64,000 nucleotides of DNA. It comes from Rickettsiales bacterium. GTDB lineage: Bacteria > Pseudomonadota > Alphaproteobacteria > Rickettsiales > UBA3002. The DNA lies in NCBI GenBank assembly GCA_046154225.1, contig JBJXEM010000004.1, forward strand, positions 102 through 64,101. Reading direction: 5' to 3'. The position numbers and the translations under genes are program-made. Numbering within the stretch: the stretch's first letter is position 1; each line of letters starts with the position of its first letter. The notes beneath the pieces were generated by a model. That model had not been told where the DNA came from. It was given only the letters and a program-made list of their open reading frames with translations, and did no database searches. Shown here in pieces: positions 1 to 64,000 of this stretch.

Positions 1-152
1 GCCTTGCTCACATCGCGCATGCTGACGGCAACGACTTGCACGACCCGCCCGGCACGCGCTGAAATGAGCTCTGCATTACCCTGCAGCAATTGTAGCGTTC
101 CCTGCCCCACGGTGCCAAGGCCCGCAATACCAATGCGAAGAGTGCTGCTCAT
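1..152 (-). CDS. hom: homoserine dehydrogenase, N-terminal fragment (gene runs off the left edge)
   Basis: Reverse translation from the ATG (complement of 150-152) gives MSSTLRIGIAGLGTVGQGTLQLLQGNAELISARAGRVVQVVAV, a Hom-type GxGxxG N-terminus. It lies downstream of an aminotransferase, as in many alphaproteobacteria. It is absent from the ORF track because it is truncated. Confidence 0.7.
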   Translation of the reverse strand, partial: MSSTLRIGIAGLGTVGQGTLQLLQGNAELISARAGRVVQVVAVSMRDVSK

Positions 153-160
153 ATTTTATT

Positions 161-526
161 CTGTCATCCCGGTTTGCGCAGCAACACCGGGATCTAAAAT
201 AAGCTGGAATATAAATCGGCCCATGCAGAATTCATTTCTTTGATGGCGGTTATTTTTTTGGCGCGAGTCCATCGCTTGATTGATTTCTCGCGTCGGATTG
301 CCTGTTCAACTTCGTCGTGTATTTCATAATATACAAGTAGTTTCACGTGGTATTTTTTAGTGAATCCGTCTGCCATCCCGCGTTTATGTTGGTAAATCCT
401 GCCTATCAGATCGCTGGTGACCCCTACATAAAATACACCGTCTTTTTTTGAGGCGAGAATGTAGGTGTAGTAGGCCATCATGGCTCCCCAGATCCCGGCG
501 CTCACTACGTTCGGCCGGGATGACAG
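161..526 (-). mobile_element. GIY-YIG cassette 1: nuclease ORF between two hairpins with perfect 12-bp terminal inverted repeats
   Basis: The left end is CTGTCATCCCGG (161-172) and the right end is CCGGGATGACAG (515-526). Each end is part of a hairpin (161-194 and 491-526). The element fills almost the whole hom-aminotransferase spacer. Confidence 0.55.
194..481 (-). CDS. GIY-YIG nuclease family protein (UPF0213/COG2827-like)
   Basis: The ORF contains YYTYIL...GVFYVGVTSDL..R..QHK...FTKKY...LVYYE...AIRREK.IKRW, the GIY-YIG/URI domain signature. The start is taken at MMAYY, with GGGGAG upstream. Confidence 0.85.
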   Translation of the reverse strand: MMAYYTYILASKKDGVFYVGVTSDLIGRIYQHKRGMADGFTKKYHVKLLVYYEIHDEVEQAIRREKSIKRWTRAKKITAIKEMNSAWADLYSSLF

Positions 527-532
527 TGGTGG

Positions 533-1744
533 TTATTGGGCCTCGAGGAATTCTTTTTTCAGTTTCTCGGCATCCTTTGCCAAAAATGCTTTGATGTTGC
601 GCGCGGCCTGGCGCAGGCGTTGTTTGTTCTCCACGAGCGCGATGCGCACATGGGTGTCGCCATATTCGCCGAAACCGATGCCCGGGGCGACCGCGACCTC
701 GGCCTGGTCGAGCAGCAGCTTGCTGAACGCGAACGAGCCGAGTTCGGCGTATTGCGCCGGAAGTTTCGCCCAGATGAACATGCTGGCTTTGGGCGACTCC
801 ACCGGCCAGCCGGCGTCGCGCAGGCCCTTTACCAGCACGTCGCGGCGCTCTTTGTAAAGTTTACGCACGTCATCGACGCATTCCTGCGGGCCGTTGAGCG
901 CCGCTGTCGCCGCCACCTGAATGGGCGTGAACGTGCCGTAATCGAGGTAGGATTTAATACGCGTGAGCGCGTGAATGAGGGTTTTGTTGCCCGCCCCAAA
1001 GCCCACGCGCCAGCCCGCCATCGAATAGGTCTTTGATAATGTGGTAAACTCGATCGCGATGTCTTTCGCGCCGGGAATTTGCAGCACCGATGGCGGCGGG
1101 TTGCCGTCGAAATAAATTTCGCAATAGGCAAGGTCGGAAATGATGTAGACGCCGTATTGCTTGCACAGCGCCACGAGCTTTTCGTAGAAAGCAAGATCGA
1201 CCACTTCCGCCGTCGGGTTGCAGGGGTAATTGACAATGACGGCGACCGGCTGCGGCTGCACGTTTTTAATCGCGCGCTCGAGCTGTTCGAGGAAATTAGC
1301 GCCCTCGGTCATCGTTAAATATCGCACCGACGCGCCGGAGATAACGGGGCCGTACGCGTGAATGGGATAGCACGGATTCGGGGTGACGATGACATCGGCG
1401 GGGCCGGTGATGGCCTGCACTAAATTGGCAATGCCCTCTTTGCTGCCGATGGTCGAAATCACTTCCGTTTCCGGGTCGAGCGTGACACCGAAGCGACGTT
1501 TATAATAAGCGGCCTGCGCTTTGCGTAAACCCTGAATGCCGCGGCTGATGGAATAGCCGTGCGCGGTTTCATCGAGCGCGACGGAACGCAGTTTTTCGAC
1601 AATATGTTTCGGCGTTGGCGAATCGGGGTTGCCCATGCCAAGGTCGATAATGTCGCGGCCCGACGCGCGGTGCGCCGCCTTGATCTTGTTGACCTCGGCG
1701 AACACGTAAGGCGGCAGGCGTTGCAGGCGGTAAAATTCACTCAT
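533..1744 (-). CDS. class I/II PLP-dependent aminotransferase (aspartate/alanine aminotransferase-like)
   Basis: The 407-aa ORF contains LGMGNPD, NYPCNPT and the SKTYSMAGWRVG lysine motif. The start is taken at MSEFYRL, but the upstream M at 1756 is also possible. Confidence 0.85.
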   Translation of the reverse strand: MSEFYRLQRLPPYVFAEVNKIKAAHRASGRDIIDLGMGNPDSPTPKHIVEKLRSVALDETAHGYSISRGIQGLRKAQAAYYKRRFGVTLDPETEVISTIGSKEGIANLVQAITGPADVIVTPNPCYPIHAYGPVISGASVRYLTMTEGANFLEQLERAIKNVQPQPVAVIVNYPCNPTAEVVDLAFYEKLVALCKQYGVYIISDLAYCEIYFDGNPPPSVLQIPGAKDIAIEFTTLSKTYSMAGWRVGFGAGNKTLIHALTRIKSYLDYGTFTPIQVAATAALNGPQECVDDVRKLYKERRDVLVKGLRDAGWPVESPKASMFIWAKLPAQYAELGSFAFSKLLLDQAEVAVAPGIGFGEYGDTHVRIALVENKQRLRQAARNIKAFLAKDAEKLKKEFLEAQ

Positions 1745-1798
1745 GATGCGGCGCACTGTAACGGGGCCGCACGCCCTGTCAATCGGCGTCGCGCAGAA

Positions 1799-2770
1799 TC
1801 AACGCGTGTAGCGCGAGCTGGGCAGGAACCCCGCACCCGATGCGTAAGAACGCGACGGGTCGCCCGAAGCATTGGGGTTAAACCCACCGCCCGCAGGCAT
1901 CGCCCCCGACGGCGCATATTCCGGTGGCGCTTCGAATCGGCGAGGTGCCGCGGCCGCCGCTACCGGCGAACCCACGGGCGGGCGCAGTATAATTGGCTCG
2001 AGCCCAGCCACGCTGGGTGCGGGCGCGACTTGAATGGGTGGCGCAGCATTTGCCGGATTACCCGGCGCATATGCATAGCCACTGCCCACTGATGGTGGTG
2101 GCGGCGCAGGCATCAGTGGCACCGGCGCGATGAAGTTGTTGGAGACGGGGGCAGGTGCTGCAGTTGGTGGCGGCGAATAGGTGGGTTGCGAAGGCGCATT
2201 CCCGAGCGGCGCGAGCGGCACCGCAGGTGCAACGGGCACTGGCGTTGAACCCGGGTCCCTCAGCAGCGAGGGCTCGGCCGCCGCATCGGTCGCGAGCTGG
2301 CCATGTGCCGCTTGGGCTGCGGCCCGGTCGCGCTCGAGTTGTGCGCGCACCTGATTCAGTTGCGTTTCGGCGCTGGCATCTCCGTTCATGACGGGCCGTG
2401 GCGGAACATCGGTGAAAGCCGGGGCATTGCCCGCCACCTGCACCGAGCCGTTTTCAAGCGGCACCTGACGCGCCGCAATCACTTCGCTGGCACGGGCGCG
2501 GGTGGTGGCATCCACCGGGGGGAATGCGGGGTTGTCCGTAACCTGTACGAGTGCGGGCGGTGGCACTTCGGCCACGGCCACCTCGGGCAGGGGTGCCGCA
2601 TTTTGGCTTTCCTGCGGGTTGTTTTGCAACTGCTGTTGGTTCAGGGCAGGCACGTGGCGTTCGCCCTGCAGCGACGAGTAACGCGGGGCGCTGGGATTAT
2701 CGGGGATGAAATAGGTGCAGCCCGCAAGCGCGAGAACCGCGACGCAGCAGAAAACTGAGGAAAAACGCAT
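1799..2770 (-). CDS. Pro/Ala-rich lipoprotein, function unknown
   Basis: The N-terminus MRFSSVFCCVAVLALAGC has a lipobox. The rest is low-complexity and P/A-rich. Confidence 0.55.
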   Translation of the reverse strand: MRFSSVFCCVAVLALAGCTYFIPDNPSAPRYSSLQGERHVPALNQQQLQNNPQESQNAAPLPEVAVAEVPPPALVQVTDNPAFPPVDATTRARASEVIAARQVPLENGSVQVAGNAPAFTDVPPRPVMNGDASAETQLNQVRAQLERDRAAAQAAHGQLATDAAAEPSLLRDPGSTPVPVAPAVPLAPLGNAPSQPTYSPPPTAAPAPVSNNFIAPVPLMPAPPPPSVGSGYAYAPGNPANAAPPIQVAPAPSVAGLEPIILRPPVGSPVAAAAAPRRFEAPPEYAPSGAMPAGGGFNPNASGDPSRSYASGAGFLPSSRYTR

Positions 2771-2904
2771 GGCTTGCCTGATATTTTGATGTTGTTTTTA
2801 TTGATTGCGCTATGGCAATTTTTCTCACGCTATCGCCCACCGCGAAGTTTGTCCACGGGTTTTGTGATAGCATCCGCATTCAATTTACGCTAGATGCTGC
2901 GCCC

Positions 2905-4731
2905 ATGAAAAAACGCCCCGCATCTGCTAAAAAACAATCGTCCACTCCAGCCGCGGATGCCGAAGTCGATTCGCAGGCCTTCGCCGAGAATATGGGGCGC
3001 GCCGGAGAATTATGGCAACGCATTGTGCAAACCTCGCTCGCCCACCGCATGGCCAACCCACTCACGCTTGGCTCAACCGACCCGATGAGCCTGATGAGCT
3101 CGATGATGGATTCGGCGAAAAACCTGACGATGGACCCGAACGCTTTGGCCACCGCACAGCTGGGCTACGTGAACGACCATTTGAAATTATGGCAGTGGTG
3201 GACGGGCAAGCTGCTCGGCAAAAACACCGAGCCGTTTGTCGAATCCGCCACCCGCGATAAACGCTTCGCCGACAGCGCGTGGGTGAATTCGGCGTGGTTC
3301 GACCTTATTAAGCAGCAATATCTCGTGAACGCCCGCCACTTGCAGGCCATGGTCGGCCAAATCGACGGCATCGACGACCACACGAAGCGCAAACTCAATT
3401 TCTTCACCCGCCAATATGTCGACGCGCTGTCGCCCAGCAACTATGTGTTCACCAACCCCGAAGTGATGCGCGTGATGTTGGAGACCAACGGCGATAGCAT
3501 CGTGCAGGGCCTTACGCATTTACTGGGTGACCTGGAAAAAGGCGGCGGCGAACTGCGCATTTCCATGACCGACGAATCGGCCTTCGAGCTTGGCAAAAAC
3601 ATCGCCGCCACGCCCGGGCAGGTGATTTACGAAAATGAACTGATGCAACTGATTCAATACGCACCCGCGACCAAACAGGTGCATAAAATTCCGCTGCTAC
3701 TCACGCCTGCCTGGATCAACAAATACTATATTTTCGACCTCACCGCCGAGCGTTCGTTCATTCACTGGATGACGGAACAAGGCTTCACCGTGTTCGTGAT
3801 TTCATGGGTGAACCCCGACGAAAAACTCGGCCGTAAAAAGTTTGATGATTACTTGGCCGAAGGCCCACTCGCCGCGCTGGATGTCATCGAACGCATCACC
3901 GGCTCGAAGCAAACCGCTATGGTGGGCTATTGCCTCGGCGGCACACTCACCGCCATTACGCTGGCCTACCTGCGCGCCCATGGTGAGGAGCATCGTGTCG
4001 CATCGGCCACTTACCTCACCACACTGGTTGATTTCACCGAAGCGGGAGAATTGTCGATTTTCATCGACGATGGCCAGCTGGCCGCACTCGAAGAACGCAT
4101 GAGCGAAAAGGGGTTTTTGGAAGCCGCCGAAATGGGGGCCACCTTCAACATGCTGCGCGCTAACGACCTCATCTGGTCGTTCGTGGTGAACAATTATTTG
4201 CTGGGCAAACAGCCGTTCCCGTTCGATCTGCTGTACTGGAATTCCGACTCGACCCGTATGCCCGCCGCCATGCACAGCTTTTATTTGCGCAACATGTACC
4301 AGCGCAACGAACTCATCAAACCCGGCGGCATTACGCTGCTCGACACCCCTATCAACCTCAGCAAAATCAAAACGCCGACCTATATTCTGGCGACGCGCGA
4401 AGACCATATCGCGCCGTGGATGTCGACCTATGCCGCCACGCAAGTGTATGATGGCGAGGTGATGTTCACCCTCGCCGATTCGGGCCATGTGGCAGGCGTC
4501 GTCAACCCGCCCGCTAAAAAGAAATACGGCTATTGGGCCAGCACCCACCTGCCACCGAAACCGGAAGAGTGGTTTAAAAGCGTGAAGGAACATCCCGGCT
4601 CGTGGTGGCCGCACTGGGCTTTATGGCAAGCCAAAAAATGTGGGCCAATGGTCGCCGCCCGCAAACCCGGCAACGCCCGCTACAAACCCATTGAACCCGC
4701 CCCGGGTAGATACGCGAAGGTTAAAGGCTAA
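2905..4731 (+). CDS. phaC: class I poly(R)-hydroxyalkanoate synthase
   Basis: The protein has the lipase-box GYCLGGT and PhaC-like conserved blocks over about 600 aa. The start is placed at ATG 2905 (MKKRPASAKK). Confidence 0.9.
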   Translation: MKKRPASAKKQSSTPAADAEVDSQAFAENMGRAGELWQRIVQTSLAHRMANPLTLGSTDPMSLMSSMMDSAKNLTMDPNALATAQLGYVNDHLKLWQWWTGKLLGKNTEPFVESATRDKRFADSAWVNSAWFDLIKQQYLVNARHLQAMVGQIDGIDDHTKRKLNFFTRQYVDALSPSNYVFTNPEVMRVMLETNGDSIVQGLTHLLGDLEKGGGELRISMTDESAFELGKNIAATPGQVIYENELMQLIQYAPATKQVHKIPLLLTPAWINKYYIFDLTAERSFIHWMTEQGFTVFVISWVNPDEKLGRKKFDDYLAEGPLAALDVIERITGSKQTAMVGYCLGGTLTAITLAYLRAHGEEHRVASATYLTTLVDFTEAGELSIFIDDGQLAALEERMSEKGFLEAAEMGATFNMLRANDLIWSFVVNNYLLGKQPFPFDLLYWNSDSTRMPAAMHSFYLRNMYQRNELIKPGGITLLDTPINLSKIKTPTYILATREDHIAPWMSTYAATQVYDGEVMFTLADSGHVAGVVNPPAKKKYGYWASTHLPPKPEEWFKSVKEHPGSWWPHWALWQAKKCGPMVAARKPGNARYKPIEPAPGRYAKVKG

Positions 4732-4756
4732 GTTTCGCACGAGCCTCTAGGCGTAC

Positions 4757-4876
4757 GTCATCCCGAATTCATTTCGGGATCCATCAAAGCGCCGTCTGGC
4801 GCGGAACAACCTATTACAGCAATTATACCGTCGCTGATCGCGCCTTGGATGGATCCTGAAACAAGTTCAGGATGAC
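4757..4876. repeat. double-hairpin GTCAT...ATGAC element (E1), no gene
   Basis: The left hairpin is GTCATCCCGAATTCATTTCGGGATCC and the right hairpin is GGATCCTGAAACAAGTTCAGGATGAC. The ends are near-identical to the element at 13412-13526. Confidence 0.8.
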
Positions 4877-4892
4877 GCGGTGGCGAGATCAT

Positions 4893-4933
4893 ACGAAACA
4901 TCCCGCCCACACCGTAAGGTGCGAACGGGATGT
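4893..4933 (-). terminator. possible stem-loop terminator after the small membrane-protein gene
   Basis: ACATCCCG (4898-4905) pairs with CGGGATGT (4926-4933), with a nested CACC/GGTG stem. Only a short T run follows on the minus strand. Confidence 0.3.
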
Positions 4934-4944
4934 AACGGGTGTGA

Positions 4945-5262
4945 TCATTGGCTTAATTGCAAGACACCTATGATTACACCGATAACGAGAGTGATAAACA
5001 GCCCGTAGACTGCTCCAAAAAACGCTTGGTTTACAGGTGGGTCGTACGACCATCGATTCCGCATAAACCAAGTGATGGCTAGGGCCGCCATGTTTCCGAA
5101 GATTGCCCCGACCATCATGTTTTGACCCAAAAGAACGATTAGCCCTCCTATCAAAAAGGGCAGAATCATTCCACCCCACTGCCACCAAAGTTGTGCCCAT
5201 GTCAGCGGATATTTCCGCATCACATAGTCGACCCCTTCGACGCCAATCAAGTCATCGTTCAT
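4945..5262 (-). CDS. small multi-pass membrane protein, unknown function (low-GC orphan)
   Basis: The start ATG at 5262 is preceded by AAGGAGA. The protein has about 3 hydrophobic helices. GC is visibly lower than the surroundings. Confidence 0.55.
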   Translation of the reverse strand: MNDDLIGVEGVDYVMRKYPLTWAQLWWQWGGMILPFLIGGLIVLLGQNMMVGAIFGNMAALAITWFMRNRWSYDPPVNQAFFGAVYGLFITLVIGVIIGVLQLSQ

Positions 5263-5494
5263 CGTTTTTCTCCTTACCTTCTGGGCGAGATTGCCCACAA
5301 CACGACTTCGTAACGAAACATCCGAAGCCACATACTGTATGTCGCCCTTGGATTCATGGGTTCGAAAACACATGAAAAAAGGGCAGCAACGGCATCATTT
5401 TAACACACATAAGGGGGGGCAATATGAAGATTGGGTGACAAATGCACTTTAGGTGCGAGCTTTAGGCCTTACTCGTTAGCTTTGAACTTGTGCC

Positions 5495-5523
5495 TTGACA
5501 CCAGCCCGTACGCCCACTAGAAA
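5495..5523 (+). promoter_or_regulatory. candidate sigma70-type promoter for rplM-rpsI
   Basis: TTGACA (5495-5500), a 17-nt spacer, then TAGAAA (5518-5523), about 40 nt upstream of rplM. Confidence 0.3.
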
Positions 5524-5563
5524 GCCCAGCCTTATTGCAAAAAACTAACAAAAAGAGTGCGTA

Positions 5564-6025
5564 ATGAAAACGTTCTCGGCAAAGCCGAAAGACATTAAAA
5601 ACGAGTGGGTTATGATCGATGCCGAAGGTATCGTTCTGGGCCGCCTTGCGAGCTACGTAGCCAAAGTGCTGCGCGGCAAACACAAGCCCATGTTCACCCC
5701 TCACATGAACACGGGCGACCATGTCGTCATCGTCAACGCGGGCAAGGTGAAGCTCACCGGCCGTAAGCGTGGCAAGAAGGTGTATTACTACCACACCGGC
5801 TACGCGGGCGGCATTAAAGAGCGTTCGGCCGAGCATATTCTGTCGGGCGAACACCCCGAGCGCGTGCTGCACAAAGCGATCGAGCGCATGATGCCCAAAG
5901 ATTCGCCGCTCGCGCGCAGCCAAATGAAACAGCTGCATGTGTATAACGACGCCACCCACCCCCACGAAGCACAGAGCCCGAAAAAAGTGGACTTCGCTTC
6001 GTTCAACGAGAAAAACGCCCGCTAA
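5564..6025 (+). CDS. rplM: 50S ribosomal protein L13
   Basis: [28 protein letters not shown] is a canonical L13 sequence. Confidence 0.95.
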
Positions 6026-6031
6026 GGAATC

Positions 6032-6475
6032 ATGAACATGGCAAGCGCTGCTGATACCGCCGAAACCAAACAACCCAAACTCGACGCCAAAGGCCGCGCC
6101 TATGGCACTGGTCGCCGCAAAAACGCCATCGCCCGCGTGTGGCTGAAGCGTGGTTCGGGTAAAATCGAAATCAACGGCCGCGGCTTCGAGACCTATTTCG
6201 CACGCCCCGTGCTGCGCATGATCGTGAACCAGCCCTTCATCGATCTCGACATTCAAAACAAGTTCGACATCATGGTGACCGTAGTTGGCGGTGGCCTTTC
6301 CGGCCAAGCAGGCGCAGTGCGCCATGGCCTCAGCCGTGCACTTGATTTGTATGATCCCTCGTTCCGCCCGCAATTGCGCAAAGGCGGCTACCTCACCCGC
6401 GACAGCCGCGTGGTCGAGCGTAAGAAATACGGCAAAGCCAAAGCCCGCCGCAGCTTCCAGTTCAGCAAGCGCTAG
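6032..6475 (+). CDS. rpsI: 30S ribosomal protein S9
   Basis: The sequence contains [14 protein letters not shown] and ends ...[11 protein letters not shown], a canonical S9 C-terminus. Confidence 0.95.
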
Positions 6476-6483
6476 TATTGGTT

Positions 6484-6566
6484 GCTTCGCGAGATCGCCT
6501 GCTGGCGATCGCTACGCGAAGCTGTGCTGGCTCATGGCTGGCTTGCCCTGCTCGCTCACGCATCAC
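6484..6566. repeat. GC-rich dispersed repeat (family R3, copy a)
   Basis: The core GGCTCATGGCTGGCT.G.CCTGCT.GC..C.CGCAT..CAC recurs at 61101-61139. A hairpin at 6484-6522 precedes it. Confidence 0.55.
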
Positions 6567-6570
6567 AAAA

Positions 6571-6605
6571 CCTCGGAAATGCGAGAGCGCTTCCGGGGTT
6601 TTTTG
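6571..6605 (+). terminator. rho-independent terminator after rpsI
   Basis: CCTCGGAA (6571-6578) pairs with TTCCGGGG (6591-6598), followed by TTTTTT. Confidence 0.55.
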
Positions 6606-6630
6606 TGGGCAAGCTGCTCCCAAAAACTCC

Positions 6631-6774
6631 GTCATTGCGAGGCATGAACAAACCATTCACTTGCACAAACAGTGAAAACCCAAAGCAATCCATCGGCAAC
6701 ACGGCGTTGCAGATGGATTGCTTCGGCTTTTCAATCTTGATTGGGCGGATAGCCTGTTCATGCCTCGCAATGAC
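6631..6774. repeat. double-ended GTCAT...ATGAC element (E6), no gene
   Basis: GTCATTGCGAGGCATGAACA at the left is inverted as TGTTCATGCCTCGCAATGAC at the right. There is an internal hairpin AAGCAATCCATC...GATGGATTGCTT. Confidence 0.75.
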
Positions 6775-6827
6775 GACGCTTGTGTAGAAATGTTAGCCAA
6801 TCACCAAGGATAGCGATAAGAGGAATT

Positions 6828-7871
6828 ATGACCCAATCCATCTCCACCGTCATCCTAGGCGCATCGGGCTATACCGGTGCGGAATTGTTGCGGCTGCTGC
6901 GTGGGCACCCGGCGTTTAATATCGTGGCGCTGACGGGCGACAGCCAAGCGGGAAAACCCATCGAGCACGTCTATCCACATTTGCGCGGACAGAATTTGCC
7001 AACCCTCGTGAAGCACACGGAAGTCGACTTTACCGATGTGCAACTCGTGTTCTGCTGCCTGCCGCATGGCACTACGCAGGAGATTATCGCGGGCCTGCCT
7101 GCACATGTGCGCATTGTCGACCTGTCAGCCGATTTCCGGCTGCACGATGTGGCCGAATACGCCGCATGGTATGGCCACGAACACCGCGCGCCCCAGCTTC
7201 AGAATGACGCGGTGTACGGGCTTACTGAATTGAACAGAGAACGGATCAAGGCGTCACGCCTTGTGGCGAACCCTGGCTGTTACCCGACCAGCGTGCTGTT
7301 GCCCTTGGTACCGCTTACGCACGCCAAACTCATTGATCCCACCTGCTTGTTTATTGACTCACAATCCGGCGTCTCAGGCGCGGGCCGTAGCGTGAAGCAG
7401 GAGCTGTTATTCACCGAGCTCGAAGGCGGCGTTTCGGCCTACGGCATCGGCCACCACCGACACATGGCCGAGATGGAACAGGAGTTACGCGCCGCCAGCG
7501 GCGTGGCCGACCTCACCGTGTCGTTTACACCGCATTTGGTGCCCATCACCCGCGGCATGCTCAGCACGATTCATGTACGCCTTAGCGAAGGCGTGAGCGC
7601 CGACGATGCCCGCGCGCACCTGACACAACGCTTCGCGAACGAACCGTTTGTCACTGTCCTCACCACCGGTGCGGCCAGCACCCATCAGGTACGTGGCACC
7701 AACCAATGCGTAATGTCGGCGCATGTCGGGCGCACTGCGCGCGAACTGATACTCGTCTCGGTCATCGACAATCTCGTGAAGGGAGCATCCGGCCAAGCCC
7801 TGCAAAATGCGAATCTGATGTTCGGCTTACCCGAGACCACGAACCTCGAACTCACCGCGATTTTTCCGTGA
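6828..7871 (+). CDS. argC: N-acetyl-gamma-glutamyl-phosphate reductase
   Basis: The sequence contains ILGASGYTGAELLRLL and VANPGCYPT (active-site Cys). ATG 6828 is preceded by AAGAGGA. Confidence 0.9.
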   Translation: MTQSISTVILGASGYTGAELLRLLRGHPAFNIVALTGDSQAGKPIEHVYPHLRGQNLPTLVKHTEVDFTDVQLVFCCLPHGTTQEIIAGLPAHVRIVDLSADFRLHDVAEYAAWYGHEHRAPQLQNDAVYGLTELNRERIKASRLVANPGCYPTSVLLPLVPLTHAKLIDPTCLFIDSQSGVSGAGRSVKQELLFTELEGGVSAYGIGHHRHMAEMEQELRAASGVADLTVSFTPHLVPITRGMLSTIHVRLSEGVSADDARAHLTQRFANEPFVTVLTTGAASTHQVRGTNQCVMSAHVGRTARELILVSVIDNLVKGASGQALQNANLMFGLPETTNLELTAIFP

Positions 7872-7944
7872 GTGGTGAGTCGTGAGTTGTGAGTGGTGAA
7901 GAAATGCGATAATCACTACACACCACACACAACGCACCACTCAC
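7868..7944. repeat. inverted heptanucleotide arrays (H1, unit GTGAGTN)
   Basis: GTGAGTG GTGAGTC GTGAGTT GTGAGTG GTGAAGA faces CACTACA CACCACA CACAACG CACCACT CAC. The outer 10 bp are perfectly complementary and 25 of 31 positions pair overall. The array overlaps the argC stop and abuts the next ATG. Confidence 0.85.
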
Positions 7945-8463
7945 ATGCATCAGCCACTCATCCTCCCCTATCACGGCATTCTGCCCACCATCCATCCGGA
8001 TGCGTGGATCGCGCCGGGCGCGGTGGTGATTGGCGATGTGCATATCGGCGCGTTTTCCAATGTGTGGTTCGGCTGCGTGATTCGCGGTGATGTCAACACC
8101 ATCCGCATCGGCGAACGGACGAATATCCAAGACGGCACTATCGTGCATGTCACCCGTAAAACGGGGCCCACCAGCATCGGTTCCGGCATCACTATCGGCC
8201 ATCAGGCCCTCATTCACGCAGCCACGTTGATGGACGATTGTTTCATCGGCATGGGCGCGACCATCATCGACGGGGTGGTGGTGGAATCCGGCGCTTTTGT
8301 AGCCGCAGGGGCCGTCGTCACCCCCCATAAACGCGTGCCCACGGGCCAAATGTGGGGCGGCAACCCCGCTAAATACATGCGCGACCTGAAGCCCGAGGAA
8401 GCCGCGTTCATCTCCGTCAGCGCCCAGAATTATGTTGATTTATCTAGGGAATATAGGGTATAG
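7945..8463 (+). CDS. gamma-class carbonic anhydrase family protein (hexapeptide-repeat, YrdA/PaaY-like)
   Basis: The sequence reads IHPDAWIAPGAVVIGDVHIG..SNVWFGCVIRGD...IRIGERTNIQDG, a left-handed beta-helix pattern. Confidence 0.85.
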   Translation: MHQPLILPYHGILPTIHPDAWIAPGAVVIGDVHIGAFSNVWFGCVIRGDVNTIRIGERTNIQDGTIVHVTRKTGPTSIGSGITIGHQALIHAATLMDDCFIGMGATIIDGVVVESGAFVAAGAVVTPHKRVPTGQMWGGNPAKYMRDLKPEEAAFISVSAQNYVDLSREYRV

Positions 8464-8563
8464 GGTTTAGGGTATAGGGTATATAGTATAGGGTATTATT
8501 TATATAGTTTGGCCTCAATATAAAGCCATTTCTAAACCCTAAACCCTAAACCCTAACCCCTAT
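8445..8563. repeat. inverted heptanucleotide arrays (H2, unit T(A/T)TAGGG / CCCTAAA)
   Basis: Six units TATAGGG/TTTAGGG lie at 8452-8496. They face TAAACCC x3 plus TAACCCC (8533-8563) across an AT-rich spacer. Confidence 0.85.
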
Positions 8564-8635
8564 CTTCACCAAACCTTCACACTCCGCACCCGCTTAACCG
8601 GCTAGAATTAACGTGGATAATTCTTATGGGGACGC

Positions 8636-9643
8636 ATGCCGTTCGTGGATGACATTGGTGGATTTTTGCGCTGGCTGAAAGCCTATGCACTGGGCCGCGG
8701 CTTGCTGTCGACTGCGACGCTGGTTGCAACCGGCATCAGCGCAGCGCTCGGCTTTGGCATTATCATCCCGGCGGCAGTGGTGGCGGGCGGCGGTGCGGTG
8801 CTCAGCATTTTCAGCCGCATGACGCGCCAGAGCATTTACGAAGACCAGATGGTCGAACTCTACCGCGACGACATCGCGCTCGAGCTGGGCAAAGCCCCCG
8901 CCGACATCACCCGTGCGGATTTGAAAGAAGCCGCGAAAAGCAACGAAGTGCTCGAGCAGGCACTGGAGCGGCAGAAAAGCAAAACCCGCATTTCCATCGG
9001 CACGGCGCTGCTTTCGGCCGCCACTACCTTTGGCCTCGTCTATTTCTTCGGTGCAGCGGGTGGGCTGCACGACATGGCCGTGGGCGCGCTTGGCAAAGGT
9101 TTTGGGTTTGCGGCCAACCTTGTCGGCATCGGTACGGTGTCGGGCCTCACTAACCTTGTGCTGCATGACGGGCTACAAGCGGCCATCGGTTACAAAACCG
9201 GCGTCAGCAAGGCCGCGGCACACGACATGATTCTGGCCATCACCTACAATTTGCAGCGCGGCCATGGCGTCAGCGCCACACAGGTCTATGGTGTGCTGGT
9301 GGCAGGCGATCCGGCGCTCCGCCGCCGCATTGCGCAGCAATTCGGGCGCGACTACGCCAGCCTGCCGCCCTCCGTGCAGAGCAAAGTATTGGAGAAAATT
9401 GGCGTCGACGAAGTAATGCAGCAACTGGCCGACGACATCAACCACGGGGCCAGCCCCGGCCACCTCGCCTACCTCATCGGCGAGACTTTTCACGCGGCAC
9501 GCCCCGTGGCCAGTAATGATGAAGAACCTACCCGCACCAGCTTTGTCGAGCGGCTGGGCCTCGCGCCCCGCCACGCAACCACGCATGCCGAGCGGACGGA
9601 TGCCGCGCGCAGCAACGCACAAACCGCTGCGGGCATTGTCTGA
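8636..9643 (+). CDS. hypothetical membrane protein
   Basis: The 335-aa ORF has several Gly/Ala-rich hydrophobic segments. I recognise no family. Confidence 0.5.
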   Translation: MPFVDDIGGFLRWLKAYALGRGLLSTATLVATGISAALGFGIIIPAAVVAGGGAVLSIFSRMTRQSIYEDQMVELYRDDIALELGKAPADITRADLKEAAKSNEVLEQALERQKSKTRISIGTALLSAATTFGLVYFFGAAGGLHDMAVGALGKGFGFAANLVGIGTVSGLTNLVLHDGLQAAIGYKTGVSKAAAHDMILAITYNLQRGHGVSATQVYGVLVAGDPALRRRIAQQFGRDYASLPPSVQSKVLEKIGVDEVMQQLADDINHGASPGHLAYLIGETFHAARPVASNDEEPTRTSFVERLGLAPRHATTHAERTDAARSNAQTAAGIV

Positions 9644-10114
9644 TTATTCAGTAAACTTAAAACCCATGCCACCCAAAAATGCCTCGACGCCGCGGGCTTC
9701 GTGGCCAAGCGGCATGATGCATTGGCGGTAGAGCACGCGGCGGCCATGGGCGGTGGTGAATTCACCCTCATCGAGCACCGGCATCTGGGTTTCCATCACC
9801 CGCACGAATCGGCCTGAAAGCATGCTCGCGTTGGTGCTGACCAAAAAGCTTGAGCAATCATCGAGCTGGTTATCGCGGTAGGCGTCGACGATGGTTTTAC
9901 CAAGATAGGTGAAATTGTAATCCGTCGTGTTGGCCAAGTCACGTGTTTGCAGCACAAAGCAGCGTTCCCAGTCGGCACCCAGCACGTCGGGGTCGATGTC
10001 GTTTTCCTCGGGCATGGCGCGCTCGCCGCGGCATTCGTGCCAATAGCGCAGCAGGCGCTGCGCAAGGCGGCGCTCACCGTAGGGGTAGCGTTGGGAATTC
10101 TGAACAGTCATCAT
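9644..10114 (-). CDS. PAS_5 (DUF1457)-like PAS domain protein
   Basis: RLLRYWHECRGERAMPEENDIDPDVLG...CFVLQ matches the pattern of small alphaproteobacterial PAS_5 proteins. The start is taken at the MM at 10114/10111. Confidence 0.6.
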   Translation of the reverse strand: MMTVQNSQRYPYGERRLAQRLLRYWHECRGERAMPEENDIDPDVLGADWERCFVLQTRDLANTTDYNFTYLGKTIVDAYRDNQLDDCSSFLVSTNASMLSGRFVRVMETQMPVLDEGEFTTAHGRRVLYRQCIMPLGHEARGVEAFLGGMGFKFTE

Positions 10115-10295
10115 CACGGTGTGACGGGCCGACTGCGATGCGTCAAGTACCCGCTTAGGCTTTAGTGCGCACCGTTGCCATGCACCAGACGCAAGACCGC
10201 CCTGTTTCGAGCGGGAGCACAAAATTGTAGCGCCTACAGGCTGATGTGCTATTGCCTAGGCGAATTTGCATAAACCCCGTTTGAAAGTGCGCGCA

Positions 10296-10928
10296 ATGTT
10301 GCTGCAAAGACTCCTCCCCCAGGACAAAGTGTTCAACCAGAGCCTGTTCGAGATGGCGAAAATCGCCCATCAGAGCTGCCTGTCGCTGAGAACGTTGTTC
10401 GTCACCCGCGACGAGGCCGAAATCGCCCTACATTCGAAAAATATCCTTGAGGCGAAAAACCGCTCCAAACAAACCTTCGAAGCGATGACCACGGCGCTGT
10501 GCAACAGTTTCATCACGCCTTACGACCGCGAGGACATGCAGGAATTGGCCACCACGCTCTATAAAATCCCCAAACGCGCCAACAAAATCAAAAGCCGTGT
10601 CCTCGCCTACGATATCGCCCAGCACCGCGACAGTTTCCTGGTGTTTGTCGACATCGCACTGGAACAGGCAGCCGCGCTCAACCAGGTGGTCGAGGATTTC
10701 AACCAGCACCGCATGATGCGCGTGAACGAGGTGTGCCAGCGTATCCACGACCTCGAGGACAAAAGCGACGAGCTGCTCGCGCATCACCTCACTGCGCTGT
10801 CGGACGAGCAGATTGCGGTCAAGGATTTCATCCTGATGAAAAATATTTTCGACCTGCTGGAAAAAATGACCGACGCCTTCCGCGACGCCAGCGATGTCGC
10901 GCTGCGTATCATCCTAAAACACTCATAG
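10296..10928 (+). CDS. DUF47 (PhoU-like) family protein paired with Pit
   Basis: The protein is helical and about 210 aa, and lies immediately upstream of a PiT transporter, the classic DUF47-Pit pair. The start is taken at MLLQRLLP. Confidence 0.75.
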   Translation: MLLQRLLPQDKVFNQSLFEMAKIAHQSCLSLRTLFVTRDEAEIALHSKNILEAKNRSKQTFEAMTTALCNSFITPYDREDMQELATTLYKIPKRANKIKSRVLAYDIAQHRDSFLVFVDIALEQAAALNQVVEDFNQHRMMRVNEVCQRIHDLEDKSDELLAHHLTALSDEQIAVKDFILMKNIFDLLEKMTDAFRDASDVALRIILKHS

Positions 10929-10931
10929 GCC

Positions 10932-11936
10932 ATGCTGGAACCCGCTTTCATCCTGCTGGTGGTCGTGGTCGTGCTGGCGTTGGTGTTCGATTTCGTCAAT
11001 GGCTTCCACGATGCCGCAAATGCCATCGCGACGGTGGTCGCCACCCGTGCGCTGAGCACGCGCAACGCCGTTATCTTTGGGGCAACGCTGAATTTCGTTG
11101 GCGCCCTGCTCGGCACTGAAGTCGCCGCCACGATCGGTAGCGGGCTCGTGGAACAGACGCAGGTAACGATGCCGATTGTGGTGTGCACGCTCGTTTCGGC
11201 CATCGGCTGGAATCTGTTCACCTGGTATAAGGGACTACCAAGTAGCTCATCGCACGCCTTGATTGGCTCGCTGCTCGGTGCGGCGTATTTCGGCGATGCG
11301 GCGGGCAGTGGCGCGGTGCAATGGCATAATTTCTGGACGAAAGTGGTCGAGCCCATGCTGTTCTCGCCCGTCATCGGCTTCGTCTTCGCGTTTGCGCTGA
11401 TGTTCGGCCTCACCTGGCTGGTGCATCGTATGGCAGTCACGCGCATCAACCGCATTTTCGGTAAGCTGCAGATTTTCTCGGCCGGGGTCATGGCGCTAAG
11501 CCACGGCCATAACGACGCCCAGAAATCGATGGGCATCATCGCGCTGGCGCTCGTCGTCTATCATCCGCAGGAAGTCTTTTCCGTGCCGCTATGGGTGATT
11601 GTATGCTGCGCGGTCGCCATGGCGCTCGGCACCATGATGGGCGGCTGGCGGATCATCCGCACGCTCGGCACCAAAATGCTGACACTCAGGCCCATCCATG
11701 GTTTTGCCGCCGAAACCACGTCGGCAGCGCTTATCATGGGTGCTTCGCAATTCGGTATTCCGCTCTCCACCACACAGGTCATCACCTCCACCATCATGGG
11801 CGTTGGGGCAACGAAGCGCTTGTCAGCCGTGCGCTGGCCGGTCGTGATTCAGATTGTCTGGGCATGGCTGCTCACGCTGCCCGTGACCTTTGCACTGGCA
11901 GGGTTTATCGCCTATGTCGCACGGGTGGCGCTGTAA
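10932..11936 (+). CDS. pitA: inorganic phosphate transporter, PiT family
   Basis: The sequence contains FDFVNGFHDAANAIATVV and a second GHNDAQK motif, typical of PiT. Confidence 0.9.
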   Translation: MLEPAFILLVVVVVLALVFDFVNGFHDAANAIATVVATRALSTRNAVIFGATLNFVGALLGTEVAATIGSGLVEQTQVTMPIVVCTLVSAIGWNLFTWYKGLPSSSSHALIGSLLGAAYFGDAAGSGAVQWHNFWTKVVEPMLFSPVIGFVFAFALMFGLTWLVHRMAVTRINRIFGKLQIFSAGVMALSHGHNDAQKSMGIIALALVVYHPQEVFSVPLWVIVCCAVAMALGTMMGGWRIIRTLGTKMLTLRPIHGFAAETTSAALIMGASQFGIPLSTTQVITSTIMGVGATKRLSAVRWPVVIQIVWAWLLTLPVTFALAGFIAYVARVAL

Positions 11937-11948
11937 GCCGCCACGGCT

Positions 11949-13346
11949 TCAACTCTCGTAAATCGGCAGGAACACGGTGAATTGCGTGCCCTCGCCCACC
12001 ACGGAATCGACCACAATCGCGCCCCGGTGGCGCTGGATGATGCCCTTCACGATGGCGAGGCCCAGCCCCGTGCCACCCACTTGTCGCGTGCGGGCGGAAT
12101 CGACGCGGTAGAAACGCTCCATCAGGCGCGGCAAATGTTGTTTGGGAATGCCCTCGCCCTGGTCGCGCACGGAAAACGCGACCACGCGCGTGAGGTTGCG
12201 CATGTTCAAATCCTGCGGCAGATCGGTGCTGATTTTGAGCGACACCGTCACATCGGAATCGGCGTAGCCGTATTTAATCGCGTTGCTGATGAGGTTGTGC
12301 GCGACTTGCGCCAGCTCGTTGCCCTCGCCCTTCACCTGCGGTAAATTGTCGTGGCTGTTCAGCACCAGCCGAACGTTTTTCTCACCCGCCATGCGTTTGA
12401 AATTCTCGACTTCACGCGCCACCACGCGGCCTAAATCCACCGGCTCGGTCGGCACGGCGTGCACGTTCATTTCAATTTTGCTCAAGCTCAATAAGTCGCC
12501 GATGAGCTGCTGCATACGGTCGGATTGTTCGAGCATGATTTTTAAAAACTCGATGCGTGCCGGTTCGTCGTCGCGCGCGGGCCCAAGCAGCGTTTCGACA
12601 AACCCCTTAATGCTGGCCAGCGGCGTGCGCAGTTCGTGGCTGGCGTTGGCCACGAAGTCGGCGCGCATTTGCTCCACCGATTTCAGCTCGGTAATGTCGT
12701 TCATGGTAATGACGGTGGAAATACCCCCCGCCGTCGGCACCGGAAACCGCTCGATGATGGCCAGAAAATCGCGCACTACCGGGTCTTCGATGCGAAATTC
12801 CACCTCGCGGCCCTTCAAATCCTGAATCACCGAACCCAGCGCATCGAGCAGCGAGGGACTCGCGATGACTTCTTTCAGTTGCCGCCCCGCAAGGTTCTGA
12901 CCAAAAATGGCCCGCGCGGCGCGGTTGGTGCGCACCACTTTTTTCTCGTCATTCACCATGATGAGAATGTCGGGCAGCGTATCGACCAGAATTTCGCGCT
13001 CGGTGATGATGGTTTCCATCTGTTTCTTTTTCACGTCCCAGCTCGACTGCAGGCGCTTCAACGCTTCCGACAATTCCGCTGCCGAACCGATGAAACTAAG
13101 GTCGGGCGCCGCCACCCGCTTATCCTGCGCGATTTCATTCACGTAATGCGTCAGCGTCGAAACGTTTGACAAAAATGGGTAAATCAGCAGCCCCGAAGCC
13201 ACAAAAATAATCGCGAACGCATACAGCATTTGCGACAGGCTGAGCATGCCTAAAATGACATACACACTGAGCACCAGCAGCACCGGGCTGGTGACCACCA
13301 GCACCGACTTGAGCAACGTATTAAACGGCACAGCAGTTTTTTGCAT
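11949..13346 (-). CDS. phoR: PAS-containing sensor histidine kinase, PhoR-like
   Basis: It has two N-terminal TM segments, a PAS domain, the H-box [13 protein letters not shown], and N/G boxes (NAIKY, DQGEGI, GGTGLGLAI). Confidence 0.7.
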   Translation of the reverse strand: MQKTAVPFNTLLKSVLVVTSPVLLVLSVYVILGMLSLSQMLYAFAIIFVASGLLIYPFLSNVSTLTHYVNEIAQDKRVAAPDLSFIGSAAELSEALKRLQSSWDVKKKQMETIITEREILVDTLPDILIMVNDEKKVVRTNRAARAIFGQNLAGRQLKEVIASPSLLDALGSVIQDLKGREVEFRIEDPVVRDFLAIIERFPVPTAGGISTVITMNDITELKSVEQMRADFVANASHELRTPLASIKGFVETLLGPARDDEPARIEFLKIMLEQSDRMQQLIGDLLSLSKIEMNVHAVPTEPVDLGRVVAREVENFKRMAGEKNVRLVLNSHDNLPQVKGEGNELAQVAHNLISNAIKYGYADSDVTVSLKISTDLPQDLNMRNLTRVVAFSVRDQGEGIPKQHLPRLMERFYRVDSARTRQVGGTGLGLAIVKGIIQRHRGAIVVDSVVGEGTQFTVFLPIYES

Positions 13347-13411
13347 GGCACTGATTGAGCGGAATTACCGCGCGATTGCAAGTAATGAACGCACTATCTA
13401 TGGGCACACCC

Positions 13412-13526
13412 GTCATCCTGAATTTATTTCAGGATCCATCGAAGCGCCGTCTGGCGCTGATAGTCTTCTAATAGGTTATTCGGCAAAGACTTGCCGGGAT
13501 GGATCCTGAAACAAGTTCAGGATGAC
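13412..13526. repeat. double-hairpin GTCAT...ATGAC element (E2), no gene
   Basis: GTCATCCTGAATTTATTTCAGGATCC ... GGATCCTGAAACAAGTTCAGGATGAC. The ends match E1 and the centre differs. Confidence 0.8.
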
Positions 13527-13582
13527 GCCGAAGCATAGTTTTTCCCCAAGAAACTGCCGTTTAGCACCCGTTATGTTTACTA

Positions 13583-13610
13583 TTGACAGGGGCCGGGCCT
13601 TAAGTATAGT
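13583..13610 (+). promoter_or_regulatory. candidate promoter for rplU-rpmA
   Basis: TTGACA (13583-13588), a 16-nt spacer, then TATAGT (13605-13610), about 38 nt upstream of rplU. Confidence 0.45.
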
Positions 13611-13647
13611 CCCGCCTCCTTTTTAACCAGAACAAAAAGAGTACATC

Positions 13648-14112
13648 ATGTACGCAGTAGTAGTTACCGGTGGCAAGCAATACCGGGTCACCGCGGGTGA
13701 CACGATTGAAGTTGAAAAACTCGAAGGCGCAGCCGGCGACAGCGTGAAGCTGGAACAAGTGTTGGCCGTAACCGGCGACCGCCCGATGATTGGCACCCCG
13801 CATGTTTCAGGCGCTTTTGTGGAAGCCCAGATTGTGGCCCAAGGCAAAGGCGATAAAGTTCTGATTTTCAAGAAAAAACGCCGTCACAACTACCGCCGCA
13901 AAAACGGCCACCGCCAGATGATCACTACCTTGTTCATCACCGGCGTGTCGCTTGGCGGTAAGTCGCTCGCCGCGGCCACCCCGAAAACGCTGACCGCGAA
14001 AGCGGCCGCACCCGTGGTGAAAGCCCCGGCGAAAAAAGCAGCTGCCCCGAAAGCGGCGGCTGAAAAGAAAACCGCAACGAAGAGACCTGCGGCGAAGAAG
14101 GCCGCGAAATAG
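13648..14112 (+). CDS. rplU: 50S ribosomal protein L21 with Ala/Lys/Pro-rich C-terminal tail
   Basis: [18 protein letters not shown] is a canonical L21 N-terminus. The C-terminal ~55 aa are a [18 protein letters not shown]-type tail. Confidence 0.9.
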
Positions 14113-14180
14113 TTATTCGTTGTTCGTTGCTCGTTGTCCGCAGGACAGAACGAATAACGAACAACCAGAAACGAGAAACG
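14112..14180. repeat. inverted heptanucleotide arrays (H3, unit GTTNTTC)
   Basis: GTTATTC GTTGTTC GTTGCTC GTTGTCC, then gcag, then GACAGAA CGAATAA CGAACAA CCAGAAA CGAGAAA. The array fills the rplU-rpmA spacer. Confidence 0.8.
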
Positions 14181-14190
14181 GAGTTTAGTC

Positions 14191-14448
14191 ATGGCACATA
14201 AAAAAGCAGGCGGATCATCGCGCAACGGTCGCGACTCAGCGGGTCAGCGCCTCGGCGTGAAAAAATTCGGTGGCGAGCAAGTGGTGGCCGGTAACATCAT
14301 CATTCGTCAGCGTGGCACCACCTATCACCCGGGCCTCGGCGTGGGTTTGGGCCGCGATTACACCATCTTCGCCGTGATCGACGGCGTGGTGAAGTTCAGC
14401 AAAAAAGCCGGCGACAAAAATGTCGTGAGCGTGGTTGCTGCGGCGTAG
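14191..14448 (+). CDS. rpmA: 50S ribosomal protein L27
   Basis: [24 protein letters not shown] is a canonical L27 sequence. GGAG lies upstream. Confidence 0.95.
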
Positions 14449-14451
14449 ACC

Positions 14452-14540
14452 TGCCATCCCCGCGCAGGCGGGGATCCAGCCCTAAGCGTATCTCGCGGCG
14501 CCGACGCGCCGTACTGGATTCCCGCCTGCGCGGGAATGAC
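14452..14540. repeat. double-hairpin element (E3), no gene
   Basis: CCATCCCCGCGCAGGCGGGGATCC ... GGATTCCCGCCTGCGCGGGAATGAC. The right hairpin has the form ATTCCC-N8-GGGAAT. Confidence 0.75.
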
Positions 14541-14548
14541 AAAAAACG

Positions 14549-14575
14549 AAAAGCCGCTTTACGCGGCTTTTTTTC
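14549..14575. terminator. bidirectional stem-loop terminator between rpmA and the GT9 gene
   Basis: GCCGC (14553-57) pairs with GCGGC (14563-67), flanked by an A run and a T run. It overlaps the GT9 stop codon. Confidence 0.5.
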
Positions 14576-15533
14576 TACCCGCGAGAAACGCCGTCGTCGC
14601 CTGCATGACGGTATCCACCGCAAGCGACTGCATCATATTCGCTTCCGGCTCACGTACCCGCCGCGCCACCAGCTCCTGATGGCTCTCCGGCGTGCGCACC
14701 ACCACACTATGCTCGCCCCACGGCGCATACACCGCCTCATTCCCCGGCCCGAATAGGCCCACCGTTGGCGTGCCCATGGCCCCGGCCAAATGCATCAGGC
14801 CCGAATCGTTGCCCACGAATAACTGGCAGCGCCTGATGCAGGCCGCCGCCACCAGCATGTCGTGGCCCAGCGTGTCGAGGGTGCGTTCGGGCGGCAGTTT
14901 GGTGAGTAACGCCATCACTTTTTCACGCTCGTGCGGGGCGGCGATGACCAGCACGCAACCGCCCGCCAATGGGCCGCTCGGGGCTGTCAGGCGCTCGGCC
15001 AGTTCGGCGAATTTTTCAATCGGCCATTCTTTGCCTGCCCAGTTGGCAATCGGCCCCATGGCGACAATCGGGCGGCCCTCGGCGCGGGCCAGAAGCTGCG
15101 CGGCCGCCCCTTCCGCCGCCGCATCCAGCCAGATGCGCGGGGTGGGCGGCATGTGGGCCAGCCCCAGACACGCCGCGTTATCGACGATTTTATGCCGCCC
15201 CGAAGGCGGTTGCAAAAAGGCCCGCCGCCGCGCGCGAATGAGTCGCGAAACGGCACTGTTGCGCAGATCGACCACCATGTCCCAGCGCGTGCCCACGGTC
15301 ATTTTCCACAAATCGACCCAGTGGCCTTTGCGGCGTTTTTTCTTGAGGACGATAAGGCGCGCGAGCCGCGGCACGGCGCGGAATAAATCACGGGCTGCAG
15401 GCCCGCACACCACGGTAAACTGTGCCTCGGGCCGCGTATCAACCAAATGCGCCAGCACGCCCGCCGACATCACCGCATCGCCAATACTGTTGCTGGTGAT
15501 AAAGAGAATACGCTGTGTGCGAGCTGTAGCCAT
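14559..15533 (-). CDS. glycosyltransferase family 9 (heptosyltransferase-like)
   Basis: The sequence contains RILFITSNSIGDAVM and ...FVGNDSGLMHLAGAMGTPTVGLFGP, GT9 hallmarks. The start is taken at MATARTQ. Confidence 0.8.
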   Translation of the reverse strand: MATARTQRILFITSNSIGDAVMSAGVLAHLVDTRPEAQFTVVCGPAARDLFRAVPRLARLIVLKKKRRKGHWVDLWKMTVGTRWDMVVDLRNSAVSRLIRARRRAFLQPPSGRHKIVDNAACLGLAHMPPTPRIWLDAAAEGAAAQLLARAEGRPIVAMGPIANWAGKEWPIEKFAELAERLTAPSGPLAGGCVLVIAAPHEREKVMALLTKLPPERTLDTLGHDMLVAAACIRRCQLFVGNDSGLMHLAGAMGTPTVGLFGPGNEAVYAPWGEHSVVVRTPESHQELVARRVREPEANMMQSLAVDTVMQATTAFLAGRKKAA

Positions 15534-15609
15534 CAGCCAAAACCTAACCGCGAACGGCGCGAAGTTCAAGCGACGGCTGCAGCGTAAGCTCCCGCAAACA
15601 AAATAACGC

Positions 15610-15637
15610 AAAAGGGAGCCGCAGCACTCCCTTTTTA
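15610..15637 (-). terminator. stem-loop after the low-GC orphan gene
   Basis: GGGAG (15614-18) pairs with CTCCC (15627-31), flanked by A and T runs. Confidence 0.4.
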
Positions 15638-16213
15638 TTATCTTACACGCAGCCCATTTCCAGTGCCGGTAACTAAATCTACAAATGTAGCTTCTTGCTC
15701 TACAGGTTGGCGTTTATTTTGCTCTACCACCGGAATCTTGTCCTTCTCATTTGGCGTAAGTGCATTCACGCATAAAATAAGGTCGTTCAGCGTGCCAAAC
15801 GTCACTGCATGCTCATCGACTGTAGGCACTTTAGTCAGCTCATCGCGATGGAGTGCTAATCCTGCTCCAGCAATCGCGCCAAGTACACGTTCGCGGCGAC
15901 CTGTTAATTCTTGATTGGCTTCAACGTTTTTATAGAGCAGTTCGCCTTTGCTGTTAATGATAGGTAGAGTGCCACCTGTAACACTAACTTGAACATCACC
16001 TTCACGCGTACCCACAATGCTGATGGCCCCGGAATGCCCATCATAGCCGAATGTAAAATTATCAAAACACGCGCTGCCCGAGGGATCTATTTCATTAGCA
16101 ATTGCAATAATGCGATCATGAAGTTCACGACGAAGTTCTCTAGGAATCATTGCTTCCGCATCGTGAGCAGAAATGAATTTTCGCTTTTCGCCTGATTCAG
16201 TTTCTGATGTCAT
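15638..16213 (-). CDS. hypothetical protein (low-GC orphan)
   Basis: The 191-aa ORF has no motif I recognise. GC is clearly below that of the flanking genes. Confidence 0.5.
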   Translation of the reverse strand: MTSETESGEKRKFISAHDAEAMIPRELRRELHDRIIAIANEIDPSGSACFDNFTFGYDGHSGAISIVGTREGDVQVSVTGGTLPIINSKGELLYKNVEANQELTGRRERVLGAIAGAGLALHRDELTKVPTVDEHAVTFGTLNDLILCVNALTPNEKDKIPVVEQNKRQPVEQEATFVDLVTGTGNGLRVR

Positions 16214-16350
16214 AAGGCACTCCTATGCTGGTAATTCATTTTACCCATAGAACATATATTTGTGTTTGAATGTGACGATTATGTGACATCTGTTGGCATC
16301 TGGGGCGCTTTACCCTTTTGTTTTCCCTTATTTTCCTCTATGCAGCGCCC

Positions 16351-17403
16351 ATGAAATTCATCGACGAAGCAAAAATCTACGTGAAATCGGGTGACGGCGG
16401 CGAGGGCTGCATTTCGTTCCGGCGCGAAAAATTCATCCCCGAGGGCGGGCCCGATGGCGGCGATGGCGGGCGCGGCGGCAGCATTATCATGAAGGCGGTG
16501 TCTGGCCTCAACACCCTCGTCGATTACCGCTTCCAGCAACATTTTAAGGGCAAGCGTGGCGGCCACGGCATGGGTAGCCAGCGTTACGGCAAATCAGCCG
16601 AAGACATGCTACTGCTGGTGCCCGTCGGCACCCAGATTTTCGACGAAGACCGGGAAAGTTTGCTGGCCGACCTCACCAAAGCGGGCGACGAAGTGACCCT
16701 CGCCAAAGGCGGTCGCGGCGGCTTGGGCAACATCCATTTCAAATCCAGCACCAACCAGGCCCCGCGCCAAAGCGTGCCCGCCGGCAAAGGCGAGGAACGC
16801 ACGCTGTGGCTCAAATTGAAATTGCTGTCCGACGCCGGGCTACTCGGCCTGCCTAACGCCGGAAAATCGACATTTCTGGGCGCCGTGAGCGCTGCGCGGC
16901 CTAAAATCGCCGACTATCCGTTCACCACCTTGCACCCGCAACTGGGTGTGGTGGGCGTGGGCGACGCCGAATTTGTGCTCGCCGACATTCCGGGCCTCAT
17001 CGAGGGTGCCGCCGATGGCAAAGGGCTCGGCCTTAAATTTCTGGGTCATGTGGAACGCTGCGGCGTATTGCTGCATTTGATCGACGGCACCGCCGACGAT
17101 GTGGCGGCCGCCTACCAGACCGTGCGCCATGAAATTGAAACCTTCGACGCGGAACTGGCCGACAAACCCGAACTGGTCGCGCTGAATAAATGCGACGCCC
17201 TCACCCCCGCCGAAATCAAAAAGAAAAAAGCGGCGCTGAAAAAAGCGAGCGGCAAAAAAGACATCTACACTATTTCCGCCGCCGCGCGCACCGACCTCGA
17301 GCCGCTGCTCGTCGACATGCTGCGTACCATCACCGACTACCGCGAAGAGCAAGCTCCCCCCGGTCTGCCCGACTATTTGCGCGGCCGCGACCCGGCGGAA
17401 TAG
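16351..17403 (+). CDS. obgE: GTPase ObgE/CgtA
   Basis: [19 protein letters not shown] is the Obg fold N-terminus. The G-motifs GLPNAGKST and DIPGLIEGA are present. Confidence 0.92.
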
Positions 17404-17446
17404 ATTCGCACTTTCGCCGCCTTGCGCTTTCGCTTATAGCCATTGC

Positions 17447-18568
17447 ATGCACCCCACTCCTTCCATTTCTGCCGCCAAACGTGTTGTCATCAAAATCGGC
17501 TCGAGCCTGATTGCCGATAGCACGAGTGCGCAACTACGCACCGCGTGGCTGGCCACCATGGCCGAAGACATTGCGCAGTTACATGCGGCGGGCAAGGAAG
17601 TGATTCTGGTATCGTCCGGCGCAGTGGCGCTGGGGCGACCACGGGTTGGGCTGGGACTTGGTGCGCTCAGCCTCGAAGAAAAACAAGCCGCCGCTGCTGC
17701 GGGCCAGCCTTTGCTGATTCAGGCATGGCAGCGCGCGTTCGACGCGCACGGCATCAATGTCGCGCAGCTATTGTTGACACTCGACGATACCGAACGCCGC
17801 CGCCGTTACCTGAACGGCCGCGCGACGTTTGCCACCTTGCTATCGCACCGGCTTATTCCCATCGTGAACGAGAACGACACGGTGGCGACGGCCGAGCTGA
17901 AATTCGGAGACAACGACCGCCTCGCCGCGCGCGTCGCGGCCATGGCCGGGGCCGACCTGCTGGTGCTGTTTTCCGACATCGAAGGGCTGTATGACAAAAA
18001 CCCGCACACCCATGCCGACGCCAAACACATCCCCCGCATCGAGTCGCTAACACCCGACATGCTCGCCATGGCGGAAGGGCCCGCGACCGCCTTCAGTAAC
18101 GGCGGCATGAAAACCAAACTCGAGGCCGCAAAAATCGCACTCGATGCGGGCTGCCACATGGCCATCGCGAGCGGCCTGGCCGACCATGCGTTGCAGCAAT
18201 TGCACGCAGGTGGAAAAGCCAGTTGGTTCGTGGCGGGCACCAAGCCTCAGTTGGCGCGTAAACATTGGATTGCTAGTGCCATGCATCTGCCGGGCAGCGT
18301 GGTGATCGACGACGGCGCGGCGAAAGCATTAGCCCAAGGCAAAAGCCTGCTGCCTGCTGGTGTAAAACGCATCGAGGGACGGTTCGACCGTGGCGACACG
18401 GTGGGGGTGAAAAGCGAAACGGACACATTGCTGGCCAAAGGCATCAGCGGCTTTACCTCGGAAGAAGCGACCGCCATCGCCGGAAAAAAGACCGATGCAC
18501 TCGCATCGATTTTAGGTTATGCATGCCGTGACACTCTTATTCATCGTGACGATCTGGTGATGCTATGA
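17447..18568 (+). CDS. proB: glutamate 5-kinase
   Basis: The sequence contains RVVIKIGSS, ILVSSGAVA and a C-terminal PUA-like region. Confidence 0.92.
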   Translation: MHPTPSISAAKRVVIKIGSSLIADSTSAQLRTAWLATMAEDIAQLHAAGKEVILVSSGAVALGRPRVGLGLGALSLEEKQAAAAAGQPLLIQAWQRAFDAHGINVAQLLLTLDDTERRRRYLNGRATFATLLSHRLIPIVNENDTVATAELKFGDNDRLAARVAAMAGADLLVLFSDIEGLYDKNPHTHADAKHIPRIESLTPDMLAMAEGPATAFSNGGMKTKLEAAKIALDAGCHMAIASGLADHALQQLHAGGKASWFVAGTKPQLARKHWIASAMHLPGSVVIDDGAAKALAQGKSLLPAGVKRIEGRFDRGDTVGVKSETDTLLAKGISGFTSEEATAIAGKKTDALASILGYACRDTLIHRDDLVML

Positions 18569-19026
18569 CCCCTCGCTTTCAGTATGCCGGACGGTTGGAA
18601 CGCCTGTTCGCCAACCTGCTCGACACGTTGTTTCTGATGGCGCCGAATCTGCTGCTGGTGAAGTTTTTCGGCGATGGCGGGGTGTCGCTCGTCGCCGGGT
18701 TTTTATGCTACGCGGCCTACTACACTTTTTTTACCGCGTCGGACTGGCAAGCGACGCCGGGCAAGCGGCTGCTGAATATTTTCGTCATCATGCGCAACGG
18801 CCGTAAGCCGGATATGACCGAATCGTTCGAGCGTTTTATCGTCTACCTGTTGCCCACGCTGCCGCTTTACACCAGCGTGCTGTCACCCTGGATGGCGCAA
18901 ACCTTGTTTGTGTGGATGAGCATTTTCTGGTTCGCGCCCATTCTCACCACCCCCGAACGCCGCGGCATCCACGACACACTGGTGGGCACGCGGGTGATGG
19001 CCGGACGCGCAGGAGGCACGCAATGA
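18565..19026 (+). CDS. RDD family membrane protein
   Basis: It shows the YAGRLERLFANLLDTL.. and ..RRGIHDTLVGTRV pattern. ATGA overlaps occur at both ends, with proB and with proA. Confidence 0.7.
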   Translation: MTPRFQYAGRLERLFANLLDTLFLMAPNLLLVKFFGDGGVSLVAGFLCYAAYYTFFTASDWQATPGKRLLNIFVIMRNGRKPDMTESFERFIVYLLPTLPLYTSVLSPWMAQTLFVWMSIFWFAPILTTPERRGIHDTLVGTRVMAGRAGGTQ

Positions 19027-20285
19027 GTATCGTTGGCCAAATGGCAGAAATAGGGGCTGCCGCACGAGCCGCCAGCCGCGTGCTGGCGCAGGCACCCACC
19101 GCACAAAAAAACCGCGCACTGGTGAGTGCTGCCGACGCCATTCGTGCGCGCCGCGCTGAAATTCTCACCGCCAATAAAATGGACATGAATGAGGCCGACG
19201 CGTTAAGCCAGCCCATGCGCGACCGGCTGCTATTGAACGACGCGCGCATCGAGGCCATGGCCGCAGGTGTCGCGCGCGTGGCCGAACTGCCCGACCCCGT
19301 GGGCCGCGTGCTCGAAAGCTGGAACGTAAGCAGCAACGGGCTGCATTTTGAAAAAGTGGCGATTCCGCTCGGCGTCATCGGCATGATTTACGAATCGCGC
19401 CCGAACGTAACCGCCGACGCGGCAGCGATTGCCCTGAAAAGCGGCAACGCCGTTATCCTGCGCGGCGGGTCGGAGAGCCTGGCCTCCAACCGCGTCATCC
19501 TCGCCGCTATGCGCGACGGTTTTCGCGACGCGGGTTTGCCGGAAACAGCCGCGCAACTGGTACCCACCGTCGACCGCGCCGCGGTAGAAATCATGCTGCA
19601 GATGCACGACGTGCTCGACGTGCTGATTCCGCGCGGCGGCAAATCGCTCACCGAACGCGTGCAGCGCGACGCCCGCGTGCCGACATTGCTGCATCTTGAT
19701 GGCAACTGCCATATTTACCTGCACGGCAATGCCGACGCAGCGAAAGCCCGCAGCATTGTGCTCAACGCCAAAATGCGCCGCACGGGTGTCTGCGGCGCGC
19801 TTGAGTCGCTGCTCATCGACCGCGCGGCGTTGATAACCGCTCCGTCCGTACTGCGCGCGCTGCTTGAAGCGGGCTGCGAAATCCGTGGCGATGTGCCGAC
19901 CCAGGCGTTCGACGCACGCATCGTGGCGGCAAGCGAAGAAGATTGGGGCACGGAATATTTGGCCCCCATTCTCTCCGTCAAAATCGTCGACGGGCTCGAA
20001 GCCGCGATCGCCCATATCAACCAATACGGTTCGCACCACACTGACGCCATCATCACCGAAGACGCGGCCGCCGGCGCGCAATTCACCCGCGAGGTGGATA
20101 GTACCATCGTGCTGGTCAATGCCAGCACCCAGTTTGCCGATGGTGGCGAGTTCGGTTTCGGGGCCGAAATCGGCATCGCCACGGGCCGTTTGCACGCACG
20201 CGGGCCGGTGGGCGTGGCGCAGCTTACCACCTATAAGTATATCGTCACCACCCGCCGCCCCGACGGCGCGATCCGGGCAGGCTGA
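19023..20285 (+). CDS. proA: glutamate-5-semialdehyde dehydrogenase
   Basis: The sequence contains IYESRPNVT and NASTQFADGGEFG, ProA motifs. The start is at MSIVGQMAEIG. Confidence 0.92.
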   Translation: MSIVGQMAEIGAAARAASRVLAQAPTAQKNRALVSAADAIRARRAEILTANKMDMNEADALSQPMRDRLLLNDARIEAMAAGVARVAELPDPVGRVLESWNVSSNGLHFEKVAIPLGVIGMIYESRPNVTADAAAIALKSGNAVILRGGSESLASNRVILAAMRDGFRDAGLPETAAQLVPTVDRAAVEIMLQMHDVLDVLIPRGGKSLTERVQRDARVPTLLHLDGNCHIYLHGNADAAKARSIVLNAKMRRTGVCGALESLLIDRAALITAPSVLRALLEAGCEIRGDVPTQAFDARIVAASEEDWGTEYLAPILSVKIVDGLEAAIAHINQYGSHHTDAIITEDAAAGAQFTREVDSTIVLVNASTQFADGGEFGFGAEIGIATGRLHARGPVGVAQLTTYKYIVTTRRPDGAIRAG

Positions 20286-20872
20286 TGCGACGGATCGGCT
20301 TGCTCGGCGGCTCGTTCAACCCGGCCCATGCGGGACATCTGCATATCTCGCTCGAAGCCATGAAGCGCCTCGGCCTCGATGAAATCTGGTGGCTGGTGTC
20401 GCCGCAAAATCCGCTGAAATCATCAGCCGAACTGGGCGATTATGCGTTGCGGTTGGCGCATGCGCACTCACTCGCGAAGCACCCGCGCATTCATGTGCTC
20501 GACCTCGAAGCGCGCCATGGCTTGCGCTACAGCATCGACACGCTGCGCTTCTTGCAGGCTCATCATCCACGCACGCAATTTGTGTGGCTGATGGGAGCCG
20601 ATAACCTGACAAATTTCCACCGCTGGCGCGATTGGCGCGCGATTGCGGCGCGCGTGCCTATTGCCGTGCTCGACCGCGCGCCTTATGGGCTGAAGGCGCT
20701 GCATGGCAAATTTGCCCTCTCGCATCGGCGCGCACGATTGCTGCAGCGCAATATGGCCGGAGTTGCAATGCAGGCTGTGGGTTGGATGTATCTGAGCATT
20801 CCCCGCCACCCGCTTTCGGCGACGTTTTTGCGGAAAACACTTGGAGCGAAAGCGTTTCTCGGCCATAATTAG
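20285..20872 (+). CDS. nadD: nicotinate-nucleotide adenylyltransferase
   Basis: The sequence contains GLLGGSFNPAHAGH and ...SATFLR. Confidence 0.9.
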   Translation: MRRIGLLGGSFNPAHAGHLHISLEAMKRLGLDEIWWLVSPQNPLKSSAELGDYALRLAHAHSLAKHPRIHVLDLEARHGLRYSIDTLRFLQAHHPRTQFVWLMGADNLTNFHRWRDWRAIAARVPIAVLDRAPYGLKALHGKFALSHRRARLLQRNMAGVAMQAVGWMYLSIPRHPLSATFLRKTLGAKAFLGHN

Positions 20873-21004
20873 CCTGTCTCATGGTGAAGGAGAGCCCCTA
20901 TTCCAACCAAGCGCCCAACCAAATCCGCGCCCGCAAGCCGTTCAAAAGCTGCGGCGAAGCCCAAGGCCAAAAAATCTGCCGCTATTAAAGCGCCTGCTAA
21001 AAAA

Positions 21005-21427
21005 GTGGTCGCCAAAAAAACCGTAGCGAAAAAAGCTCCGGTGAAAAAAACCGCGACGAAAAAAGCACCGGTTGCTAAAAAGCAGGCCAGCGACGCCATC
21101 AGCCCGCTGTGCAAAACACTCGGCGCGATCCTCGACGACAACAAGGCCGAGGATATCACCATGCTGAACCTCAAGGACAAATGCAGCTTCGCCGACTTCA
21201 TGATTGTGGCGTCAGGCCGCAGTTCACGCCACGTGTCGGCCCTCGCGCATTACGTAGTGGATGGCTTGAAAAAAGCAGGCCAGCAGCCCATGTCCGTCGA
21301 AGGCCGCGAAACCGGCGACTGGGTGTTGATCGATGCGGGCAACATTGTGGTGCATGTGTTCCGCCCGGAAATCCGACAGTTTTATAACATCGAAAAAATG
21401 TGGGCCCTGCCCGCTATTTCCGGCTAG
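21005..21427 (+). CDS. rsfS: ribosome silencing factor RsfS with Lys/Ala/Pro-rich N-terminal extension (true start probably further upstream, see findings)
   Basis: The core reads KAEDITMLNLKDKCSFADFMIVASGRSSRHV...DWVLIDAGNIVVHVF. The listed start is GTG 21005 from the ORF track. Confidence 0.8.
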   Translation: MVAKKTVAKKAPVKKTATKKAPVAKKQASDAISPLCKTLGAILDDNKAEDITMLNLKDKCSFADFMIVASGRSSRHVSALAHYVVDGLKKAGQQPMSVEGRETGDWVLIDAGNIVVHVFRPEIRQFYNIEKMWALPAISG

Positions 21428-21891
21428 TGCGCATTACCATCGCGGCTGTCGGCCGCGCCAAGCGCGGGCCGGAAGCGGAACTCATCGCCCATTACCTCAA
21501 GCAAATCCGCTGGGACGTAAGCGTCAAAGAAATCGCCGACGCACCTGCAAATCTATCGCCCGATAACCGCAAAGACCGCGAGGCAAAGACCATTTTAGCC
21601 CTTCTTGGCGCTACGGATTTACTGGTCGCGATGGACTCCACCGGTAAAAACCTGACCAGCCCCGAGCTGGCAACACTCATTCAAAAAGCGCAGAAGAACG
21701 CAACGAAACACATCGTCTTCGCCATCGGCGGGCAGGACGGATTAGCGCCGGAACTCTTACGCCGCGCCAAACACACGCTGGCATTCGGGGCCGCCACCTG
21801 GCCCCACCAGTTGCTGCGCGCCATGCTAATGGAGCAGCTTTTTCGTGCCTACAGCATTACGATTGGGCATCCGTATCATGTGGGGCATTGA
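21427..21891 (+). CDS. rlmH: 23S rRNA (pseudouridine1915-N3)-methyltransferase
   Basis: The sequence begins VRITIAAVGRAK and contains ...FAIGGQDG...LAFGAATWPHQL. GTG 21427 overlaps the rsfS stop. The length of 155 aa is typical. Confidence 0.88.
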   Translation: MRITIAAVGRAKRGPEAELIAHYLKQIRWDVSVKEIADAPANLSPDNRKDREAKTILALLGATDLLVAMDSTGKNLTSPELATLIQKAQKNATKHIVFAIGGQDGLAPELLRRAKHTLAFGAATWPHQLLRAMLMEQLFRAYSITIGHPYHVGH

Positions 21892-21903
21892 GTTTTGCAG
21901 TGC

Positions 21904-21997
21904 GTGGTGAGTAGTGGGTAGTGGGTTGTGAAGCACAAAACCTCATGCTAGGCATTCCTCACCATCCACCATCCACCACTCACCACCCACCACTCAC
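21904..21997. repeat. inverted heptanucleotide arrays (H4, unit GTGGTGA / NNCCACC)
   Basis: GTGGTGA GTAGTGG GTAGTGG GTTGTGA (21904-21933) faces CCTCACC ATCCACC ATCCACC ACTCACC ACCCACC ACTCAC (21957-21997). Of 30 positions, 24 are complementary. The array ends at the gpmI ATG. Confidence 0.85.
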
Positions 21998-23515
21998 ATG
22001 AAAAAACCCATCGTTCTTTGCATCCTCGACGGCTGGGGCGAAAGCGCCGAGCAGGCGCACAACGCCATTGCCCAAGCGCGCACGCCGCACTGGGATTCCT
22101 TGCGCGCACGCTGGCCGTTTGGGGTGCTTCACGCCTCGGAATCGCACGTGGGTCTACCTGCCGGGCAAATGGGCAATTCCGAAGTGGGCCACATGAATAT
22201 CGGCGCGGGCCGCATCGTGATGCAGGATTTGCCGCGCATCGACGCGGCCATTGCCGATGGCACCCTCGCCCAGAATGCAGCGCTACTTGATTATATTGCG
22301 GCACTTAAACAATCCGGCGGCACATGCCATTTGCTGGGATTGCTGAGCGACGGCGGCGTGCATTCGCATATCCATCATGTCATGACGCTGGCGAATGTCG
22401 TAGCGGAAGCCGGTGTCGCCGTCGCCATTCACGCCTTCACCGACGGGCGCGACGTGGCCCCAAAATCAGCGCAGCAATTTTTCGAAATGCTGCAGCAAAA
22501 TCTGCACAAAAATGCGCGCATCGTCACCATCAGCGGACGCTATTTCGCCATGGACCGTGACCAGCGTTGGGAGCGTGTCGAGCGGGCATTTCGTGCCATC
22601 GTCTGTCCGTCAGGTGAACATGCCGCAACCGCGCGTGACGCAGTGAACCAAGCCTACGCCGCAAACCTGACAGACGAATTTATCCGCCCCACGGTGATTG
22701 GCGATTATGCAGGTGTCAACACGGGCGACGGTCTGCTGATGGCGAACTTTCGTGCCGACCGCGCGCGGCAATTGCTGCACACGTTGCTCGATGCAACGTT
22801 CGACGGTTTTGCGCGAGAACACGCGCCCAAATGGGCGGCCACGCTGGGACTAGTGGAATACAGCGCGGCGCTCAATCCGCTCATTCCTTCCATGTTCCGA
22901 CCGCAAGCGCTTGCCCATAATCTGGGTGAGTGGGTGGCGCAGCATGGGCTGCAGCAATTGCGCATTGCCGAAACAGAAAAATACGCGCATGTGACGTTCT
23001 TTTTCAATGGTGGGTGCGAGGAGCCGTTCGTGGGTGAATCGCGTATTTTAGTACCGAGCCCGAAAGTCGCGACCTATGATTTGCAGCCGGAAATGAGTGC
23101 GCCGGAAGTGACGGATAAACTTGTCGCGGCCATTGCATCCGGCCAGTTCGATTTCATCGTGGTGAATTACGCCAACACCGACATGGTGGGCCATAGCGGC
23201 GATTTAGCGGCGGCGATGCAAGCGGTCGAGGCAGTGGATGCGTGCCTAGGGCGTGTGAGCGACGCAGTGCTGAACGCAGGCGGCGCCATGCTGATTACCG
23301 CCGACCATGGCAACGCCGAATGCCTGCACGACGACGATTCCGGTCAGGCGCATACGGCGCACACGCTGAACCCTGTGCCGTGCGTTTTGGTCGGCGTCGA
23401 TGGGCCGAAAAGCCTGCGTACCGGCATTCTGGCCGATATCGCGCCGACTTTGTGCCAGTTGCTGCACATCACCCCGCCGCCGGAAATGACCGGCAAAAGC
23501 CTGCGCGATGCGTAA
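21998..23515 (+). CDS. gpmI: 2,3-bisphosphoglycerate-independent phosphoglycerate mutase
   Basis: The sequence contains ILDGWG, NSEVGHMNIGAGR and ADHGNAE. Confidence 0.95.
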   Translation: MKKPIVLCILDGWGESAEQAHNAIAQARTPHWDSLRARWPFGVLHASESHVGLPAGQMGNSEVGHMNIGAGRIVMQDLPRIDAAIADGTLAQNAALLDYIAALKQSGGTCHLLGLLSDGGVHSHIHHVMTLANVVAEAGVAVAIHAFTDGRDVAPKSAQQFFEMLQQNLHKNARIVTISGRYFAMDRDQRWERVERAFRAIVCPSGEHAATARDAVNQAYAANLTDEFIRPTVIGDYAGVNTGDGLLMANFRADRARQLLHTLLDATFDGFAREHAPKWAATLGLVEYSAALNPLIPSMFRPQALAHNLGEWVAQHGLQQLRIAETEKYAHVTFFFNGGCEEPFVGESRILVPSPKVATYDLQPEMSAPEVTDKLVAAIASGQFDFIVVNYANTDMVGHSGDLAAAMQAVEAVDACLGRVSDAVLNAGGAMLITADHGNAECLHDDDSGQAHTAHTLNPVPCVLVGVDGPKSLRTGILADIAPTLCQLLHITPPPEMTGKSLRDA

Positions 23516-24653
23516 GCGTGCCGCTGCGCTTGTACTTATGCTTGCAGCCTTGCCAGCCCTTGCCGCCAGCCCGCCGCGCGAACAACTGAATACCACGCTT
23601 GAGACTCTGGAATCGCGAAAACACGAAGCCGCGCAGCTGCAACAAAAAGCCGCCCTTAACCAGCAACAATTGGCTGAAACGCAGCAACGCGCGGCCAGCC
23701 TTGCCGAGCGGTTGCAAGTGAGCGAGCGTCGCGTCAGCAAGCAAGAAGACGCCCTCGCCGACACTACGCGCAAGCTGGCCGACACACAGGCGCAATTCGA
23801 CACTCGTAAACAAGAATACGCTGCGACCGTCGTGAATTTGCTGCGCATGCATGCGGTGCCGCCCACGGCGGTATTTACCGACACGCGCGATATTCACGCT
23901 CTCATGCAGGCCGCTTCGGTGTTGCAAAACACCAACGGCGCACTGGCCAAACAGGCGCTGAAACTGAAGGCACAAATGCAGCAATTGCGCGATTTGCGAC
24001 GCGAAGCCAGCACGCGCGAAGCTTCCACCCGCACCGAGCGCGCCGCCCTTCAGCTCGAGCAGCAAAAACTGGCGCAGGAAGTGAAATTGCGCCAGCAGGC
24101 CCAGGCGAAACTAAGCGCCGACCAGGCCGAGGCGGAAGCTGCCGTCGCCACCCTGTCGCGTGAATCGGCCAACTTGCAGGAGCTGATTGGCAAGCTGGAG
24201 GAGGAGCGCAAAAGCCGCCCCACGCCCGCAAAGCCCGCGCGCAAACCCACCGGCACGACAAGCGCCGGTGGTTTGCGCGCGGCGGTTGCGGGCGAGATCA
24301 CCCACCGCTTCGGCGAACATAAAAACGCCAACGAAAACTGGCGCGGCGTGGTGGTGCGCACGCGTGCTAAAGCCACCGTAGTCTCGCCCGCCGATGGCGA
24401 AATTGTGTTCACCGGCCCTTTTCGCGACTATGGCACGATGGTACTTATTAAGCACCGCTCGGGGTTGATTTCGCTGATTGCGGGCCTGGGCGAAGTGCGC
24501 GCCAGCCTCAATCAGCAGGTATTGCGCGGCGAGCCGGTGGGCACGATGCCCGAAGGGCGCGCGCCCGAGGCTTACATCGAATTAAGGGATAGGGATTCCA
24601 AGCCTATTGACCCGGGCGGTGGGTTCGCTAATCTCGACGGCAATCACGCGTAG
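23508..24653 (+). CDS. murein hydrolase activator EnvC-like (coiled coil plus M23/LytM domain)
   Basis: It has a signal peptide, a long Q/A/E-rich coiled coil, and a C-terminal M23-like domain (VVSPADGEIVFTGPFRDYG..VLIKH). Confidence 0.8.
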   Translation: MRKRAAALVLMLAALPALAASPPREQLNTTLETLESRKHEAAQLQQKAALNQQQLAETQQRAASLAERLQVSERRVSKQEDALADTTRKLADTQAQFDTRKQEYAATVVNLLRMHAVPPTAVFTDTRDIHALMQAASVLQNTNGALAKQALKLKAQMQQLRDLRREASTREASTRTERAALQLEQQKLAQEVKLRQQAQAKLSADQAEAEAAVATLSRESANLQELIGKLEEERKSRPTPAKPARKPTGTTSAGGLRAAVAGEITHRFGEHKNANENWRGVVVRTRAKATVVSPADGEIVFTGPFRDYGTMVLIKHRSGLISLIAGLGEVRASLNQQVLRGEPVGTMPEGRAPEAYIELRDRDSKPIDPGGGFANLDGNHA

Positions 24654-24692
24654 TGTTTTTGCCGCGCTTCACCTTTTATCCACGGATTGTTC

Positions 24693-26147
24693 ATGCGCCA
24701 TCGTTCCAGCTTCATCGCCCTCGCCCTGCTCACCAGTATGGCGTTTGTTGTGCCACCGGCGATGGCGAAAGACACGCCGCCCGCGCCCGCCAATTCCGGC
24801 AGCTCGACCTATGAACTGCTGAACCTGTTTGGCGAAGTGTTCGACCGCGTGCGCACCGACTATGTCGAGCCGGTGGCCGACGACAAACTGATTGAGTCGG
24901 CGTTGAACGGCATGCTCACTTCGCTCGACCCGCATTCGAGCTACATGAACGAAAAACAATTCGCCGACATGCGCATCACCACCAAAGGCGAATTCGGCGG
25001 CCTCGGCATCGAAGTGACGATGGAAAACGGGCTGGTGAAAGTGGTCTCGCCGATCGACGACACACCCGCGGCCAAAGCGGGCGTGAAGCCGAACGATTTC
25101 ATCAGCGAAATCGACGGCACGCCGGTGATGGGCCTGTCGCTGTCGGACGCGGTAGAGAAAATGCGTGGGCCGGTTGGCACCACGGTGAAAATTTCCATCC
25201 TGCGCGAAGGCCTCAAGGAGCCTTTGAAAATCGCCCTCAAGCGCGACACGATTAAAATCCAGTCGGTGCGCAGCCGCTCGGAAAACGACGTGATTTACCT
25301 GCGCGTCAGCTCGTTCTCGGAGAATACGTCGGACGCGATGAAAGCGGCGTTTGAGAAAGAAAAGAAAAATATCGGCGCGAAACTGAAAGGCGTCGTGCTC
25401 GATTTGCGTAACAACCCGGGCGGCCTGCTCGACCAGGCGATTGCCGTGTCGGATGCATTCCTTGACCATGGCGAAATCGTCTCGACCCGCAGTCGCAAGC
25501 CCGACGATTCGCGCCGCTACAGCGCCACAAGCGGCGACATCGCCAATGGTTTGCCTATCGTGGTGCTCATCAACGAAGGCTCGGCGAGCGCTTCGGAAAT
25601 TGTCGCAGGTGCCCTGAAAGACCATAAACGCGCTGTCGCACTTGGCACCAAAACCTTCGGTAAAGGCTCGGTGCAAACGGTGATCCCGATTGATGGGCAC
25701 GGAGCGATTCGCCTGACCACGGCACGTTATTACACGCCGTCCGGCACCTCGATTCAGGCGACCGGCATTACCCCTGATATTCAGGTGCAGCAGGCGAAAG
25801 TGGAAGCGCTGAAAGGCGACCGCACCAGCTTCTCGGAAGCCAACCTGCCGGGTCATTTGAACAACGACCAGCAACCGGTGCCCGCAGGCGCTCCGGCGGC
25901 CGACGCCGACGTAACGCCCGATAGTAAAGACACCAAAAAAGACGGCAAAAAGGACGACAGCGCGAGCGACTACCAGCTTAGCCGCGCGCTCGACCTGATC
26001 CGTGCGGTGTCGATCTATCAGCGGGTGAATAGTGGCGACGACGGAGCTGCCGCGACGCCAGCGGCGGCGGACGGCAAAGCTGCGGCAGAAACACCGCAAA
26101 TTGTGCCCGCCGAGAAGCCCAGCAGTTCGCGTAAGCCTAAAAAGTAA
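24693..26147 (+). CDS. ctpA: carboxy-terminal processing peptidase S41
   Basis: It has a PDZ region (GLGIEV...VVSPIDDTPAAKAGV), LDLRNNPGG and NEGSASASEIVAGAL. Confidence 0.9.
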   Translation: MRHRSSFIALALLTSMAFVVPPAMAKDTPPAPANSGSSTYELLNLFGEVFDRVRTDYVEPVADDKLIESALNGMLTSLDPHSSYMNEKQFADMRITTKGEFGGLGIEVTMENGLVKVVSPIDDTPAAKAGVKPNDFISEIDGTPVMGLSLSDAVEKMRGPVGTTVKISILREGLKEPLKIALKRDTIKIQSVRSRSENDVIYLRVSSFSENTSDAMKAAFEKEKKNIGAKLKGVVLDLRNNPGGLLDQAIAVSDAFLDHGEIVSTRSRKPDDSRRYSATSGDIANGLPIVVLINEGSASASEIVAGALKDHKRAVALGTKTFGKGSVQTVIPIDGHGAIRLTTARYYTPSGTSIQATGITPDIQVQQAKVEALKGDRTSFSEANLPGHLNNDQQPVPAGAPAADADVTPDSKDTKKDGKKDDSASDYQLSRALDLIRAVSIYQRVNSGDDGAAATPAAADGKAAAETPQIVPAEKPSSSRKPKK

Positions 26148-26155
26148 GGACAGAC

Positions 26156-27499
26156 ATGGTGCGGCTCCCCCACCTGCCAGCACTTCGCACACAAGGGCCT
26201 TGGCTTTGGCTGGGCTTGTGTGTGCTGTTGACGCTTGGACTCCTGAGCACCGTGATGGACCTCGCCGCCGTGCCCAACACCGAAACGCGACGCGCCAATG
26301 CCAGTGAACAGCGTGTGATTATCGACCCCGCCACGGGGGTGGTAGCCGGGCTGAGCGAGGGTGACACCCCCGGACCCGAGCAGCCGTTTGACGTGGTACC
26401 TGACGTTCCGGGCGAACCGCCCGAACCCAACGCCGAAACGCCTGCCGAGGCAACACCGCCCGAAGCTACGCCGGAAGCCAGCGGTCTGCCGGAAGGCCTG
26501 CCGCTGCTTCGCAGTACAGCACCCGCTAGCGCTTCTGCCACCATTGCCCGCGACCGCAACAGCCTGATCAGCGCCCCCGCACCGGAGGTCACGGAAAAAC
26601 TCGCCGACGGCAGCAAACTACCCAAACGCGGCGATACCGATGCGACGCCCCTCTCGATTTATTCGCAGCCTTTCGTACGCAAACCCGAACAGCAGCGAGT
26701 CGCGATTGTGATACTCGATGCGGGACTCAATGCCAGCAGCCTGCCCCTGCTCACCAGCCTGCCCCGGCAGGTCAGCGTTGCGGTCTCGCCCTACACCCGC
26801 CACGCCGACGCGGTGATTACCCAACTGCGCAACCGTGGCCAGGAAACCTGGGCCATGCTGCCCGTCATGACCGAACGCTACCCCGAAGCCGATCCGGGCC
26901 CATTGGGCCTCATCGCCAACATGCCGCGCGACGAGCAATTGCGCCGCCTGCGCGCGGCCATGAGCGCCACGCTCGGCAGCGTCGGTTTCGTGCTACCGAT
27001 GGATGAAAGCTACAGCCTGAAAAAAGAGGCCTTCGCCGCCACGCTGAAGGAAATCGACGCGCGGGGCATGGTGGTGCTGAGCACGAACGCAAGCCGCAGC
27101 GTCGAGCAACTCACGGCTGATAAAAACCTGCAATCCGTCATTCGCCGCGCCGATTTAGTGATCGACGCCACACCGAACGAAGCGGTGATTCGCAGCACGC
27201 TCGCGGGGTTGGCCGCCACCATCAAAGGTAAAAGCGACACGATTATTCTGGCCAGCGCCCGCCCGCAAACGCTGCTGATTCTCGATGAATGGCTGCAGCA
27301 AAACAGCTTAGCCCCCGCCGAACTGGCACCGCTGAGCGCCATTTACCTGCCCGACCCGGTGCCGGTGGAAGCCCCGGCCGAAAGCGGTGGCCATGGCGAA
27401 GCGCCCGCGCACGGGGCCGAAGCCGCCAAAGACGCCAAACCCGAAGCCCCTAAAGCAGCCGAAAAAGCCGAAAAACCGGCCGCTGCCGGGCACCATTAA
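26156..27499 (+). CDS. divergent polysaccharide deacetylase family protein (YibQ-like) with Pro-rich N-terminal region
   Basis: The central region VAIVILDAGLN...VSVAVSPYT.. matches the YibQ pattern. Its position after ctpA is conserved in alphaproteobacteria. Confidence 0.7.
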   Translation: MVRLPHLPALRTQGPWLWLGLCVLLTLGLLSTVMDLAAVPNTETRRANASEQRVIIDPATGVVAGLSEGDTPGPEQPFDVVPDVPGEPPEPNAETPAEATPPEATPEASGLPEGLPLLRSTAPASASATIARDRNSLISAPAPEVTEKLADGSKLPKRGDTDATPLSIYSQPFVRKPEQQRVAIVILDAGLNASSLPLLTSLPRQVSVAVSPYTRHADAVITQLRNRGQETWAMLPVMTERYPEADPGPLGLIANMPRDEQLRRLRAAMSATLGSVGFVLPMDESYSLKKEAFAATLKEIDARGMVVLSTNASRSVEQLTADKNLQSVIRRADLVIDATPNEAVIRSTLAGLAATIKGKSDTIILASARPQTLLILDEWLQQNSLAPAELAPLSAIYLPDPVPVEAPAESGGHGEAPAHGAEAAKDAKPEAPKAAEKAEKPAAAGHH

Positions 27500-27984
27500 T
27501 GGGCCAGTTTTCGCACCTGCCCTTCCGCCGCGGCGTGGGTATCATGCTGTTTAACACAGAAGGCAAAGTGTTCGCGGCCAAGCGGCTCGACATGATTTCC
27601 GACGCCTGGCAAATGCCGCAAGGCGGTATCGACGACGACGAGCCGCCACGGGCGGCAGCGTTACGTGAATTACAGGAAGAAACCGGCATTCCAGCCGAAA
27701 GCGTCAGTTTCCTCGCCGAATATCCCGGCTGGCTGGATTACGATTTGCCGGATGACTTGCAGCCCCTCATCTGGAAAGGCAAGTTCCGCGGCCAGACGCA
27801 AAAATGGTTCGCCCTGCGCCTGAACGGCGGCGACGCCCTCATCAACATCAACGCCTACGAAACCCCCGAATTTTCGGAATGGAAATGGGTCGACATCCAC
27901 GCATTGCCCGACCTCATCGTCCCCTTCAAACGCGCGCTGTATGCGAAGCTGGTGGCAGAGTTTGTTGATTGTGCCAATGGCTGA
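27499..27984 (+). CDS. rppH: RNA pyrophosphohydrolase (NUDIX)
   Basis: The sequence contains YRRGVGIMLFN, WQMPQGGID and the Nudix box AALRELQEETGI. Confidence 0.88.
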   Translation: MGQFSHLPFRRGVGIMLFNTEGKVFAAKRLDMISDAWQMPQGGIDDDEPPRAAALRELQEETGIPAESVSFLAEYPGWLDYDLPDDLQPLIWKGKFRGQTQKWFALRLNGGDALININAYETPEFSEWKWVDIHALPDLIVPFKRALYAKLVAEFVDCANG

Positions 27985-28009
27985 GTTATGCTAGCATTCT
28001 TACCTATGA

Positions 28010-28846
28010 GCCGACACCCGACACCCGATACCCGACACCCGCCTCGGCTTTAGCCTCGTCGAACTCTCCATTGTTTTGGTCATTCTTGGCCTGCTGACGG
28101 GCGGCATCCTCGCCGGCCAGTCGCTCATCCGCGCGGCACAACTACGATCTGTCAGTACAGAGTATTCACGTTATTACACTGCCACACAGACCTTCCGCGA
28201 TAAATACATGGCCCTTCCTGGAGATATGACAAACGCTACGAAGTTTTGGGGGTTACAAGCTGGGTGTGCTGGTAACTGCCTTACGGTTCCATCAGGTACC
28301 GAGACATTCGACGGGAATGGCGACGGCACGATTCAGTGCATAGGTTGCGATTTAAGCACTACTGGTAATGAAACCTATCGTTTTTGGCAGCAACTTGCGA
28401 ATGCGGGGCTTATTGAGGGCCAATATACAGGCGTACCTGCCGCCGCCCCGGCTTTACCAGAATGGGGGTGGGCATCAAAACTTGGTGTCAATGTCCCAAC
28501 AAGTCGCTTCTCCAACTCGGGATGGAGCATTTTTTGGATCGCCCCCAAGGATATCTCTGATGTTAATTGGTTTGAAGGTGATTACGGTAATATGATGATT
28601 TTTGGTGGTGCGGACAGTACTGGACTGACATGGGTTCCGATGCTTACTCCTGAAGATGCATGGAACATCGATACCAAGTTAGATGATGGAAAGCCTGCAA
28701 CTGGCCGGGTCGTGACCAATGAAAATCAAGGAGGCCAGTGTAGTGATTTAGCGGCCTCTGCTGCTGCATCGCTTGCCGCATCACAATATAAACTGACCAA
28801 TGCTACTATCAGCTGCACACTCGTAATGAAAAGTTCCGCAAATTAA
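28010..28846 (+). CDS. type IV pilin / T2SS pseudopilin-like protein (prepilin N-terminal methylation motif); no in-frame canonical start as sequenced
   Basis: G|FSLVELSIVLVILGLLTGGILAGQSLI at 28046 onward is the class III signal and hydrophobic helix. The only ATGs (27988 and 28006) are in another frame and terminate at TAG 28051-53. GC is lower than in neighbouring genes. Confidence 0.7.
   Translation, partial: ADTRHPIPDTRLGFSLVELSIVLVILGLLTGGILAGQSLIRAAQLRSVSTEYSRYYTATQTFRDKYMALPGDMTNATKFWGLQAGCAGNCLTVPSGTETFDGNGDGTIQCIGCDLSTTGNETYRFWQQLANAGLIEGQYTGVPAAAPALPEWGWASKLGVNVPTSRFSNSGWSIFWIAPKDISDVNWFEGDYGNMMIFGGADSTGLTWVPMLTPEDAWNIDTKLDDGKPATGRVVTNENQGGQCSDLAASAAASLAASQYKLTNATISCTLVMKSSAN
28011..28045 (+). 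repeat. heptanucleotide tandem array (H5, CCGACAC x2, CCGATAC, CCGACAC, degenerate CCGCCTC) inside the pilin leader region
   Basis: Read directly from the sequence. It lies between ATG 28006 and the GFSLVE motif. Confidence 0.85.
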
Positions 28847-28938
28847 AATGCGTATCGTCAAAATGCGATTTCTACAGCCGAAGAATTGAACGTTAACGGC
28901 TCTGGCCCTACGCCCGAATCATCGTGCTTATGGTACTT

Positions 28939-29292
28939 TGTCATCCCGGCGCATGCCGGGATCCGCGCCCCATTAAATTATTTGCTCGTAGAGGTCGACC
29001 CAGTCCGGATTCATCCGGCAGATGGCCTGATATTTGATCGCACGACTCCACCGTTTAATGAGTTTTTCACGGCGTATTGCTTCGGTGATATCGGCATGCA
29101 CTTCGTAATAGACGAGGGTTTTGATACCGTATTTCTTGGTGAAACCTTGAACCAGCCCCTGTTTATGCTCATAGACACGACGCACTAAGTCATTCGTCAC
29201 GCCCACATAGAACGTGCCGTTGCGGCCTGTCGTTAAGATATAAACATAGTAGTTCATTTCAGGCGCGGGCCCCGGCATGCGCCGGGGTGACA
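28939..29292 (-). mobile_element. GIY-YIG cassette 2: nuclease ORF between hairpin-forming terminal inverted repeats
   Basis: TGTCATCCCGGCGCATGCCGGG (28939-28960) matches the reverse complement of 29271-29292 (TGTCACCCCGGCGCATGCCGGG) at 21 of 22 positions. Confidence 0.6.
28973..29257 (-). CDS. GIY-YIG nuclease family protein (second copy)
   Basis: MNYYVYILTTGRNGTFYVGVTNDL..R..EHK...FTKKY...LVYYE...AIRREK.IKRW. By hand alignment, 53 of 92 residues are identical to the copy at 194-481. Confidence 0.85.
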   Translation of the reverse strand: MNYYVYILTTGRNGTFYVGVTNDLVRRVYEHKQGLVQGFTKKYGIKTLVYYEVHADITEAIRREKLIKRWSRAIKYQAICRMNPDWVDLYEQII

Positions 29293-29337
29293 GTTGGTGT
29301 TACAACGACAAACGCATGCTCTTTTTCTTTGGCGCAG

Positions 29338-29361
29338 ACCCCGGCATCCGCCGGGGTGACA
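29338..29361. repeat. solo hairpin of the cassette-2 type
   Basis: ACCCCGGCATCCGCCGGGGTGACA, about 45 bp beyond the right end of cassette 2. Confidence 0.7.
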
Positions 29362-29380
29362 TTTTCTTTTTCAACTAACC

Positions 29381-30286
29381 TTAAGCCCGAATCATCGTGC
29401 TCGCGCCGTGTTCGGTGAAGGTTTCAATGAGCAATACATGAGGGATGCGGCCGTCGAGGATGTGGGCTTGGCTCACGCCTGCTTTCAGGGCATGCACGCA
29501 GGTTTCGACCTTGGGGATCATACCGCCGGTGATGGTGCCGTCGGCAAGCAGCGCGTCGATTTCCGCCGCATCAATCGCGCTGATGAGTTGTTTGTCTTTG
29601 GTTAAAATCCCCGCCACGTCGGTCAGCATCATCAGCTTGGTCGCACCCAATGCGCTCGCGATGGCGCCGGCGGCGGTGTCGGCGTTGATATTATAAGTTT
29701 CGCCGTTCGGGCCCATGCCGATAGGGGCGATGACGGGGATCATGCCGCTCGCCATAATGTTTTGAATCGCCGCGGGGTTGATTTTGGTGGGCTCGCCCAC
29801 GAAGCCTAAATCAAGCACACGCTCGATGTTGCTGTCGGGGTCCTTCTTGGTGCGGCGTAATTGCTGCGCCTCGATGAGGTTGCCGTCCTTGCCGGAAATA
29901 CCAATCGCGGTGCCACCCATTTGGTTGATGGCGGTGACGATTTGTTTGTTGATGCTGCCAGATAATACCATCTCAACAATGTCGACCGCTTCTTCATCCG
30001 TCACGCGCAGTCCGTCGATAAATTCGGATTTGATTTTCAGCCGCTCGAGCATCGCGCCGATTTGCGGTCCGCCACCATGAACCACCACCGGGTTGATGCC
30101 CACGGTTTTTAAAATCACGATGTCGCGCGCGAAAGTTTCCGCCGTGCGGTCATTCCCCATGGCGTTGCCGCCGTATTTGATGACGAACGTGTGGCCCGCA
30201 AACCGCTGGATATAGGGCAGCGCTTCGCTCACCGTTTTGGCGGTGCGCAGTAGCAGTTCCTTGGTTTTTATTGTCTTTATTTCCAT
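29381..30286 (-). CDS. argB: acetylglutamate kinase
   Basis: The sequence contains ALPYIQRF.GHTFVIKYGGNAM and VVHGGGPQI. Confidence 0.95.
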   Translation of the reverse strand: MEIKTIKTKELLLRTAKTVSEALPYIQRFAGHTFVIKYGGNAMGNDRTAETFARDIVILKTVGINPVVVHGGGPQIGAMLERLKIKSEFIDGLRVTDEEAVDIVEMVLSGSINKQIVTAINQMGGTAIGISGKDGNLIEAQQLRRTKKDPDSNIERVLDLGFVGEPTKINPAAIQNIMASGMIPVIAPIGMGPNGETYNINADTAAGAIASALGATKLMMLTDVAGILTKDKQLISAIDAAEIDALLADGTITGGMIPKVETCVHALKAGVSQAHILDGRIPHVLLIETFTEHGASTMIRA

Positions 30287-30292
30287 GAGGGT

Positions 30293-30362
30293 AGCCTACA
30301 GCTTACAGCCCACAGCTTACAGCTTAGCACAAGGGTGCTGTTGGCTGTCGGCTGTTGGCTAC
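30293..30362. repeat. inverted heptanucleotide arrays (H6, unit AGCYTAC / NGGCTGT)
   Basis: AGCCTAC AGCTTAC AGCCCAC AGCTTAC AGCTTAG CAC, then aagg, then GTGCTGT TGGCTGT CGGCTGT TGGCTAC. It overlaps the engB stop and ends 6 nt from the argB start. Confidence 0.8.
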
Positions 30363-30982
30363 TTTCCTATCAACGCCTCAATAACAGCATCGCGTAATTC
30401 GTCAATGCCCTGCTTCGCGCTGGCGCTGGTGCTCACCAAGCCGGGGTGGGCCGCCGGGCGGGCACGGGCGGCCTCCAGCGTGCGGGCTTGCACTTGCGCC
30501 AGTTCGGCGGCGGTGACTTTGTCGATTTTGGTGAGTACGAACTGGTACGACACCGCCGCATCGTCGAGCATTTTGAACATTTCGTCGTCGGCTTTTTTCA
30601 CGCCGTGGCGGGCGTCGACCAGTACAAACGCGCGCGCCAGCTGGCGGCGGCCACGCAGGTAATCGAACAGCAGTCCCTGCCATTTCGCCACGTCGGTTTT
30701 TGAAGCTTTGGCGTAGCCGTAGCCCGGCACGTCGACGAGGTGAAACATATCGCTGAGGTTGAAGAAATTCAGCTGCCGCGTGGCCCCCGGCGTCTGGCTG
30801 GTGCGCGCCAGCGAGCCGTGATTGACGAGCGCGTTGATGAGGCTGGATTTGCCCACATTGCTACGGCCAATCAGCGCCACTTCCGGCAGGTTGAGTTCGG
30901 GGAACTGTTCAAGCGTCGCCACCCCCGCCACGAAATGCACGGGCTTCAAAAACAAGGCGCGGGTGAGCTCGCGCGTTTCCAT
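30359..30982 (-). CDS. engB: ribosome biogenesis GTP-binding protein YihA/EngB
   Basis: The sequence contains GRSNVGKSSLINAL and DVPGYGYA. Confidence 0.9.
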   Translation of the reverse strand: METRELTRALFLKPVHFVAGVATLEQFPELNLPEVALIGRSNVGKSSLINALVNHGSLARTSQTPGATRQLNFFNLSDMFHLVDVPGYGYAKASKTDVAKWQGLLFDYLRGRRQLARAFVLVDARHGVKKADDEMFKMLDDAAVSYQFVLTKIDKVTAAELAQVQARTLEAARARPAAHPGLVSTSASAKQGIDELRDAVIEALIGK

Positions 30983-30986
30983 GCCG

Positions 30987-32699
30987 CTACCGCAAACCCT
31001 TCTTGGTCAGGCCGCGATTGATGTAGAGCTGTTGCAGGATGGTGAGCGTGTTGTTCCACGCCCAGTAAATCACGAGGCCCGCGGGGAAACCTGCGAACAG
31101 GAACAGGAACATGAACGGCATGTAGTTCATCACCATGGCCTGCACTTCGTCGGCCGGTTTGGGGTTGAGGCGCTGCTGGATGACCATGGTAACGCACATC
31201 ACCATGGGCCAGATGCCTAAGTGCAGGAAATGCGGTGCGTCCCACGGAATCAGGCCGAATACGGTGAAAATATTGGTCGGGTCCGGCGCCGACAAATCAT
31301 GAATCCAGCCAAAAAACGGCGCCTGGCGCATTTCGATGGTGACGAACAACACGCGGTAGAGCGCCAGAAACACCGGGATCTGCAGCAGCAGCGGCAGGCA
31401 GCCGGCGGCCGGGTTCACCTTCTCGCGCTTATACAGCGCCATGATTTCCTGGTTCATTTTCATTTTGTCTTTGCCGTAACGCTCGCGCAGTTCGGTGACT
31501 TTCGGCATCAGCTGCTTGGTGCGCGCCATGCTGGTGAGCGATTTGTTGGCCAGCGGAAACAAAACCAGCTTCACGCAGATGGTAAGCAGCAAAATAGCGA
31601 TGCCGAAATTGCCAAACAGCGAGTGGAAGTAATTGAGCGCCAGAAAGAACGGCTTTGTTAGAAAGTACAATGAACCAAAATCCACCGCGCGATCAAACAG
31701 CGGGATGTTGAATTGTGCGCGGTACGCGTCGAGCAGTTTTACTTCCTTGGCGCCCGCGAACAGATGCATGGTGAAATCGGTGGTGGTGCCCGGTGCGATT
31801 TCCAGCGGTTCGCCGCGCAGGTCGCTTTGGTAGGCATCATGCTCGCCGCGCTTGAAATGCTTGAAGCCCGCGTCGAAACTTTCCTTCTCGGGAATAACGG
31901 CTGCCAGCCAGTATTTATCGGTCATGCCGATCCAGCCTGGCGTGTTCTCGAATTTCTGCGGGCCGTCTTCGCGCAATTTTTTGTAGGTGATGTCTTCCAG
32001 CGCATTACGCACCACGCCGAGCGGACCTTCATGCATGAAGTAGGTGTGTGAGCCCGTATCGGTGTAGTTACGGCTGACGAGTGCGTAGGGGTACAACGTC
32101 ACCGCTTTCGCGCCCGTGTTTTTCACCGTGGTGGTGATGGTGAATAAATAATGCGTGTCGAGCGCGATTTTTTTCTCGAACGTCAGGCCCGCACCGTTAT
32201 TCCAGCGGAGGGTGACGGGGCGCTCGGGCGTCAGTTCGGTGCTGTCGCTTTGCCATTGGGTGTTGGCATCCGGCACGCGCACGTCTGTGTCAGCGGGGAG
32301 CACGCCGATTTCACTGAAATACGCCGTGTCGGCCGTCGCCGGGCTGAGCAGGCGCACTTCGGGCGAAGCGGGCTCGGTGGTTTCGTGATACTGGGCGAGG
32401 GTTAAATCGTCGAACCGCGCGCCATGCAGGGCGATGCTGCCATGCAATGCCGCACTGTTGATGCGAATGCGCGGGCCGGTGGGTTCCGTGGCCGTATCGG
32501 TATGGGCGGGTGGCGCTACGGGCGTCACTTCCGCCTTGTGCGACGCTTCTAACTTGGCCGCGGCTTTCTGTGCAACGGCCACCGCCTGCAGGCGCGGGCG
32601 TTCGTAAAAATACTGCCAGCCGAGCATGATGATGGTGGCGGCACCAATCGCGATAATCAGGTTACGTAAATCGGGGGCATTGGGTGTTTGGGGCTGCAT
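30987..32699 (-). CDS. yidC: membrane protein insertase YidC
   Basis: It has an N-terminal TM segment, a large periplasmic domain, and a conserved C-terminal 5-TM core (GCLPLLLQIPVFLALY). The start is taken at MQPQTPN. Confidence 0.92.
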   Translation of the reverse strand: MQPQTPNAPDLRNLIIAIGAATIIMLGWQYFYERPRLQAVAVAQKAAAKLEASHKAEVTPVAPPAHTDTATEPTGPRIRINSAALHGSIALHGARFDDLTLAQYHETTEPASPEVRLLSPATADTAYFSEIGVLPADTDVRVPDANTQWQSDSTELTPERPVTLRWNNGAGLTFEKKIALDTHYLFTITTTVKNTGAKAVTLYPYALVSRNYTDTGSHTYFMHEGPLGVVRNALEDITYKKLREDGPQKFENTPGWIGMTDKYWLAAVIPEKESFDAGFKHFKRGEHDAYQSDLRGEPLEIAPGTTTDFTMHLFAGAKEVKLLDAYRAQFNIPLFDRAVDFGSLYFLTKPFFLALNYFHSLFGNFGIAILLLTICVKLVLFPLANKSLTSMARTKQLMPKVTELRERYGKDKMKMNQEIMALYKREKVNPAAGCLPLLLQIPVFLALYRVLFVTIEMRQAPFFGWIHDLSAPDPTNIFTVFGLIPWDAPHFLHLGIWPMVMCVTMVIQQRLNPKPADEVQAMVMNYMPFMFLFLFAGFPAGLVIYWAWNNTLTILQQLYINRGLTKKGLR

Positions 32700-32703
32700 G
32701 GAC

Positions 32704-32943
32704 TCACTTTTCGGGTAGCTTTTCGGGCACGGGATCGTGGCCCGAACCACCGCCGGGGCGGCAACGGGCAAGGCGTTTTAGGGTAAGCGCGCCGCCCGCG
32801 CAAGCCCCATGTCGGGCGATAGCTTCCACGGCATAATCCGAGCAGCTGGGCAGGTAGCGGCACGCGCGCGGCAGCCAGGGCGACAGCAGCAATTGATACG
32901 CGCGAATCAGCCCCAGTAGCACGGATGTGACCAGCCGTTTCAC
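32704..32943 (-). CDS. yidD: membrane protein insertion efficiency factor YidD
   Basis: The sequence reads [33 protein letters not shown]. Confidence 0.85.
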
Positions 32944-33302
32944 GGGTGCTTTCCCGCATAGTCCAGCGCTTCACGCATCGTGGTGCGCAACAGGTCGAAC
33001 GGCACATGTTCCACCTGCGATTTCTCAAGCGCGATAAAAATGTAATCGTAGCCTGCACTTGCTAGCCCGGGGAACAGCTCGCGCACCAGCGCCCTCAGGC
33101 GCCGCTTGATGCGGTTGCGCACCACCGCATTGCCGCATTTAGTAGTAACGGTGTAACCCACACGCGCGCCGGGATTGGGTACATTCGAAGGTGCATAACG
33201 CAGGATAAAAAAAGGGCTGACAAATTTCCGCCCACGGCGCAGGCGCAGGAAGTCCGCGCGATTCTTAAGCGTTGTCAGGGGGATGCTGGGCGCGAGCGCC
33301 AT
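32940..33302 (-). CDS. rnpA: ribonuclease P protein component
   Basis: It contains the [17 protein letters not shown] motif and lies between rpmH and yidD. Confidence 0.85.
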
Positions 33303-33317
33303 GCGCTCAATTCGCGG

Positions 33318-33452
33318 CTAGGCGCTGAGGACCTTACGGCCCTTGGCGCGGCGCGAGGCGATAACCTTGCGGCCGCCGACGGTGGCCATACGGGCGCGGA
33401 AGCCATGACGGCGCTTGCGAACGATTTTGCTGGGCTGGTACGTGCGTTTCAT
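33318..33452 (-). CDS. rpmH: 50S ribosomal protein L34
   Basis: [30 protein letters not shown] is a canonical L34 sequence of 44 aa. Confidence 0.95.
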
Positions 33453-33486
33453 CACGCGCTCCTTAGTGTTTTTGTAAAGAACGGGG

Positions 33487-33515
33487 CTTGTAAGCCCCCC
33501 GGGCGTGCCTGTCAA
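33487..33515 (-). promoter_or_regulatory. candidate promoter for rpmH-rnpA
   Basis: On the minus strand, TTGACA (33515-33510), a 17-nt spacer, then TACAAG (33492-33487). Confidence 0.3.
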
Positions 33516-33618
33516 GCGCCGGATGCAAGAACGCCACGGGGGATGTATTCTGCAAGCCTTTGGCCTTGGGGCAAAGACATTGCTTTATCTTCACACGGTG
33601 CCCGAGTAATATCGCTTT

Positions 33619-35091
33619 ATGTTCTCGTATTTACGCTATTTCGCGTTAATTAGCTTGCTGTTGGTGATCGTGGGATCGCTGACACTCAGTATCTATTTTC
33701 GCCAGGTAAAAGAGCGCGAATTGCTGGAACTTACCAGCGCGCAGGCCGTCGCCACCACCGCAAGCTACGCCAACACTGTCTGGGCGCGCTATGCGGGCGA
33801 TTTACTCAGCGGCCGCATCGGGGCGATGGACCCGGCCTTCACCGGCGAAACGCAAAAATTCTTTCAGGGCCAGCCGATCAGTAAAATCACCATTTTTTCG
33901 CCCGACGTCACCCGGCTGTATTATGGCTCAACCGCCGTCAATGTCATGAGTGAGGGGATTCGCGTCGGCCTGTTCGATATCCAGAGCCTGAGTCAGGGCA
34001 AAGCGACCAGCCGGTTGCTCAAGGACGTGTATTTTGCCGCGGGTGAAAACGCCAGCGAACCGCGCGTGATGGTGCAGGTACTGGTTCCCATCCTGCATCC
34101 CGGCACCAAAACGCCGGACGCGGATGTCGAACTTTACGTTGATATCGGGCCACAATGGGATGAACTGCAATTCACCCAATACCTCATCATCGGCATTATG
34201 GTGGGCACGTTTGCGGTGCTGATTACGGTACTCACCTTCACCGCCAGCCGCGCCGAGGCCATCATCGCCAAGCAGCACGAAGTCAATCTCGAACTGATTG
34301 CAGCGGCCGCTCAGGCCGAGGCACAAAGCCGTGACAAGTCCCAGTTCCTCGCCAGCGTCAGCCACGAGCTGCGAACGCCACTGAACGCCATCATCGGATT
34401 TTCCGAAATCATCAAGGCCGAGGCGAAACAGAAGCTTGAGAAGGTGTATCAGGATTACATCGAGGATATTTATGCCTCGGGCAAGCACCTGCTCAGCTTG
34501 ATCAACGACATTCTCGATTTCTCGAAGGCGGAAGCGGGCAAACTGCAAATCGAGTGGGCGGAAACCGACGCGAGCAAAGTCATTCGCAATAGCTTGCGCA
34601 TGGTGCTGCCGCGCGCCGAGGCAGGCCAGATCACACTGGTTGAAGATATTCCAACGCAGCATTTGGTGATTGTCACCGATGCAAAAAAACTTAAGCAGGT
34701 GCTGCTCAATCTGCTCAGCAATGCGGTGAAATTTACCCCGGCCGGTGGCGAAGTGCGCTGCCACGCCTGGACCGATGTGGTAACGCACGCATTGGCGATT
34801 CAGGTGAAAGATACCGGCATCGGCATCGCACCCAAAGACATCAGCCGGGTGATGACGCCGTTCGGCCAGGTCGATTCCGCCTTGTCGCGCAAATATGAAG
34901 GCACCGGCCTGGGCTTGCCACTGGCCAAGAAATTCGTCGAGTCGATGGGCGGCACATTCATCATTGAATCCGAATTGCATGTTGGCACTTCGGTCACGAT
35001 TATGATACCCAAAGCGCCCCCGAACTGGGGGCAGCAACCACAGGAGACCGCGCATGTCGCATCAGACAACACCGGCGACCAAGCCGCGTAG
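33619..35091 (+). CDS. membrane sensor histidine kinase
   Basis: It has two TM segments, the H-box [16 protein letters not shown], and N/G boxes ([20 protein letters not shown]). Confidence 0.8.
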
Positions 35092-35890
35092 CATCCCCGA
35101 AATCCGCGCCGCCAAAGGCCGTGAGAAAATCGTCGTCCTCACCGCCTATACCGCGCCAATGGCCGAATTACTCGACGCGCATTGCGACATGCTGATGGTC
35201 GGCGATTCGCTCGGCATGGTGGTGTATGGGTTCGATTCCACCCTGCCCGTCACGCTCGAGCTGATGATCGCGCATGGCGCGGCAGTCGTCCGCCGCGCCC
35301 GCCACGCCGTGGTAATTGTGGATTTACCCTTTGGCTCGTATCAGGCTTCGCCGGAGCAAGCGTTTATGAGTGCCAGCCGGGTGCTGAAGGAAACCGGTGC
35401 CGCCTGTGTGAAGCTGGAGGGCGGGGCCGAAATGGCCGACACCATCGCCTATCTCAGCGCGCGCGGCATTCCCGTGATGGCCCATGTGGGGTTGATGCCG
35501 CAGCATTTTAACCAGCAAGGCGGCTTCAAAACCCAGGGGCGCGAGTTATCTAGCCACGCCCGCATCCTGAAAGACGCGCGCGCCGTAGCCGAGGCGGGCG
35601 CATTCGCCGTGGTGCTTGAAGGCGTGGTTGAATCGCTTGCAGCTGAAATCACCCGTACCATTTCCATCCCCACCATCGGCATTGGCGCTTCGGCCGAGTG
35701 CGACGGGCAGGTGCTCGTGGTCGACGACATGCTGGGCATGTTCGAACGCAGCCCGCGCTTTGTGAAACAGTATGCGAATCTGCGTGAAACCATCTCCGAC
35801 GCTGCGGCGCGTTACGCCGCCGAAGTGCGCACAGGCGTATTCCCGGGTGAGGCGCACACCTACGGCACGGCGAAAAAATCGAGCGCGTAG
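35054..35890 (+). CDS. panB: 3-methyl-2-oxobutanoate hydroxymethyltransferase
   Basis: The sequence contains [19 protein letters not shown] and VKLEGG. Confidence 0.92.
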
Positions 35891-35891
35891 G

Positions 35892-36713
35892 CTATTGAGG
35901 AATGCCCGGAGCAGTCGGCGCGCCCACATCCGACGGCGGGCCGTTTGGGCGTTCGACATCCGGCTTGGTTGCTTTTTCGGCGGCGATGGCGTCGAGTTCT
36001 TTTTGTACCTTGTCGAGCTTGCCTAAGCGTTCGTCGATAAAGTAGCGCATGAAGTTCAGCTCACCCTTGGAGTAGGTTTCGGGGTGCTTTACGATGTCTT
36101 CGATGATGCCGAGCGCATCGCCGAACTCGCCGCGCTCTTCGTGAATGAAGGCAGGCATTTGCTGCGCCCAGATGGGAATATCGCGCTGGCCCACGAGTCG
36201 CTGCGAAAGCGCAAGCGCGCGATCGAGGTCGTGCATTTTATGCTGCGCCAAATAAATGGCCTGCACCACCCACCACCATTTCTCGCGTCCACGGCCATCG
36301 GTATATTCGTCGAGAAAATCGACCACATAGCGCACGTCGGCGGGGTTTTGTGTCTGGCTGAAATAATAGCTCGCCATGGCCGGCAGGTAATTCGACTGGT
36401 CGTCGAGCCGGGTGAGCAAATGAAACCAGTGATAGAGTTTATTGAAATCGTATTTATACAGCGCCGTGAATCGGCCGAACGTATCGCCGAAGGTTTGGAT
36501 GTTCAGCGACAGCAGGCGGAAAAACGCTTCTTCGTCGCCGAACGACAACGCGCGCACGGTGCGTTCGCCCGGCACGTCGGCCACAATGCCCATTTGCGGC
36601 ATCACGTCGCGGCTGTGGTTCCAGAAGAGGCCTTGCAGTCCTAGAAACAATGCGAACACGCCGATGGCGGCGCGAAATCCGGGACGGCTACCTATGGAAG
36701 TGGCCGTCGCCAT
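35892..36713 (-). CDS. hypothetical membrane-anchored protein, last gene of the pilD-secretin cluster
   Basis: It has one N-terminal TM segment and a helical repeat-like body. I recognise no family. Confidence 0.5.
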   Translation of the reverse strand: MATATSIGSRPGFRAAIGVFALFLGLQGLFWNHSRDVMPQMGIVADVPGERTVRALSFGDEEAFFRLLSLNIQTFGDTFGRFTALYKYDFNKLYHWFHLLTRLDDQSNYLPAMASYYFSQTQNPADVRYVVDFLDEYTDGRGREKWWWVVQAIYLAQHKMHDLDRALALSQRLVGQRDIPIWAQQMPAFIHEERGEFGDALGIIEDIVKHPETYSKGELNFMRYFIDERLGKLDKVQKELDAIAAEKATKPDVERPNGPPSDVGAPTAPGIPQ

Positions 36714-36714
36714 G

Positions 36715-37479
36715 TCAGAACTGCTTGCGCTGAAAATCGATCACCGAAGCGGCGACCAGTAACGGGATGAACACCGCCGATTGCAGCAGGAACAGGTTCA
36801 AATCGTCAAACGACTTGGCACCGTAAATCAGCCAGTTGCTTTTGGCGTAAAAGTCGAGGCGCGGCACGACGACGGAGATAATTTTCATCGCCCAGCGGGC
36901 GCCGAAGTTAATTTCGGCGGATTGAAACAGACTGCCGGTATTGGTCGTGGCGATAAAAAATCCCATCATCCGCGACAGGGTGTAAATCGCCAGCGACGAC
37001 AGCACCGTGCCCACCCCACTGCGCATGGTAAGTGCTGCAAACAACGCGATGGAGACCACCAGCCACGACTCGAGCAGCAAGCTGACACTCCACAAATAAA
37101 ACCCGGTGGTGTTCAACGTGCCAAGGATGGCGACCAGTATCACCGTGGGCAGCACCAGCAACGTGGCGACGGCCGCGAACCCGAACCAATAAGACAGCAC
37201 CAGCGTGGTGCGCGAAATCGGACGCGACAGTAGCACGTCGATCTCACGCGCGTCGAACGCGTTGCGCATGTGAAAGCCGATAAACACAATCATCCCGACC
37301 ATGAGGATGACCCGGGCCGATGCGGCGGTGAACGACAGCGTCATCTGCTCCGGCTCGAGCATGGCGGTCGAACCCAGCACGCTCGAGATATACGCCGCCG
37401 CAAGCACCCCCACCACCAGCCCGAAGAACAGCCGGTCGCGGGTGGCGGTCAACAGGACGTAGCGAATATTGCTGAGCAT
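36715..37479 (-). CDS. polytopic membrane protein, ABC-2-type permease-like
   Basis: It has about 6 TM helices and a layout resembling ABC-2/NosY-type permeases. No ATPase gene is adjacent. Confidence 0.5.
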   Translation of the reverse strand: MLSNIRYVLLTATRDRLFFGLVVGVLAAAYISSVLGSTAMLEPEQMTLSFTAASARVILMVGMIVFIGFHMRNAFDAREIDVLLSRPISRTTLVLSYWFGFAAVATLLVLPTVILVAILGTLNTTGFYLWSVSLLLESWLVVSIALFAALTMRSGVGTVLSSLAIYTLSRMMGFFIATTNTGSLFQSAEINFGARWAMKIISVVVPRLDFYAKSNWLIYGAKSFDDLNLFLLQSAVFIPLLVAASVIDFQRKQF

Positions 37480-37488
37480 AGTTCGGGC

Positions 37489-39453
37489 TTACTTTTTCGG
37501 GAAAATGGGGCGCGGGTCGGTACTGTATTTTTGATAGATTGCACGGTCAACCGCTGTGGCGCTGCCATCGGGATTGACGATGGTGGCTTTGATGAACACA
37601 ATCAGCTCCGACTTACGGGAGTTTTCACTGCGGGCTTTGAACAAATTGCCAAATATTGGCGCTTCGGAAAGGCCGGGAACTCCGTCGTCCTGATTGCGGC
37701 TGGTATCTTCCATCAGGCCACCGATGACCATCACGCCGCCCGAACGTACCTTCATCACGGAATCAAGCTCGCGTACTTCAATCACCGGCACCGTAATATC
37801 GGGGATGGTAATGTTCGAAGTGGCTGCTGAGTTGGCAATCAGCGAGCGGATATAACCCGTTTCAGGATTGACCGCCGTGTCGACCTGGCGGGTAAGCGTA
37901 GGCCGCACACTTAAAGTAATCTCCTGCGTGTCGAGATTCACCGACGGCAGGATACTCAGAATAATGCCGATCGGCACCGTGTTCTGGTTACAGTCCACTG
38001 TCGGTTGCGTATCCACAGTGCTGTTGCCGCCCGTACCTACACTTTGCTGCGTGGGCGGTGTGGCGGTACAGTTAAAGAATACCACGTTACGGGCAAAAGT
38101 GAGTACTGCCTGCTGGTTATTAATGGCCGACAAACGCGGGCTGGACAGGGTGCGGGTAGTGCCAAAGCGTTGGGTGAGCGACAGCACGGCATCGAGATCG
38201 CCGCCTTCGAGGCCGAACGAGATGGCGTTGCTCGAGTCCGATCCGCCATTAATCCCGGTGGCGCTAAGCGCCAGTGTTTCAAGGCCAAGCGGCTGGAAAT
38301 TGCCCAAACGCAAACGGTTTCCGCCGACGTCGCCGATCAGTTTGGACCAGTTGATGCCCGACAAAAACTGGTCCGATAGCGCCACCTCAACAATTTTTGC
38401 TTCAATCAACACTTGCGCCGAGGAGTTGCGGCTCATCAACGACAGGAAGCGCTTGATCATTTCATGCTGGCGCTCGGTAGCGTTCACCGACAAAACACCC
38501 GCCTGACGGTTGATGACGAGGCCTGAAGACGCACCGCCTGCCCCCGCCGCACCTGCTGCACCTACTGCGCCTGTAGCACCAACCGCGGCTGCAGCAGGCG
38601 CACCCGCTGCCCCTGACGCGCTCGCAGTAGCAGCGCCGCCGGTTTGGGCCAGAATTTCGCTCACCGATGCTTCAAGGGACGACCACAAGTCGCTCTCTGC
38701 TTGGCTCGTGATATTGCTGCTCGAGTTGGAGGTTCCCACCCCGCCGCCACCGCCGCCACCTGCAGCTCCACCAGCCGCACCGCCGCCACCAGCCGCACCG
38801 CCGCCAGCAGCTGCGCCGCCACCGCCGCCACCACCACCGCCACCACCGCCCGACAGAATCCCGGTCTGGAGCGAGTAGGTTGAGGTGCTGGAGCGCACCA
38901 GATTCAGAAAGTCGAGCGAGTAGTTTTTAATATAGGGGGTGTCGCGCTCAACACGGATGGAATCGCCCTTCACGCTGTAGCGCAAACCGCCGAGATCGGC
39001 GATGCGCTCAATCACTTCGTTGAATGGCTGGTCCGTCGCGCGCAGATTGATGCCGGTTTTATCGAGCCCACTGCCAACCTCAATGTCTACCTTGGCCAAA
39101 CGGCCCAGCTCGAACAGCACATCGCGCAAGGGCACATCTTCGGTTACAGCGAGGGTGACGAGTTTGGCATTTGCAACCTTCGGCGGTCGCGGGGCGGCGA
39201 GGACTTGGGCCAGATCTGGCAGCGGCGGGGCGCCCAATACGGCGGTGGTTTTTACCGGCGCTTTTTCGTCGAGCAGTTTATCGGCGTTGTTCAGGTCACG
39301 GAAATCATCGGTGGTGAGGCCCTGTTGGCGGTCGATGACGTCACTTTTGGCATCTTTTTTCGGCACGAACGAGTCGAAAAATGAACAGGACGAAAGCGCC
39401 AAGGCGGCCACAGTCAGGACCATCATTTTCCCAACGTTCAGCGTCCGTCGCAT
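37489..39453 (-). CDS. secretin-family lipoprotein (MshL/PilQ-like) with internal Gly/Ala low-complexity tract
   Basis: It has the lipobox LALSSC. The C-terminal secretin domain reads VRSGGVMVIGGLMED...GVPGLSEAPIFGNLFK...ELIVFIKATIV. Confidence 0.85.
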   Translation of the reverse strand: MRRTLNVGKMMVLTVAALALSSCSFFDSFVPKKDAKSDVIDRQQGLTTDDFRDLNNADKLLDEKAPVKTTAVLGAPPLPDLAQVLAAPRPPKVANAKLVTLAVTEDVPLRDVLFELGRLAKVDIEVGSGLDKTGINLRATDQPFNEVIERIADLGGLRYSVKGDSIRVERDTPYIKNYSLDFLNLVRSSTSTYSLQTGILSGGGGGGGGGGGGAAAGGGAAGGGGAAGGAAGGGGGGGVGTSNSSSNITSQAESDLWSSLEASVSEILAQTGGAATASASGAAGAPAAAAVGATGAVGAAGAAGAGGASSGLVINRQAGVLSVNATERQHEMIKRFLSLMSRNSSAQVLIEAKIVEVALSDQFLSGINWSKLIGDVGGNRLRLGNFQPLGLETLALSATGINGGSDSSNAISFGLEGGDLDAVLSLTQRFGTTRTLSSPRLSAINNQQAVLTFARNVVFFNCTATPPTQQSVGTGGNSTVDTQPTVDCNQNTVPIGIILSILPSVNLDTQEITLSVRPTLTRQVDTAVNPETGYIRSLIANSAATSNITIPDITVPVIEVRELDSVMKVRSGGVMVIGGLMEDTSRNQDDGVPGLSEAPIFGNLFKARSENSRKSELIVFIKATIVNPDGSATAVDRAIYQKYSTDPRPIFPKK

Positions 39454-39564
39454 TGATCCCCCATATGGCGTAACTATCTATTGGTGGTAACAACAACGCT
39501 TTGCCACCACAAGATGTTTGTCTCCGTCATCCACCGTCGCGTGCGATTTTCGCGCAGTGCAACT

Positions 39565-40347
39565 TTAACGCAACAGCCCATAAAGTTGCCAAAATCCTGC
39601 CGCAGTTTGTGGCGACACTACGCATAACAGGAGCGACGCGGCGAGTGCCGGACCGAACGGGAATCGTGCATTGTCGGTGAGCCGTTGCCACACCGTTCCA
39701 AAAACAATGCCCATGAGCCCGGAATAAAACAGGAACGGAATAAAATTTGCCGCACTGGCCAGCCAGACACCAGCGACAAAGAGAAATTTTACATCGCCGA
39801 GCCCCAGCCCGTCCTTGTTGCGTAAGTACAAAAAGCCATATTTTAACGTCAGCCCAATCGCCGCTCCAGCGCATGCGGCTATCGCCGCGTCGGCCGCATC
39901 CACATTGCGTGCATATCCATACAAAACACCAAACACGCCGATGCTGATTTGCACCTCGTCGAGGATGATGTAATTCTCGAGGTCGGTCACGGTGAGCGCC
40001 ACGATCGACCACCATAACCCGGCGATAGCAAGCGCTTCCAGCGTCGGGCCATAATGGATGACGACGAATAGGCCACCCAGCGCGCAGGCCAACTCCGTCA
40101 GCGGATAACGGGCACTCACTTTTACCTGGCAATGCCGGCAACGACCGCGGGCAAGCACCCACGACAGCACCGGAAATAAATCGCGTACGCCCAGTGTGGT
40201 GAAGCAGGCCGGGCAGCGCGACCGCGTCATGCCCACCGGCTCGTCGCGCGGCAGGCGGTAAGTAATCAAGGTGATGAACGAGCCAATCGCGGCCCCCACG
40301 ATCGTCACCAACCCATAGAGCAGCGGCGTCGGCATTTGCTGCAACAT
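39565..40347 (-). CDS. pilD: prepilin peptidase (A24 family)
   Basis: It has the CPxC...CxxC zinc motif (CPACFT...CRHCQ) and a polytopic layout with conserved Asp regions (LGLGDVKF). Confidence 0.88.
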   Translation of the reverse strand: MLQQMPTPLLYGLVTIVGAAIGSFITLITYRLPRDEPVGMTRSRCPACFTTLGVRDLFPVLSWVLARGRCRHCQVKVSARYPLTELACALGGLFVVIHYGPTLEALAIAGLWWSIVALTVTDLENYIILDEVQISIGVFGVLYGYARNVDAADAAIAACAGAAIGLTLKYGFLYLRNKDGLGLGDVKFLFVAGVWLASAANFIPFLFYSGLMGIVFGTVWQRLTDNARFPFGPALAASLLLCVVSPQTAAGFWQLYGLLR

Positions 40348-40483
40348 GCAGAGGATTCCTTAGGTTTGCGGTTGCTTTGCTTGGCCTTTCATGGCATGAC
40401 ACGCCTACCTTACTACTAGATGTAGTAGGTCGACGCTATCCAATAAGGTGGCGCGTGATGAAAAATGCATCGGTTGGGTTTGA

Positions 40484-40915
40484 ATGAATGCAGTTGTGGC
40501 ACTGGCGAACGACCATGCCGGCTTCGCGCTGAAAAACGCGCTGCTGGAAGTGGTGGCCGCGTGCGGCTTCACCCCGCTCGATTTAGGCACGAACCAGCCC
40601 GACGCCGTCGACTACCCCGATTACGGCCACCTCATCGCCAAAGCCGTGCACGATGGGCGCGCGCAATTCGGCATCGCCATCTGCGGCTCCGGCATCGGCA
40701 TCTCCATCGCCGCCAACCGTCACGCCGGCATCCGCGCCGCTTTGTGCAGCAGCGGCCTTGCCGCCGAGCTGTCGCGCGCGCACAACAACGCGAATATTCT
40801 CTGCCTCGGTGCACGCCTCATCGGTGAGCTCGAAGCAAAAGAATGCGTGCAGCGGTTTTTAACCACCAAATTCGAAGGCGGGCGGCATGCCGCCCGTGTC
40901 GAGAAATTGGCATGA
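40484..40915 (+). CDS. rpiB: ribose 5-phosphate isomerase B
   Basis: The sequence contains DHAGFALK, ICGSGIGISIAANR and GRH..R. Confidence 0.9.
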   Translation: MNAVVALANDHAGFALKNALLEVVAACGFTPLDLGTNQPDAVDYPDYGHLIAKAVHDGRAQFGIAICGSGIGISIAANRHAGIRAALCSSGLAAELSRAHNNANILCLGARLIGELEAKECVQRFLTTKFEGGRHAARVEKLA

Positions 40916-40918
40916 ATC

Positions 40919-40979
40919 GTCATCCTGAACGAAGTGAAGGATCTCACGAAAAGAGATTCTTCGCTTCGCTGAGAATGAC
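40919..40979. repeat. double-hairpin GTCAT...ATGAC element (E4), compact form
   Basis: GTCATCCTGAACGAAGTGAAGGATC ... GATTCTTCGCTTCGCTGAGAATGAC, starting 3 nt after the rpiB stop. Confidence 0.75.
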
Positions 40980-40988
40980 AAAATTGAC

Positions 40989-41021
40989 TAACAACGAACA
41001 ACCAACAACGAGTGACCAGAA
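40989..41021. repeat. single heptanucleotide array (H7, unit NAACAAC)
   Basis: TAACAAC GAACAAC CAACAAC GAGTGAC CAGAA. It is related to the right arm of H3. Confidence 0.7.
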
Positions 41022-41054
41022 ATGACCAACACCGCCCGCAAAATTGAGGACATG

Positions 41055-42374
41055 ATGAACACCGGATTTTTCACCACGCCGCTTGCGAACGCCGATCGCG
41101 AATTATTCGCCGCGATGGAGCATGAGCTGGCGCGCCAGCAACACCAAATCGAACTCATCGCGAGTGAAAACATCGTCAGCCGCGCGGTGCTGGAAGCCCA
41201 AGGTTCCGTGCTCACCAACAAATACGCCGAAGGCTACCCCGGCAAGCGCTATTACGGCGGCTGCGAATATGTCGACGTGGCCGAGCAACTGGCGATCGAC
41301 CGCGCGAAAAAACTGTTCAACTGCGCCTATGTCAACGTGCAGCCCAACTCTGGCTCTCAGGCCAACCAAGGCGTGTTCAATGCTCTCATCAAACCCGGCG
41401 ACACGATTCTGGGCCAGAGCCTCGCTTCCGGCGGCCACCTCACCCATGGCGCGTCCGTCAACCAGTCGGGCAAAATTTACAACGCCGTGCAATATGGCGT
41501 GCGCGAAGACACCCATTTGCTCGATTACGACGCAATTGAGCTACTCGCGAAAGAACACAAACCTAAACTCATCATCGCTGGTTTCAGCGCCTATCCGCGC
41601 GTGGTGGACTGGGCACGTTTCCGTGCGATTGCCGACGCGGTGGGCGCCTATTTGCTGGTCGACATGGCGCATGTGGCGGGCCTTGTGGCCGGTGGTTCCT
41701 ACCCCTCGCCCCTGCCCCACGCGCATGTAGTAACGACCACGACGCACAAGACGCTGCGCGGTCCGCGCGGTGGCATGATCTTGTCCAACTGTCCCGAACT
41801 GATCGTCGGTAAAACCATGATGGGCAAAGACCAAACGCTCGAGATGGCCATCAACGGCGCGATTTTCCCGGGCATTCAAGGCGGCCCGCTGATGCATGTG
41901 ATTGCGGGTAAAGCCACCGCGTTCAAGGAAGCGCTCGAGCCCGGCTTCAAAATTTACGCGCAGGCCGTGGTTGATAACGCACGCGCGCTGGCGGCAGTAT
42001 TGAAAGCACGCGGCCTGAATATCGTATCGGGCGGCACCGACAATCACCTCGTGCTGGTCGATTTGCGCCCCAAAAACCTCACCGGTAAAGCGGCGGAAGC
42101 GAGCCTCGAGCGCGCGGGCCTCACCTGCAACAAAAACGCCATTCCGTTTGACCCCGCAAGCCCGTTCGTAACCAGCGGCGTGCGTCTCGGCACGCCCGCC
42201 GGCACCACGCGCGGCTTCGGCACAAGCGAGTTCGAAACCGTCGGCCAACTCATCGGCGACGTGCTCGATGGTCTTTCAAAAAACCCGGAAGATGTCGCCG
42301 CGAATGCTGCGGTTGAAGCCACCACCAAAGCGAAAGTCCGCGCGCTGACGGACCAGTTTCCGATTTATAGCTAA
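41055..42374 (+). CDS. glyA: serine hydroxymethyltransferase
   Basis: The sequence contains [36 protein letters not shown] and [14 protein letters not shown]. The start is placed at MNTGFF (GAGGA upstream). The ORF is open from 41022. Confidence 0.93.
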
Positions 42375-42423
42375 CAGCAGATAGGCCGCAGATGAGAGCT
42401 TTAGAAACTATGCTTATCACACT

Positions 42424-42513
42424 GTCATGCCAGCGAATGCTGGCATCCAGCTTCTTTAAAAAATCTTGCGATGCAGACGCATCGCACTGGATGCCAGCAT
42501 TCGCTGGCATGAC
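42424..42513. repeat. double-hairpin GTCAT...ATGAC element (E5), no gene
   Basis: GTCATGCCAGCGAATGCTGGCATCC ... GGATGCCAGCATTCGCTGGCATGAC, with a central hairpin TGCGATGCagacGCATCGCA. Confidence 0.8.
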
Positions 42514-42568
42514 AAAACTGGTTTTTCTGACAACGCTTAAACCTGAAACCTGTAACCTATAGGCTCTC

Positions 42569-43012
42569 ATGCATTGTCCTTTCTGTAATCACGAAGACAC
42601 GCAAGTGAAAGACAGCCGTCCGAGTGAGGACGGTTCGTCGATTCGACGTCGGCGTTTTTGTCCCGAGTGCAACTCGCGTTTCACCACGTTCGAGCGTGTG
42701 CAGTTGCGCGAACTCACGGTAGTGAAATCGACTGGCGAGAAAAAACTGTTCGACCGCGAGAAAATCGCCAAATCGATGGCGATTGCCCTGCGCAAACGCC
42801 CGGTGGATGCCGACATGGTGGAAATGGCCATCAACCGCATTGTGCAAAAACTGGAAAGCGAAGGCGAGTCCGACATCCCCACGCAACGCATCGGTTCGCT
42901 GGTGATGGCCGAGCTGAAAAAACTCGATGCCGTCGGCTACATCCGCTACGCCAGCGTCTACCGCGCCTTCTCGGATGCTGAGGATTTCGAGAAGTTCGTA
43001 GATAAACTTTAA
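42569..43012 (+). CDS. nrdR: transcriptional repressor NrdR
   Basis: MHCPFCNHEDTQVKDSR...RRRRFCPECNSRFTTFE is the zinc ribbon, followed by an ATP-cone. Confidence 0.95.
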   Translation: MHCPFCNHEDTQVKDSRPSEDGSSIRRRRFCPECNSRFTTFERVQLRELTVVKSTGEKKLFDREKIAKSMAIALRKRPVDADMVEMAINRIVQKLESEGESDIPTQRIGSLVMAELKKLDAVGYIRYASVYRAFSDAEDFEKFVDKL

Positions 43013-43128
43013 GTGCACCTGCGGTGCGATGGGGGCACAAGTCCCCCCATGCCCCCTCGCTTCGCTAACGCTCGCGGCTCGCGCCGTAAAGCGCTACGCA
43101 CCGATAGTACGATCACTCTGAAATAGGC

Positions 43129-44244
43129 ATGACCCAGACAACCGACCATCGCTTCCTTCTCCACGCGCAACGCATGGCCAGCCGCGGCCTTGGCCGCACA
43201 TGGCCCAATCCATCGGTCGGCTGCGTGCTAGTGAAAAACGGAGTGGTGATTGCCGTCGCCCACACGGCGGACGGCGGCCGCCCCCATGCGGAAACGCAGA
43301 CGCTCGCACTCGCGGGCGATGCGGCACGCGGGGCCACGGCTTATGTCACGCTTGAACCCTGCGCCCATCACGGCCACACCCCGCCTTGCGCGCAGGCGCT
43401 GATTGATGCAGGTGTGACGCGGGTCGTGTTTGGGTACGAGGACCCCGACCTGCGTGTTAACGGTCGCGGCGCGGCGATGCTAAAAGCAGCGGGTGTGGAA
43501 ACTACACCACCCACCACCCACCACTCACCACTCACATCTCTCTATCGCGGTTTCTTCCGCCGCGTGCGCCATGGCTTGCCGGAAGTGTCGCTGAAAATCG
43601 CGACCTCGCGCGATAACCATATTGCCGACCCTGCTGGAGTGCATCGCTGGCTGACCGGCGAACAAGCGCGCGCCCATGGGCACATGCTGCGTGCCACGCA
43701 TGATGCGGTGGTCACCGGCATCGGCACCGTGCTCGCTGACGACCCGCTTTACACCGTGCGGTTACTGGGCATCACGCGCCCCAACCTCATACGCGTTGTC
43801 GTCGATCGCAATCTGCAACTGCCGCTACATTGCCAACTCGTGCGCACGGCGGAACAACATCCGCTCTGGTTGCTCACCACCGCCGAGGCGGTGGAGCACA
43901 ACGCCAGCCACGCCACCGAACTTCGCGAACGCGGCGTGGTGCTCCAGGTGGTGGAAACCTTGGCTGACCCGCGCGCCATCCTCACCTTACTCGCAGCACA
44001 AGGCCTCAACCGTGTGCTGGTTGAAGCCGGGGCAGCACTCACGGCGGCATTCATGGGGGCGCGCTGTGTCGACACGCTGCATTGGTACCGCGCGCCGATG
44101 CGTTTTGGAAATACTGGCCAAGCCGCGCCGATTGCACTAGATACGGCGCTGCAAGCGGTTCAGCCTTTGGGTTTGGTGCATCACCAGCCCCTCGGCTCCG
44201 ATATGTATGAACGTTACGAGTTAAAATCATGTTTACCGGACTAA
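43129..44244 (+). CDS. ribD: bifunctional diaminohydroxyphosphoribosylaminopyrimidine deaminase / 5-amino-6-(5-phosphoribosylamino)uracil reductase
   Basis: It has the deaminase zinc motifs HAE and PCxxxxxxPPC (TLEPCAHHGHTPPC), followed by a reductase domain. Confidence 0.92.
   Translation: MTQTTDHRFLLHAQRMASRGLGRTWPNPSVGCVLVKNGVVIAVAHTADGGRPHAETQTLALAGDAARGATAYVTLEPCAHHGHTPPCAQALIDAGVTRVVFGYEDPDLRVNGRGAAMLKAAGVETTPPTTHHSPLTSLYRGFFRRVRHGLPEVSLKIATSRDNHIADPAGVHRWLTGEQARAHGHMLRATHDAVVTGIGTVLADDPLYTVRLLGITRPNLIRVVVDRNLQLPLHCQLVRTAEQHPLWLLTTAEAVEHNASHATELRERGVVLQVVETLADPRAILTLLAAQGLNRVLVEAGAALTAAFMGARCVDTLHWYRAPMRFGNTGQAAPIALDTALQAVQPLGLVHHQPLGSDMYERYELKSCLPD
43505..43535 (+). repeat. heptanucleotide array (H8, CACCACC x2, CACCACT x2) inside the ribD coding sequence
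   Basis: It belongs to the same unit family as the right arm of H4. It is translated in frame as TPPTTHHSPLT. Confidence 0.75.
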
Positions 44245-44816
44245 TCCGCACCCAGGGCGAAATCCGCCGCGTCGACCAACGCGGCGACCGCATTTTTGCG
44301 ATTGCCATGGCCGAGCCGTTTGCAGTTGAAATTGGCGACTCCATCGCCTGCAACGGCATTTGCCTGACGGCCATCAAACTCGCGGGCCACGAATTTAAAG
44401 TCAGCGTGTCGGAAGAAACCCTGCGCTGCAGTAACGCGGGTGATTGGAAAGTGGGCACACGCCTCAACCTTGAGCCGTCACTGAAAATCGGCGATTCGCT
44501 CGGCGGCCATTTTGTTTCGGGCCATGTTGACGGGCTGGCGCGCGCCGCTGCCCAAGCGCCCGAAGGCGATTCGGTGCGCTGGGATTTTGAAGTGCCCCCG
44601 GGCCTCGCCAAATTCATCGCGCCCAAAGGCTCGGTCACGCTTGATGGTGTGTCGCTCACGGTGAATCAAGTGACGATGAACCGCTTCAGCGTGAACATCA
44701 TTCCCCACACCCAGAAGGAAACCGGCTTCAGCCAACTGCAAGTGGGCGAGCGGGTCAATCTCGAAGTCGATTTGCTAGCACGCTATGTGGCGCGGCTGAC
44801 GGAGAAAACCGCGTGA
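44229..44816 (+). CDS. ribE: riboflavin synthase
   Basis: The sequence begins MFTGLI and contains G.S.A.NG.CLT, a pattern duplicated in the second half (GVSLTV). Confidence 0.9.
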   Translation: MFTGLIRTQGEIRRVDQRGDRIFAIAMAEPFAVEIGDSIACNGICLTAIKLAGHEFKVSVSEETLRCSNAGDWKVGTRLNLEPSLKIGDSLGGHFVSGHVDGLARAAAQAPEGDSVRWDFEVPPGLAKFIAPKGSVTLDGVSLTVNQVTMNRFSVNIIPHTQKETGFSQLQVGERVNLEVDLLARYVARLTEKTA

Positions 44817-45913
44817 CAGAGCTTTCGCCCATCGAGGACATCATCGCCGATGCGAAGCTAGGCCGCATGGTCGTGCTGGTCGATGACGAAGACCGCGAGA
44901 ACGAGGGCGACCTTGTAATCCCCGCCCAGTTCGCCGACGCAGATGCGGTGAATTTCATGGCGAAATTCGCACGTGGATTAATTTGCCTCGCGCTCGAAAA
45001 ATCGCAGGTTGAGCGCCTCGGCCTGCCCCCGATGGCGCGCCACAACGCGAGCCGCCACGCCACGGCTTTCACCGTGTCGATCGAAGCGCGCGAAGGCGTT
45101 ACCACCGGCATTTCCGCCGCCGACCGCGCGCGCACCATTGCAGCCGCCAGCAACCCCACCGCGCTTGCGTCGGACATCGGCAGCCCAGGACATATTTTTC
45201 CACTCGAAGCACGCGCGGGCGGCGTGCTGGTACGCGCCGGGCATACCGAAGCGGCGGTGGATATTGCGCGGCTTGCGGGCCTGACCCCTGCGGGCGTGAT
45301 TTGCGAAATCATGAACGACGACGGCACCATGGCGCGCCTGCCGGATTTGTTGCAATTCGCAGCCGAGCACGATCTCAAAATCGGCACGATCGCCGACCTC
45401 ATCAGCTACCGCCGCCGCGCCGAAAAGCTGGTGACCCGCATCGTGGAGAGCACACTCTCCACCCGCCACGCCGGCGATTGGCACTGCATCGCCTACGCGC
45501 AGAGCCCGGGCTACGCCGAGCATTTAGCACTCATCAAAAACACTATTGGGGCCGAGGGCCCTGCCCTGGTGCGCATGCATGCGATGGATGTGTTGCACGA
45601 TGTGCTGGGCGATATTTCGCATGGGCGTGGCGGCGTGCTGCATCAGGCAATGCGAATGATTGATCGCGCCGGTTCCGGCGTGGTGGTGCTGCTGCGCGAA
45701 CCGCGTGCGACGGCGGCGTCCGACGGACTGAAGCTCAAGCGCGGTGAACCGCCATCGTCGCCCATTTTACGCGATTACGGCATTGGCGCACAAATTCTGG
45801 TCGATCTCGGCGTGCGCGACATGACATTGCTGACGAATACGCCAAAAATGATTGTCGGTTTGGAAGCCTATGGGCTACAGATCGCCGGGCATATTCCCAT
45901 CGAGGTGGCATGA
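44813..45913 (+). CDS. ribBA: 3,4-dihydroxy-2-butanone-4-phosphate synthase fused to a GTP cyclohydrolase II-like domain
   Basis: The sequence contains DDEDRENEGDLV and RAGHTEA. The C-terminal domain is GCH-II-like. Confidence 0.88.
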   Translation: MTELSPIEDIIADAKLGRMVVLVDDEDRENEGDLVIPAQFADADAVNFMAKFARGLICLALEKSQVERLGLPPMARHNASRHATAFTVSIEAREGVTTGISAADRARTIAAASNPTALASDIGSPGHIFPLEARAGGVLVRAGHTEAAVDIARLAGLTPAGVICEIMNDDGTMARLPDLLQFAAEHDLKIGTIADLISYRRRAEKLVTRIVESTLSTRHAGDWHCIAYAQSPGYAEHLALIKNTIGAEGPALVRMHAMDVLHDVLGDISHGRGGVLHQAMRMIDRAGSGVVVLLREPRATAASDGLKLKRGEPPSSPILRDYGIGAQILVDLGVRDMTLLTNTPKMIVGLEAYGLQIAGHIPIEVA

Positions 45914-46344
45914 AACCGATTCTACTCGTCGTCGCGCCTTATTATCAGGCGATCACCGAAACGCTGGTGAGCGGTGCGACGGCTGCGATTTACGCGGCGG
46001 GCTTTACGGCAGAAATGATTACCGTGCCCGGCTGCTTTGAAATTCCGGGCGCCATTTCCATGGCCGCAACGGCCGAACGCTACAGCGCTTACGTGGCGCT
46101 CGGCTGCGTGATTCGCGGCGAGACCTCGCACTACGATTATGTCTGCGGCGAATCGGCGCGCGGGTTGCAGGACCTCGCCGTACAAAAACATCTCGCCATC
46201 GGTTACGGCATTCTCACCTGCGAAACGCTTGAACAGGCGCAACTGCGTGCTGATTTGGCGCAAGGCAACAAGGGCGGCGAGGCTGCAAGCGCGGCCCTGC
46301 GCATGCTGGAACTGCGCCGCGCTTTTGCATTGGAAACCACATGA
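45910..46344 (+). CDS. ribH: 6,7-dimethyl-8-ribityllumazine synthase
   Basis: The sequence contains VPGCFEIP, ALGCVIRGETSHYDYV and NKG.EAA. Confidence 0.92.
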   Translation: MKPILLVVAPYYQAITETLVSGATAAIYAAGFTAEMITVPGCFEIPGAISMAATAERYSAYVALGCVIRGETSHYDYVCGESARGLQDLAVQKHLAIGYGILTCETLEQAQLRADLAQGNKGGEAASAALRMLELRRAFALETT

Positions 46345-46823
46345 ACACCACCGCCGCCCCCCGCACTTCGCTGCTACGCAAACGCGCTTCGCGCTTAGCC
46401 GCCGCCCAGGCCCTGTATTCCGAAGCGTTGATGGAGCAAAAAACCATTCCGGCCATTTTGGCGCAACGCCTGCTGCAAAGCTGGGCCGACAGCCGTGCCA
46501 ATCAGGTCGATGATTTGCCGAACGTGATTCAGCCCGAGCAGGCGCTGCTCAACGCCCTCATCGAATCGGCGCAGGAACATGCCGAGCGGATTGAAACCGT
46601 GATCGACACCATGATTTTACCGCACTGGAAAAAGTCGCGCATGAGTTTGCCGCTGCTTTCTACCTTACGCGCCTGCGCGGCGGAGTCACTCGCCTACCCC
46701 ACCCGCAAACGCGCCACGCTGGTCGAGGAATATACCGAAGTCGCCGCCCAAATCACCACCGACGAAGAAGTGGCCTACGCGCACAAAGCCTTCAACCTGC
46801 TGCTCGACGCGCTGCATGGCTGA
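46341..46823 (+). CDS. nusB: transcription antitermination factor NusB
   Basis: Its size and position after ribH fit NusB. The sequence contains RLAAAQALY and has a helical pattern. Confidence 0.85.
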   Translation: MNTTAAPRTSLLRKRASRLAAAQALYSEALMEQKTIPAILAQRLLQSWADSRANQVDDLPNVIQPEQALLNALIESAQEHAERIETVIDTMILPHWKKSRMSLPLLSTLRACAAESLAYPTRKRATLVEEYTEVAAQITTDEEVAYAHKAFNLLLDALHG

Positions 46824-47748
46824 GCGGGCGCGCATCGCGCGTTACTTCGCGCCGCTCACGGCAGGCGAACCCGGAAGTTTCCATTTGCACGACGACGCGG
46901 CTGCGCTCGATGTCCCACCCGGCAAAAAACTCATCGTCACTACCGACAGCGTTATCGTCGGCACGCATATTGTAGCCGGGGCGAAGCCCACGCAAATTGC
47001 TACAAAACTGATGCGCCGCAATTTGTCGGACCTTGCCGCCATGGGAGCAGCACCGTGGCGCTATACCCTGAACGCCCACACCATCCCCGGCCTGCCGGAT
47101 GCGTGGTTTGCAGATTTTGCGGCAGCGCTCGCGGTGGAACAATCGCGCTACGGGCTGGTGCTGGTGGGCGGCGATTCGACCAGTGGCCCCGGCCCCATTC
47201 ACATGGGCATGACCTGTTTTGGTCTCGCCGAGAAAATTCTGCTGCAAAGCGGTGCGCGGATGGGCGATGCACTCTATGTCAGTGGCACCATTGGCGACGC
47301 TTCGCTGGCATTCCATCATGGCAAACTTGCGAACGGTTTTCTCAGCGAGCGTTATTTTGCGCCCGAGCCGCGGCTGGCGCTGGGCCAAGCACTGCACGGC
47401 GTCGCCTCCGCCGCCATCGACATTTCTGACGGACTGTTTGCCGACGCGGTGCAACTGGCGGGTAACAGCGACGTGGCGCTTGAAATATCCGCCGAGGCTA
47501 TTCCGCTATCAGCCGAAGCAATGCCCTACCGCGACCACCCGGATTTTTGGAATCACCTCGGCGGCGGCGACGATTACGAGCTGCTGTTCACCGCCCCTAA
47601 GGACGCCGAACAAACGCTGCAGCAACTATCGCAAAATCTGGGTGTCGCTATTTCACGCATTGGGCACGTGACAGTAGGTTCTGGCGTCACGCTACGCGAC
47701 GCCGCGGGGGCCATGATGCCGTTGCCCGCCGGCTTCGAGCACGCTTAG
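46816..47748 (+). CDS. thiL: thiamine-monophosphate kinase
   Basis: The sequence contains DDAA, NLSDLAAMGA, GGD.T and DISDGL. Confidence 0.9.
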   Translation: MAERARIARYFAPLTAGEPGSFHLHDDAAALDVPPGKKLIVTTDSVIVGTHIVAGAKPTQIATKLMRRNLSDLAAMGAAPWRYTLNAHTIPGLPDAWFADFAAALAVEQSRYGLVLVGGDSTSGPGPIHMGMTCFGLAEKILLQSGARMGDALYVSGTIGDASLAFHHGKLANGFLSERYFAPEPRLALGQALHGVASAAIDISDGLFADAVQLAGNSDVALEISAEAIPLSAEAMPYRDHPDFWNHLGGGDDYELLFTAPKDAEQTLQQLSQNLGVAISRIGHVTVGSGVTLRDAAGAMMPLPAGFEHA

Positions 47749-48215
47749 CGGCCTAAATCGCGCGGGTCGATGCCGCGGCCAGGGGTGCCGAAGCGGCCGA
47801 AATTGCCCAGCAGCTGTTCGAAAAAGCCCAGATGCTGCCCCTCACTCGGCGTTTCTTTGTTCACGATCTGCACTTCCTTGCCGTCTTCCCGCGTGTACTC
47901 TTTCACTTCCGCCACGGTTTTTTTATCGTCGAAACGAATTTCCGTCACATGCTGTTCGGTCACTTCGACCGCGAGAACGCCCCGCCGCTCTTTCTTCTGC
48001 GTGATATAGTACCACGTAGGGTCGCCAAAACTCGATTGGGCGCTGGGGCTGCCAAACAGCGCACGCACGTCGTCTTGCTGGGTTTGGCCGGGAATTACCT
48101 GGCTGAAATCGGCGTCTTCGGTACCGTGGCCACGCACATCGACAATCGGCGAGCAGCTTGCGAGGCAGGCCGCAATGCTGCTAAGAAGAAGGCAACGAAC
48201 GAAAGAAGGCACCAT
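47745..48215 (-). CDS. bamE: outer membrane protein assembly factor BamE (SmpA/OmlA)
   Basis: It has the lipobox LASC and the SmpA_OmlA motif (Q.DV.ALFGSPS....FGDPTWYY). The start is taken at MVPSFVRC. Confidence 0.78.
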   Translation of the reverse strand: MVPSFVRCLLLSSIAACLASCSPIVDVRGHGTEDADFSQVIPGQTQQDDVRALFGSPSAQSSFGDPTWYYITQKKERRGVLAVEVTEQHVTEIRFDDKKTVAEVKEYTREDGKEVQIVNKETPSEGQHLGFFEQLLGNFGRFGTPGRGIDPRDLGR

Positions 48216-48750
48216 GCTCCGCGCACTAAAAAAATTGTTACCCGCCGCCCCTAATCCGGCCGCGTCCGTCACCTATATAGCATTGGTGGCGCAGGCGCGA
48301 CATCCCTTTTTCTATGAAACATTAGCGGTGCCCGATACGCTCGATGGCCGCTTTGAAATGATCGTGCTGCATTTGTTTTTGCTGCAATACCGCCTGCGGC
48401 TCGACGCGCCGGAATTTGCGCGGGGTCTAAGCGAAATTTTCATTGCCGACATGGACCGCAGTTTGCGCGAAATCGGCGTGTCGGACACCGGCGTGAGCAA
48501 GCGCATGAAAGCGATGGGCCGCGCCTATCATGGGCGCTTGCAGGCTTACAGCCTCGTGACTGAGCGGGTGGCACTCGAAGCCGCACTCGCGCGCAACCTG
48601 TATGGCACGGTGGCTGACGGCAACGTGGCGCACTTAAAAACCATGGCTAATTATGTGGAAGCGATGAAAACAACGCTGGCTGAAATCCCTGCTCCCGAAC
48701 TCACCAGCGGCGCTTATGTGTGGGTGTCGCCGGAAACACTGGCGCGATAA
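48214..48750 (+). CDS. ubiquinol-cytochrome c chaperone (Cbp3-like) family protein
   Basis: The sequence reads Y.ALVAQARHPFFY..L.VPDTLDGRFEMIVLHLFLL. The start is ATG 48214, with AGAAGG upstream. Confidence 0.7.
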   Translation: MLRALKKLLPAAPNPAASVTYIALVAQARHPFFYETLAVPDTLDGRFEMIVLHLFLLQYRLRLDAPEFARGLSEIFIADMDRSLREIGVSDTGVSKRMKAMGRAYHGRLQAYSLVTERVALEAALARNLYGTVADGNVAHLKTMANYVEAMKTTLAEIPAPELTSGAYVWVSPETLAR

Positions 48751-49715
48751 AACTGCGCTTTCAGTTTCACCAGCGAATAAAGCGCGTTGAGATACGGCGT
48801 TGATTCCTCCATCCACTTGCCGATTTCGCGCACGGCGCCCACGATGGCTTCAATTTCGCACGCGCGCCCCTGTTCTAAATCCACCAGCATCGAGGTTTTG
48901 TGACCGCGCATTTTGGCGGCGGCAGCCACCCGGCTTTTGGTGGTTTGCGCAAGTGTAATGCCCAGTTTATCGGCGATGTTGCGCGCTTCGTTCATCACCG
49001 AAGTGAGCAGGTCGATGTCGTTGTAGTCCTCGGCGAGTTGGTCGATGGTACCATGCGTGAGGGCGCTGATGGGGTTGAACGCGATGTTGCCCCATAATTT
49101 ATGCCACATCGGCTCGCGGATGTTGGGCGTAACCACGGGGGCAAACCCCGCATCGCCAAGCATCGCCGCCAGGCGCTCAACGCGTGCACTCGTGGTGCCG
49201 TCAATTTCGCCCAGCGCTAAACGCCGCTCGAGCTCGGGCACGTAATGCACGTAGCCCGGGCGAATCAACGTGCCCGCGAGGTAATTGACACAACCGACGA
49301 TATGATGCGGTGCGATCGCTGCCGCGATGGCGCCAGTGGGGTCGAGGCTTTCCAGCCGCCGCCCGTCAAACTCACCGCCATGATTCTGAAAGTACCACCA
49401 TGGCAAGCCATTCACCGCGGGCACCACCATTGTGTCGGGCCCGAGTAACGGCGCTAGAAGCGGCATCATGCCTTCCAGCTGGTTGGCTTTGCAGGTCAGA
49501 ATCACCGTGTCCTGAGCCCCAAGCGATGCCGTATCACCCGTCGCACTCACGGGGCCTTGCCAGCGCTCGTTGGGGCTTTCTAGTGTCAGCCCGCTTTGCT
49601 GCAGCGCCGCCAACTGCGCGCCGCGCGCCACGAATGTGACGGGGTGGCCTGCCGCCACCATGCGCCCGCCAATCAGGCAACCCATAGCGCCCGCACCTAG
49701 AATCGTGATTTTCAT
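48714..49715 (-). CDS. panE: 2-dehydropantoate 2-reductase (ApbA/PanE family)
   Basis: MKITILGAGAMGCLIGG is a Rossmann N-terminus. KTSML.D...GR..EI lies in the C-terminal domain. Confidence 0.78.
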   Translation of the reverse strand: MKITILGAGAMGCLIGGRMVAAGHPVTFVARGAQLAALQQSGLTLESPNERWQGPVSATGDTASLGAQDTVILTCKANQLEGMMPLLAPLLGPDTMVVPAVNGLPWWYFQNHGGEFDGRRLESLDPTGAIAAAIAPHHIVGCVNYLAGTLIRPGYVHYVPELERRLALGEIDGTTSARVERLAAMLGDAGFAPVVTPNIREPMWHKLWGNIAFNPISALTHGTIDQLAEDYNDIDLLTSVMNEARNIADKLGITLAQTTKSRVAAAAKMRGHKTSMLVDLEQGRACEIEAIVGAVREIGKWMEESTPYLNALYSLVKLKAQFYRASVSGDTHT

Positions 49716-49764
49716 GAAACGCATTTAGCGTGAATCGGCAGACAAACGCAATGCGCTTAGCGCC

Positions 49765-50400
49765 TTAACCAACCACGAACAGGTTGGTCGCCGGCCCGTC
49801 ATTGCGGATATTGGCGATGCGGTAGGCTTCGGGCCCGGTGGAATCGGCAAGGCCGGGTTTACGCACTACATTATTCACGCGCGGTGCGGGCGAAAGCAGC
49901 GAAGCGGGCGATGGTGCCGCAGGTTGCGACAGCGCGGCGGTGTTGATACGAATCGGCTGCGCGGCCAAGGATGCCGGGCTGGGTGCGGCAGGCGGCGTCG
50001 CGGCAGGCGTGGTGTTGTTTGCCGGAGAAGGCGCATCGCCCCGGGCCTGGCGCAGCGTGTCGATGAATGCTCTTGCTTCGCTTTCAGGCGCGGGTGGTGG
50101 CGGTGGCGGTGGGTTGAAAATGGCAAGCGTTTCGTCGTCATTCGCGGCGTCCTGCGCAATAAACTGCGCGGCAAGCGGGCTCGCGGCTGCGTTCGTGGCA
50201 CCACGAATCACCGGTTTGGGTGGCTGTGCAATGTTGGCGGAAAAAGCTTGGCTGGCGACCGGGCCCGTCACGGCCTGTGGCAGAATCAATCGGGCGACAG
50301 AGACATTTTGCCCCGGCAGCGCCGTCGACGCGGCTGCAGGCGCGGCCTGTGGCAGGCTGCTGGCCGTGTTGACGGGCAGTCCGGTGGCAAGAATCGCCAT
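49765..50400 (-). CDS. hypothetical Pro/Ala-rich protein
   Basis: The 211-aa ORF is largely low-complexity. Whether it is coding is uncertain. Confidence 0.4.
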   Translation of the reverse strand: MAILATGLPVNTASSLPQAAPAAASTALPGQNVSVARLILPQAVTGPVASQAFSANIAQPPKPVIRGATNAAASPLAAQFIAQDAANDDETLAIFNPPPPPPPAPESEARAFIDTLRQARGDAPSPANNTTPAATPPAAPSPASLAAQPIRINTAALSQPAAPSPASLLSPAPRVNNVVRKPGLADSTGPEAYRIANIRNDGPATNLFVVG

Positions 50401-50552
50401 AAATCATCTAGCTCAAACGTTTTTTATTTTCGCGAATTGTAACATGAAACCGAGGCATTGCCTAGTGTTTTTAAGAATGCTTAACGTCTGTTAAAGAAGT
50501 TGTCATCGTAGTTTCATTTTACTTGGAGCGCAGACGGGTCTAGCAGCAGCGC

Positions 50553-51143
50553 ATGAACAAAATTCTTGGCTCGTGGATTTTCTCGGTACTCGCCCTTGTG
50601 GTGCTGGTCGCGTGGATTGGCAGCGGCTCGCTGCACCGTAACACCGACCAGGGCGAGCGCGGGCTGTTCGATACAAGCTTTAGCCTGCAATCGGCAAAAG
50701 GCCCCGTCACCGAAAAAAACTATGCGGGCAAATATATGCTGGTCTATTTCGGCTTCACGCACTGCCCCGACATTTGCCCAACCACCTTGCTGCTGGTGCA
50801 AAATGTGCTGGGCATGATGGACGATAAAGCCGCGCGCGTGGTGCCCATCTTCATCACCGTCGACCCCGAGCGCGACACGCCCAAAATCATGGCCGACTAC
50901 GCGGCGCATTTTGGCCCGGGCGTGGTGGGCCTCAGTGGCACCCCCGCACAAATTAAAACCGCAGCCGACCATTACAAAGTCTATTACAGCAAGGTCGAAG
51001 ACAAAAAATCGGCGCTGGGTTACAGCATGGACCATTCCGGCTTCCTCTACCTCGTCGCGCCCGATGGCACCTACCTCACCCATTTCGGCGCGAACATCAC
51101 CGAGCAAGCATTACTCGAAGGGCTGAATAACTATGTCAAATAA
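50553..51143 (+). CDS. SCO1/SenC family copper chaperone
   Basis: It has a thioredoxin fold with FTHCPDICP (CxxxC) and a downstream His (MDHSG). Confidence 0.88.
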   Translation: MNKILGSWIFSVLALVVLVAWIGSGSLHRNTDQGERGLFDTSFSLQSAKGPVTEKNYAGKYMLVYFGFTHCPDICPTTLLLVQNVLGMMDDKAARVVPIFITVDPERDTPKIMADYAAHFGPGVVGLSGTPAQIKTAADHYKVYYSKVEDKKSALGYSMDHSGFLYLVAPDGTYLTHFGANITEQALLEGLNNYVK

Positions 51144-51546
51144 GCTGCGCATGTGTACCGTGTTGCTACTGGCACTGCTTGTCAGTAACGCAGCCGTTGC
51201 CCGCGTTACCATCACGCAAGCGTGGTCGCCCGTGCGCCCCACTAGCACGGGTGTCGCGTACTTTACCGCCGTCAGCGACCGCGACGATGCCATTATTTCT
51301 GCCAGTTCGGATTGCTGCGCCGCTGTGGAGTTGCACGAGCATACCATGGACGGCGACGTGATGCGCATGCGGCAAGTCGAGGCGGTAGAGCTGCCCGCAG
51401 GCAAGCCCGTCACCTTCGCGCCGCACGGGTTGCATGTCATGCTGATCGGCATGAAAACCACGCCCGCGATTGGCGACACCATCCCGGTGACGCTCACGTT
51501 TAAGCACGCCGCAGCGCAGCAGATTCGCATCACGGTGCGCAAGTAA
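51133..51546 (+). CDS. periplasmic copper chaperone PCu(A)C (DUF461)
   Basis: It has a signal peptide and the H-x-M ... M-x-M ... H-x-M pattern (ELHEHTMDGDVMRMR...HGLHVML). Confidence 0.85.
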   Translation: MSNKLRMCTVLLLALLVSNAAVARVTITQAWSPVRPTSTGVAYFTAVSDRDDAIISASSDCCAAVELHEHTMDGDVMRMRQVEAVELPAGKPVTFAPHGLHVMLIGMKTTPAIGDTIPVTLTFKHAAAQQIRITVRK

Positions 51547-51615
51547 TCCACGGCCTCCCGCCCAAGCCTACAAAAAATACTACCACTCGGCGCGCTGCTG
51601 CTTTACCCTCCCTGC

Positions 51616-52257
51616 ATGAATGACCTGTCGATACGCGGGGCCCGGCGTGGGCTGATGTTTGTGCTGTCTTCACCTTCGGGTGCGGGCAAAACCACCATGT
51701 CGCGCAAATTACTGGCGGCCGAGAAAAACGTGGCGATGTCGGTGTCCGTCACCACCCGCCCCATGCGCCCGGGCGAAGTCGAGGGCGTCGATTACCATTT
51801 TATCGACGAGGCAGAATTCCAGCGATTGGTCGCGGCCGGCGAATTGCTCGAACATGCGACCGTGTTCGACCATCATTACGGCACCCCAAAAACCGCCGTC
51901 ATGCAGGCGCTTGAATCCGGCCGCGACGTCCTGTTCGACATCGACTGGCAGGGCACGCGCCAGTTGGCGCAACGCTGCCGCGATGATTTAGTGAGCGTGT
52001 TTATTTTGCCGCCCACACTCGACGAGCTGGAGCGCCGCCTGCGTTCGCGCGCGCAGGACAGCGACGCCGTGGTGCGCGCCCGCATGGCAAAAGCCACCCA
52101 GGAAATTTCGCACTGGGAGGAATATGACTACGTGGTCATCAACCAGGACCTCGACGCGGCCATCACCCACATCCAAAAAATCCTGCATGCTGAACGCTTT
52201 CGCCGCATCCGCCAACGCGAACTCGGCCAGTTCGTGCGCGTGCTATGCGGAGATTAA
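51616..52257 (+). CDS. gmk: guanylate kinase
   Basis: The sequence contains LSSPSGAGKTT, TTR.MRPGEV.G.DY.F and FDIDWQG. Confidence 0.93.
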   Translation: MNDLSIRGARRGLMFVLSSPSGAGKTTMSRKLLAAEKNVAMSVSVTTRPMRPGEVEGVDYHFIDEAEFQRLVAAGELLEHATVFDHHYGTPKTAVMQALESGRDVLFDIDWQGTRQLAQRCRDDLVSVFILPPTLDELERRLRSRAQDSDAVVRARMAKATQEISHWEEYDYVVINQDLDAAITHIQKILHAERFRRIRQRELGQFVRVLCGD

Positions 52258-52274
52258 TATTGTTTTGCTTGCGC

Positions 52275-52341
52275 CATCGGCATACCGCCTAACCCTGCGC
52301 GCCACTTCATGGGCTTAAGGCTAGCTCGCCCGGCTCGCGGC
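52275..52341. repeat. GC-rich dispersed repeat (family R3, weaker copy c)
   Basis: CATCGGCATACCGCCT matches 61064-61079 (CATCGGCATACTGCCT). Similarity is looser after that. Confidence 0.4.
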
Positions 52342-52349
52342 TACAGCAG

Positions 52350-53234
52350 CTACTCCTTTTGTAGCTTAATGAACTCCCGCGTCAGGCGTGCGAACATGGC
52401 CAAATCGCATTGTTCGGCGCGGTGGGTTTCGGGGATGTTCGTCGCGGCACAAAGCGCAATCGCATCGACCCCGAGCGACTTCAGCGACTGGCGTAGCATT
52501 TTTCGGCGGTTATTGAACGCCGCCGCCACCACACGCTCGAGCATGCGCAGCGGCACATCTTCGCGTGGGCGTTGTAAAACCCGCGCGTGCAATACGGCCG
52601 ACGTCACCTTTGGCGGTGGCGAAAACGCACTGGCTGGCACTTCAAACATCAAACTCGCGTCGGTAAATTGGTGCAGCAAAATCGACAGCCGCCCATAGGC
52701 CGAATCTCCCACTTGCGCCGTCATGCGCTCGGCCACTTCTTTTTGCAGCAACACGGTGAAACTCTGTAACAGTCCGGCTCCATGTTGCGCAATTTGTTGC
52801 ACCCATTCAACCACCATGGCCGTGCCCACATTATAGGGCAGGTTGGCGATAATGCTGCGCGGCGCCTGTCCCATCGCGGCGAGGTCAAGCCCCAGCGCAT
52901 CGCGTTCAATGACCGAAAAATGCTGCGGGTAGATTTGCTGCAATGAGGCCAGTGCCGCAATGCAGCGCGCGTCTTTCTCGATGGCGATTAAATGGCGTGG
53001 CCCCGCCGCCAGAATCGCCCGTGTGAGCCCGCCGGGGCCGGGGCCGATTTCAATAATCTGTTGTGCGCTGATGTCGCCTGCCGCGCGCACAATGCGTGCC
53101 AGTAAATTCCCATCAAGCAGGAAATGCTGCCCCAGCGATTTTTTAGGCGCGAGGCCGAAGGTCGCGATCACCTCGCTAAGCGGCGGCAGCGTGTCAGGAT
53201 TTATCATCGGTCTTGATGTCGATAAAGGCGTCAC
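52350..53234 (-). CDS. rsmA: 16S rRNA (adenine1518/1519-N6)-dimethyltransferase
   Basis: The sequence contains KKSLGQHFL, EIGPGPGGLT and ANLPYNV. The start is GTG 53234 or ATG 53207. Confidence 0.9.
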   Translation of the reverse strand: MTPLSTSRPMINPDTLPPLSEVIATFGLAPKKSLGQHFLLDGNLLARIVRAAGDISAQQIIEIGPGPGGLTRAILAAGPRHLIAIEKDARCIAALASLQQIYPQHFSVIERDALGLDLAAMGQAPRSIIANLPYNVGTAMVVEWVQQIAQHGAGLLQSFTVLLQKEVAERMTAQVGDSAYGRLSILLHQFTDASLMFEVPASAFSPPPKVTSAVLHARVLQRPREDVPLRMLERVVAAAFNNRRKMLRQSLKSLGVDAIALCAATNIPETHRAEQCDLAMFARLTREFIKLQKE

Positions 53235-54456
53235 GCTTCAAATCGCGCAGTAATTTTTGCGCTTCGAGCTCCAGTTTCTCGGTGTAAAGCTGCTGGCGCA
53301 CGGTCTCGGCGTCGGGCAAGTTGCCGGCGGGCTCGATTTTCTCACAGAGCAGCACCAGTTGCACCGACTGGGGTGCAAAAATTGGGTCGCTCACATCGCC
53401 TACGTCCAGATGCCCGATGATCGCGCGTTGTTGCGGCGACAGCAGCCCCACTTTGGTGCGGGCATATTTTACTTCCGCCTTAATCGGTGTCGGAGCCAGC
53501 ACTTCGTCGGTGCAATTACCGGGATTTTTTTGCAGCGTGGCCACGCTGTTCTGCAGCTTTACCAACGCCTCTTTATCGCGTGCATCGGGCACATTAATCG
53601 CGATTTGCTTCAAAGCGATTTCCGTGTTCTCGGGCGGCATTTTGACAATTTGCCGATCGAGTAGCTGAACAATCTGAATGCTGGTGGCGCTACGCAGCGG
53701 CGGCGTGATTTCGCCGGGCTTTAGTGCGTGTACCGCCTGTTGCAACTGCGGCGACAATGTTTCTTCCGCAAGCCACGAAGGTGGGTTGAACTGCGCCAGC
53801 TTTTGCGTTGCAACATCGTTGGCGACCTGAATAGCGCTGATGCCCTGTTTTAGTTGCTGCACGATTTCATCGGCAAACTTACTGGCTTGCGCCGCTTTTG
53901 ATGGATCGGCAATCGGCACGAGAAAAGCCGCGATACGAATTTCCGAGGTTCCGGGTCCGGTGGCAACCGCAAGCTGTGCGCGGGCGATTTCGTCTTGCGA
54001 GATACTCACGTTGCGCCGCAATTTATGCTGCACCACTTTATTCCAGGCGAGCTGCGCGCGCAGCTGATTTTCGAGTGAATGTATGGACAGGTTTTTATCG
54101 CGCACGCTTTGGCGCAACGAACCCGGTGCACCACCACGCGTGGCCGACATGGTAGACAATGCCTTTTCCAGTTCGTCATCGGACACCACCTGCGATTGGC
54201 GTTTTGCCTCTTGCAGTTCCAGCTGTTCCTCGATCAGCGCTTGCAGCGCGCGGGCCGATACTTTTTCAACATTCTCAGGCGTCGGGGGTAAATTGTTCAT
54301 GGTCATGACCAGGTCGCGCCGGTCGGCCACGTCGCCGCTGGTGATCGCGTCGTCGTTCACCACGGCCGCAATACCCACGCGCGCGGCCTGTGCCATAGTC
54401 GCACTCGCCAGCAGCAGGCCCAGCACCAGCAGGCCATTGCGCAGGTTAGCGCCCAC
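53194..54456 (-). CDS. surA: SurA-like periplasmic chaperone / peptidyl-prolyl isomerase
   Basis: It has a signal peptide and the SurA N-domain pattern (AAVVNDDAIT..D). It lies between lptD and rsmA. Confidence 0.8.
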   Translation of the reverse strand: MGANLRNGLLVLGLLLASATMAQAARVGIAAVVNDDAITSGDVADRRDLVMTMNNLPPTPENVEKVSARALQALIEEQLELQEAKRQSQVVSDDELEKALSTMSATRGGAPGSLRQSVRDKNLSIHSLENQLRAQLAWNKVVQHKLRRNVSISQDEIARAQLAVATGPGTSEIRIAAFLVPIADPSKAAQASKFADEIVQQLKQGISAIQVANDVATQKLAQFNPPSWLAEETLSPQLQQAVHALKPGEITPPLRSATSIQIVQLLDRQIVKMPPENTEIALKQIAINVPDARDKEALVKLQNSVATLQKNPGNCTDEVLAPTPIKAEVKYARTKVGLLSPQQRAIIGHLDVGDVSDPIFAPQSVQLVLLCEKIEPAGNLPDAETVRQQLYTEKLELEAQKLLRDLKRDAFIDIKTDDKS

Positions 54457-56644
54457 CGAATTCTCCCAGGTTTTTAAATCCGACCGTCACGGTATACGCG
54501 GTGCTAGGCTGCAAATCGCGGTCGATGGAGAAGATGCGGGAAGTATCGAACATCAGGTTGAAACACTCATTTTTATAGATAATGCCGCCGCGGGCATAGG
54601 TCATCCGGTTAAGCACGAAATCGCGACGTGCGCCCCCATAGATACTCCAGCTATCCGAGAACGGCAGCACGCCATTGATAACCCCCTCTTCGCTATTGGT
54701 CAAATAGCGGTTATTGTCCAGTGAGCGATAGGCAATGTCGAGCACATAACCACCTGTATTGGCGTACGTCGCCCCCAGTTCGGTGCGGTTGAGGTTGAGG
54801 TTGCGATTGTCGAGCGCAAAGCGGTACGTCAAGGTGAGTGGCGCCACGCGATACGCCAAGCGTCCGATGTAATCCGAGAAATTGCCGCCGGGGGTTGTGG
54901 AATTTGGAAACGGCGTGTTGCCCGTGAAGTTATAATTCTGGCCGAACAACAGATCGATGGAACTGCTGTCGGCAAATAAATACTGGCTGCGCAGGCCGTA
55001 GGCCACTCGGCTGCCGCTATCGACCTGGTCGAGCCCGGGTTGGCGCTCAAGGCTGAACAGGTTGCTGTCGGTGAGTTCGATCAGTCGGTTGTCTTCGTTG
55101 GAGATGGTTTGCGGGTTATTGCCGTTGGTTTGGCCAACGACGAGGGCCATGGGCTCCACCGTCCATGCATCGGTGCCCAGCTGATTGATCAGCGGGTAGC
55201 GCCACTCCAGCGCCAGTTGCGGCAGCGCACGATACGTATCGCCGCTGAAATTGCGCGTTCCGTTATCGATCAGAATATCTTCGGTGTGGTAAATATCCTG
55301 GCGCAGGTTGGCCGTGGCGGTGACGACCACGCCGCTCTCGTCGACATACGGAATACTGGCACCGAAGCTGCCCGAGAAGCGCTGCTGGTTCACGCCCTGA
55401 TCGCGCGTGAGCGACTGGGCATCGGCGCTCGCATGGAAGCGCAGGCCGGAATCTAGCGGGTCGGTCTCGTAATAGCCGCGCAGCGATGGCAGTACTAGCG
55501 GCGTGGTGGCGGGGTCGTCGGTGAGACGCAGGCCCTGAATCGCGAGCGCCTGCACAAGCGCAAAATTGCGGTTTTGTGCCGCTTCGAAATAGGCGCGGCT
55601 GAATAACGCTTGCTGGTCGCCAAAGCGATAGCGTCGCAGGTAGGTATCGTCGGTCGAGCGCTGGATTTTGAAACCGATGCGACTATAATCGGTAAGATTC
55701 TCCACTCCGTCGGCGAACACATGCCCGCGGAAATCGTTGCCCGAAATCCGGTTGCCATTCGCGTCGAGCTGGGTAGGGTCCGTGCCCGAACCTCTGAAAT
55801 GGTACTCACCGCTATCGGTGAACTGGCGGTAATCAAGCTCGAGCAGCGGCCCCAAATTATTGCCCACATACCAAGGCGTAATGCGTAAATCTTTGTCGGG
55901 GGCAATGCGCCAGTAGTAGGGCACTTTCACCAACGTCCCTAGGTTGCCGTCATTGCTGTATTGGGGCGTCAGGAAGCCGCTTTTTGCCACCGTGTCGGAA
56001 AGGGGATGAACGAGGAACGGCGTATAGGCGACCGGCACGCCCAGGATGTCGAGGGTTGCATTATCGTAGCTGACTTCGTTATCGATCGTATTGAGCGTGA
56101 TGCTATCGGCGTTGAGCTGCCAGAAGGGATGCGTGTATTGACACAACGAGCAAGGCGTATACGACGCATCGTCGAGCTTGGTGACTGCCGCATTCAGTCG
56201 TCTGCCTTGCGAACTGACCAGCACCGAATTATCGGCCAGGCGGATTTTCAGGGCTTCCGCCGTACCGCGCTTGAACGATTGCTGCAGCGTAATGGTGTCG
56301 GCGAAATACACGTCGCCGCTGGGCTCGAGAATGCTCACATTGCCCTCGGCCACGACCAGGTCGCTTTTCTGGTAATAGGTGAGCTGGTCGGCGGTTAGAA
56401 TCGTCGCCGATTGCAGCAGTTGCACATGGCCGCGCGCCACCACAATGGCATGGTCCTGGTCGTAGCCCACTTCGTCGGCTTCGAGGGTTACCGGGTCGTC
56501 GGACGAGCGCTTCACTTCGCGGCCCACCACCGCACCGGGGTCGTCGAGATAGAGGCCCGGGCGATTTTTTTGCAGCGCCGCTGCCTGCAGCCCCACGAGT
56601 GGGCACAGACACGCGCATGCAAGAATAAAAAACCGCGTGCGCAT
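54446..56644 (-). CDS. lptD: LPS assembly outer-membrane protein LptD
   Basis: The 732-aa protein has a signal peptide, an OstA-like N-domain and a large beta-barrel. It is syntenic with surA. Confidence 0.9.
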   Translation of the reverse strand: MRTRFFILACACLCPLVGLQAAALQKNRPGLYLDDPGAVVGREVKRSSDDPVTLEADEVGYDQDHAIVVARGHVQLLQSATILTADQLTYYQKSDLVVAEGNVSILEPSGDVYFADTITLQQSFKRGTAEALKIRLADNSVLVSSQGRRLNAAVTKLDDASYTPCSLCQYTHPFWQLNADSITLNTIDNEVSYDNATLDILGVPVAYTPFLVHPLSDTVAKSGFLTPQYSNDGNLGTLVKVPYYWRIAPDKDLRITPWYVGNNLGPLLELDYRQFTDSGEYHFRGSGTDPTQLDANGNRISGNDFRGHVFADGVENLTDYSRIGFKIQRSTDDTYLRRYRFGDQQALFSRAYFEAAQNRNFALVQALAIQGLRLTDDPATTPLVLPSLRGYYETDPLDSGLRFHASADAQSLTRDQGVNQQRFSGSFGASIPYVDESGVVVTATANLRQDIYHTEDILIDNGTRNFSGDTYRALPQLALEWRYPLINQLGTDAWTVEPMALVVGQTNGNNPQTISNEDNRLIELTDSNLFSLERQPGLDQVDSGSRVAYGLRSQYLFADSSSIDLLFGQNYNFTGNTPFPNSTTPGGNFSDYIGRLAYRVAPLTLTYRFALDNRNLNLNRTELGATYANTGGYVLDIAYRSLDNNRYLTNSEEGVINGVLPFSDSWSIYGGARRDFVLNRMTYARGGIIYKNECFNLMFDTSRIFSIDRDLQPSTAYTVTVGFKNLGEFGGR

Positions 56645-57768
56645 TAGCCATCTTCCAAATGCAACAGGGCGGCGGCCGCGAACATCGTCACCACCAGCGA
56701 GGGAGCCCAGGCAGCAAGCACTACCGGCAGGCTGCCCGACGCACCTAGCGTGTAAATCACGTTCGCGGCGAAATAGAAGAGGTAACCCGCCACCATGCCC
56801 ACCACCACGATCGCACCCGTGCGACCGCGACGCGCGCTGCGCATCGAGAACACCGCCGAAAGCATGAGCATACCCGCCAACAGCACCGGCAGGGCCATCA
56901 GGCTGTGGAAATGCAACTTGTGCTGCAGTGCCGAGAACCCCGCTTTTTCGAGCACCTCGATAAAGGCAGGCAATTGCCAGAACGAAAACGTCTCCGGTGC
57001 CGAGAAACTGTCTTGAATCTGGCTAAGCGTGAGCTGCGTTGTCATCACGTATTCCGGCACCGATTGTGGCACCATTTCGGGTGCCGACAATACTGCGTTA
57101 TGCACTGTCCAGCGGCCGGTGGAGAGATTGGCGGTCGGCGCATCGATGCGCACGAGAAAACGGTGATTCGCATCGAACAGGAAAATAATCACCTGGTCGA
57201 GCTCAAGGCTTGACTGGTCCATGCGCATGGCGTGCAGGATGTATTCCGGCGCGTTCGTGCCATGAAAGCTGATGCCTTTTTCACCCACCTGCCGCAACCA
57301 CAGGCCCGAGGGTGAAATCGACAGCAGGCTTGCCTTGCCGGTGATGTATTTGCCCTCGACCTTGTCATATTGCGACACCATGCTGGCCGCGATGGGGTTG
57401 ATGATCGTGACGATGACCACGCCGATTGCGAGGGCCATCACGATACCCGGCATCAGGAACTGCCACACCGACACCCCGGCGGCGCGCATGATCACCAGCT
57501 CGCTGTTGCGGGTGAGTTTGGTCAGCGCCACCATGCCGCCAATCAGGAACGCGAACGGATAAATTTTTTCCGCGTCGGTGGGCAGCTTCAGCAGCGCCAG
57601 TTCAATCACCACGTAAAACGGCACGCCTTTGGCCACCGACGACGCACGCCGAATCAGCTCCAGTAAATCAACGAGTCCTAAAATAAGCAGCATGACAAGC
57701 CCGCTGATCAGCACCGCGAACAAAAACTGGCGGCCGATGTAAAGCGACAGAATGAGCGGCAGGCGCAT
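56644..57768 (-). CDS. lptG: LPS export ABC transporter permease LptG
   Basis: It belongs to the YjgP/YjgQ family (LSLYIGRQF...). The start is at MRLPLIL. Its start shares one nucleotide with the lptF stop. Confidence 0.88.
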   Translation of the reverse strand: MRLPLILSLYIGRQFLFAVLISGLVMLLILGLVDLLELIRRASSVAKGVPFYVVIELALLKLPTDAEKIYPFAFLIGGMVALTKLTRNSELVIMRAAGVSVWQFLMPGIVMALAIGVVIVTIINPIAASMVSQYDKVEGKYITGKASLLSISPSGLWLRQVGEKGISFHGTNAPEYILHAMRMDQSSLELDQVIIFLFDANHRFLVRIDAPTANLSTGRWTVHNAVLSAPEMVPQSVPEYVMTTQLTLSQIQDSFSAPETFSFWQLPAFIEVLEKAGFSALQHKLHFHSLMALPVLLAGMLMLSAVFSMRSARRGRTGAIVVVGMVAGYLFYFAANVIYTLGASGSLPVVLAAWAPSLVVTMFAAAALLHLEDG

Positions 57769-58871
57769 CAGGCAGCCCCCTTCATCCGTAAAGGTCGCCG
57801 CGCTATCAAGCGACGGCCATGCAACACCAAAAAGGCCGCCGCAAGCGGCCCCAGCACCGCCAAATAAATCAGCGGCGTGAGCCACGCAAATTTCATGCTC
57901 AGGTTGCGCAAGCCGAAATAAACCATCACCAGCAGCGCCATGCCGATGCCGGCACTCGTGATGCGCCGCCATTGCCCACGGCGATTAAACTCACTCGAGA
58001 ATAAAATGGAAAGCGCCGCCAGCGGCAAAGCGAGGCAGAATAACGGCCAGCTCAGGCGCTGGTGCCCCTCAGCCCGGAAGGCCGCACGTTGCTTGGGCGT
58101 GCCGGATTCGGGGTGGAATAATTGCGGCAGCGTCATTTCATCGGGGTCGGGCGTACGCGGGGCGTCCTGCCCGTAGAACGCGATGTCGATGGCGTAATCG
58201 TCGAACGCCAGCCAGCTGACGCGGCCTTTCTCAAGCGTCTGACGCACGCCTTGCTGCAGGTAAAAGCGTGGGCCCGATGCGGTTTGTTCCACCCGGCCGC
58301 GATCGGCCATCATGGTGATGGTCTGTTTTTCGTCGCGGCTGTCATGCAGCAAAATGCCTGACAAATTATTGCGGTCGTCGCGCTCGCGAATGAACACTGT
58401 CATGCCGTCCACGGGATTGTTGAACACCTGTTCTTCAAGCAGCACCGACGCATATTTGTCGCGAAAAAAGCTACGAATATCGCGGAATTTATGGTTGGCC
58501 AGCGGCATCAGGTACAGCGCCAGCAGGTAGCACACCAGCGTGCAGGCCACCCCCATCACCAGCGCCGGCCGCGCCAGTTGCCAACGGCTCACGCCGACGG
58601 CCGACAGCACCACCAGTTCGCTCTCCAGCGTGAGTTTGTTGTAGCTGAACAGCACCGCAATCGTGAGGCTGATGGGAATGAGGATGAGCAGCATGCTGGG
58701 GAGCAGCAGGCCGGTGAGGTACAAAAAGTCGCCAAGCCCAAGGCCGCGATTGAGCACGAAATCGAGAAAGCGCAACGCTTGCGTCAACCACACAATGCCG
58801 GTCAGGCTCGCGGTCACCAATACGGTAGGCCACAGCAAATTGGTCAGCAGGTAGCGTTCGTATTGGCGCAT
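57768..58871 (-). CDS. lptF: LPS export ABC transporter permease LptF
   Basis: It belongs to the YjgP/YjgQ family (MRQYERYLLTNLLWP...). Confidence 0.88.
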   Translation of the reverse strand: MRQYERYLLTNLLWPTVLVTASLTGIVWLTQALRFLDFVLNRGLGLGDFLYLTGLLLPSMLLILIPISLTIAVLFSYNKLTLESELVVLSAVGVSRWQLARPALVMGVACTLVCYLLALYLMPLANHKFRDIRSFFRDKYASVLLEEQVFNNPVDGMTVFIRERDDRNNLSGILLHDSRDEKQTITMMADRGRVEQTASGPRFYLQQGVRQTLEKGRVSWLAFDDYAIDIAFYGQDAPRTPDPDEMTLPQLFHPESGTPKQRAAFRAEGHQRLSWPLFCLALPLAALSILFSSEFNRRGQWRRITSAGIGMALLVMVYFGLRNLSMKFAWLTPLIYLAVLGPLAAAFLVLHGRRLIARRPLRMKGAA

Positions 58872-59038
58872 GGGCCCGTTATATGCTCGCGCGCGCGAGG
58901 GCGCAACATTCGGCGGCGGCCTACCCCCAAGCAAACGCCGCATTTTGCCGTGGGCGTGAATCTTGCCACACGCCGCCACTTGTGCCACCGTGTGGCGCCC
59001 GCTATATCCCATGCATCCACCCACGCGATGAGGTCTCC

Positions 59039-60526
59039 ATGATTACCGTCAGCTTTACCCCTGCCACCACCGCCAAAGCCGGAAGCGGCGTTGCCCTTTT
59101 GGTCGGCGACGACCTCACGTTCGACAAAGCCGCACTCGGTGGCGCGAGCGCCTACGTGACGCAAGCCATCGCCGCCGCGCATTTCACCGGCAAAAAAGGC
59201 GCGACGCTTAACCTCATTTACCCCGGAAAAACGGCGCAGCATTTGTTCGTCATCGGCACGGGCCCTGCGAAAAACTTCACATCACTCATCGCCGAAGAAA
59301 GCGGTGCGCTGGCGGTTGCTGCAGCCTTTGCAGCAAAAGTGACGCATCTCGACATCGTCGCCCACGCCGGAAAAGCCAAGCTGGATGGGGCAGAACTGGC
59401 CGCCCATCTGGGTTATGGCGCACGCCTGCGCGCCTACCGTTTCGACAAATACCGCACCAAAGAAAAAGCCGAAGACAAACCGAAATTGAAAAGCGTGTCA
59501 GTCATCAGCCGCGCCGCCGATAAAGCAAAAAAACTGTTCACGCCGCTTTTGGGCATCGCCGATTCGGTGCATTTCAGCCGTGATCTGGTGAGCGAACCGG
59601 CAAACATCATCTACCCTGAAACCCTTGCCGCCGAGTGCAAAAAACTCGCCAAGCTCGGGGTGAAAGTCGAAGTGCTGGGCGAAGCGGCGATGAAAAAACT
59701 TGGGCTAGGGGCGCTGCTCGGCGTCGGCCAAGGAAGCGTCCGCGAAAGCCAACTCGTGGTGATGCAATGGTACGGCGGCAAAGCCGGGCAAAAACCCGTG
59801 GCACTCGTAGGCAAAGGCGTCACGTTCGACACGGGCGGCATCAGCATCAAACCCGCAAACGGCATGGAGGAAATGAAGTGGGACATGGGGGGTTCGGCCG
59901 CTGTCATCGGCACCATGCGCGCACTCGCCGCGCGTAACGCAAAAGTGAATGTGGTCGGCATCGTCGGCCTCGTGGAAAACATGCCCGACGGCAACGCACA
60001 ACGCCCGGGCGATGTGGTGAAATCCATGTCCGGCCAAACCATCGAAGTCATCAATACCGATGCGGAAGGCCGCCTCGTGCTGGCCGATGCATTGTGGTAC
60101 TGCCAAGACCGTTTCAAGCCGCAATGCATGGTCGATCTCGCCACGCTGACCGGCGCGATTATTGTCTCGCTCGGTTCGCACCGCGCAGGCCTGTTCAGCA
60201 ATAGCGACGCGATGGCCAAAGCGCTCGACGACGCGGGCGAACGTACGGGTGAACGCTTATGGCGCATGCCACTCGGGCCCGAGTACGACAAAATGATCAA
60301 TTGCGACATCGCCGACATGCAGAATGTGGGCGAAGGCCGCGAAGCAGGCTCAACGACCGCCGCACAATTCCTGCAGCGTTTCGTGAACGACACCCCGTGG
60401 GTGCATCTCGACATCGCAGGCGTAGCGTGGGCCAACAAACCGCATTCGCCACTCTACCCCAAGGGAGCGGTAGGCTGGGGCGTGCGGTTGCTGAATGATT
60501 GGATTAAAACTAACTATGAAAAATAG
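59039..60526 (+). CDS. pepA: leucyl aminopeptidase (M17)
   Basis: The sequence contains VGKGVTFDTGGISIKP and NTDAEGRLVLADAL. It is divergent from lptFG, as in many proteobacteria. Confidence 0.93.
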   Translation: MITVSFTPATTAKAGSGVALLVGDDLTFDKAALGGASAYVTQAIAAAHFTGKKGATLNLIYPGKTAQHLFVIGTGPAKNFTSLIAEESGALAVAAAFAAKVTHLDIVAHAGKAKLDGAELAAHLGYGARLRAYRFDKYRTKEKAEDKPKLKSVSVISRAADKAKKLFTPLLGIADSVHFSRDLVSEPANIIYPETLAAECKKLAKLGVKVEVLGEAAMKKLGLGALLGVGQGSVRESQLVVMQWYGGKAGQKPVALVGKGVTFDTGGISIKPANGMEEMKWDMGGSAAVIGTMRALAARNAKVNVVGIVGLVENMPDGNAQRPGDVVKSMSGQTIEVINTDAEGRLVLADALWYCQDRFKPQCMVDLATLTGAIIVSLGSHRAGLFSNSDAMAKALDDAGERTGERLWRMPLGPEYDKMINCDIADMQNVGEGREAGSTTAAQFLQRFVNDTPWVHLDIAGVAWANKPHSPLYPKGAVGWGVRLLNDWIKTNYEK

Positions 60527-60587
60527 CCGACAGCCGACAGCCGACAGCCTAGAGCTGTTAGCTGTTAGCTGTCAGCTCTAGGCTGAC
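60524..60587. repeat. inverted heptanucleotide arrays (H9, unit AGCCGAC / GCTGTTA)
   Basis: AGCCGAC x3 and AGCCTAG, then GCTGTTA GCTGTTA GCTGTCA. There is a perfect 13-bp stem, CAGCCTAGAGCTG (60544-56) with CAGCTCTAGGCTG (60573-85). The array overlaps the pepA stop and abuts the holC ATG. Confidence 0.85.
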
Positions 60588-61046
60588 ATGACCACGATCC
60601 AATTCTACCACTTGCTCTCCACCACGCCGGAACGGGCGGTGCCGAAATTAATGGAAAAGGCGCTGGCCGGGAATCACCGCGTAGTCATGCTGCTGCGCGA
60701 CGCCGAGGCGCTCAAACGCATGAGCGATACGTTGTGGAGTGCCGACGCATCGAGCTTTTTACCCCATGGTAGCTCCAAAGAAGGTCGCGCAGCCGACCAG
60801 CCGATTTATCTCACCACGGCGGATGAAAATCCCAACCACGCCGACCTGCTATGCATCCTGAACGCCAGCGCACCCGCGGGTCTTGTCGAGTATGCGCGGG
60901 TGCTCGACATGTTCGATGGCAGCAACGAGTCCGAAGTGGCCCTCGCCCGCGAACGCTGGAGCGCGCACAAAGCAGCGGGCCACACGCTGCAATACATCAA
61001 GCAACAACCCGGCGGCGGCTGGAAAATCGAGGCCGAAGCGGCTTAG
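60588..61046 (+). CDS. holC: DNA polymerase III subunit chi
   Basis: It starts MTTIQFYHL. Its size and its position after pepA are the classic pepA-holC pair. Confidence 0.82.
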   Translation: MTTIQFYHLLSTTPERAVPKLMEKALAGNHRVVMLLRDAEALKRMSDTLWSADASSFLPHGSSKEGRAADQPIYLTTADENPNHADLLCILNASAPAGLVEYARVLDMFDGSNESEVALARERWSAHKAAGHTLQYIKQQPGGGWKIEAEAA

Positions 61047-61063
61047 TTTTTAAATGCTCCGCA

Positions 61064-61139
61064 CATCGGCATACTGCCTAGTGCTTCGCGCCGCTTCGCG
61101 GGCTCATGGCTGGCTCGGCCTGCTTGCCTCGCATATCAC
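61064..61139. repeat. GC-rich dispersed repeat (family R3, copy b)
   Basis: GGCTCATGGCTGGCT (61101-15) is identical to 6529-6543, and the following ~24 nt are similar. Confidence 0.55.
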
Positions 61140-61147
61140 TGCATTCT

Positions 61148-61792
61148 TCACTTCAACCGCGCCACTGTCAGCCCCTCAGGCGTCGGCAATAACACGCTTT
61201 CAAACCGCTCGGCGTTCGCGAGTGCAGCATTAAATTGCTGCATGGATTGCTGCGCAGCATTTTTGGGTTCCTGCATGGTCGCGAGCTCACCGAACAGCAG
61301 CGTGTTATCGCCGATGATCCAACCGCGTGGAGTGAGCAACGGCAGCGCCGCATCAAGATAGCGTGCGTAGCCCGCCTTCTCGGCGTCGATAAACACCATG
61401 TCGAACTGCGGAGTTTGTGGCTGTGCGGCGAGCCACGCATGGGCATCGGTATGGTGCACGGTGATACGCGCTGCATGTGGTGATTGCGCGAAATGCTGCT
61501 GCGCTTGTGCGGCATGGTCGGCCGCGAACTCAAGCGCTGTGATGTGCCCGCTCTCGGTTAAGCCGTCAGCCATCCACAAAGTCGAGCAACCCATGAACGT
61601 GCCGATTTCCAGAATGCGCCGTGCGCCACTGACACTCACTAGCCAGCGCAATAAATGCCCTTCATACGGCGACACCTGCATGCCCGGGTGGCGGCGTTCG
61701 CCTTCGGCGCGGGCGCTTGAAAGCCAGTCCGGTTCGCGCACAAAAGTGCGTTGGATATAGTCGAGTGTGGGGCCTGCGGCGCGGCTTTGCAT
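61148..61792 (-). CDS. class I SAM-dependent O-methyltransferase (family 3, caffeoyl-CoA OMT-like)
   Basis: The sequence contains ILEIGTFMGCSTLWMA and FDMVFIDAEK.GY..Y. Confidence 0.8.
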   Translation of the reverse strand: MQSRAAGPTLDYIQRTFVREPDWLSSARAEGERRHPGMQVSPYEGHLLRWLVSVSGARRILEIGTFMGCSTLWMADGLTESGHITALEFAADHAAQAQQHFAQSPHAARITVHHTDAHAWLAAQPQTPQFDMVFIDAEKAGYARYLDAALPLLTPRGWIIGDNTLLFGELATMQEPKNAAQQSMQQFNAALANAERFESVLLPTPEGLTVARLK

Positions 61793-62505
61793 CAGAATAG
61801 CTCCAGTTGGCTGGGCTGCGTGAGGCGCAGCATGGGCCCGTTTTCCTCGAACAATACTCCGCGTGCCCGTACATGGCTGCCTTCTTTCAAGCCCTCAAGC
61901 GCCGTAATCGCCCGACGGCTGCGGCCCACAATGCTGATGGAAAAATCGGTTTTCCAGTCGTCCCCGAAATTCACGTAGGTGGCGTTGCGCGCGCGGTAGA
62001 TGCGGCGCACGGTGCCTTCAACGACATGAAATTCCTGAAGATGCTGCGCGGTCTGTTCAGGTGTCAGCACAAAGTCCGGGTTCGCCCATACGCCGCGTTT
62101 GGCCGCGCGGGCCTGCGCTTCAGCGTTTAGTAGCGCGGCTTGCATGGGGCCTTCGCCGTAAGCCACGGCCACGCCGTCACGCAACAATGCAGCTTCGATG
62201 TCGGCAGTAATTAGCGTGCGACCATAACGGTCGGTGCCACGTGGAGTGAAAGTAAGTGTTTGCTGCAATAGGTGCGCAGCGAGCCAGTTTTGGGCGAGTT
62301 CGGCGTCGGAGAAATAGCTGCGGGCCAGCACGGCTTGACCGGTTTGCGTGAGCGTGATTGTCTGGTCGGCGGCGATGGCCACGACTTGCTCTTGCCCCAA
62401 TTCGGCGGGGGCGGCTGTGACGGCGGGCGCACAAAAAATAAGCAAAAGCGCCGCGAATCGGCGGAGAATACGAAAACCGTTGCAGCGGCGCGTGAATCTG
62501 TTCAT
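61792..62505 (-). CDS. thermonuclease (SNase-like) family protein
   Basis: It has a signal peptide and the pattern DRYGRTL...LLRDGVAVAY. Confidence 0.65.
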   Translation of the reverse strand: MNRFTRRCNGFRILRRFAALLLIFCAPAVTAAPAELGQEQVVAIAADQTITLTQTGQAVLARSYFSDAELAQNWLAAHLLQQTLTFTPRGTDRYGRTLITADIEAALLRDGVAVAYGEGPMQAALLNAEAQARAAKRGVWANPDFVLTPEQTAQHLQEFHVVEGTVRRIYRARNATYVNFGDDWKTDFSISIVGRSRRAITALEGLKEGSHVRARGVLFEENGPMLRLTQPSQLELF

Positions 62506-62541
62506 ATGGCGCTAATGAATCAAATTTTTGAAGGACACGCC

Positions 62542-63021
62542 ATGCGTATTTTCGCCGCCGCCGCTGCCGCCACACTTGCCCTCAGCACGCCAGCCTTTGC
62601 GGGCGATCTTGCGGTGTATGGCGGCCAGTTCTCGATTTTCGACAATTCCGGGCAGGACGGCACCGAAATGTTCGGCCTCGAATATCGCGTGAAAGACCAG
62701 TTCAACGGCCTGCGCCCTACGGTGGGTGGGTTTTATACCACTAACGGCGGCTACTTTGCCTATGCCGGCGCCTACTGGGATTTACCGCTGAACACCGCGC
62801 CGTTTGTCATCACCCCCGGCTTCGCGGCGGGCTATTACAGCCGTGGCGGCGGTAAGGAACTGGGCTATGACCTCGAGTTCCGCTCGACGTTTGAGGTGAG
62901 CTACCAGTTCGATAACGGTCAGCGTTTGGGTGCGCAAATCAGCCATCTCAGCAACGCCAGCCTCGGCACCGACAATCCCGGCGTGGAGACCATTCAGGCC
63001 GTGTACAGCCACCCGTTCTAG
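62542..63021 (+). CDS. acyloxyacyl hydrolase / lipid A 3-O-deacylase (PagL-like) outer-membrane protein
   Basis: It has the signal peptide MRIFAAAAAATLALSTPAFA, a small beta-barrel pattern, the HLSNA catalytic-type motif and a C-terminal F. Confidence 0.7.
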   Translation: MRIFAAAAAATLALSTPAFAGDLAVYGGQFSIFDNSGQDGTEMFGLEYRVKDQFNGLRPTVGGFYTTNGGYFAYAGAYWDLPLNTAPFVITPGFAAGYYSRGGGKELGYDLEFRSTFEVSYQFDNGQRLGAQISHLSNASLGTDNPGVETIQAVYSHPF

Positions 63022-63024
63022 TCG

Positions 63025-64000
63025 TTACTTCCCGAGCACTTCATACGCCGGAAGCGTCAGGAATTCGCTGTAGTTCGGATCGAGGGTGAGTTGCATCAGC
63101 AGCGTTTCAGCTTGAGTGTACGGCGTGGCCGCAAAGGTTTCATGGCCCACGGAGTCGCGGATTTTGTGCATTTCCTCGGCGCTTAGTTTCGCTAATAACG
63201 GCGGATCAATAAGACGCCCATCATCCAGCTTCGCGTTGTGATGCAGCCATTGCCATAATTGCGAGCGCGAGATTTCAGCGGTCGCCGCGTCTTCCATCAG
63301 GTTGAACAGCGGTACGCAACCAAGGCCATTCAGCCATTGCGCGGTGTATTGAATCGCCACGCTGATATTGTTGCGCAAACCCGCTTCGGTGATGCTGCCG
63401 GTGGGTAGGCTCACCAATTCCGCCGCGCTCACCCGCACATCTTCGCGCTTATTGTCACGCTGGTTGGGCGTGGGCATCAGCCGGTCGAACACTTCCATCG
63501 CAACAGGAATGAGGCCTGGATGCGCCACCCATGTGCCGTCATGGCCGTTGCCGGCTTCGCGTTCCTTGTCGGCGCGTACGCTAGCGAAGGCTTTGTCGTT
63601 CGCAGCCGCGTCGTTTTTTACTGGAATGAACGCCGACATGCCGCCCATCGCGAACGCATTGCGCTTATGGCAGGTTTGGATGAGTAGTTGCGAATACGCG
63701 CTAAGAAACGGTGTCGCCATGGTAATCTGCGAACGGTCGGGCAACATGCAGTCAGGTCGCGCATGAAATTTCTTGATGACCGAGAAAATATAATCCCAGC
63801 GGCCGCAATTTAAGCCCACCGCGTAATCCTTCAGCGCGTGCAGAATTTCATGCATTTCAAACGTCGCGGTAATCACTTCGATCAGCACGGTCGCCTTGAT
63901 ACTACCATGCGCGATGCCCAAATATTCTTCGCTGAAGGCAAACACATCGGCCCAGAGTTGCGCTTCCTGGTGGCTTTCGGTTTTGGGTAAATAGAAATAG
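63025..64000 (-). CDS. aceB: malate synthase A, C-terminal part (gene runs off the right edge)
   Basis: The sequence contains GLNCGRWDYIFS, GGMSAFIP, GHDGTWVAHPGL and FLTLPAYE. Confidence 0.85.
   Translation of the reverse strand, partial: YFYLPKTESHQEAQLWADVFAFSEEYLGIAHGSIKATVLIEVITATFEMHEILHALKDYAVGLNCGRWDYIFSVIKKFHARPDCMLPDRSQITMATPFLSAYSQLLIQTCHKRNAFAMGGMSAFIPVKNDAAANDKAFASVRADKEREAGNGHDGTWVAHPGLIPVAMEVFDRLMPTPNQRDNKREDVRVSAAELVSLPTGSITEAGLRNNISVAIQYTAQWLNGLGCVPLFNLMEDAATAEISRSQLWQWLHHNAKLDDGRLIDPPLLAKLSAEEMHKIRDSVGHETFAATPYTQAETLLMQLTLDPNYSEFLTLPAYEVLGK

Follow-up and report, generated by a model that had tools for sequence, protein, structure and literature searches.

What does a gene for a 94-amino-acid GIY-YIG nuclease have to do with the two inverted hairpins between which it lies, and how did all three come to occupy the spacer between an aminotransferase gene and hom? 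The question arises at one end of a 64-kb stretch of DNA (the window) from an uncultured alphaproteobacterial MAG that carries the label "Rickettsiales bacterium" at NCBI. An earlier note on this DNA took the nuclease to be the partner enzyme of the hairpin repeats and supposed that no such system had been described. The first view is supported by published biochemistry (PMC11893778), by our tests of family membership and by a survey of 80 homologous loci. The second was wrong, as the Ssn system is the subject of a recent paper by Chenal et al. (Nat Commun 2025, PMC11893778) and the hairpins had been catalogued in 2013 (PMC3733652). Because the partnership of enzyme and repeat was published in 2025, our analysis opens no new category.

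The ssn1 cassette

The gene, here called ssn1, occupies positions 194-478 on the minus strand and encodes a single-domain GIY-YIG nuclease of 94 amino acids plus stop (Pfam GIY-YIG PF01541, E=2.8e-16). It forms part of a 380-nt segment (153..532, minus strand) between the stop codon of the aminotransferase gene (533-535) and the start codon of hom (150-152); the name hom is backed by synteny, the gene in the same position in relatives having Homoserine_dh Pfam domains. The gene does lie, as had been claimed, between two hairpins that share a perfect 12-nt inverted repeat. Its arms are found at 161-172 (CTGTCATCCCGG) and 515-526 (CCGGGATGACAG), and each is the outer half of one hairpin.

The hairpin on the 3' flank (163-193, within 162..194, plus strand) reads TGTC-ATCCCGGT, a loop of 12 nt, then ACCGGGAT-C. 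As single-stranded DNA it folds at -10.8 kcal/mol, clearly better than shuffled sequence (z=-4.7), and its end at 193 indeed touches the stop codon at 194-196. Its counterpart on the 5' flank (492-524, within 491..525, minus strand) reads TGTC-ATCCCGGC, a loop of 14 nt, then GCCGGGAT-C. The stem is a perfect 8 bp, and the minimum free energy of the 48-nt stretch is not distinguishable from that of shuffles (z=-1.0). This hairpin had been placed about 10 nt from the ribosome-binding site and start; its position upstream of both holds, but the measured distances are 2 nt to the ribosome-binding site (GGGGAG) and 13 nt to the ATG. In both hairpins the tag points outward from the gene.

Family membership of the two nucleases

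Chenal et al. define the Ssn family together with the NTS/SRM motif and the enrichment of SRMs around ssn genes (PMC11893778). Family members are recognised by homology to Neisseria SsnA at E < 1e-10, are assigned in CDD to cd10448 (GIY-YIG_unchar_3) and use Y6, Y17 and E64 as catalytic residues (PMC11893778). As reference we took the 94-aa, NTS-flanked SsnA orthologue of N. gonorrhoeae, rather than N. meningitidis NMV_0044 itself; the sequence comes from a chromosome filed as a plasmid in PLSDB. In pairwise BLASTP, the ssn1 protein aligned with this orthologue at 50% identity (E=2e-36) and the protein of a second gene, ssn2, at 49% (E=1e-34), in both cases over the full length without a gap. 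The orthologue was also matched by tblastn against 7.3 Gb, at E=1e-25. Y6, Y17 and E64 occupy the same positions in ssn1, ssn2 and the N. gonorrhoeae protein, and they are invariant across 26 homologues. In a scan of GTDB representatives the best match had 62% identity, and a look-up of the exact ssn1 protein sequence returned no contig.

The Pfam match spans residues 3-77, and neither of the 94-aa ORFs has an extra DNA-binding domain. An AF2 model shows one compact domain (pLDDT 95) whose nearest folds are UPF0213 and Slx1. The NCBIfam search returned no specific family model for the ORFs, and sequence and fold searches of the PDB gave only distant UPF0213/Slx1 relatives, with no solved Ssn structure among them.

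The second gene, ssn2, lies at 28973-29257 on the minus strand (Pfam E=8e-16), and its product is 57% identical to that of ssn1. The earlier note was right that the layout recurs here. The 3'-flank hairpin (28939..28966, plus strand) reads TGTC-ATCCCGGC-gcat-GCCGGGAT-CCGC and the 5'-flank hairpin (29265..29292, minus strand) TGTC-A-CCCCGGC-gcat-GCCGGGG-CCCGC; the two form a 31-nt inverted repeat at 90% (28940-28962 plus, 29270-29291 minus). Thus both ssn1 and ssn2 are flanked on both sides by SRM hairpins. The ssn2 hairpins fit the published SRM search pattern, which allows a loop of up to about 5 nt and flexible positions (PMC11893778). The pattern misses the flanks of ssn1 because their loops are 12 and 14 nt long; loop identity and length are reported to be tolerated (PMC11893778).

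Gene-free hairpins in the window

The window holds further hairpins with no gene between them. Six gene-free double-hairpin elements had been counted; we find five doublets, all intergenic and with outward tags, and one solo hairpin. The E1 doublet (4756..4877), downstream of phaC, has the arms CGTC-ATCCCGAA / ATCCTGAA with a loop of 5 nt. E5 (6630..6775) consists of long-loop arms in a CGTC-ATTGC ... GCAAT-CC frame, for which, taken by themselves, no strong folding is predicted. E2 (13411..13527; CGTC-ATCCTGAA, loop 5) lies between a histidine kinase gene and rplU. It is homologous to E1 although the two loci are unrelated; the identity ends exactly at the CGTC..GACG termini, and the comparison reveals one compensatory change in the stem. 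In E4 (14452..14541) the tag of the left arm is degenerate (TGCC), and the right arm, TGTCATTCCCGCGCAGGCGGGAATCCAG, agrees with the NTS consensus of Neisseria (PMC11893778) at 27 of 28 positions. E3 (42423..42514; TGTC-ATGCCAGC-gaat), downstream of glyA, has perfect 28-nt arms. The solo hairpin (29338..29361, minus strand; TGTC-ACCCCGGC-ggat-GCCGGGGT-C) belongs to a 69-nt tandem duplication of the right end of ssn2.

These hairpins share a common layout: (C/T)GTC, an 8-bp stem beginning with A, a loop, the closing stem and a C. The GTC tag is present in 13 of the 14 arms (the remaining one has GCC) and the 3' C in all 14. GTCAYCCCGG occurs five times in the window against an expected 0.33, and the search pattern of Chenal et al. 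gives six matches against 0.37. Scans of the window with Rfam models and for tRNAs produced no matches.

Taken together, homology and repeat structure make it very likely that ssn1 and ssn2 are members of the known Ssn family and that the flanking hairpins and gene-free doublets are their recognition repeats. Several observations count against this explanation: the loops at the ssn1 flanks fall outside the published pattern, the 5'-flank hairpin of ssn1 folds no better than shuffles, the NTS nearest to Neisseria ssnA are oriented the other way, and the window contains at least five stem classes and only two ssn genes. The hairpins sort into the long-loop flanks of ssn1, ATCCCGGC with ACCCCGGC, ATCCTGAA with its loop of 5 nt, ATGCCAGC, ATTCCCGC and the ATTGC long-loop form. 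The same diversity has its use, in that a pair of divergent nucleases shares 64 kb with five or more stem classes, a compact test bed for enzyme-hairpin pairing. Since Ssn enzymes are being proposed as programmable cutters of single-stranded DNA, the window is also convenient for the study of specificity.

Proposed mode of action

SsnA recognises its hairpins only when the DNA is single-stranded and cleaves a few bases upstream of them; Ssn homologues leave double-stranded DNA, RNA and the complementary strand uncut (PMC11893778). Binding and cleavage have been demonstrated biochemically for four homologues, and in Neisseria the biological role is the control of transformation (PMC11893778). 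By analogy with these homologues, the palindromes of the window would fold into hairpins when the DNA becomes single-stranded, and the 94-aa enzyme would bind them, a step for which the C just 3' of the stem would be needed. With Mg2+ and the residues Y6, Y17 and E64, the same strand would then be hydrolysed on the 5' side of the (C/T)GTC tag, a few nucleotides away. As the tags of both cassettes point outward, the predicted cuts fall just outside each cassette and on opposite strands. For ssn1 they would lie some 4 nt past the stop codon of the aminotransferase gene and some 6 nt short of the start of hom.

With no sigma-70-like promoter found inside either cassette, ssn1 is probably expressed by read-through from the aminotransferase-hom operon. 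A role of the flanking hairpins as terminators was considered and rejected, because they show no T-runs on the strand of the gene.

Insertion history

In five relatives with the same gene order, the aminotransferase stop and the hom start overlap or abut (ATGA, TAATG, TAGtATG), which identifies the 380-nt ssn1 cassette as a derived insertion. The cassette came into the genome at a later stage, between two genes that are translationally coupled, and its site falls exactly between the stop codon and the overlapping start codon. Relative L161 (97% amino-acid identity) has the same hairpin directly after TAA. Since a relative with 84.6% nucleotide identity has ssn1 too, the insertion can be called old and stable, and the gene has been inherited vertically ever since.

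The ssn2 element is bracketed by a duplication of the argB 3' end, identical at 21 of 23 nt. The proximal copy of this direct repeat is in frame (29379..29401), and the distal copy (28906..28928) encodes ..STMIRA*. The closest argB relative is without the ssn2 cassette. This comparison is less clean than that for ssn1, as a pseudopilin-like ORF and the duplicated argB 3' end differ in the flanks. Empty orthologous sites, which the earlier note had named as something to look for, are nonetheless present for both cassettes. For ssn1, clean pairs of filled and empty sites constitute evidence for the insertion of an Ssn cassette, which the 2025 paper had only hypothesised, and the 21/23-nt target duplication around ssn2 is a possible footprint. 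Both cassettes are compact units of about 350-360 nt, arranged as hairpin, gene and hairpin.

Are the cassettes mobile elements?

The Ssn explanation can be extended further. Cassettes and doublets may constitute a transposable-element family in which Ssn would be the mobilising enzyme of the autonomous form and the doublets non-autonomous, REPIN-like passengers, with movement via single-stranded intermediates at replication forks. We offer this transposon reading as a hypothesis that deserves a hearing, although we are inclined to doubt it. It would account for the absence of both cassettes from orthologous sites in relatives, for the duplication that brackets ssn2 and for the homologous copies E1 and E2 at unrelated loci, whose identity stops at the CGTC..GACG termini. 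The length from GTC to GAC agrees with it as well: at 22 of 41 loci it is about 350-375 nt. So does the fact that, among homologues with the same stem, the one closest to ssn2 resides in a Candidatus Uhrbacteria genome, which suggests horizontal spread. The same hypothesis was raised by the authors of PMC11893778.

Set against these points are the predicted cuts on opposite strands, unlike those of IS200/IS605, and the lack of target-site duplications beyond chance in the 41 homologous cassettes. The age and stability of ssn1 also argue against mobility, as does the divergence between the two genes, which at only 57% identity are not recent copies. In the literature we found neither a report of transposition nor any later work on Ssn mobility. 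Chemically, GIY-YIG enzymes belong with the hydrolytic nucleases rather than with transposases that work through a covalent intermediate, and strand transfer is, to our knowledge, not known for them.

It is accordingly in guarded terms that we mention a class of mobile elements whose movement depends on a hydrolytic single-stranded-DNA nuclease instead of a transposase. In this unlikely scenario, Ssn cassettes and doublets would enter at gene boundaries, leave no regular target duplication and thereafter be inherited vertically. If true, this would give the CGTC-type REPs the mobilising enzyme that they have long been missing and would imply a new mechanism of insertion.

Association of nuclease and hairpins across homologous loci

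Alternatively, the hairpins might be generic structural elements of the REP type that serve as mRNA stabilisers, terminators or supercoiling sites and are unrelated to the nuclease, the genes having simply ended up in spacers rich in repeats. Such REPs do occur, with no gene inside, in many of the window's intergenic regions, and 19% of SRM-rich genomes are without ssn (PMC11893778). The survey of 80 homologous loci, drawn from many phyla, speaks strongly against coincidence. Outward-tagged hairpins were found on both sides of the gene at 49 loci, where 0.18 would be expected (an expectation derived from the same loci), and at least one flanking outward-tagged hairpin at 70. To the question posed in the earlier note, whether homologues are flanked by hairpins, the answer is thus mostly yes. 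Their placement is fixed, the 3' hairpin lying at a median distance of 13 nt from the stop codon. Within a locus the left and right stems differ by 0.83 mismatches, compared with 2.45 after permutation, a concordance that none of 5000 permutations reached. Stem and nuclease also co-vary, as the note had proposed to check: the more two proteins diverge, the more their stems tend to differ (Mantel r=0.29, a value reached in 0 of 2000 permutations), a correlation confounded by shared ancestry. Binding and cleavage by four homologues (PMC11893778) and the missing T-runs on the gene strand weigh in the same direction. We therefore consider an accidental association of genes and generic hairpins very improbable.

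Also very improbable are free-standing homing endonucleases of the I-TevI type, which would cut both strands of empty alleles and spread by double-strand-break repair; a hairpin-flanked layout is, as far as we know, not a feature of their genes. The GIY-YIG domain, weak matches of ssn2 to T5orf172 and to a group I intron endonuclease model, and the presence/absence polymorphism at both sites would fit, but we rejected this reading on the size of the proteins (94 aa, without a DNA-binding domain) and on the TIGR01453 score, which for ssn2 is 25.5 bits against a cutoff of 56 and for ssn1 yields no match; furthermore, Ssn family members leave double-stranded DNA uncut (PMC11893778), and phage homologues amount to four weak matches at 35-40% identity.

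Comparison with known systems

If ssn1 and ssn2 are read as Ssn nucleases accompanied by their recognition repeats, several known systems invite comparison. The nearest solved structures, those of UPF0213/YhbQ/Slx1 (PDB 1zg2, 1ywl, 4xlg), have the same minimal GIY-YIG fold, but the similarity in sequence is distant (E=1e-5, 31% identity). Slx1 also carries a RING domain and has branched DNA as its substrate, and we know of no association of UPF0213/YhbQ/Slx1-type proteins with hairpin repeats.

Elements of the IS200/IS605 type likewise have subterminal hairpins recognised as single-stranded DNA and make no target-site duplications. There, an HUH transposase acts on hairpins and cut sites that all lie on one strand, whereas the window has inverted hairpins, cuts predicted on opposite strands and a GIY-YIG nuclease as the enzyme. 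The RAYT/REPIN system is similar in that a low-copy, largely vertically inherited gene is flanked by inverted hairpin repeats, the same repeat is dispersed as intergenic doublets, and the enzyme recognises a single-stranded hairpin with an unpaired 5' tag (GTAG in RAYT, CGTC in Ssn). RAYT, however, is an HUH tyrosine transposase that acts through a covalent intermediate, and Ssn a hydrolytic GIY-YIG nuclease. A crude six-frame motif scan of the window detected no RAYT-like or IS200-like HUH...Y ORF. The IS-like NTS-ssnA-NTS layout and the comparison with IS200/IS605 and REP/BIME are already found in Chenal et al. (PMC11893778).

The repeats themselves were catalogued in 2013 by Di Nocera, De Gregorio and Rocco under the name of CGTC-tagged REPs, a group that takes in Neisseria dRS3 and Rickettsia RPE-4/RPE-6 (PMC3733652). 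These have the tag CGTC or TGTC, stems of 8-9 bp starting with AT, loops of 4-5 nt and the tail CCA, occur mostly as head-to-head dimers and mostly in alphaproteobacteria, and "apparently lack a dedicated transposase"; no link to GIY-YIG proteins was drawn (PMC3733652). SRMs, CGTC-tagged REPs and dRS3/NTS are one and the same kind of repeat. Like the catalogued elements, the five doublets of the window are head-to-head dimers in intergenic DNA, and 10 of the 14 arms conform in tag, first pairs (A-T/T-A), loop of 4-5 nt and CCA tail. The exceptions are the long loops (ssn1 flanks, E5), one TGCC tag, and AC in place of AT at 29270 and 29338; the long-loop variants widen the described range. Our literature search found no paper that joins GIY-YIG with repetitive extragenic palindromic, REPIN or RAYT, and the link surfaced only via dRS3 and CGTC.

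The closest counterpart is Neisseria SsnA with its NTS. Here as there, a single-domain GIY-YIG protein of 94 aa with Y6, Y17 and E64 (49-50% identity to the Neisseria orthologue) is encoded by a gene framed by inverted hairpins that combine a (C/T)GTC tag with an 8-bp stem and a C on the 3' side, and further copies of the repeat are intergenic. The window differs in its alphaproteobacterial host, in the two paralogues within 29 kb, in the 12- and 14-nt loops of the ssn1 hairpins and in its at least five stem classes. Moreover, the NTS nearest to Neisseria ssnA point inward and the tags in the window point outward, so that the predicted geometry of cutting differs from that of the best-studied case.

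Two GIY-YIG cassettes and a shared hairpin design

The hairpin-framed GIY-YIG feature of the window is real and lies far above chance. Its first gene, ssn1 (194-478, minus strand; 94 aa; Pfam GIY-YIG, E=2.8e-16), is bracketed, just as the earlier note had described, by a perfect 12-nt inverted repeat (161-172, CTGTCATCCCGG; 515-526, CCGGGATGACAG), each arm of which forms the outer half of a hairpin. The left hairpin (163-193, plus strand), rightly said to touch the gene, ends where the stop codon (194-196) begins, and the right one (492-524, minus strand) lies 2 nt from a GGGGAG ribosome-binding site. The former gives a good ssDNA fold (z=-4.7 against shuffled sequence); the latter has a perfect 8-bp stem, yet its fold energy is not better than that of shuffles (z=-1.0). 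The second gene, ssn2 (28973-29257, minus strand; 94 aa; Pfam E=8e-16), encodes a protein 57% identical to that of ssn1. Its flanking hairpins (28940-28962 and 29270-29291) together form a 31-nt inverted repeat at 90%, and an additional solo hairpin is found nearby (29338-29360).

The motif GTCAYCCCGG occurs five times in the window against 0.33 expected. Five gene-free inverted doublets (4756-4877, 6630-6775, 13411-13527, 14452-14541 and 42423-42514) share the design of the cassette hairpins; the six gene-free double-hairpin elements reported previously thus become five doublets plus a solo hairpin. All arms are framed as (C/T)GTC, A(T/C), stem, loop, stem and C, except for one degenerate TGCC tag, and the differences between elements in the stems ATCCCGGC, ATCCTGAA, ATGCCAGC, ATTCCCGC and ATCCCCGC are compensatory changes. 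In doublet 14452-14541, the right arm (TGTCATTCCCGCGCAGGCGGGAATCCAG) agrees at 27 of 28 positions with the consensus of NTS, the Neisseria form of this repeat. Doublets 4756-4877 and 13411-13527 are homologous copies at unrelated loci, their identity stopping precisely at the CGTC..GACG termini. Between their left arms (4757-4780 and 13412-13435) there is a compensatory stem pair, ATCCCGAA/TTCGGGAT versus ATCCTGAA/TTCAGGAT, which would fit either selection for base pairing or conversion between the arms. Doublet 6630-6775 keeps the frame CGTC-ATTGC...GCAAT-CC with "loops" of ~45 nt; its single arms are not predicted to fold and the entire element is a long palindrome, perhaps a hairpin repeat whose loop has received an insertion.

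The window also carries numerous intergenic short tandem heptamer arrays (7868-7944, 8445-8562, 21960-21997, 28011-28041, 30293-30360, 43505-43535 and 60525-60577), frequently paired and facing each other, with the units GTGAGTG, TATAGGG and CTAAACC (telomere-like), CACCACC, CCGACAC, AGCTTAC, GCTGTTG, AGCCGAC and AGCTGTT. These arrays have no relation to the CGTC hairpins and resemble the STRR heptamer repeats of cyanobacteria.

Nuclease and hairpin across 80 homologous loci

A homologue-profile scan of GTDB representative genomes yielded 596 relatives. The best 80 of these 596, which were kept, span Proteobacteria, Omnitrophota, candidate-phyla-radiation lineages, Dehalococcoidia, Cyanobacteria, Planctomycetes and others. 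Perfect hairpins with outward tags (the unpaired (C/T)GTC 5' of the stem) stood within 200 nt on both sides of the gene at 49 of the 80 loci, against 0.18 expected, and on one side only at 21; at least one side had a hairpin at 70 loci (about 7.4 expected) and neither side at 10. The check proposed in the earlier note, whether such genes are hairpin-bracketed, thus came out positive for most homologues. Left and right stems showed 0.83 mismatches per locus against 2.45 after permutation (reached by 0/5000). The suggested co-variation of stem and nuclease was likewise recovered (Mantel r of protein versus stem distance 0.29, reached by 0/2000 permutations), albeit confounded by relatedness. Tags pointed outward rather than inward both upstream (45 versus 14) and downstream (49 versus 18) of the gene. 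At 22 of 41 loci the cassette spans about 350-375 nt from GTC to GAC; the two in the window measure 362 and 352 nt. In the cassette flanks, the 12 nt beyond each GTC tag are G-poor (6-18% at positions -12 to -5), and at several loci the inverted repeat runs a few bases past the tag. Among the 80 loci, the closest relative of ssn2 (64% identity) is in a Candidatus Uhrbacteria MAG (L055) and has on its flanks the stem ATCCCGGC of the ssn2 cassette (28939-29292), which hints that enzyme-hairpin pairs have been transferred across phyla.

Insertion history

The aminotransferase adjoining ssn1 has numerous close relatives. In five of them (84-87% amino-acid identity), which conserve the order phaC-X-aminotransferase-hom-glpX, the aminotransferase stop overlaps or abuts the hom start (ATGA, TAATG or TAGtATG), while the gap in the window is 380 nt (153-532). 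In a further relative (97% amino-acid, 84.6% nucleotide identity), TAA is followed directly by the same hairpin and then by the contig end. Because the genes abut in relatives and the 97% relative shares the hairpin, the ssn1 cassette is, by these comparisons, a derived insertion between translationally coupled genes and old enough to be common to two lineages.

At the second site, the closest argB relative (L081, 92% amino-acid identity) lacks ssn2 and has a convergent neighbour gene no more than 27 nt past the argB stop. Empty orthologous sites, proposed earlier as a check, thus exist for both cassettes. Two direct copies of the argB 3' end that include the stop codon (28906-28928 and 29379-29401; 21/23 nt) bracket ssn2 together with its extra hairpin (28929-29378). 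Neither ssn1 nor any of 41 homologous cassettes shows a comparable duplication, and target-site duplications were not seen above chance in these 41. A pseudopilin-like ORF at 28076-28846 (256 aa, prepilin-type N-terminus, GFSLVELSIVLVILGLL..., no Pfam match) is, like ssn2, missing downstream of argB in L081. Of interest are the filled and empty sites, an insertion history new here, the odd 23-nt duplication, and the presence of two nucleases and at least five hairpin classes within one 64-kb stretch.

Predicted mechanism

By analogy with homologues, for which these steps have been shown, the hairpin would form in ssDNA, and the enzyme would bind it and hydrolyse the same strand ~3 nt 5' of the tag. 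Because the tags point outward, cuts are predicted just outside each window cassette, on opposite strands. GIY-YIG enzymes act by hydrolysis and are not known to catalyse strand transfer, so movement, if it occurs, would have to draw on repair or replication functions of the host. Neither window cassette contains a sigma-70-like promoter, and no terminator-like character was found on the gene strand for the flanking hairpins of either, which argues that ssn1 is probably co-transcribed with the aminotransferase-hom operon.

Comparison with known systems

The window hairpins agree in design with the CGTC-tagged REPs of Di Nocera et al. 2013 (PMC3733652), which have a CGTC or TGTC tag, 8-9 bp stems starting with AT, loops of 4-5 nt and a CCA tail, form mostly head-to-head dimers, are prevalent in alphaproteobacteria and include the dRS3 repeats as their Neisseria form. 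A literature search combining GIY-YIG with dRS3 and CGTC surfaced the enzyme as well. N. meningitidis SsnA is a 94-aa single-domain GIY-YIG protein (cd10448) that binds the oriented dRS3 hairpin (NTS) solely as ssDNA and cuts a few nucleotides upstream, requiring Y6, Y17 and E64; the three nucleotides on the 5' side of the palindrome are important for cleavage, and the C immediately 3' of it is important for binding (Chenal et al., Nat Commun 2025; PMC11893778).

Using tblastn against PLSDB, we found an ssn homologue in N. gonorrhoeae chromosomes filed as plasmids. This NTS-flanked ORF of 94 aa has Y6, Y17 and E64, and on that basis is taken as the SsnA orthologue. Both window proteins align with it over their full length and without gaps (ssn1, 50% identity, E=2e-36; ssn2, 49%, E=1e-34), and none of the three residues varies across 26 aligned homologues. 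The AlphaFold2 model consists of one GIY-YIG domain (pLDDT 95), with UPF0213 proteins and Slx1 as the nearest solved structures. The published search pattern for the Ssn-related motif (SRM) has six matches in the window against 0.37 expected; they cover both flanks of ssn2 but not those of ssn1, where the loops measure 12 and 14 nt.

The earlier note knew of no described system of this kind; Ssn was, however, published in March 2025 (PMC11893778), and the window cassettes therefore belong to a known kind. The enzyme-repeat partnership had nevertheless been inferred correctly, as both the bracketing across loci and the SsnA biochemistry attest. Ssn homologues have an SRM nearby in 71% of cases and on both sides in 42%, and in Neisseria the enzyme restricts incoming NTS-carrying ssDNA in transformation (PMC11893778). 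At an N. gonorrhoeae locus (NZ_CP119140.1 1881675-1883144, on a 2.17-Mb chromosome that PLSDB lists among its plasmids) the nearest NTS CGTC tags face the ssnA gene, whereas those in the window and at most of the 80 homologous loci point outward. The NTS-ssnA-NTS layout was described as insertion-sequence-like, with domestication proposed and mobility not demonstrated, and its authors compared it to IS200/IS605 and REP/BIME (PMC11893778), the latter being the RAYT/REP analogy that the earlier note had correctly drawn.

Follow-up and report, generated by a model that had tools for sequence, protein, structure and literature searches.

The 64-kb window (the whole stretch of DNA analysed) contains ten loci with tandem arrays of 7-nt units, six of which are inverted pairs predicted to fold into long hairpins between co-directional genes. 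We tentatively interpret them, with slightly less than even confidence, as slippage-generated STRR-type heptanucleotide arrays confined to one uncultured alphaproteobacterial sub-lineage, which would form intercistronic RNA hairpins with a post-transcriptional role.

Detection of period-7 arrays

All nine loci reported in a first-pass annotation of the window were recovered by TRF as period-7 arrays. Its statement that the unit length is always 7 was confirmed, period 7 being found at all loci and being the sole enriched period among periods 4 to 15. Its inventory was correct for these nine and had overlooked a tenth array of three units at 42539-42560. In an autocorrelation scan in which 18 or more of 21 positions had to match at lag p, seven regions were detected at p = 7 and between zero and two at each other period from 4 to 15. 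The signal exceeded that of shuffled controls, since 50 dinucleotide-preserving shuffles yielded no strong period-7 region, compared to seven in the window. At a looser threshold, 10 period-7 regions were found in the window versus 4 in 116 unrelated loci (1.36 Mb), and the density in the window is approximately 50 times that of this unrelated bacterial DNA. The arrays thus share with STRR-type repeats the tandem units of exactly 7 nt and the many dispersed, mainly intergenic loci far above chance. Their occurrence throughout the genome is extrapolated from this one 64-kb window and its relatives. The arrays are as follows, with TRF spans in brackets.

7868..7899, + strand: H1 5' arm, (GTGAGTG)n, with the argC stop codon TGA (7869-7871) inside; found by TRF (7868-7899), inverted-repeat search and folding
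7913..7944, + strand: H1 3' arm, (CACCACA/CACTCAC)n, its last base directly preceding the gamma-CA ATG at 7945 (7914-7944)
8445..8496, + strand: H2 5' arm, (TATAGGG/TTTAGGG)n, coding for the last residues of gamma-CA and its stop codon (8452-8496)
8529..8567, + strand: H2 3' arm, (CCCTAAA)n; found by TRF (8532-8562), folding and inverted-repeat search
14112..14139, + strand: H3 5' arm, (GTTGTTC)n, its first base being the third of the rplU stop codon (14112-14137)
14149..14180, + strand: H3 3' arm, (GAACGAA/GAACAAC)n, with a GGAG Shine-Dalgarno motif and then the rpmA ATG downstream
21900..21931, + strand: H4 5' arm, (GTGGTGA/GTAGTGG)n, 8 nt past the rlmH stop codon at 21889-21891 (21899-21930)
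21956..21997, + strand: H4 3' arm, (ATCCACC/ACTCACC)n, ending at the gpmI ATG at 21998 (21960-21997)
28011..28041, + strand: H5, single array (CCGACAC)4.4, between the ATG at 28006 and a prepilin motif, G|FSLVE, with GGC at 28046 (28011-28041)
30293..30327, sense strand -: H6, sense-strand 3' arm, (AGCTTAC)n as read on the + strand, ending 4 nt before the argB ATG (30293-30326)
30337..30362, sense strand -: H6, sense-strand 5' arm, (GCTGTTG)n as read on the + strand, holding the engB stop codon (30337-30360)
40989..41021, + strand: H7, single unstructured array (AACAACG/AACAACC)n of the H3 unit family, ending at the glyA ATG at 41022 (40990-41011)
42539..42560, + strand: tenth array, three units (AAACCTG AAACCTG TAACCTA), with 9 nt from its end to the ATG of the ORF at 42569-43012, which is probably nrdR from its position in a conserved cluster
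43505..43535, + strand: H8, single array (CACCACC/CACTCAC)n, in frame inside ribD and coding for TTPPTTHHSPLT in the deaminase-reductase linker (43505-43535)
60524..60549, + strand: H9 5' arm, (AGCCGAC)n, opening with the pepA stop codon TAG (60525-60549)
60553..60587, + strand: H9 3' arm, (AGCTGTT)n and an alternative stem of 13 bp, ending at the holC ATG at 60588 (60553-60577)

Hairpin structure and folding

Folding and an inverted-repeat search identified inverted pairs at six of the ten loci (H1, H2, H3, H4, H6 and H9). The earlier count of seven pairs among nine loci was too high, as the arrays at 28011, 40989 and 43505 are single, unstructured and C/A-rich. The individual stems were as described: the H1 arms, each of 32 nt, show 81% complementarity and pair perfectly over their outer 10 bp, the H4 stem is also of 32 nt with 81% complementarity, and the perfect 13-bp stem of H9 is present. 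The predicted folds of the six window hairpins have energies of -25 to -51 kcal/mol and z-scores of -2.8 to -4.9, with -36.6 kcal/mol and z -4.6 for H1. The G-quadruplex motif (G3N1-7 x4) was matched solely by H2 and by the C-rich strand of H5, and no match to Rfam at gathering thresholds was obtained over the whole window. Intrinsic (Rho-independent) terminators were considered and rejected, since no 3' arm is followed by a T-run and an ATG or a Shine-Dalgarno motif comes directly next.

The antisense strand folds as stably as the sense strand, or more stably, in all six window hairpins, whereas the sense strand is the more stable one in the relatives L119 and L121. As window and relatives contradict each other, folding does not separate a constraint at the RNA level from one at the DNA level. 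The stem mismatches recur at each seventh position, each unit thus consisting of six paired bases and one mismatch, and their persistence argues against strong selection for pairing. Both the uncorrected periodic mismatches and the folding without strand asymmetry are consistent with the arrays being a neutral mutational by-product without function of a replication or repair machinery prone to 7-nt slippage in this lineage, which we consider a strong, if somewhat less likely, rival to our interpretation. The arrays would then have grown until they reached constrained sequence, such as a stop codon, a Shine-Dalgarno motif or a start codon, and the pairs would have arisen from template switching at quasi-palindromes. 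Polymerase slippage is also the published explanation for heptamers attributed to Mrazek (2007) in PMC4692102.

Position of the arrays relative to genes

Every intergenic array sits in a spacer between co-directional genes, whereas the approximately 15 spacers of 40 nt or more that separate divergent or convergent genes contain none (Fisher P 0.001-0.003). The location in co-directional spacers, initially assigned to the arrays in general, therefore applies to the intergenic ones and not to 43505-43535, which is in ribD, or 28011-28041, which lies between an ATG and a prepilin motif.

In all six window pairs the 5' arm begins at the upstream stop codon or within 8 nt of it, and the same placement was seen in the pairs of the relatives, which were read less systematically. 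The overlap with upstream stop codons noted previously was confirmed for argC (7869-71), gamma-CA (8461-63), engB (30359-61, minus strand) and pepA (60524-26), all of which lie inside arrays. Most intergenic arrays terminate 0-18 nt upstream of the next start. A survey of Shine-Dalgarno motifs, which is noisy as longest-ORF starts were used, gave a clear motif for argC and rpmA, and gamma-CA, next to the H1 3' arm, has none. The gpmI gene is devoid of the motif even in the array-free relative L124, so that its loss does not point specifically to coupling.

These positions bear on the neutral explanation in both directions. The arrays invade coding sequence where this is tolerated, as in the gamma-CA C-terminus and the ribD linker, which favours it, whereas their restriction to co-directional spacers, despite longer divergent and convergent spacers hosting a different repeat family, does not.

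The arrays mislead gene callers on start codons and can sit inside genes, as in ribD and a pilin-like gene. In the latter the ATG at 28006 and the gene body are in different frames, one heptamer apart, and deletion of one H5 unit would give MSRHPIPDTRLG|FSLVE, similar to the leaders of 3 to 11 residues of its homologues. This would be expected of a contingency locus, where changes in unit number toggle a gene on and off because 7 is not a multiple of 3. Contingency loci are nevertheless a very unlikely explanation of the arrays, since this is one locus only and the others flank housekeeping genes, outside reading frames. Moreover, the H5 unit number is equal in two samples, with one contig breaking at the tract, and the NCBI annotation of the gene has an in-frame ATA start. 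Generalised phase variation was rejected, the required geometry of a repeat between start codon and gene body being confined to H5.

Unit families shared between loci

The units group into approximately four families, a small number per genome as in STRR-type repeats. Among 13 independent loci, 10 unit-family links were observed versus 2.65 expected (P ~0.0015). The first-pass annotation was therefore only half right in describing the unit sequences as different between loci, as several loci draw on the same few families. Stretches of 12-16 nt are common to unrelated loci, CACCACTCACAT being found at H1, H4 and H8 and AACGAACAACCA at H3 and H7. As the same unit families are found at unrelated loci, a purely local origin does not explain their recurrence, and this non-random sharing is a further point against the neutral explanation.

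Rickettsia palindromic elements can occur inside genes, and the window likewise has one copy within a gene. Together with the unit families and 12-16-nt stretches recurring at unrelated loci, this would be compatible with hairpins copied from small MITE- or REP-like mobile elements, the heptamer arrays being by coincidence their inverted ends. Such an origin is highly improbable, and a MITE/REP-like palindrome was rejected as a candidate, because there are neither target-site duplications nor a conserved element body or loop, unit number and sequence are different at each locus, and the array ends grade into sequence homologous to that of array-free relatives. In addition, a distinct and truly MITE-like family with conserved arms is found elsewhere in the window spacers.

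The strict 7-nt period and the few unit families could also reflect protein binding sites in a 7-nt register, either on RNA for OB-fold proteins (cold-shock proteins or S1, with ~7 nt each) or on DNA for omega-type ribbon-helix-helix repressors, which bind direct or inverted heptads. CspB is bound at one protein per heptamer, and the single arrays directly upstream of start codons resemble the TAACTGA repeats, for which binding of S1, Csp and Csr has been proposed (PMC4679880). We regard this as quite unlikely, since at least four unrelated unit families could be served only by several specificities or by a protein that binds without specificity, the window yielded no candidate protein, and the promoter-bearing divergent spacers are without arrays. 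The omega-type operator was rejected, as no window unit is within one mismatch of the omega heptad.

Conservation and absence in relatives

In relatives at 73-82% GpmI identity, the spacer between rlmH and gpmI likewise harbours two inverted heptamer arrays. Such a pair is present in the window and in L118, L119/L120, L121 and L122; the units differ, and changes in one arm are compensated in the other. Identity at four-fold degenerate sites between these genomes is 45-61%, compared to 33-35% at saturation. At the sequence level, the comparison shows two arms that have changed together, with their complementarity and not their sequence persisting. Such covariation may also occur without selection, because template switching between the arms can correct one from the other. 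The retention of the hairpin across lineages whose synonymous sites are near saturation is another argument against the neutral explanation. A further pair, between argB and engB, is common to the window and L119 (AGCTTAC versus AGGTTAC).

Equally close relatives (L124, L127, L128, L129, L130 and L001) are without arrays in 7-21 kb each, which indicates that the arrays are dispensable, and this patchy distribution among close relatives is in line with a neutral origin. The gamma-CA gene of L128 ends with ...GAATATAAAGGGTTGTAA and has a 7-nt inverted partner, ACCCTTT, downstream; at that position the window has GAATATAGGGTATAGGG... and (CCCTAAA)n, which favours formation of the array in place. 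The spacer between argC and gamma-CA has 22 nt and a GGAG motif in L128, versus a 73-nt hairpin without Shine-Dalgarno motif in the window.

As background, ArgC was scanned against one genome per species and GpmI against JGI metagenomes; only relatives with at most 70% and at most 65% identity, respectively, were obtained, all without arrays. An exact look-up of the window's own GpmI matched no record. Exact-protein look-ups for genes of the window returned three short Logan contigs (L037, L125 and L126), identical to the window and showing no unit-number variation. Two of them end at an array, indicating that the arrays break short-read assemblies.

Proposed origin and function

According to the interpretation that we tentatively favour, that of slippage-generated arrays forming intercistronic hairpins, replication slippage would amplify either a short motif present at the site or a small hairpin that was already there, in place, beside intra-operon stop codons. 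In its favour are the exclusive enrichment of period 7, the six predicted hairpins, the placement in co-directional spacers, and the rlmH-gpmI and argB-engB pairs shared with relatives. Ongoing slippage would keep the units within each arm alike, and the complementarity of the arms would be maintained by selection, by quasi-palindrome template switching or by both. Being inside operons, the arrays would be transcribed, and long hairpins are predicted on either strand, spanning from the upstream stop codon to, or near, the next start codon. Most likely the hairpin would be an intercistronic structure that shields the upstream mRNA segment. The downstream cistron, often without a Shine-Dalgarno motif, might be translated depending on the ribosome terminating in the 5' arm, and the single C/A-rich arrays would be unstructured leaders. 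By analogy, a role in mRNA stability or translational coupling may be considered, as the same ideas were published for cyanobacterial STRRs: for the 7-bp STRR hairpins between hupS and hupL of Nostoc, Anabaena and Lyngbya, stabilisation of the transcript or coupling of translation was proposed (PMC2670836).

A stronger version, which we think unlikely, is that the inverted heptamer pairs are a selected, clade-wide bridge from stop to start codon, with the spacer looped out, allowing coupling without a Shine-Dalgarno motif and with the 7-nt unit as a molecular ruler. A ribosome terminating in the 5' arm would melt the stem and reach the start codon where the 3' arm ends, and the ruler might be, for example, the stretch covered by an OB-fold RNA chaperone or the helicase step of the ribosome rather than a quirk of polymerase slippage. 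If this were true, the heptamer repeats of cyanobacteria, Xanthomonas and Beggiatoa might follow the same logic.

Comparison with known repeats

Bacterial heptamer repeats have been on record since 1990. For the cyanobacterial families STRR1 to STRR3, we take the consensus units to be CCCCAGT, TTGGTCA and CAACAGT. No window unit is identical to any of these and H6b alone is one mismatch from this STRR3 consensus; the nadD array of L119 is one mismatch from STRR2 as so defined. REP/BIME palindromes and the intercistronic hairpin of the Rhodobacter puf operon are likewise imperfect hairpins located between genes transcribed together, where they could stabilise the mRNA segment upstream. REP elements differ from the window arrays by a conserved family sequence without internal 7-nt periodicity, and no sequence relation between them and the window was found.

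Heptameric SSRs are over-represented in many bacterial genomes, according to Mrazek (2007) as cited in PMC4692102. Cyanobacterial STRRs, like the arrays of the window, have 7-bp tandem units at many dispersed and mostly intergenic loci, few unit families per genome, and hairpin-forming copies between co-transcribed genes (PMC2670836). The presence of STRR-like heptanucleotide arrays in an alphaproteobacterial genome, as first suggested, is thus supported by the main STRR-type features, the host being an alphaproteobacterial MAG. STRRs are found in heterocystous cyanobacteria, whereas the window comes from an uncultured alphaproteobacterium, and orthologous conservation with compensatory change is documented for the window lineage.

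The GGGAATC repeats of Xanthomonas and GGGGAYT repeats of Nostoc (Rehm et al. 2015, PMC4692102) share with the window intergenic over-representation, inverted pairs, co-directional ORFs and positions that are kept between species while length and sequence vary. Each Xanthomonas genome has 70-75 convergent inverted pairs, most of them flanked by co-directional ORFs and located near the upstream one (PMC4692102); the convergent pairs of the window are likewise between co-directional ORFs and nearer to the upstream one. The units of Xanthomonas, however, belong to one G-rich family that may form G-quadruplexes, compared to approximately four families in the window, where, unlike in Xanthomonas, the spacers are filled from stop codon to start codon. 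No window unit is within one mismatch of GGGAATC or GGGGAYT.

The TAACTGA repeats of marine Beggiatoaceae and some Cyanobacteria and Bacteroidetes (MacGregor 2015, PMC4679880) consist of 2-6 units and are nearly all intergenic. They most commonly end 1 nt before a start codon, in some cases overlap the end of the upstream ORF, and precede essential genes, including those for ribosomal proteins, a pattern that the window arrays resemble. They form one unit family, direct except for one inverted case and predicted to be unstructured, whereas the window has mostly stable inverted-pair hairpins. The TAACTGA unit is absent from the window; L121 has a (TAACTGC)n array, one mismatch from it.

The first-pass annotation was aware of no equivalent for this kind of genome and of no such inverted-array architecture; novelty in this respect is not supported by the literature, as heptamer SSRs, inverted Xanthomonas pairs and STRR hairpins have already been published (PMC4692102, PMC2670836). 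The lineage nevertheless adds a phylogenetically distant host of heptamer repeats and an orthologous rlmH-gpmI hairpin in which both arms have changed together, and its relatives, which differ sharply in array carriage, provide a natural comparison for tracing the cause. It looks like a new host for an already known kind of heptamer repeat, the counterpart of those of cyanobacteria, Xanthomonas and Beggiatoa.

Period-7 arrays and their placement in the window

The window lies on a contig of 67,255 bp from a metagenome-assembled genome that NCBI labels 'Rickettsiales bacterium'. Its G+C content is ~58%; in a set with one genome per species, the nearest ArgC is only 70% identical to that of the window. 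Tandem Repeats Finder gave period-7 arrays at all nine loci (H1 to H9) for which the first-pass annotation had reported a 7-bp periodicity. An autocorrelation scan, in which at least 18 matches per 21 comparisons were required at lag p, detected seven regions at p = 7 and zero to two at each other period from 4 to 15, and none at any period in 50 dinucleotide-preserving shuffles. At a looser threshold, 10 period-7 regions were found in the window and 4 in 1.36 Mb from 116 unrelated bacterial loci, which corresponds to a roughly 50-fold excess in density. The period-7 signal is therefore real, specific to this period and does not stem from coding periodicity. Gene identities were assigned using NCBIfam and Pfam, together with synteny with relatives.

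Heptamer arrays of the window and their gene context
H1, inverted pair: 7868-7944, argC / gamma-carbonic anhydrase (gamma-CA)
H2, inverted pair: 8445-8567, gamma-CA / unknown ORF
H3, inverted pair: 14112-14180, rplU / rpmA
H4, inverted pair: 21900-21997, rlmH / gpmI
H6, inverted pair: 30293-30362, minus strand, engB / argB
H9, inverted pair: 60524-60587, pepA / holC
H5, single array: in a pilin-like gene, between an ATG and the prepilin cleavage motif
H7, single array: directly 5' of glyA
H8, single array: inside ribD, in frame
Tenth array, three units: 42539-42560, 9 nt 5' of ATG 42569 of an ORF taken as nrdR

On a gene map corrected by synteny, 8-9 of the ~17 co-directional spacers with a length of 40 nt or more contained arrays, compared to none of the ~15 divergent or convergent ones of this size (Fisher P 0.001-0.003), several of which carry instead an unrelated, MITE-like family of nested palindromes. 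The earlier statement that arrays fill intergenic spacers applies to most loci, the exceptions being H8, within ribD, and H5, behind an out-of-frame ATG of the pilin-like gene. The nested palindromes, a second repeat family that is MITE- or REP-like, measure 60-165 nt (4756-4877, 6621-6784, 13411-13527, 14452-14541, 40919-40979 and 42423-42514), with arms such as CGTCATCCYGAA...GGATCCATC or TGTCATGCCAGCGAATGCTGGCATCCAG; four copies are in convergent or divergent spacers and three in co-directional ones (rpsI-argC, rpiB-glyA and glyA-nrdR). No Rfam match was found anywhere in the window.

Inverted pairs and single arrays

Six of the nine loci, rather than the seven counted previously, are inverted pairs, with a 5' and a 3' arm that can fold into one hairpin; H5, H7 and H8 are single, C/A-rich and unstructured. 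RNA folding of the six pairs predicted strong, periodic hairpins of -25 to -51 kcal/mol (z -2.8 to -4.9 compared to shuffles). Their stems are regularly built, about six paired positions and one mismatch recurring with period 7, as expected if homogenisation within an arm outpaces matching between arms. The reported overlap with the upstream stop codons of argC, gamma-CA, engB and pepA was borne out; in all six pairs, this codon is either part of the 5' arm, within its first bases, or at most 8 nt away from it. In H1, H4, H6 and H9, 0-4 nt separate the 3' arm from the next ATG; the distance is 10-18 nt in H3 and, as an exception, 68 nt in H2. The arrays are period-specific, restricted to operon-internal spacers, and border on stop and start codons. 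A T-run follows none of the 3' arms, and the pairs are therefore not intrinsic terminators.

One arm of H2 has as its unit the exact plant telomere repeat (TTTAGGG/CCCTAAA). Both arms (8447-8479 and 8537-8560) fit the G3N1-7 x4 G-quadruplex motif, one per strand; no other array here is similar to the G4-forming heptamers known from Xanthomonas and Nostoc.

In the region 28006-28060, the pilin-like gene, named type II secretion system protein by NCBI, has a sole upstream ATG (28006), which is not in the reading frame of the G/FSLVELSIVLVILG body, and a (CCGACAC)4.4 array in between. Removal of one unit from H5 would give the leader MSRHPIPDTRLG, similar to the 3-11-residue leaders of homologues; the start annotated by NCBI is instead an ATA arising from a C-to-T change in the third unit. 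A heptamer-driven phase switch of this gene is possible. In ribD (43129-44244), the in-frame array (43505-43535) encodes TTPPTTHHSPLT and shares its unit family with H1 and H4; it stands in, with equal length, for the segment aligned with 'VREGILADQAERL' of B. subtilis RibD (PDB 2b3z), the deaminase-reductase linker.

Conservation and patchy distribution in relatives

Contigs L118, L119/L120, L121 and L122 of relatives were found through proteins 73-82% identical to the GpmI of the window. All of them contain an inverted heptamer-array pair in the orthologous rlmH-gpmI spacer.

Units of the rlmH-gpmI pair
Window: 5' arm GTGGGTA, 3' arm CACCACC
L118: 5' arm GTGAGTC, 3' arm GACTCAC
L119: 5' arm GTGGATA, 3' arm TATCCAC
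L121: 5' arm GCAGTTA, 3' arm TAACTGC

When the base pairs were tabulated by repeat register, four positions were conserved and the others were altered in both arms, whereby pairing was kept. The hairpins of the relatives are highly significant (z -4.4 to -7.6), if weaker in L122. Among these genomes, identity at the four-fold degenerate gpmI sites is 45-61%, compared to 33-35% expected at saturation, and unconstrained sequence at such divergence would have lost the 25-bp complementarity of the arms.

The argB-engB pair is common to the window and L119, whose unit is one substitution off. A proA-nadD pair in L119 and an obg-proB pair in L122 are both missing from the window, and the rplU-rpmA array of the window is missing from L119. 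No arrays were found in 7-21 kb each of six relatives of similar distance, L124, L127, L128, L130, L001 and L129 (the last a stretch from a 2.35-Mb contig); a mere trace, GGCGGATGGCGGATG, is left in the rlmH-gpmI spacer of L124. These shared and unshared sites, together with the array-free relatives, indicate that the arrays are of old date at some sites, have come and gone at others, and can be dispensed with.

Gene calls in the relatives run ORFs through arrays (L119 8157-8230; L122 4400-4485 and 4683-4857), with a nadD start overlapping proA, an affected obg 3' end and a proB lengthened by ~60 codons; automated calling of starts and stops is therefore distorted by the arrays. Two short-read Logan contigs of the same strain (L037 and L125, SRR28962028) end inside or exactly at an array, in the H2 3' arm and at the H5 start, which may reflect assembly breakage at repeats or unit-number heterogeneity in the sample.

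Origin and possible function of the arrays

Between argC and gamma-CA, L128 has a 22-nt spacer with a GGAG motif, and the window a 73-nt hairpin without a Shine-Dalgarno motif. The gamma-CA gene of L128 ends in ...GAATATAAAGGGTTGTAA, and the complementary ACCCTTT follows within a few bases; in the window, these positions are taken by GAATATAGGGTATAGGG... and (CCCTAAA)n, and conserved Glu-Tyr codons sit within the first unit of H2. This looks like in-place amplification of a motif already present there, together with its small inverted partner, rather than insertion of a foreign element; no target-site duplications are visible. The model does not account for the return of the same unit families at unrelated loci. 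Grouping of the consensus units of 29 arrays from the window and relatives, allowing for rotation and strand symmetry, gave about four families (GTGAGTN/NACTCAC; CAGCYRA; GTTGTTC; TATAGGG/TAACCTN). Among 13 independent loci, 10 unit links at no more than one mismatch were observed against 2.65 expected (P about 0.0015), and two exact matches against 0.12. Several distinct units do exist, as first described, but they are not free to vary between loci.

Judged by the rlmH-gpmI comparison, arm complementarity has been maintained over long divergence. Arm matching might proceed via selection and/or quasi-palindrome template switching, the latter a mutational process. Replication slippage would generate and homogenise the arrays; polymerase or replication slippage is a published idea for heptamer excess (Mrazek 2007, as cited in PMC4692102). 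The hairpins might, speculatively, make the upstream part of the mRNA more stable, or might couple the translation of the cistron that follows to termination in the 5' arm. Our tentative reading, which we put at somewhat below even odds, is that slippage-generated STRR-type arrays form intercistronic hairpins with a putative post-transcriptional role. As the folding energies have no strand preference, a neutral by-product is a serious rival, to which we give appreciable but limited credence.

Comparison with known heptamer repeats

In several filamentous cyanobacteria, the hupS-hupL spacer contains hairpin-capable 7-bp STRRs (short tandemly repeated repetitive sequences), which may raise transcript stability or give translational coupling (PMC2670836). 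Xanthomonas genomes contain ~185 GGGAATC arrays each, 70-75 cases being convergent inverted pairs; they are mostly located between co-directional ORFs, at a mean of 28 nt from the upstream one, and their positions are conserved across species while length and sequence vary (PMC4692102). TAACTGA repeats most frequently end 1 nt 5' of a start codon; the same paper notes that CspB binds with one protein per heptamer (PMC4679880).

In Halomonas spp. (L015 20295-20327; also L016 and L017), the spacer between putative atpB and atpE, as read from the sequence, contains a C/A-rich, heptamer-like run (CCCTTAA/CCCTAAA) just 5' of the Shine-Dalgarno motif that precedes the second ORF; three species have it conserved. 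Another long heptamer array, of ~14 perfect CTGCAAC copies, is found at the start of a JGI metagenome contig (L105 1-104) from an unrelated bacterium.

No report of heptamer arrays in Alphaproteobacteria was found in the literature searched, which is not proof of absence. The inverted architecture, first taken as undescribed, is already known from the convergent pairs of Xanthomonas (PMC4692102) and the hupS-hupL hairpins (PMC2670836). In their defining features, the present arrays agree with these repeats, and the label 'STRR-like' is sound; they match none of the named unit sequences and occur in a different phylum-level host lineage. They belong to a known, still unexplained kind of repeat, to which they add an orthologous hairpin whose arms show compensatory change, array-rich and array-free sister lineages, one in-frame array (ribD) and one possible phase switch (H5).

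Follow-up and report, generated by a model that had tools for sequence, protein, structure and literature searches.

A heptamer repeat array in the leader region of an out-of-frame pilin-like gene from a Rickettsiales bacterium

Does a short heptamer array, lying between the first ATG of a pilin-like gene and its prepilin motif, switch the gene on and off, or has it recently broken the gene? The question is raised by a 64-kb stretch of contig JBJXEM010000004.1 (the window, to which all coordinates refer) from Rickettsiales bacterium GCA_046154225.1, a metagenome-assembled genome (MAG) from a biofilter metagenome. An earlier note on this DNA had described the gene as OFF in its sequenced state and had proposed that slipped-strand changes in the number of repeat units turn it ON. 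Here, we compare the locus with its gene family, with the other repeat arrays of the genome and with further samples of the same biofilter study.

Reading frames at the start of the gene

Four features define the frames at the 5' end of the gene. In protein sequences, a slash marks the prepilin cleavage site.

28006 to 28053, plus strand: probable original start, ATG 28006, with its 15-codon frame MSRHPTPDTRHPPRL, ending at TAG 28051-28053
28011 to 28041, no strand assigned: heptamer array (CCGACAC)4.4, 31 nt long, with four whole units at 28011-28038 (28 nt), the third of which is CCGATAC
28028 to 28030, plus strand: ATA codon that the variant unit CCGATAC introduces into the pilin frame; the public gene call P0002 starts here
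28046 to 28846, plus strand: pilin-like coding frame from Gly-1/Phe+1 to the stop codon, with a class III signal motif and a mature part of 266 residues

The sequence of this region is as the earlier note had claimed. ATG 28006-28008 is followed by AGC and then by CCGACAC, CCGACAC, CCGATAC, CCGACAC and CCG(CCTC), and the frame opened by this ATG stops at TAG 28051-28053. The prepilin motif RLG/FSLVELSIVLVILGLL, with GGC TTT AGC from position 28046, is in the +1 frame relative to ATG 28006. This pilin frame is closed upstream by TGA 28007-28009, and between that TGA and the prepilin motif it contains no ATG, GTG or TTG. Its first ordinary start codon is TTG 28076, located past the motif and inside the hydrophobic helix, which confirms that no ordinary start lies ahead of the helix. 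The sole candidate for a start codon of a leader peptide is ATA 28028, and it is from this codon that the public gene call P0002 (MPDTRLG/FSLVEL, 272 aa) was made. From 28046 to 28846 the pilin frame is fully open, and it aligns end to end with its relatives. Its GC3 is 0.46 versus approximately 0.7 in the neighboring genes.

The length of the repeat unit is not divisible by 3, and the array is placed so that the number of units sets the reading frame, as in a contingency locus. With 0, 3 or 6 units, ATG 28006 is in frame with the pilin; zero units would give MSRLG/F, and three units would give MSRHPTPDTRLG/F or MSRHPIPDTRLG/F. With 1, 4 or 7 units, translation stops at the TAG codon, and 2 or 5 units lead into the third frame. 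Four units are observed. The statement that one unit fewer or two units more would restore the frame is thus borne out by this arithmetic. Judged from its sequence, the allele is OFF when it is read from the start codon that is backed by promoter evidence (see below). The verdict that the gene is OFF as sequenced stands in that no prepilin is encoded from an ordinary start codon, and it needs qualification in that the public gene call uses ATA 28028. A noncanonical start inside the tract, which the earlier note had named as fatal to the switch, is indeed used by that call; this is a choice of annotation and not evidence of initiation.

The array, its repeat family and its number of units

With Tandem Repeats Finder, the array at 28011-28041 was scored as period 7, 4.4 copies, 91% matches and a score of 55. 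Period 7 is kept perfectly over 18 nt (2.6 units) at most. Thus, with the third unit being a variant, the array is not the long perfect tract that supports a high slippage rate.

The array belongs to the genome's own family of heptamer repeats, which resembles the short tandemly repeated repetitive (STRR) sequences of cyanobacteria; the earlier note was right to draw the tract from such a family. The 64-kb window holds approximately 15 period-7 arrays, many of them approximately 31 nt long. Like STRR sequences, they have few units, are dispersed in many copies, are mostly intergenic and in several cases are arranged as inverted pairs, and some directly adjoin start codons. Further arrays of approximately 31 nt are located at 7914-7944, 8532-8562 and 43505-43535. 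Allowing 2 mismatches at most, the window contains seven occurrences of the double unit (a 14-mer), versus 0.53 expected from shuffled sequences, and period 7 is the only enriched period among those from 5 to 12. For the array studied here, no second arm in inverted orientation was found within 200 nt; it is a single arm and was therefore rejected as half of a hairpin element. No Rfam family matched the array region, and the C/A-rich RNA around the array is without special structure (folding z-score, 0.08).

Arrays of (CCGACAC)n are not peculiar to this genome. They were found in Planctomycetota, Acidobacteriota, Chloroflexota, cyanobacteria, actinomycetes and others, mostly at lengths of 23 to 32 nt and in a few cases up to 139 nt. 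The variant CCGATAC recurs in such arrays of unrelated phyla, near the array ends. In the biofilter runs, a cyclic 37-nt contig of perfect (CCGACAC)n is present at 28-121x; because the identical array occurs in many phyla, this contig derives from other loci and organisms.

Some arrays of the window adjoin or enter other genes. An array pair abuts the start of argB (30293-30360), and the closest relative, whose ArgB is 94% identical, has an array at the same place (L205:3914-3945). The two share the unit family, and the array measures 32 nt in the relative versus 34 nt in the window. The loci of 19 other relatives contain no arrays. We also observed that the decamer CACCACTCAC terminates arrays directly before ATG 7945 (7935-7947) and ATG 21998 (21988-22000), and that within ribD it terminates an in-frame array directly before ATC 43536 (43526-43538).

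The number of units was followed in five biofilter runs of one study (X1 to X5), examined as Logan contigs. Run X5 is without the organism, so that four samples remained. In run X2, an independent contig (k = 31) spans positions 27119-28120 with 0 differences and 0 gaps and has the same four units. As it comes from another sample and another assembler, the unit count is not an artifact of the MAG assembly, and the check for an assembly error that the earlier note had called for came out in favor of the published sequence. In run X1, the boundary between two contigs (approximately 8x) falls exactly on base 28010, immediately ahead of the array, and the 29 bridging 31-mers are missing. We do not read this break as heterogeneity; simple variants in unit number would leave the graph unbroken there. 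In runs X3 and X4, the left edge of the array falls into contig gaps, which are common elsewhere too at a depth of approximately 3-8x.

No 7-bp insertion or deletion in the array was detected in the Logan contigs of the four samples, among which one contig spans the tract; these contigs drop rare variants, and a minority in-frame allele could escape them. In contigs of the same samples, the arrays at 7868-7944 and 30293-30360 also had no change in unit number. Exact-pattern scans revealed no other allele in metagenome contigs (two scans, one of which allowed 0-30 nt between the flanks) or in genome contigs (one scan), and none of the collections yielded a closely related strain. The locus was found in no RNA run.

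The pilin-like family, its neighborhood and its start sites

The protein has the hallmarks of a type IV prepilin: Gly/Ala at -1, Phe at +1, Glu at +5 and a hydrophobic helix of approximately 20 residues. Its score against TIGR02532 is 21.4 bits (cut-off, 16.3), and that against PF07963 is 19.4 bits, slightly below the cut-off of 21.2. The AlphaFold2 model (pLDDT 91.8) has an N-terminal helix at residues 10-60 and an alpha/beta globular head. A family profile search revealed no solved structure related by sequence; by fold, the best matches in the PDB were pilins, Clostridioides difficile PilA1 and CofA, without significance (E of approximately 1).

The family is large, with more than 5,000 matches and a best identity of 59%. 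It consists of prepilin-type proteins of approximately 265 residues from uncultured Rickettsiales and Micavibrio-like alphaproteobacteria. For comparison, we used 117 family genes in the 80 best loci of the larger match list; among these 80, each of three MAGs contributes at least nine loci. The pilin keeps 29 of 29 invariant family residues, a set that, by construction of the alignment summary, includes the query's own. The commonest family leader has four residues, M-x-x-[GA] (45/119 proteins; e.g., MRLG/F and MSRG/F). Longer leaders are tolerated, up to 16 residues in many members and up to 86 in the longest gene calls. All complete genes (approximately 115 of the 117) have an ordinary in-frame start, ATG, GTG or TTG.

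The comparison of repeat number among orthologues, which the earlier note had recommended, gave no support for a switch. No period-7 array or other simple repeat is present in the leader of any of the relatives' 117 family genes, and the tract does not recur in the L203 pilin, which occupies the same genomic site (see below). Without its four whole units (28 nt), the window gene would read ATG AGC CGC CTC GGC, that is, MSRLG/FSLVEL, and without the 31-nt array it would read MSLG/FSLVEL. The flanks alone thus give a normal gene start, which points to the array as extra sequence.

Insertions of other kinds were noted near the starts of related genes. In five of them (L128, L133, L148, L182 and L194), palindromic repeats of the hairpin type are located upstream of or inside the leader region, approximately 100 nt before the motif, and the nearest in-frame start is 20-40 codons upstream. 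In the L203 pilin (L203:1085-1230), the cleavage motif is doubled within a single frame (..NQRAFSLVE PKRSGVPAQAGIHLQRA/FSLVELSIV), and a small GC-rich palindrome separates the two copies. The appearance of this doubled motif suggests the remnant of an earlier 5' end or a small insertion with duplication. With the palindromic repeats in the 5' regions of relatives and the leader relic of L203, the start of these genes seems prone to small insertions.

The surroundings of the gene are described by the following features.

27499 to 27984, plus strand: rppH (NUDIX hydrolase), the upstream neighbor, whose stop codon is 21 nt before ATG 28006
27989 to 27997, plus strand: extended -10-like promoter box TGcTAGCAT with the hexamer TAGCAT at 27992-27997, read from the sequence
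37489 to 39453, minus strand: secretin with a long Gly/Ala-rich tract (5.6e-30)
39565 to 40347, minus strand: prepilin peptidase of the PilD type (A24_N_bact, 9.7e-27; Peptidase_A24, 1.3e-10)

A cognate prepilin peptidase is thus encoded in the window (ORF 39565-40347). The peptidase and the secretin, which the earlier note had placed about 10 kb away, are both present at a distance of 9-12 kb. No gene for an assembly ATPase or a platform protein was seen near the secretin. The gene order ctpA-pda-rppH, followed by convergent argB-engB, is conserved in relatives. Most of them hold just 5-45 nt at the junction between rppH and argB, and in the window the same junction (27985-29380) holds the pilin gene and a GIY-YIG cassette. 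In L203, a pilin of the same family, 48% identical, is located at this site. Insertions recur at the convergent rppH-argB junction: L206, L207 and L210 have different inserts there, 0.5-1 kb in length. In the window, the 17-nt sequence GCCCGAATCATCGTGCT, corresponding to the plus-strand reading of the argB 3' end, is present in two copies, at 28912-28928 and 29387-29403. The first copy is 66 nt past the pilin stop codon and the second is the real argB end, so that the two copies bracket the GIY-YIG cassette.

The predicted promoter is TGcTAGCAT, the hexamer of which ends 8 nt before ATG 28006. In the relatives, TANNNT, frequently with extended TGn, ends 6, 7 and 8 nt before the ATG in 24, 8 and 5 genes, respectively (37/104), versus approximately 2 per position elsewhere. 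Shine-Dalgarno-like motifs were found in only 18 of the 104 family genes. Among ordinary genes of the window, a box at such spacing precedes only 3 of 39. The 14-nt sequence TATGCTAGCATTCT is identical before the window pilin and the L203 pilin, which share the rppH-argB site. GGAG, GAGG or AGGA within 16 nt of the start is present in only 5 of 39 confident window genes, and the organism seems to rely little on Shine-Dalgarno pairing. A -10 box 6-8 nt before the start codon is the layout expected of leaderless or near-leaderless transcripts, and the comparison adds evidence that many genes of this huge pilin-like family have it. Because the -10 spacing is typical of the family and the same box is conserved in L203, we infer that translation genuinely begins at ATG 28006, on an mRNA that has a very short leader at most.

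Explanations for the out-of-frame gene and comparison with known systems

We lean, by a little, toward a recent null (broken) copy within a large pilin-like family. Transcription would start from the extended -10 box TGcTAGCAT, with the 5' end of the mRNA at or just before ATG 28006, and MSRLG or MSLG probably served as the original leader. An array of heptamers, 28-31 nt long, would have arisen or landed right after ATGAG, inside codon 2, and its four units would have added 28 nt and shifted the frame by +1. Translation begun at ATG 28006 would then yield a 15-residue peptide and end at TAG 28051-28053, and no prepilin would be made. The remainder of the gene has no other defect, which suggests a recent event. 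With many copies of such genes (at least nine loci in a single MAG), the loss of one should cost little. That the array was gained rather than lost is suggested by comparison with the family rather than with a true array-free orthologue. The frame could be restored by a 7-bp deletion between two 11-nt direct repeats or by a gain of two units, which would be expected at the ordinary low rate of short-repeat slippage and not as a selected high-frequency switch. The intact frame of 266 codons speaks against a broken copy, since it could mean that the gene is still used, either via ATA 28028 or through occasional in-frame variants. One rival explanation is a true contingency locus, in which the array would slip by whole units at high frequency and the pilin would alternate between OFF (4 units) and ON (3 or 6 units), providing surface diversity, for instance against phage or for the recognition of prey or partners, as in neuO and opa. 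We consider this unlikely, though not far-fetched. A reversible switch is possible because alleles of 0, 3 or 6 units keep the frame, and the repeat, with a unit that is not a multiple of 3, is located in the cleaved leader of a surface-fiber gene, between start codon and processing site. Moreover, the gene is otherwise intact, the family leaders tolerate extra length, and the arithmetic is that of neuO, where ON alleles are those with a multiple of three heptamers (PMC13001214). However, the perfect run is just 18 nt (2.6 units), versus 3-53 units, mostly approximately 20, in neuO (PMC13001214). No length variant was detected in the contigs of four samples, in which the arrays at 7868-7944 and 30293-30360 were likewise without insertion or deletion, and the array upstream of argB is similar in the closest relative (32 versus 34 nt). 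None of the relatives' 117 family genes has a leader repeat. Arrays of the same kind adjoin or sit inside housekeeping genes, an association that was used to argue against phase variation for the Xanthomonas and Nostoc heptamers (Rehm et al. 2015, PMC4692102). The slipped-strand phase switch proposed in the earlier note is therefore unsupported: its tract is short and imperfect, the contigs show no variants, the two other arrays followed through them keep their number of units, and the leaders of relatives are free of repeats.

In three further explanations, the pilin would be made from the array as it stands, or the array would have been misread. The gene would be ON if translation started at the near-cognate ATA 28028 inside the array, giving the leader MPDTRLG/F; we hold this to be quite unlikely. 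The codon is in frame, six codons before Gly-1, the resulting seven-residue leader has an ordinary length, and the surrounding RNA is without special structure (z = 0.08). The missing Shine-Dalgarno sequence is a weak objection, because the genome rarely uses one (5/39 genes). Nevertheless, the approximately 115 complete family genes of the relatives all start with ATG, GTG or TTG. Leaderless translation depends strongly on a 5'-terminal AUG, and with the 5' end set at ATG 28006 by the conserved -10 box, ribosomes would load that AUG, which is in the wrong frame. In favor of an ATA start, AUA can initiate translation, at 1-2% of the AUG level in vivo in Escherichia coli and at a level comparable to AUG in one in vitro system (PMC5499595). 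Against it, the T of the ATA is a common repeat variant in unrelated phyla and thus not a locus-specific repair; the recurrence of CCGATAC in other phyla weakened the codon as a candidate compensatory mutation. In addition, among 84 single substitutions of array bases, 4 would by chance yield a near-cognate start codon. We regard the public gene call at ATA 28028 as less likely than a start at ATG 28006; if the gene is a broken copy, that call stands corrected. It is very improbable that the unit count is an error of assembly or sequencing and that the real gene has three units. The MAG depth of approximately 3-8x, the X1 contig break at 28010 and the gaps over the left edge of the array in X3 and X4 could be taken as signs of such an error, but the X2 contig runs through 27119-28120 without a difference or a gap, reads are much longer than a 31-nt array, and contig gaps are common elsewhere at such depth. 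The count is also unambiguous because the third unit is a variant. Programmed recoding, in which ribosomes would pass from the ATG frame into the pilin frame by a +1 frameshift or a bypass, is scarcely credible. The ATG frame ends with CTT TAG C and so resembles the +1 shift site of prfB, CUU UGA C. However, CTT TAG is present because of the conserved codons GGC TTT AGC (Gly, Phe and Ser), and the product of a shift at CUU-UAG, ...PPRL-SLVEL, would be missing Gly-1 and Phe+1 and with them the cleavage site; we rejected a +1 frameshift at this site for that reason. There is also no upstream Shine-Dalgarno-like stimulator and no such arrangement in relatives.

If the gene is merely a broken copy, the locus provides a before-and-after picture of an STRR-like array in a gene, with 28-31 nt added right after the start codon. 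If it were a switch, slipped-strand contingency loci would extend from host-adapted pathogens to free-living or predatory environmental alphaproteobacteria and would be linked to a genome-wide process that generates repeats. It is doubtful in a high degree that an uncultured, possibly predatory alphaproteobacterium runs a set of switchable pilins toggled by slippage of leader repeats, and equally so that its genome-wide array-making process feeds new switches, with this locus as the first OFF pilin with a heptamer leader.

Among known systems, type IV pilins and pseudopilins (TIGR02532 and PF07963) share with the protein the G/FSLVE motif with Glu+5, the hydrophobic N-terminal helix and the globular head, and, as in type IV pilin systems, PilD and a secretin are encoded in the same window. 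Unlike usual type IV pilins, its mature part of approximately 266 residues is twice the usual size. In Neisseria, the opa (CTCTT) and pilC (poly-G) tracts lie in regions coding for signal peptides. As in opa and pilC, the repeat is located in the cleaved-leader part of a surface or pilus gene, and changes in its length alter the frame but not the mature protein. Switching is proven for the opa and pilC tracts, which are long and perfect and are conserved among strains, whereas the array in the window is short, imperfect and absent from the leaders of relatives. The neuO gene of the E. coli K1 prophage CUS-3 has 3-53 units of the heptanucleotide AAGACTC in its 5' coding region (PMC13001214). 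As in neuO, a 7-nt unit follows soon after the start codon, and a full-length protein results only when the number of units is divisible by 3. For neuO, the units are perfect and mixed populations were measured; here, there are four imperfect units, with no variation observed in contigs. Also unlike neuO, the tract is not conserved in relatives, and its repeat belongs to a genome-wide family.

Dispersed heptamer arrays are known as STRR sequences in cyanobacteria, as GGGAATC in Xanthomonas and as GGGGA(C/T)T in Nostoc (Rehm et al. 2015, PMC4692102), and TAACTGA heptamer repeats were described in Beggiatoaceae (PMC4679880). The arrays of the window are like those of the STRR type: they have period 7 and few units, occur in many dispersed copies that are mostly intergenic and often form inverted pairs, and have no particular tie to surface genes. 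Unlike usual arrays of this type, the copy studied here is located inside a coding region and out of frame, and its boundaries can be defined against the normal leader of the gene family.
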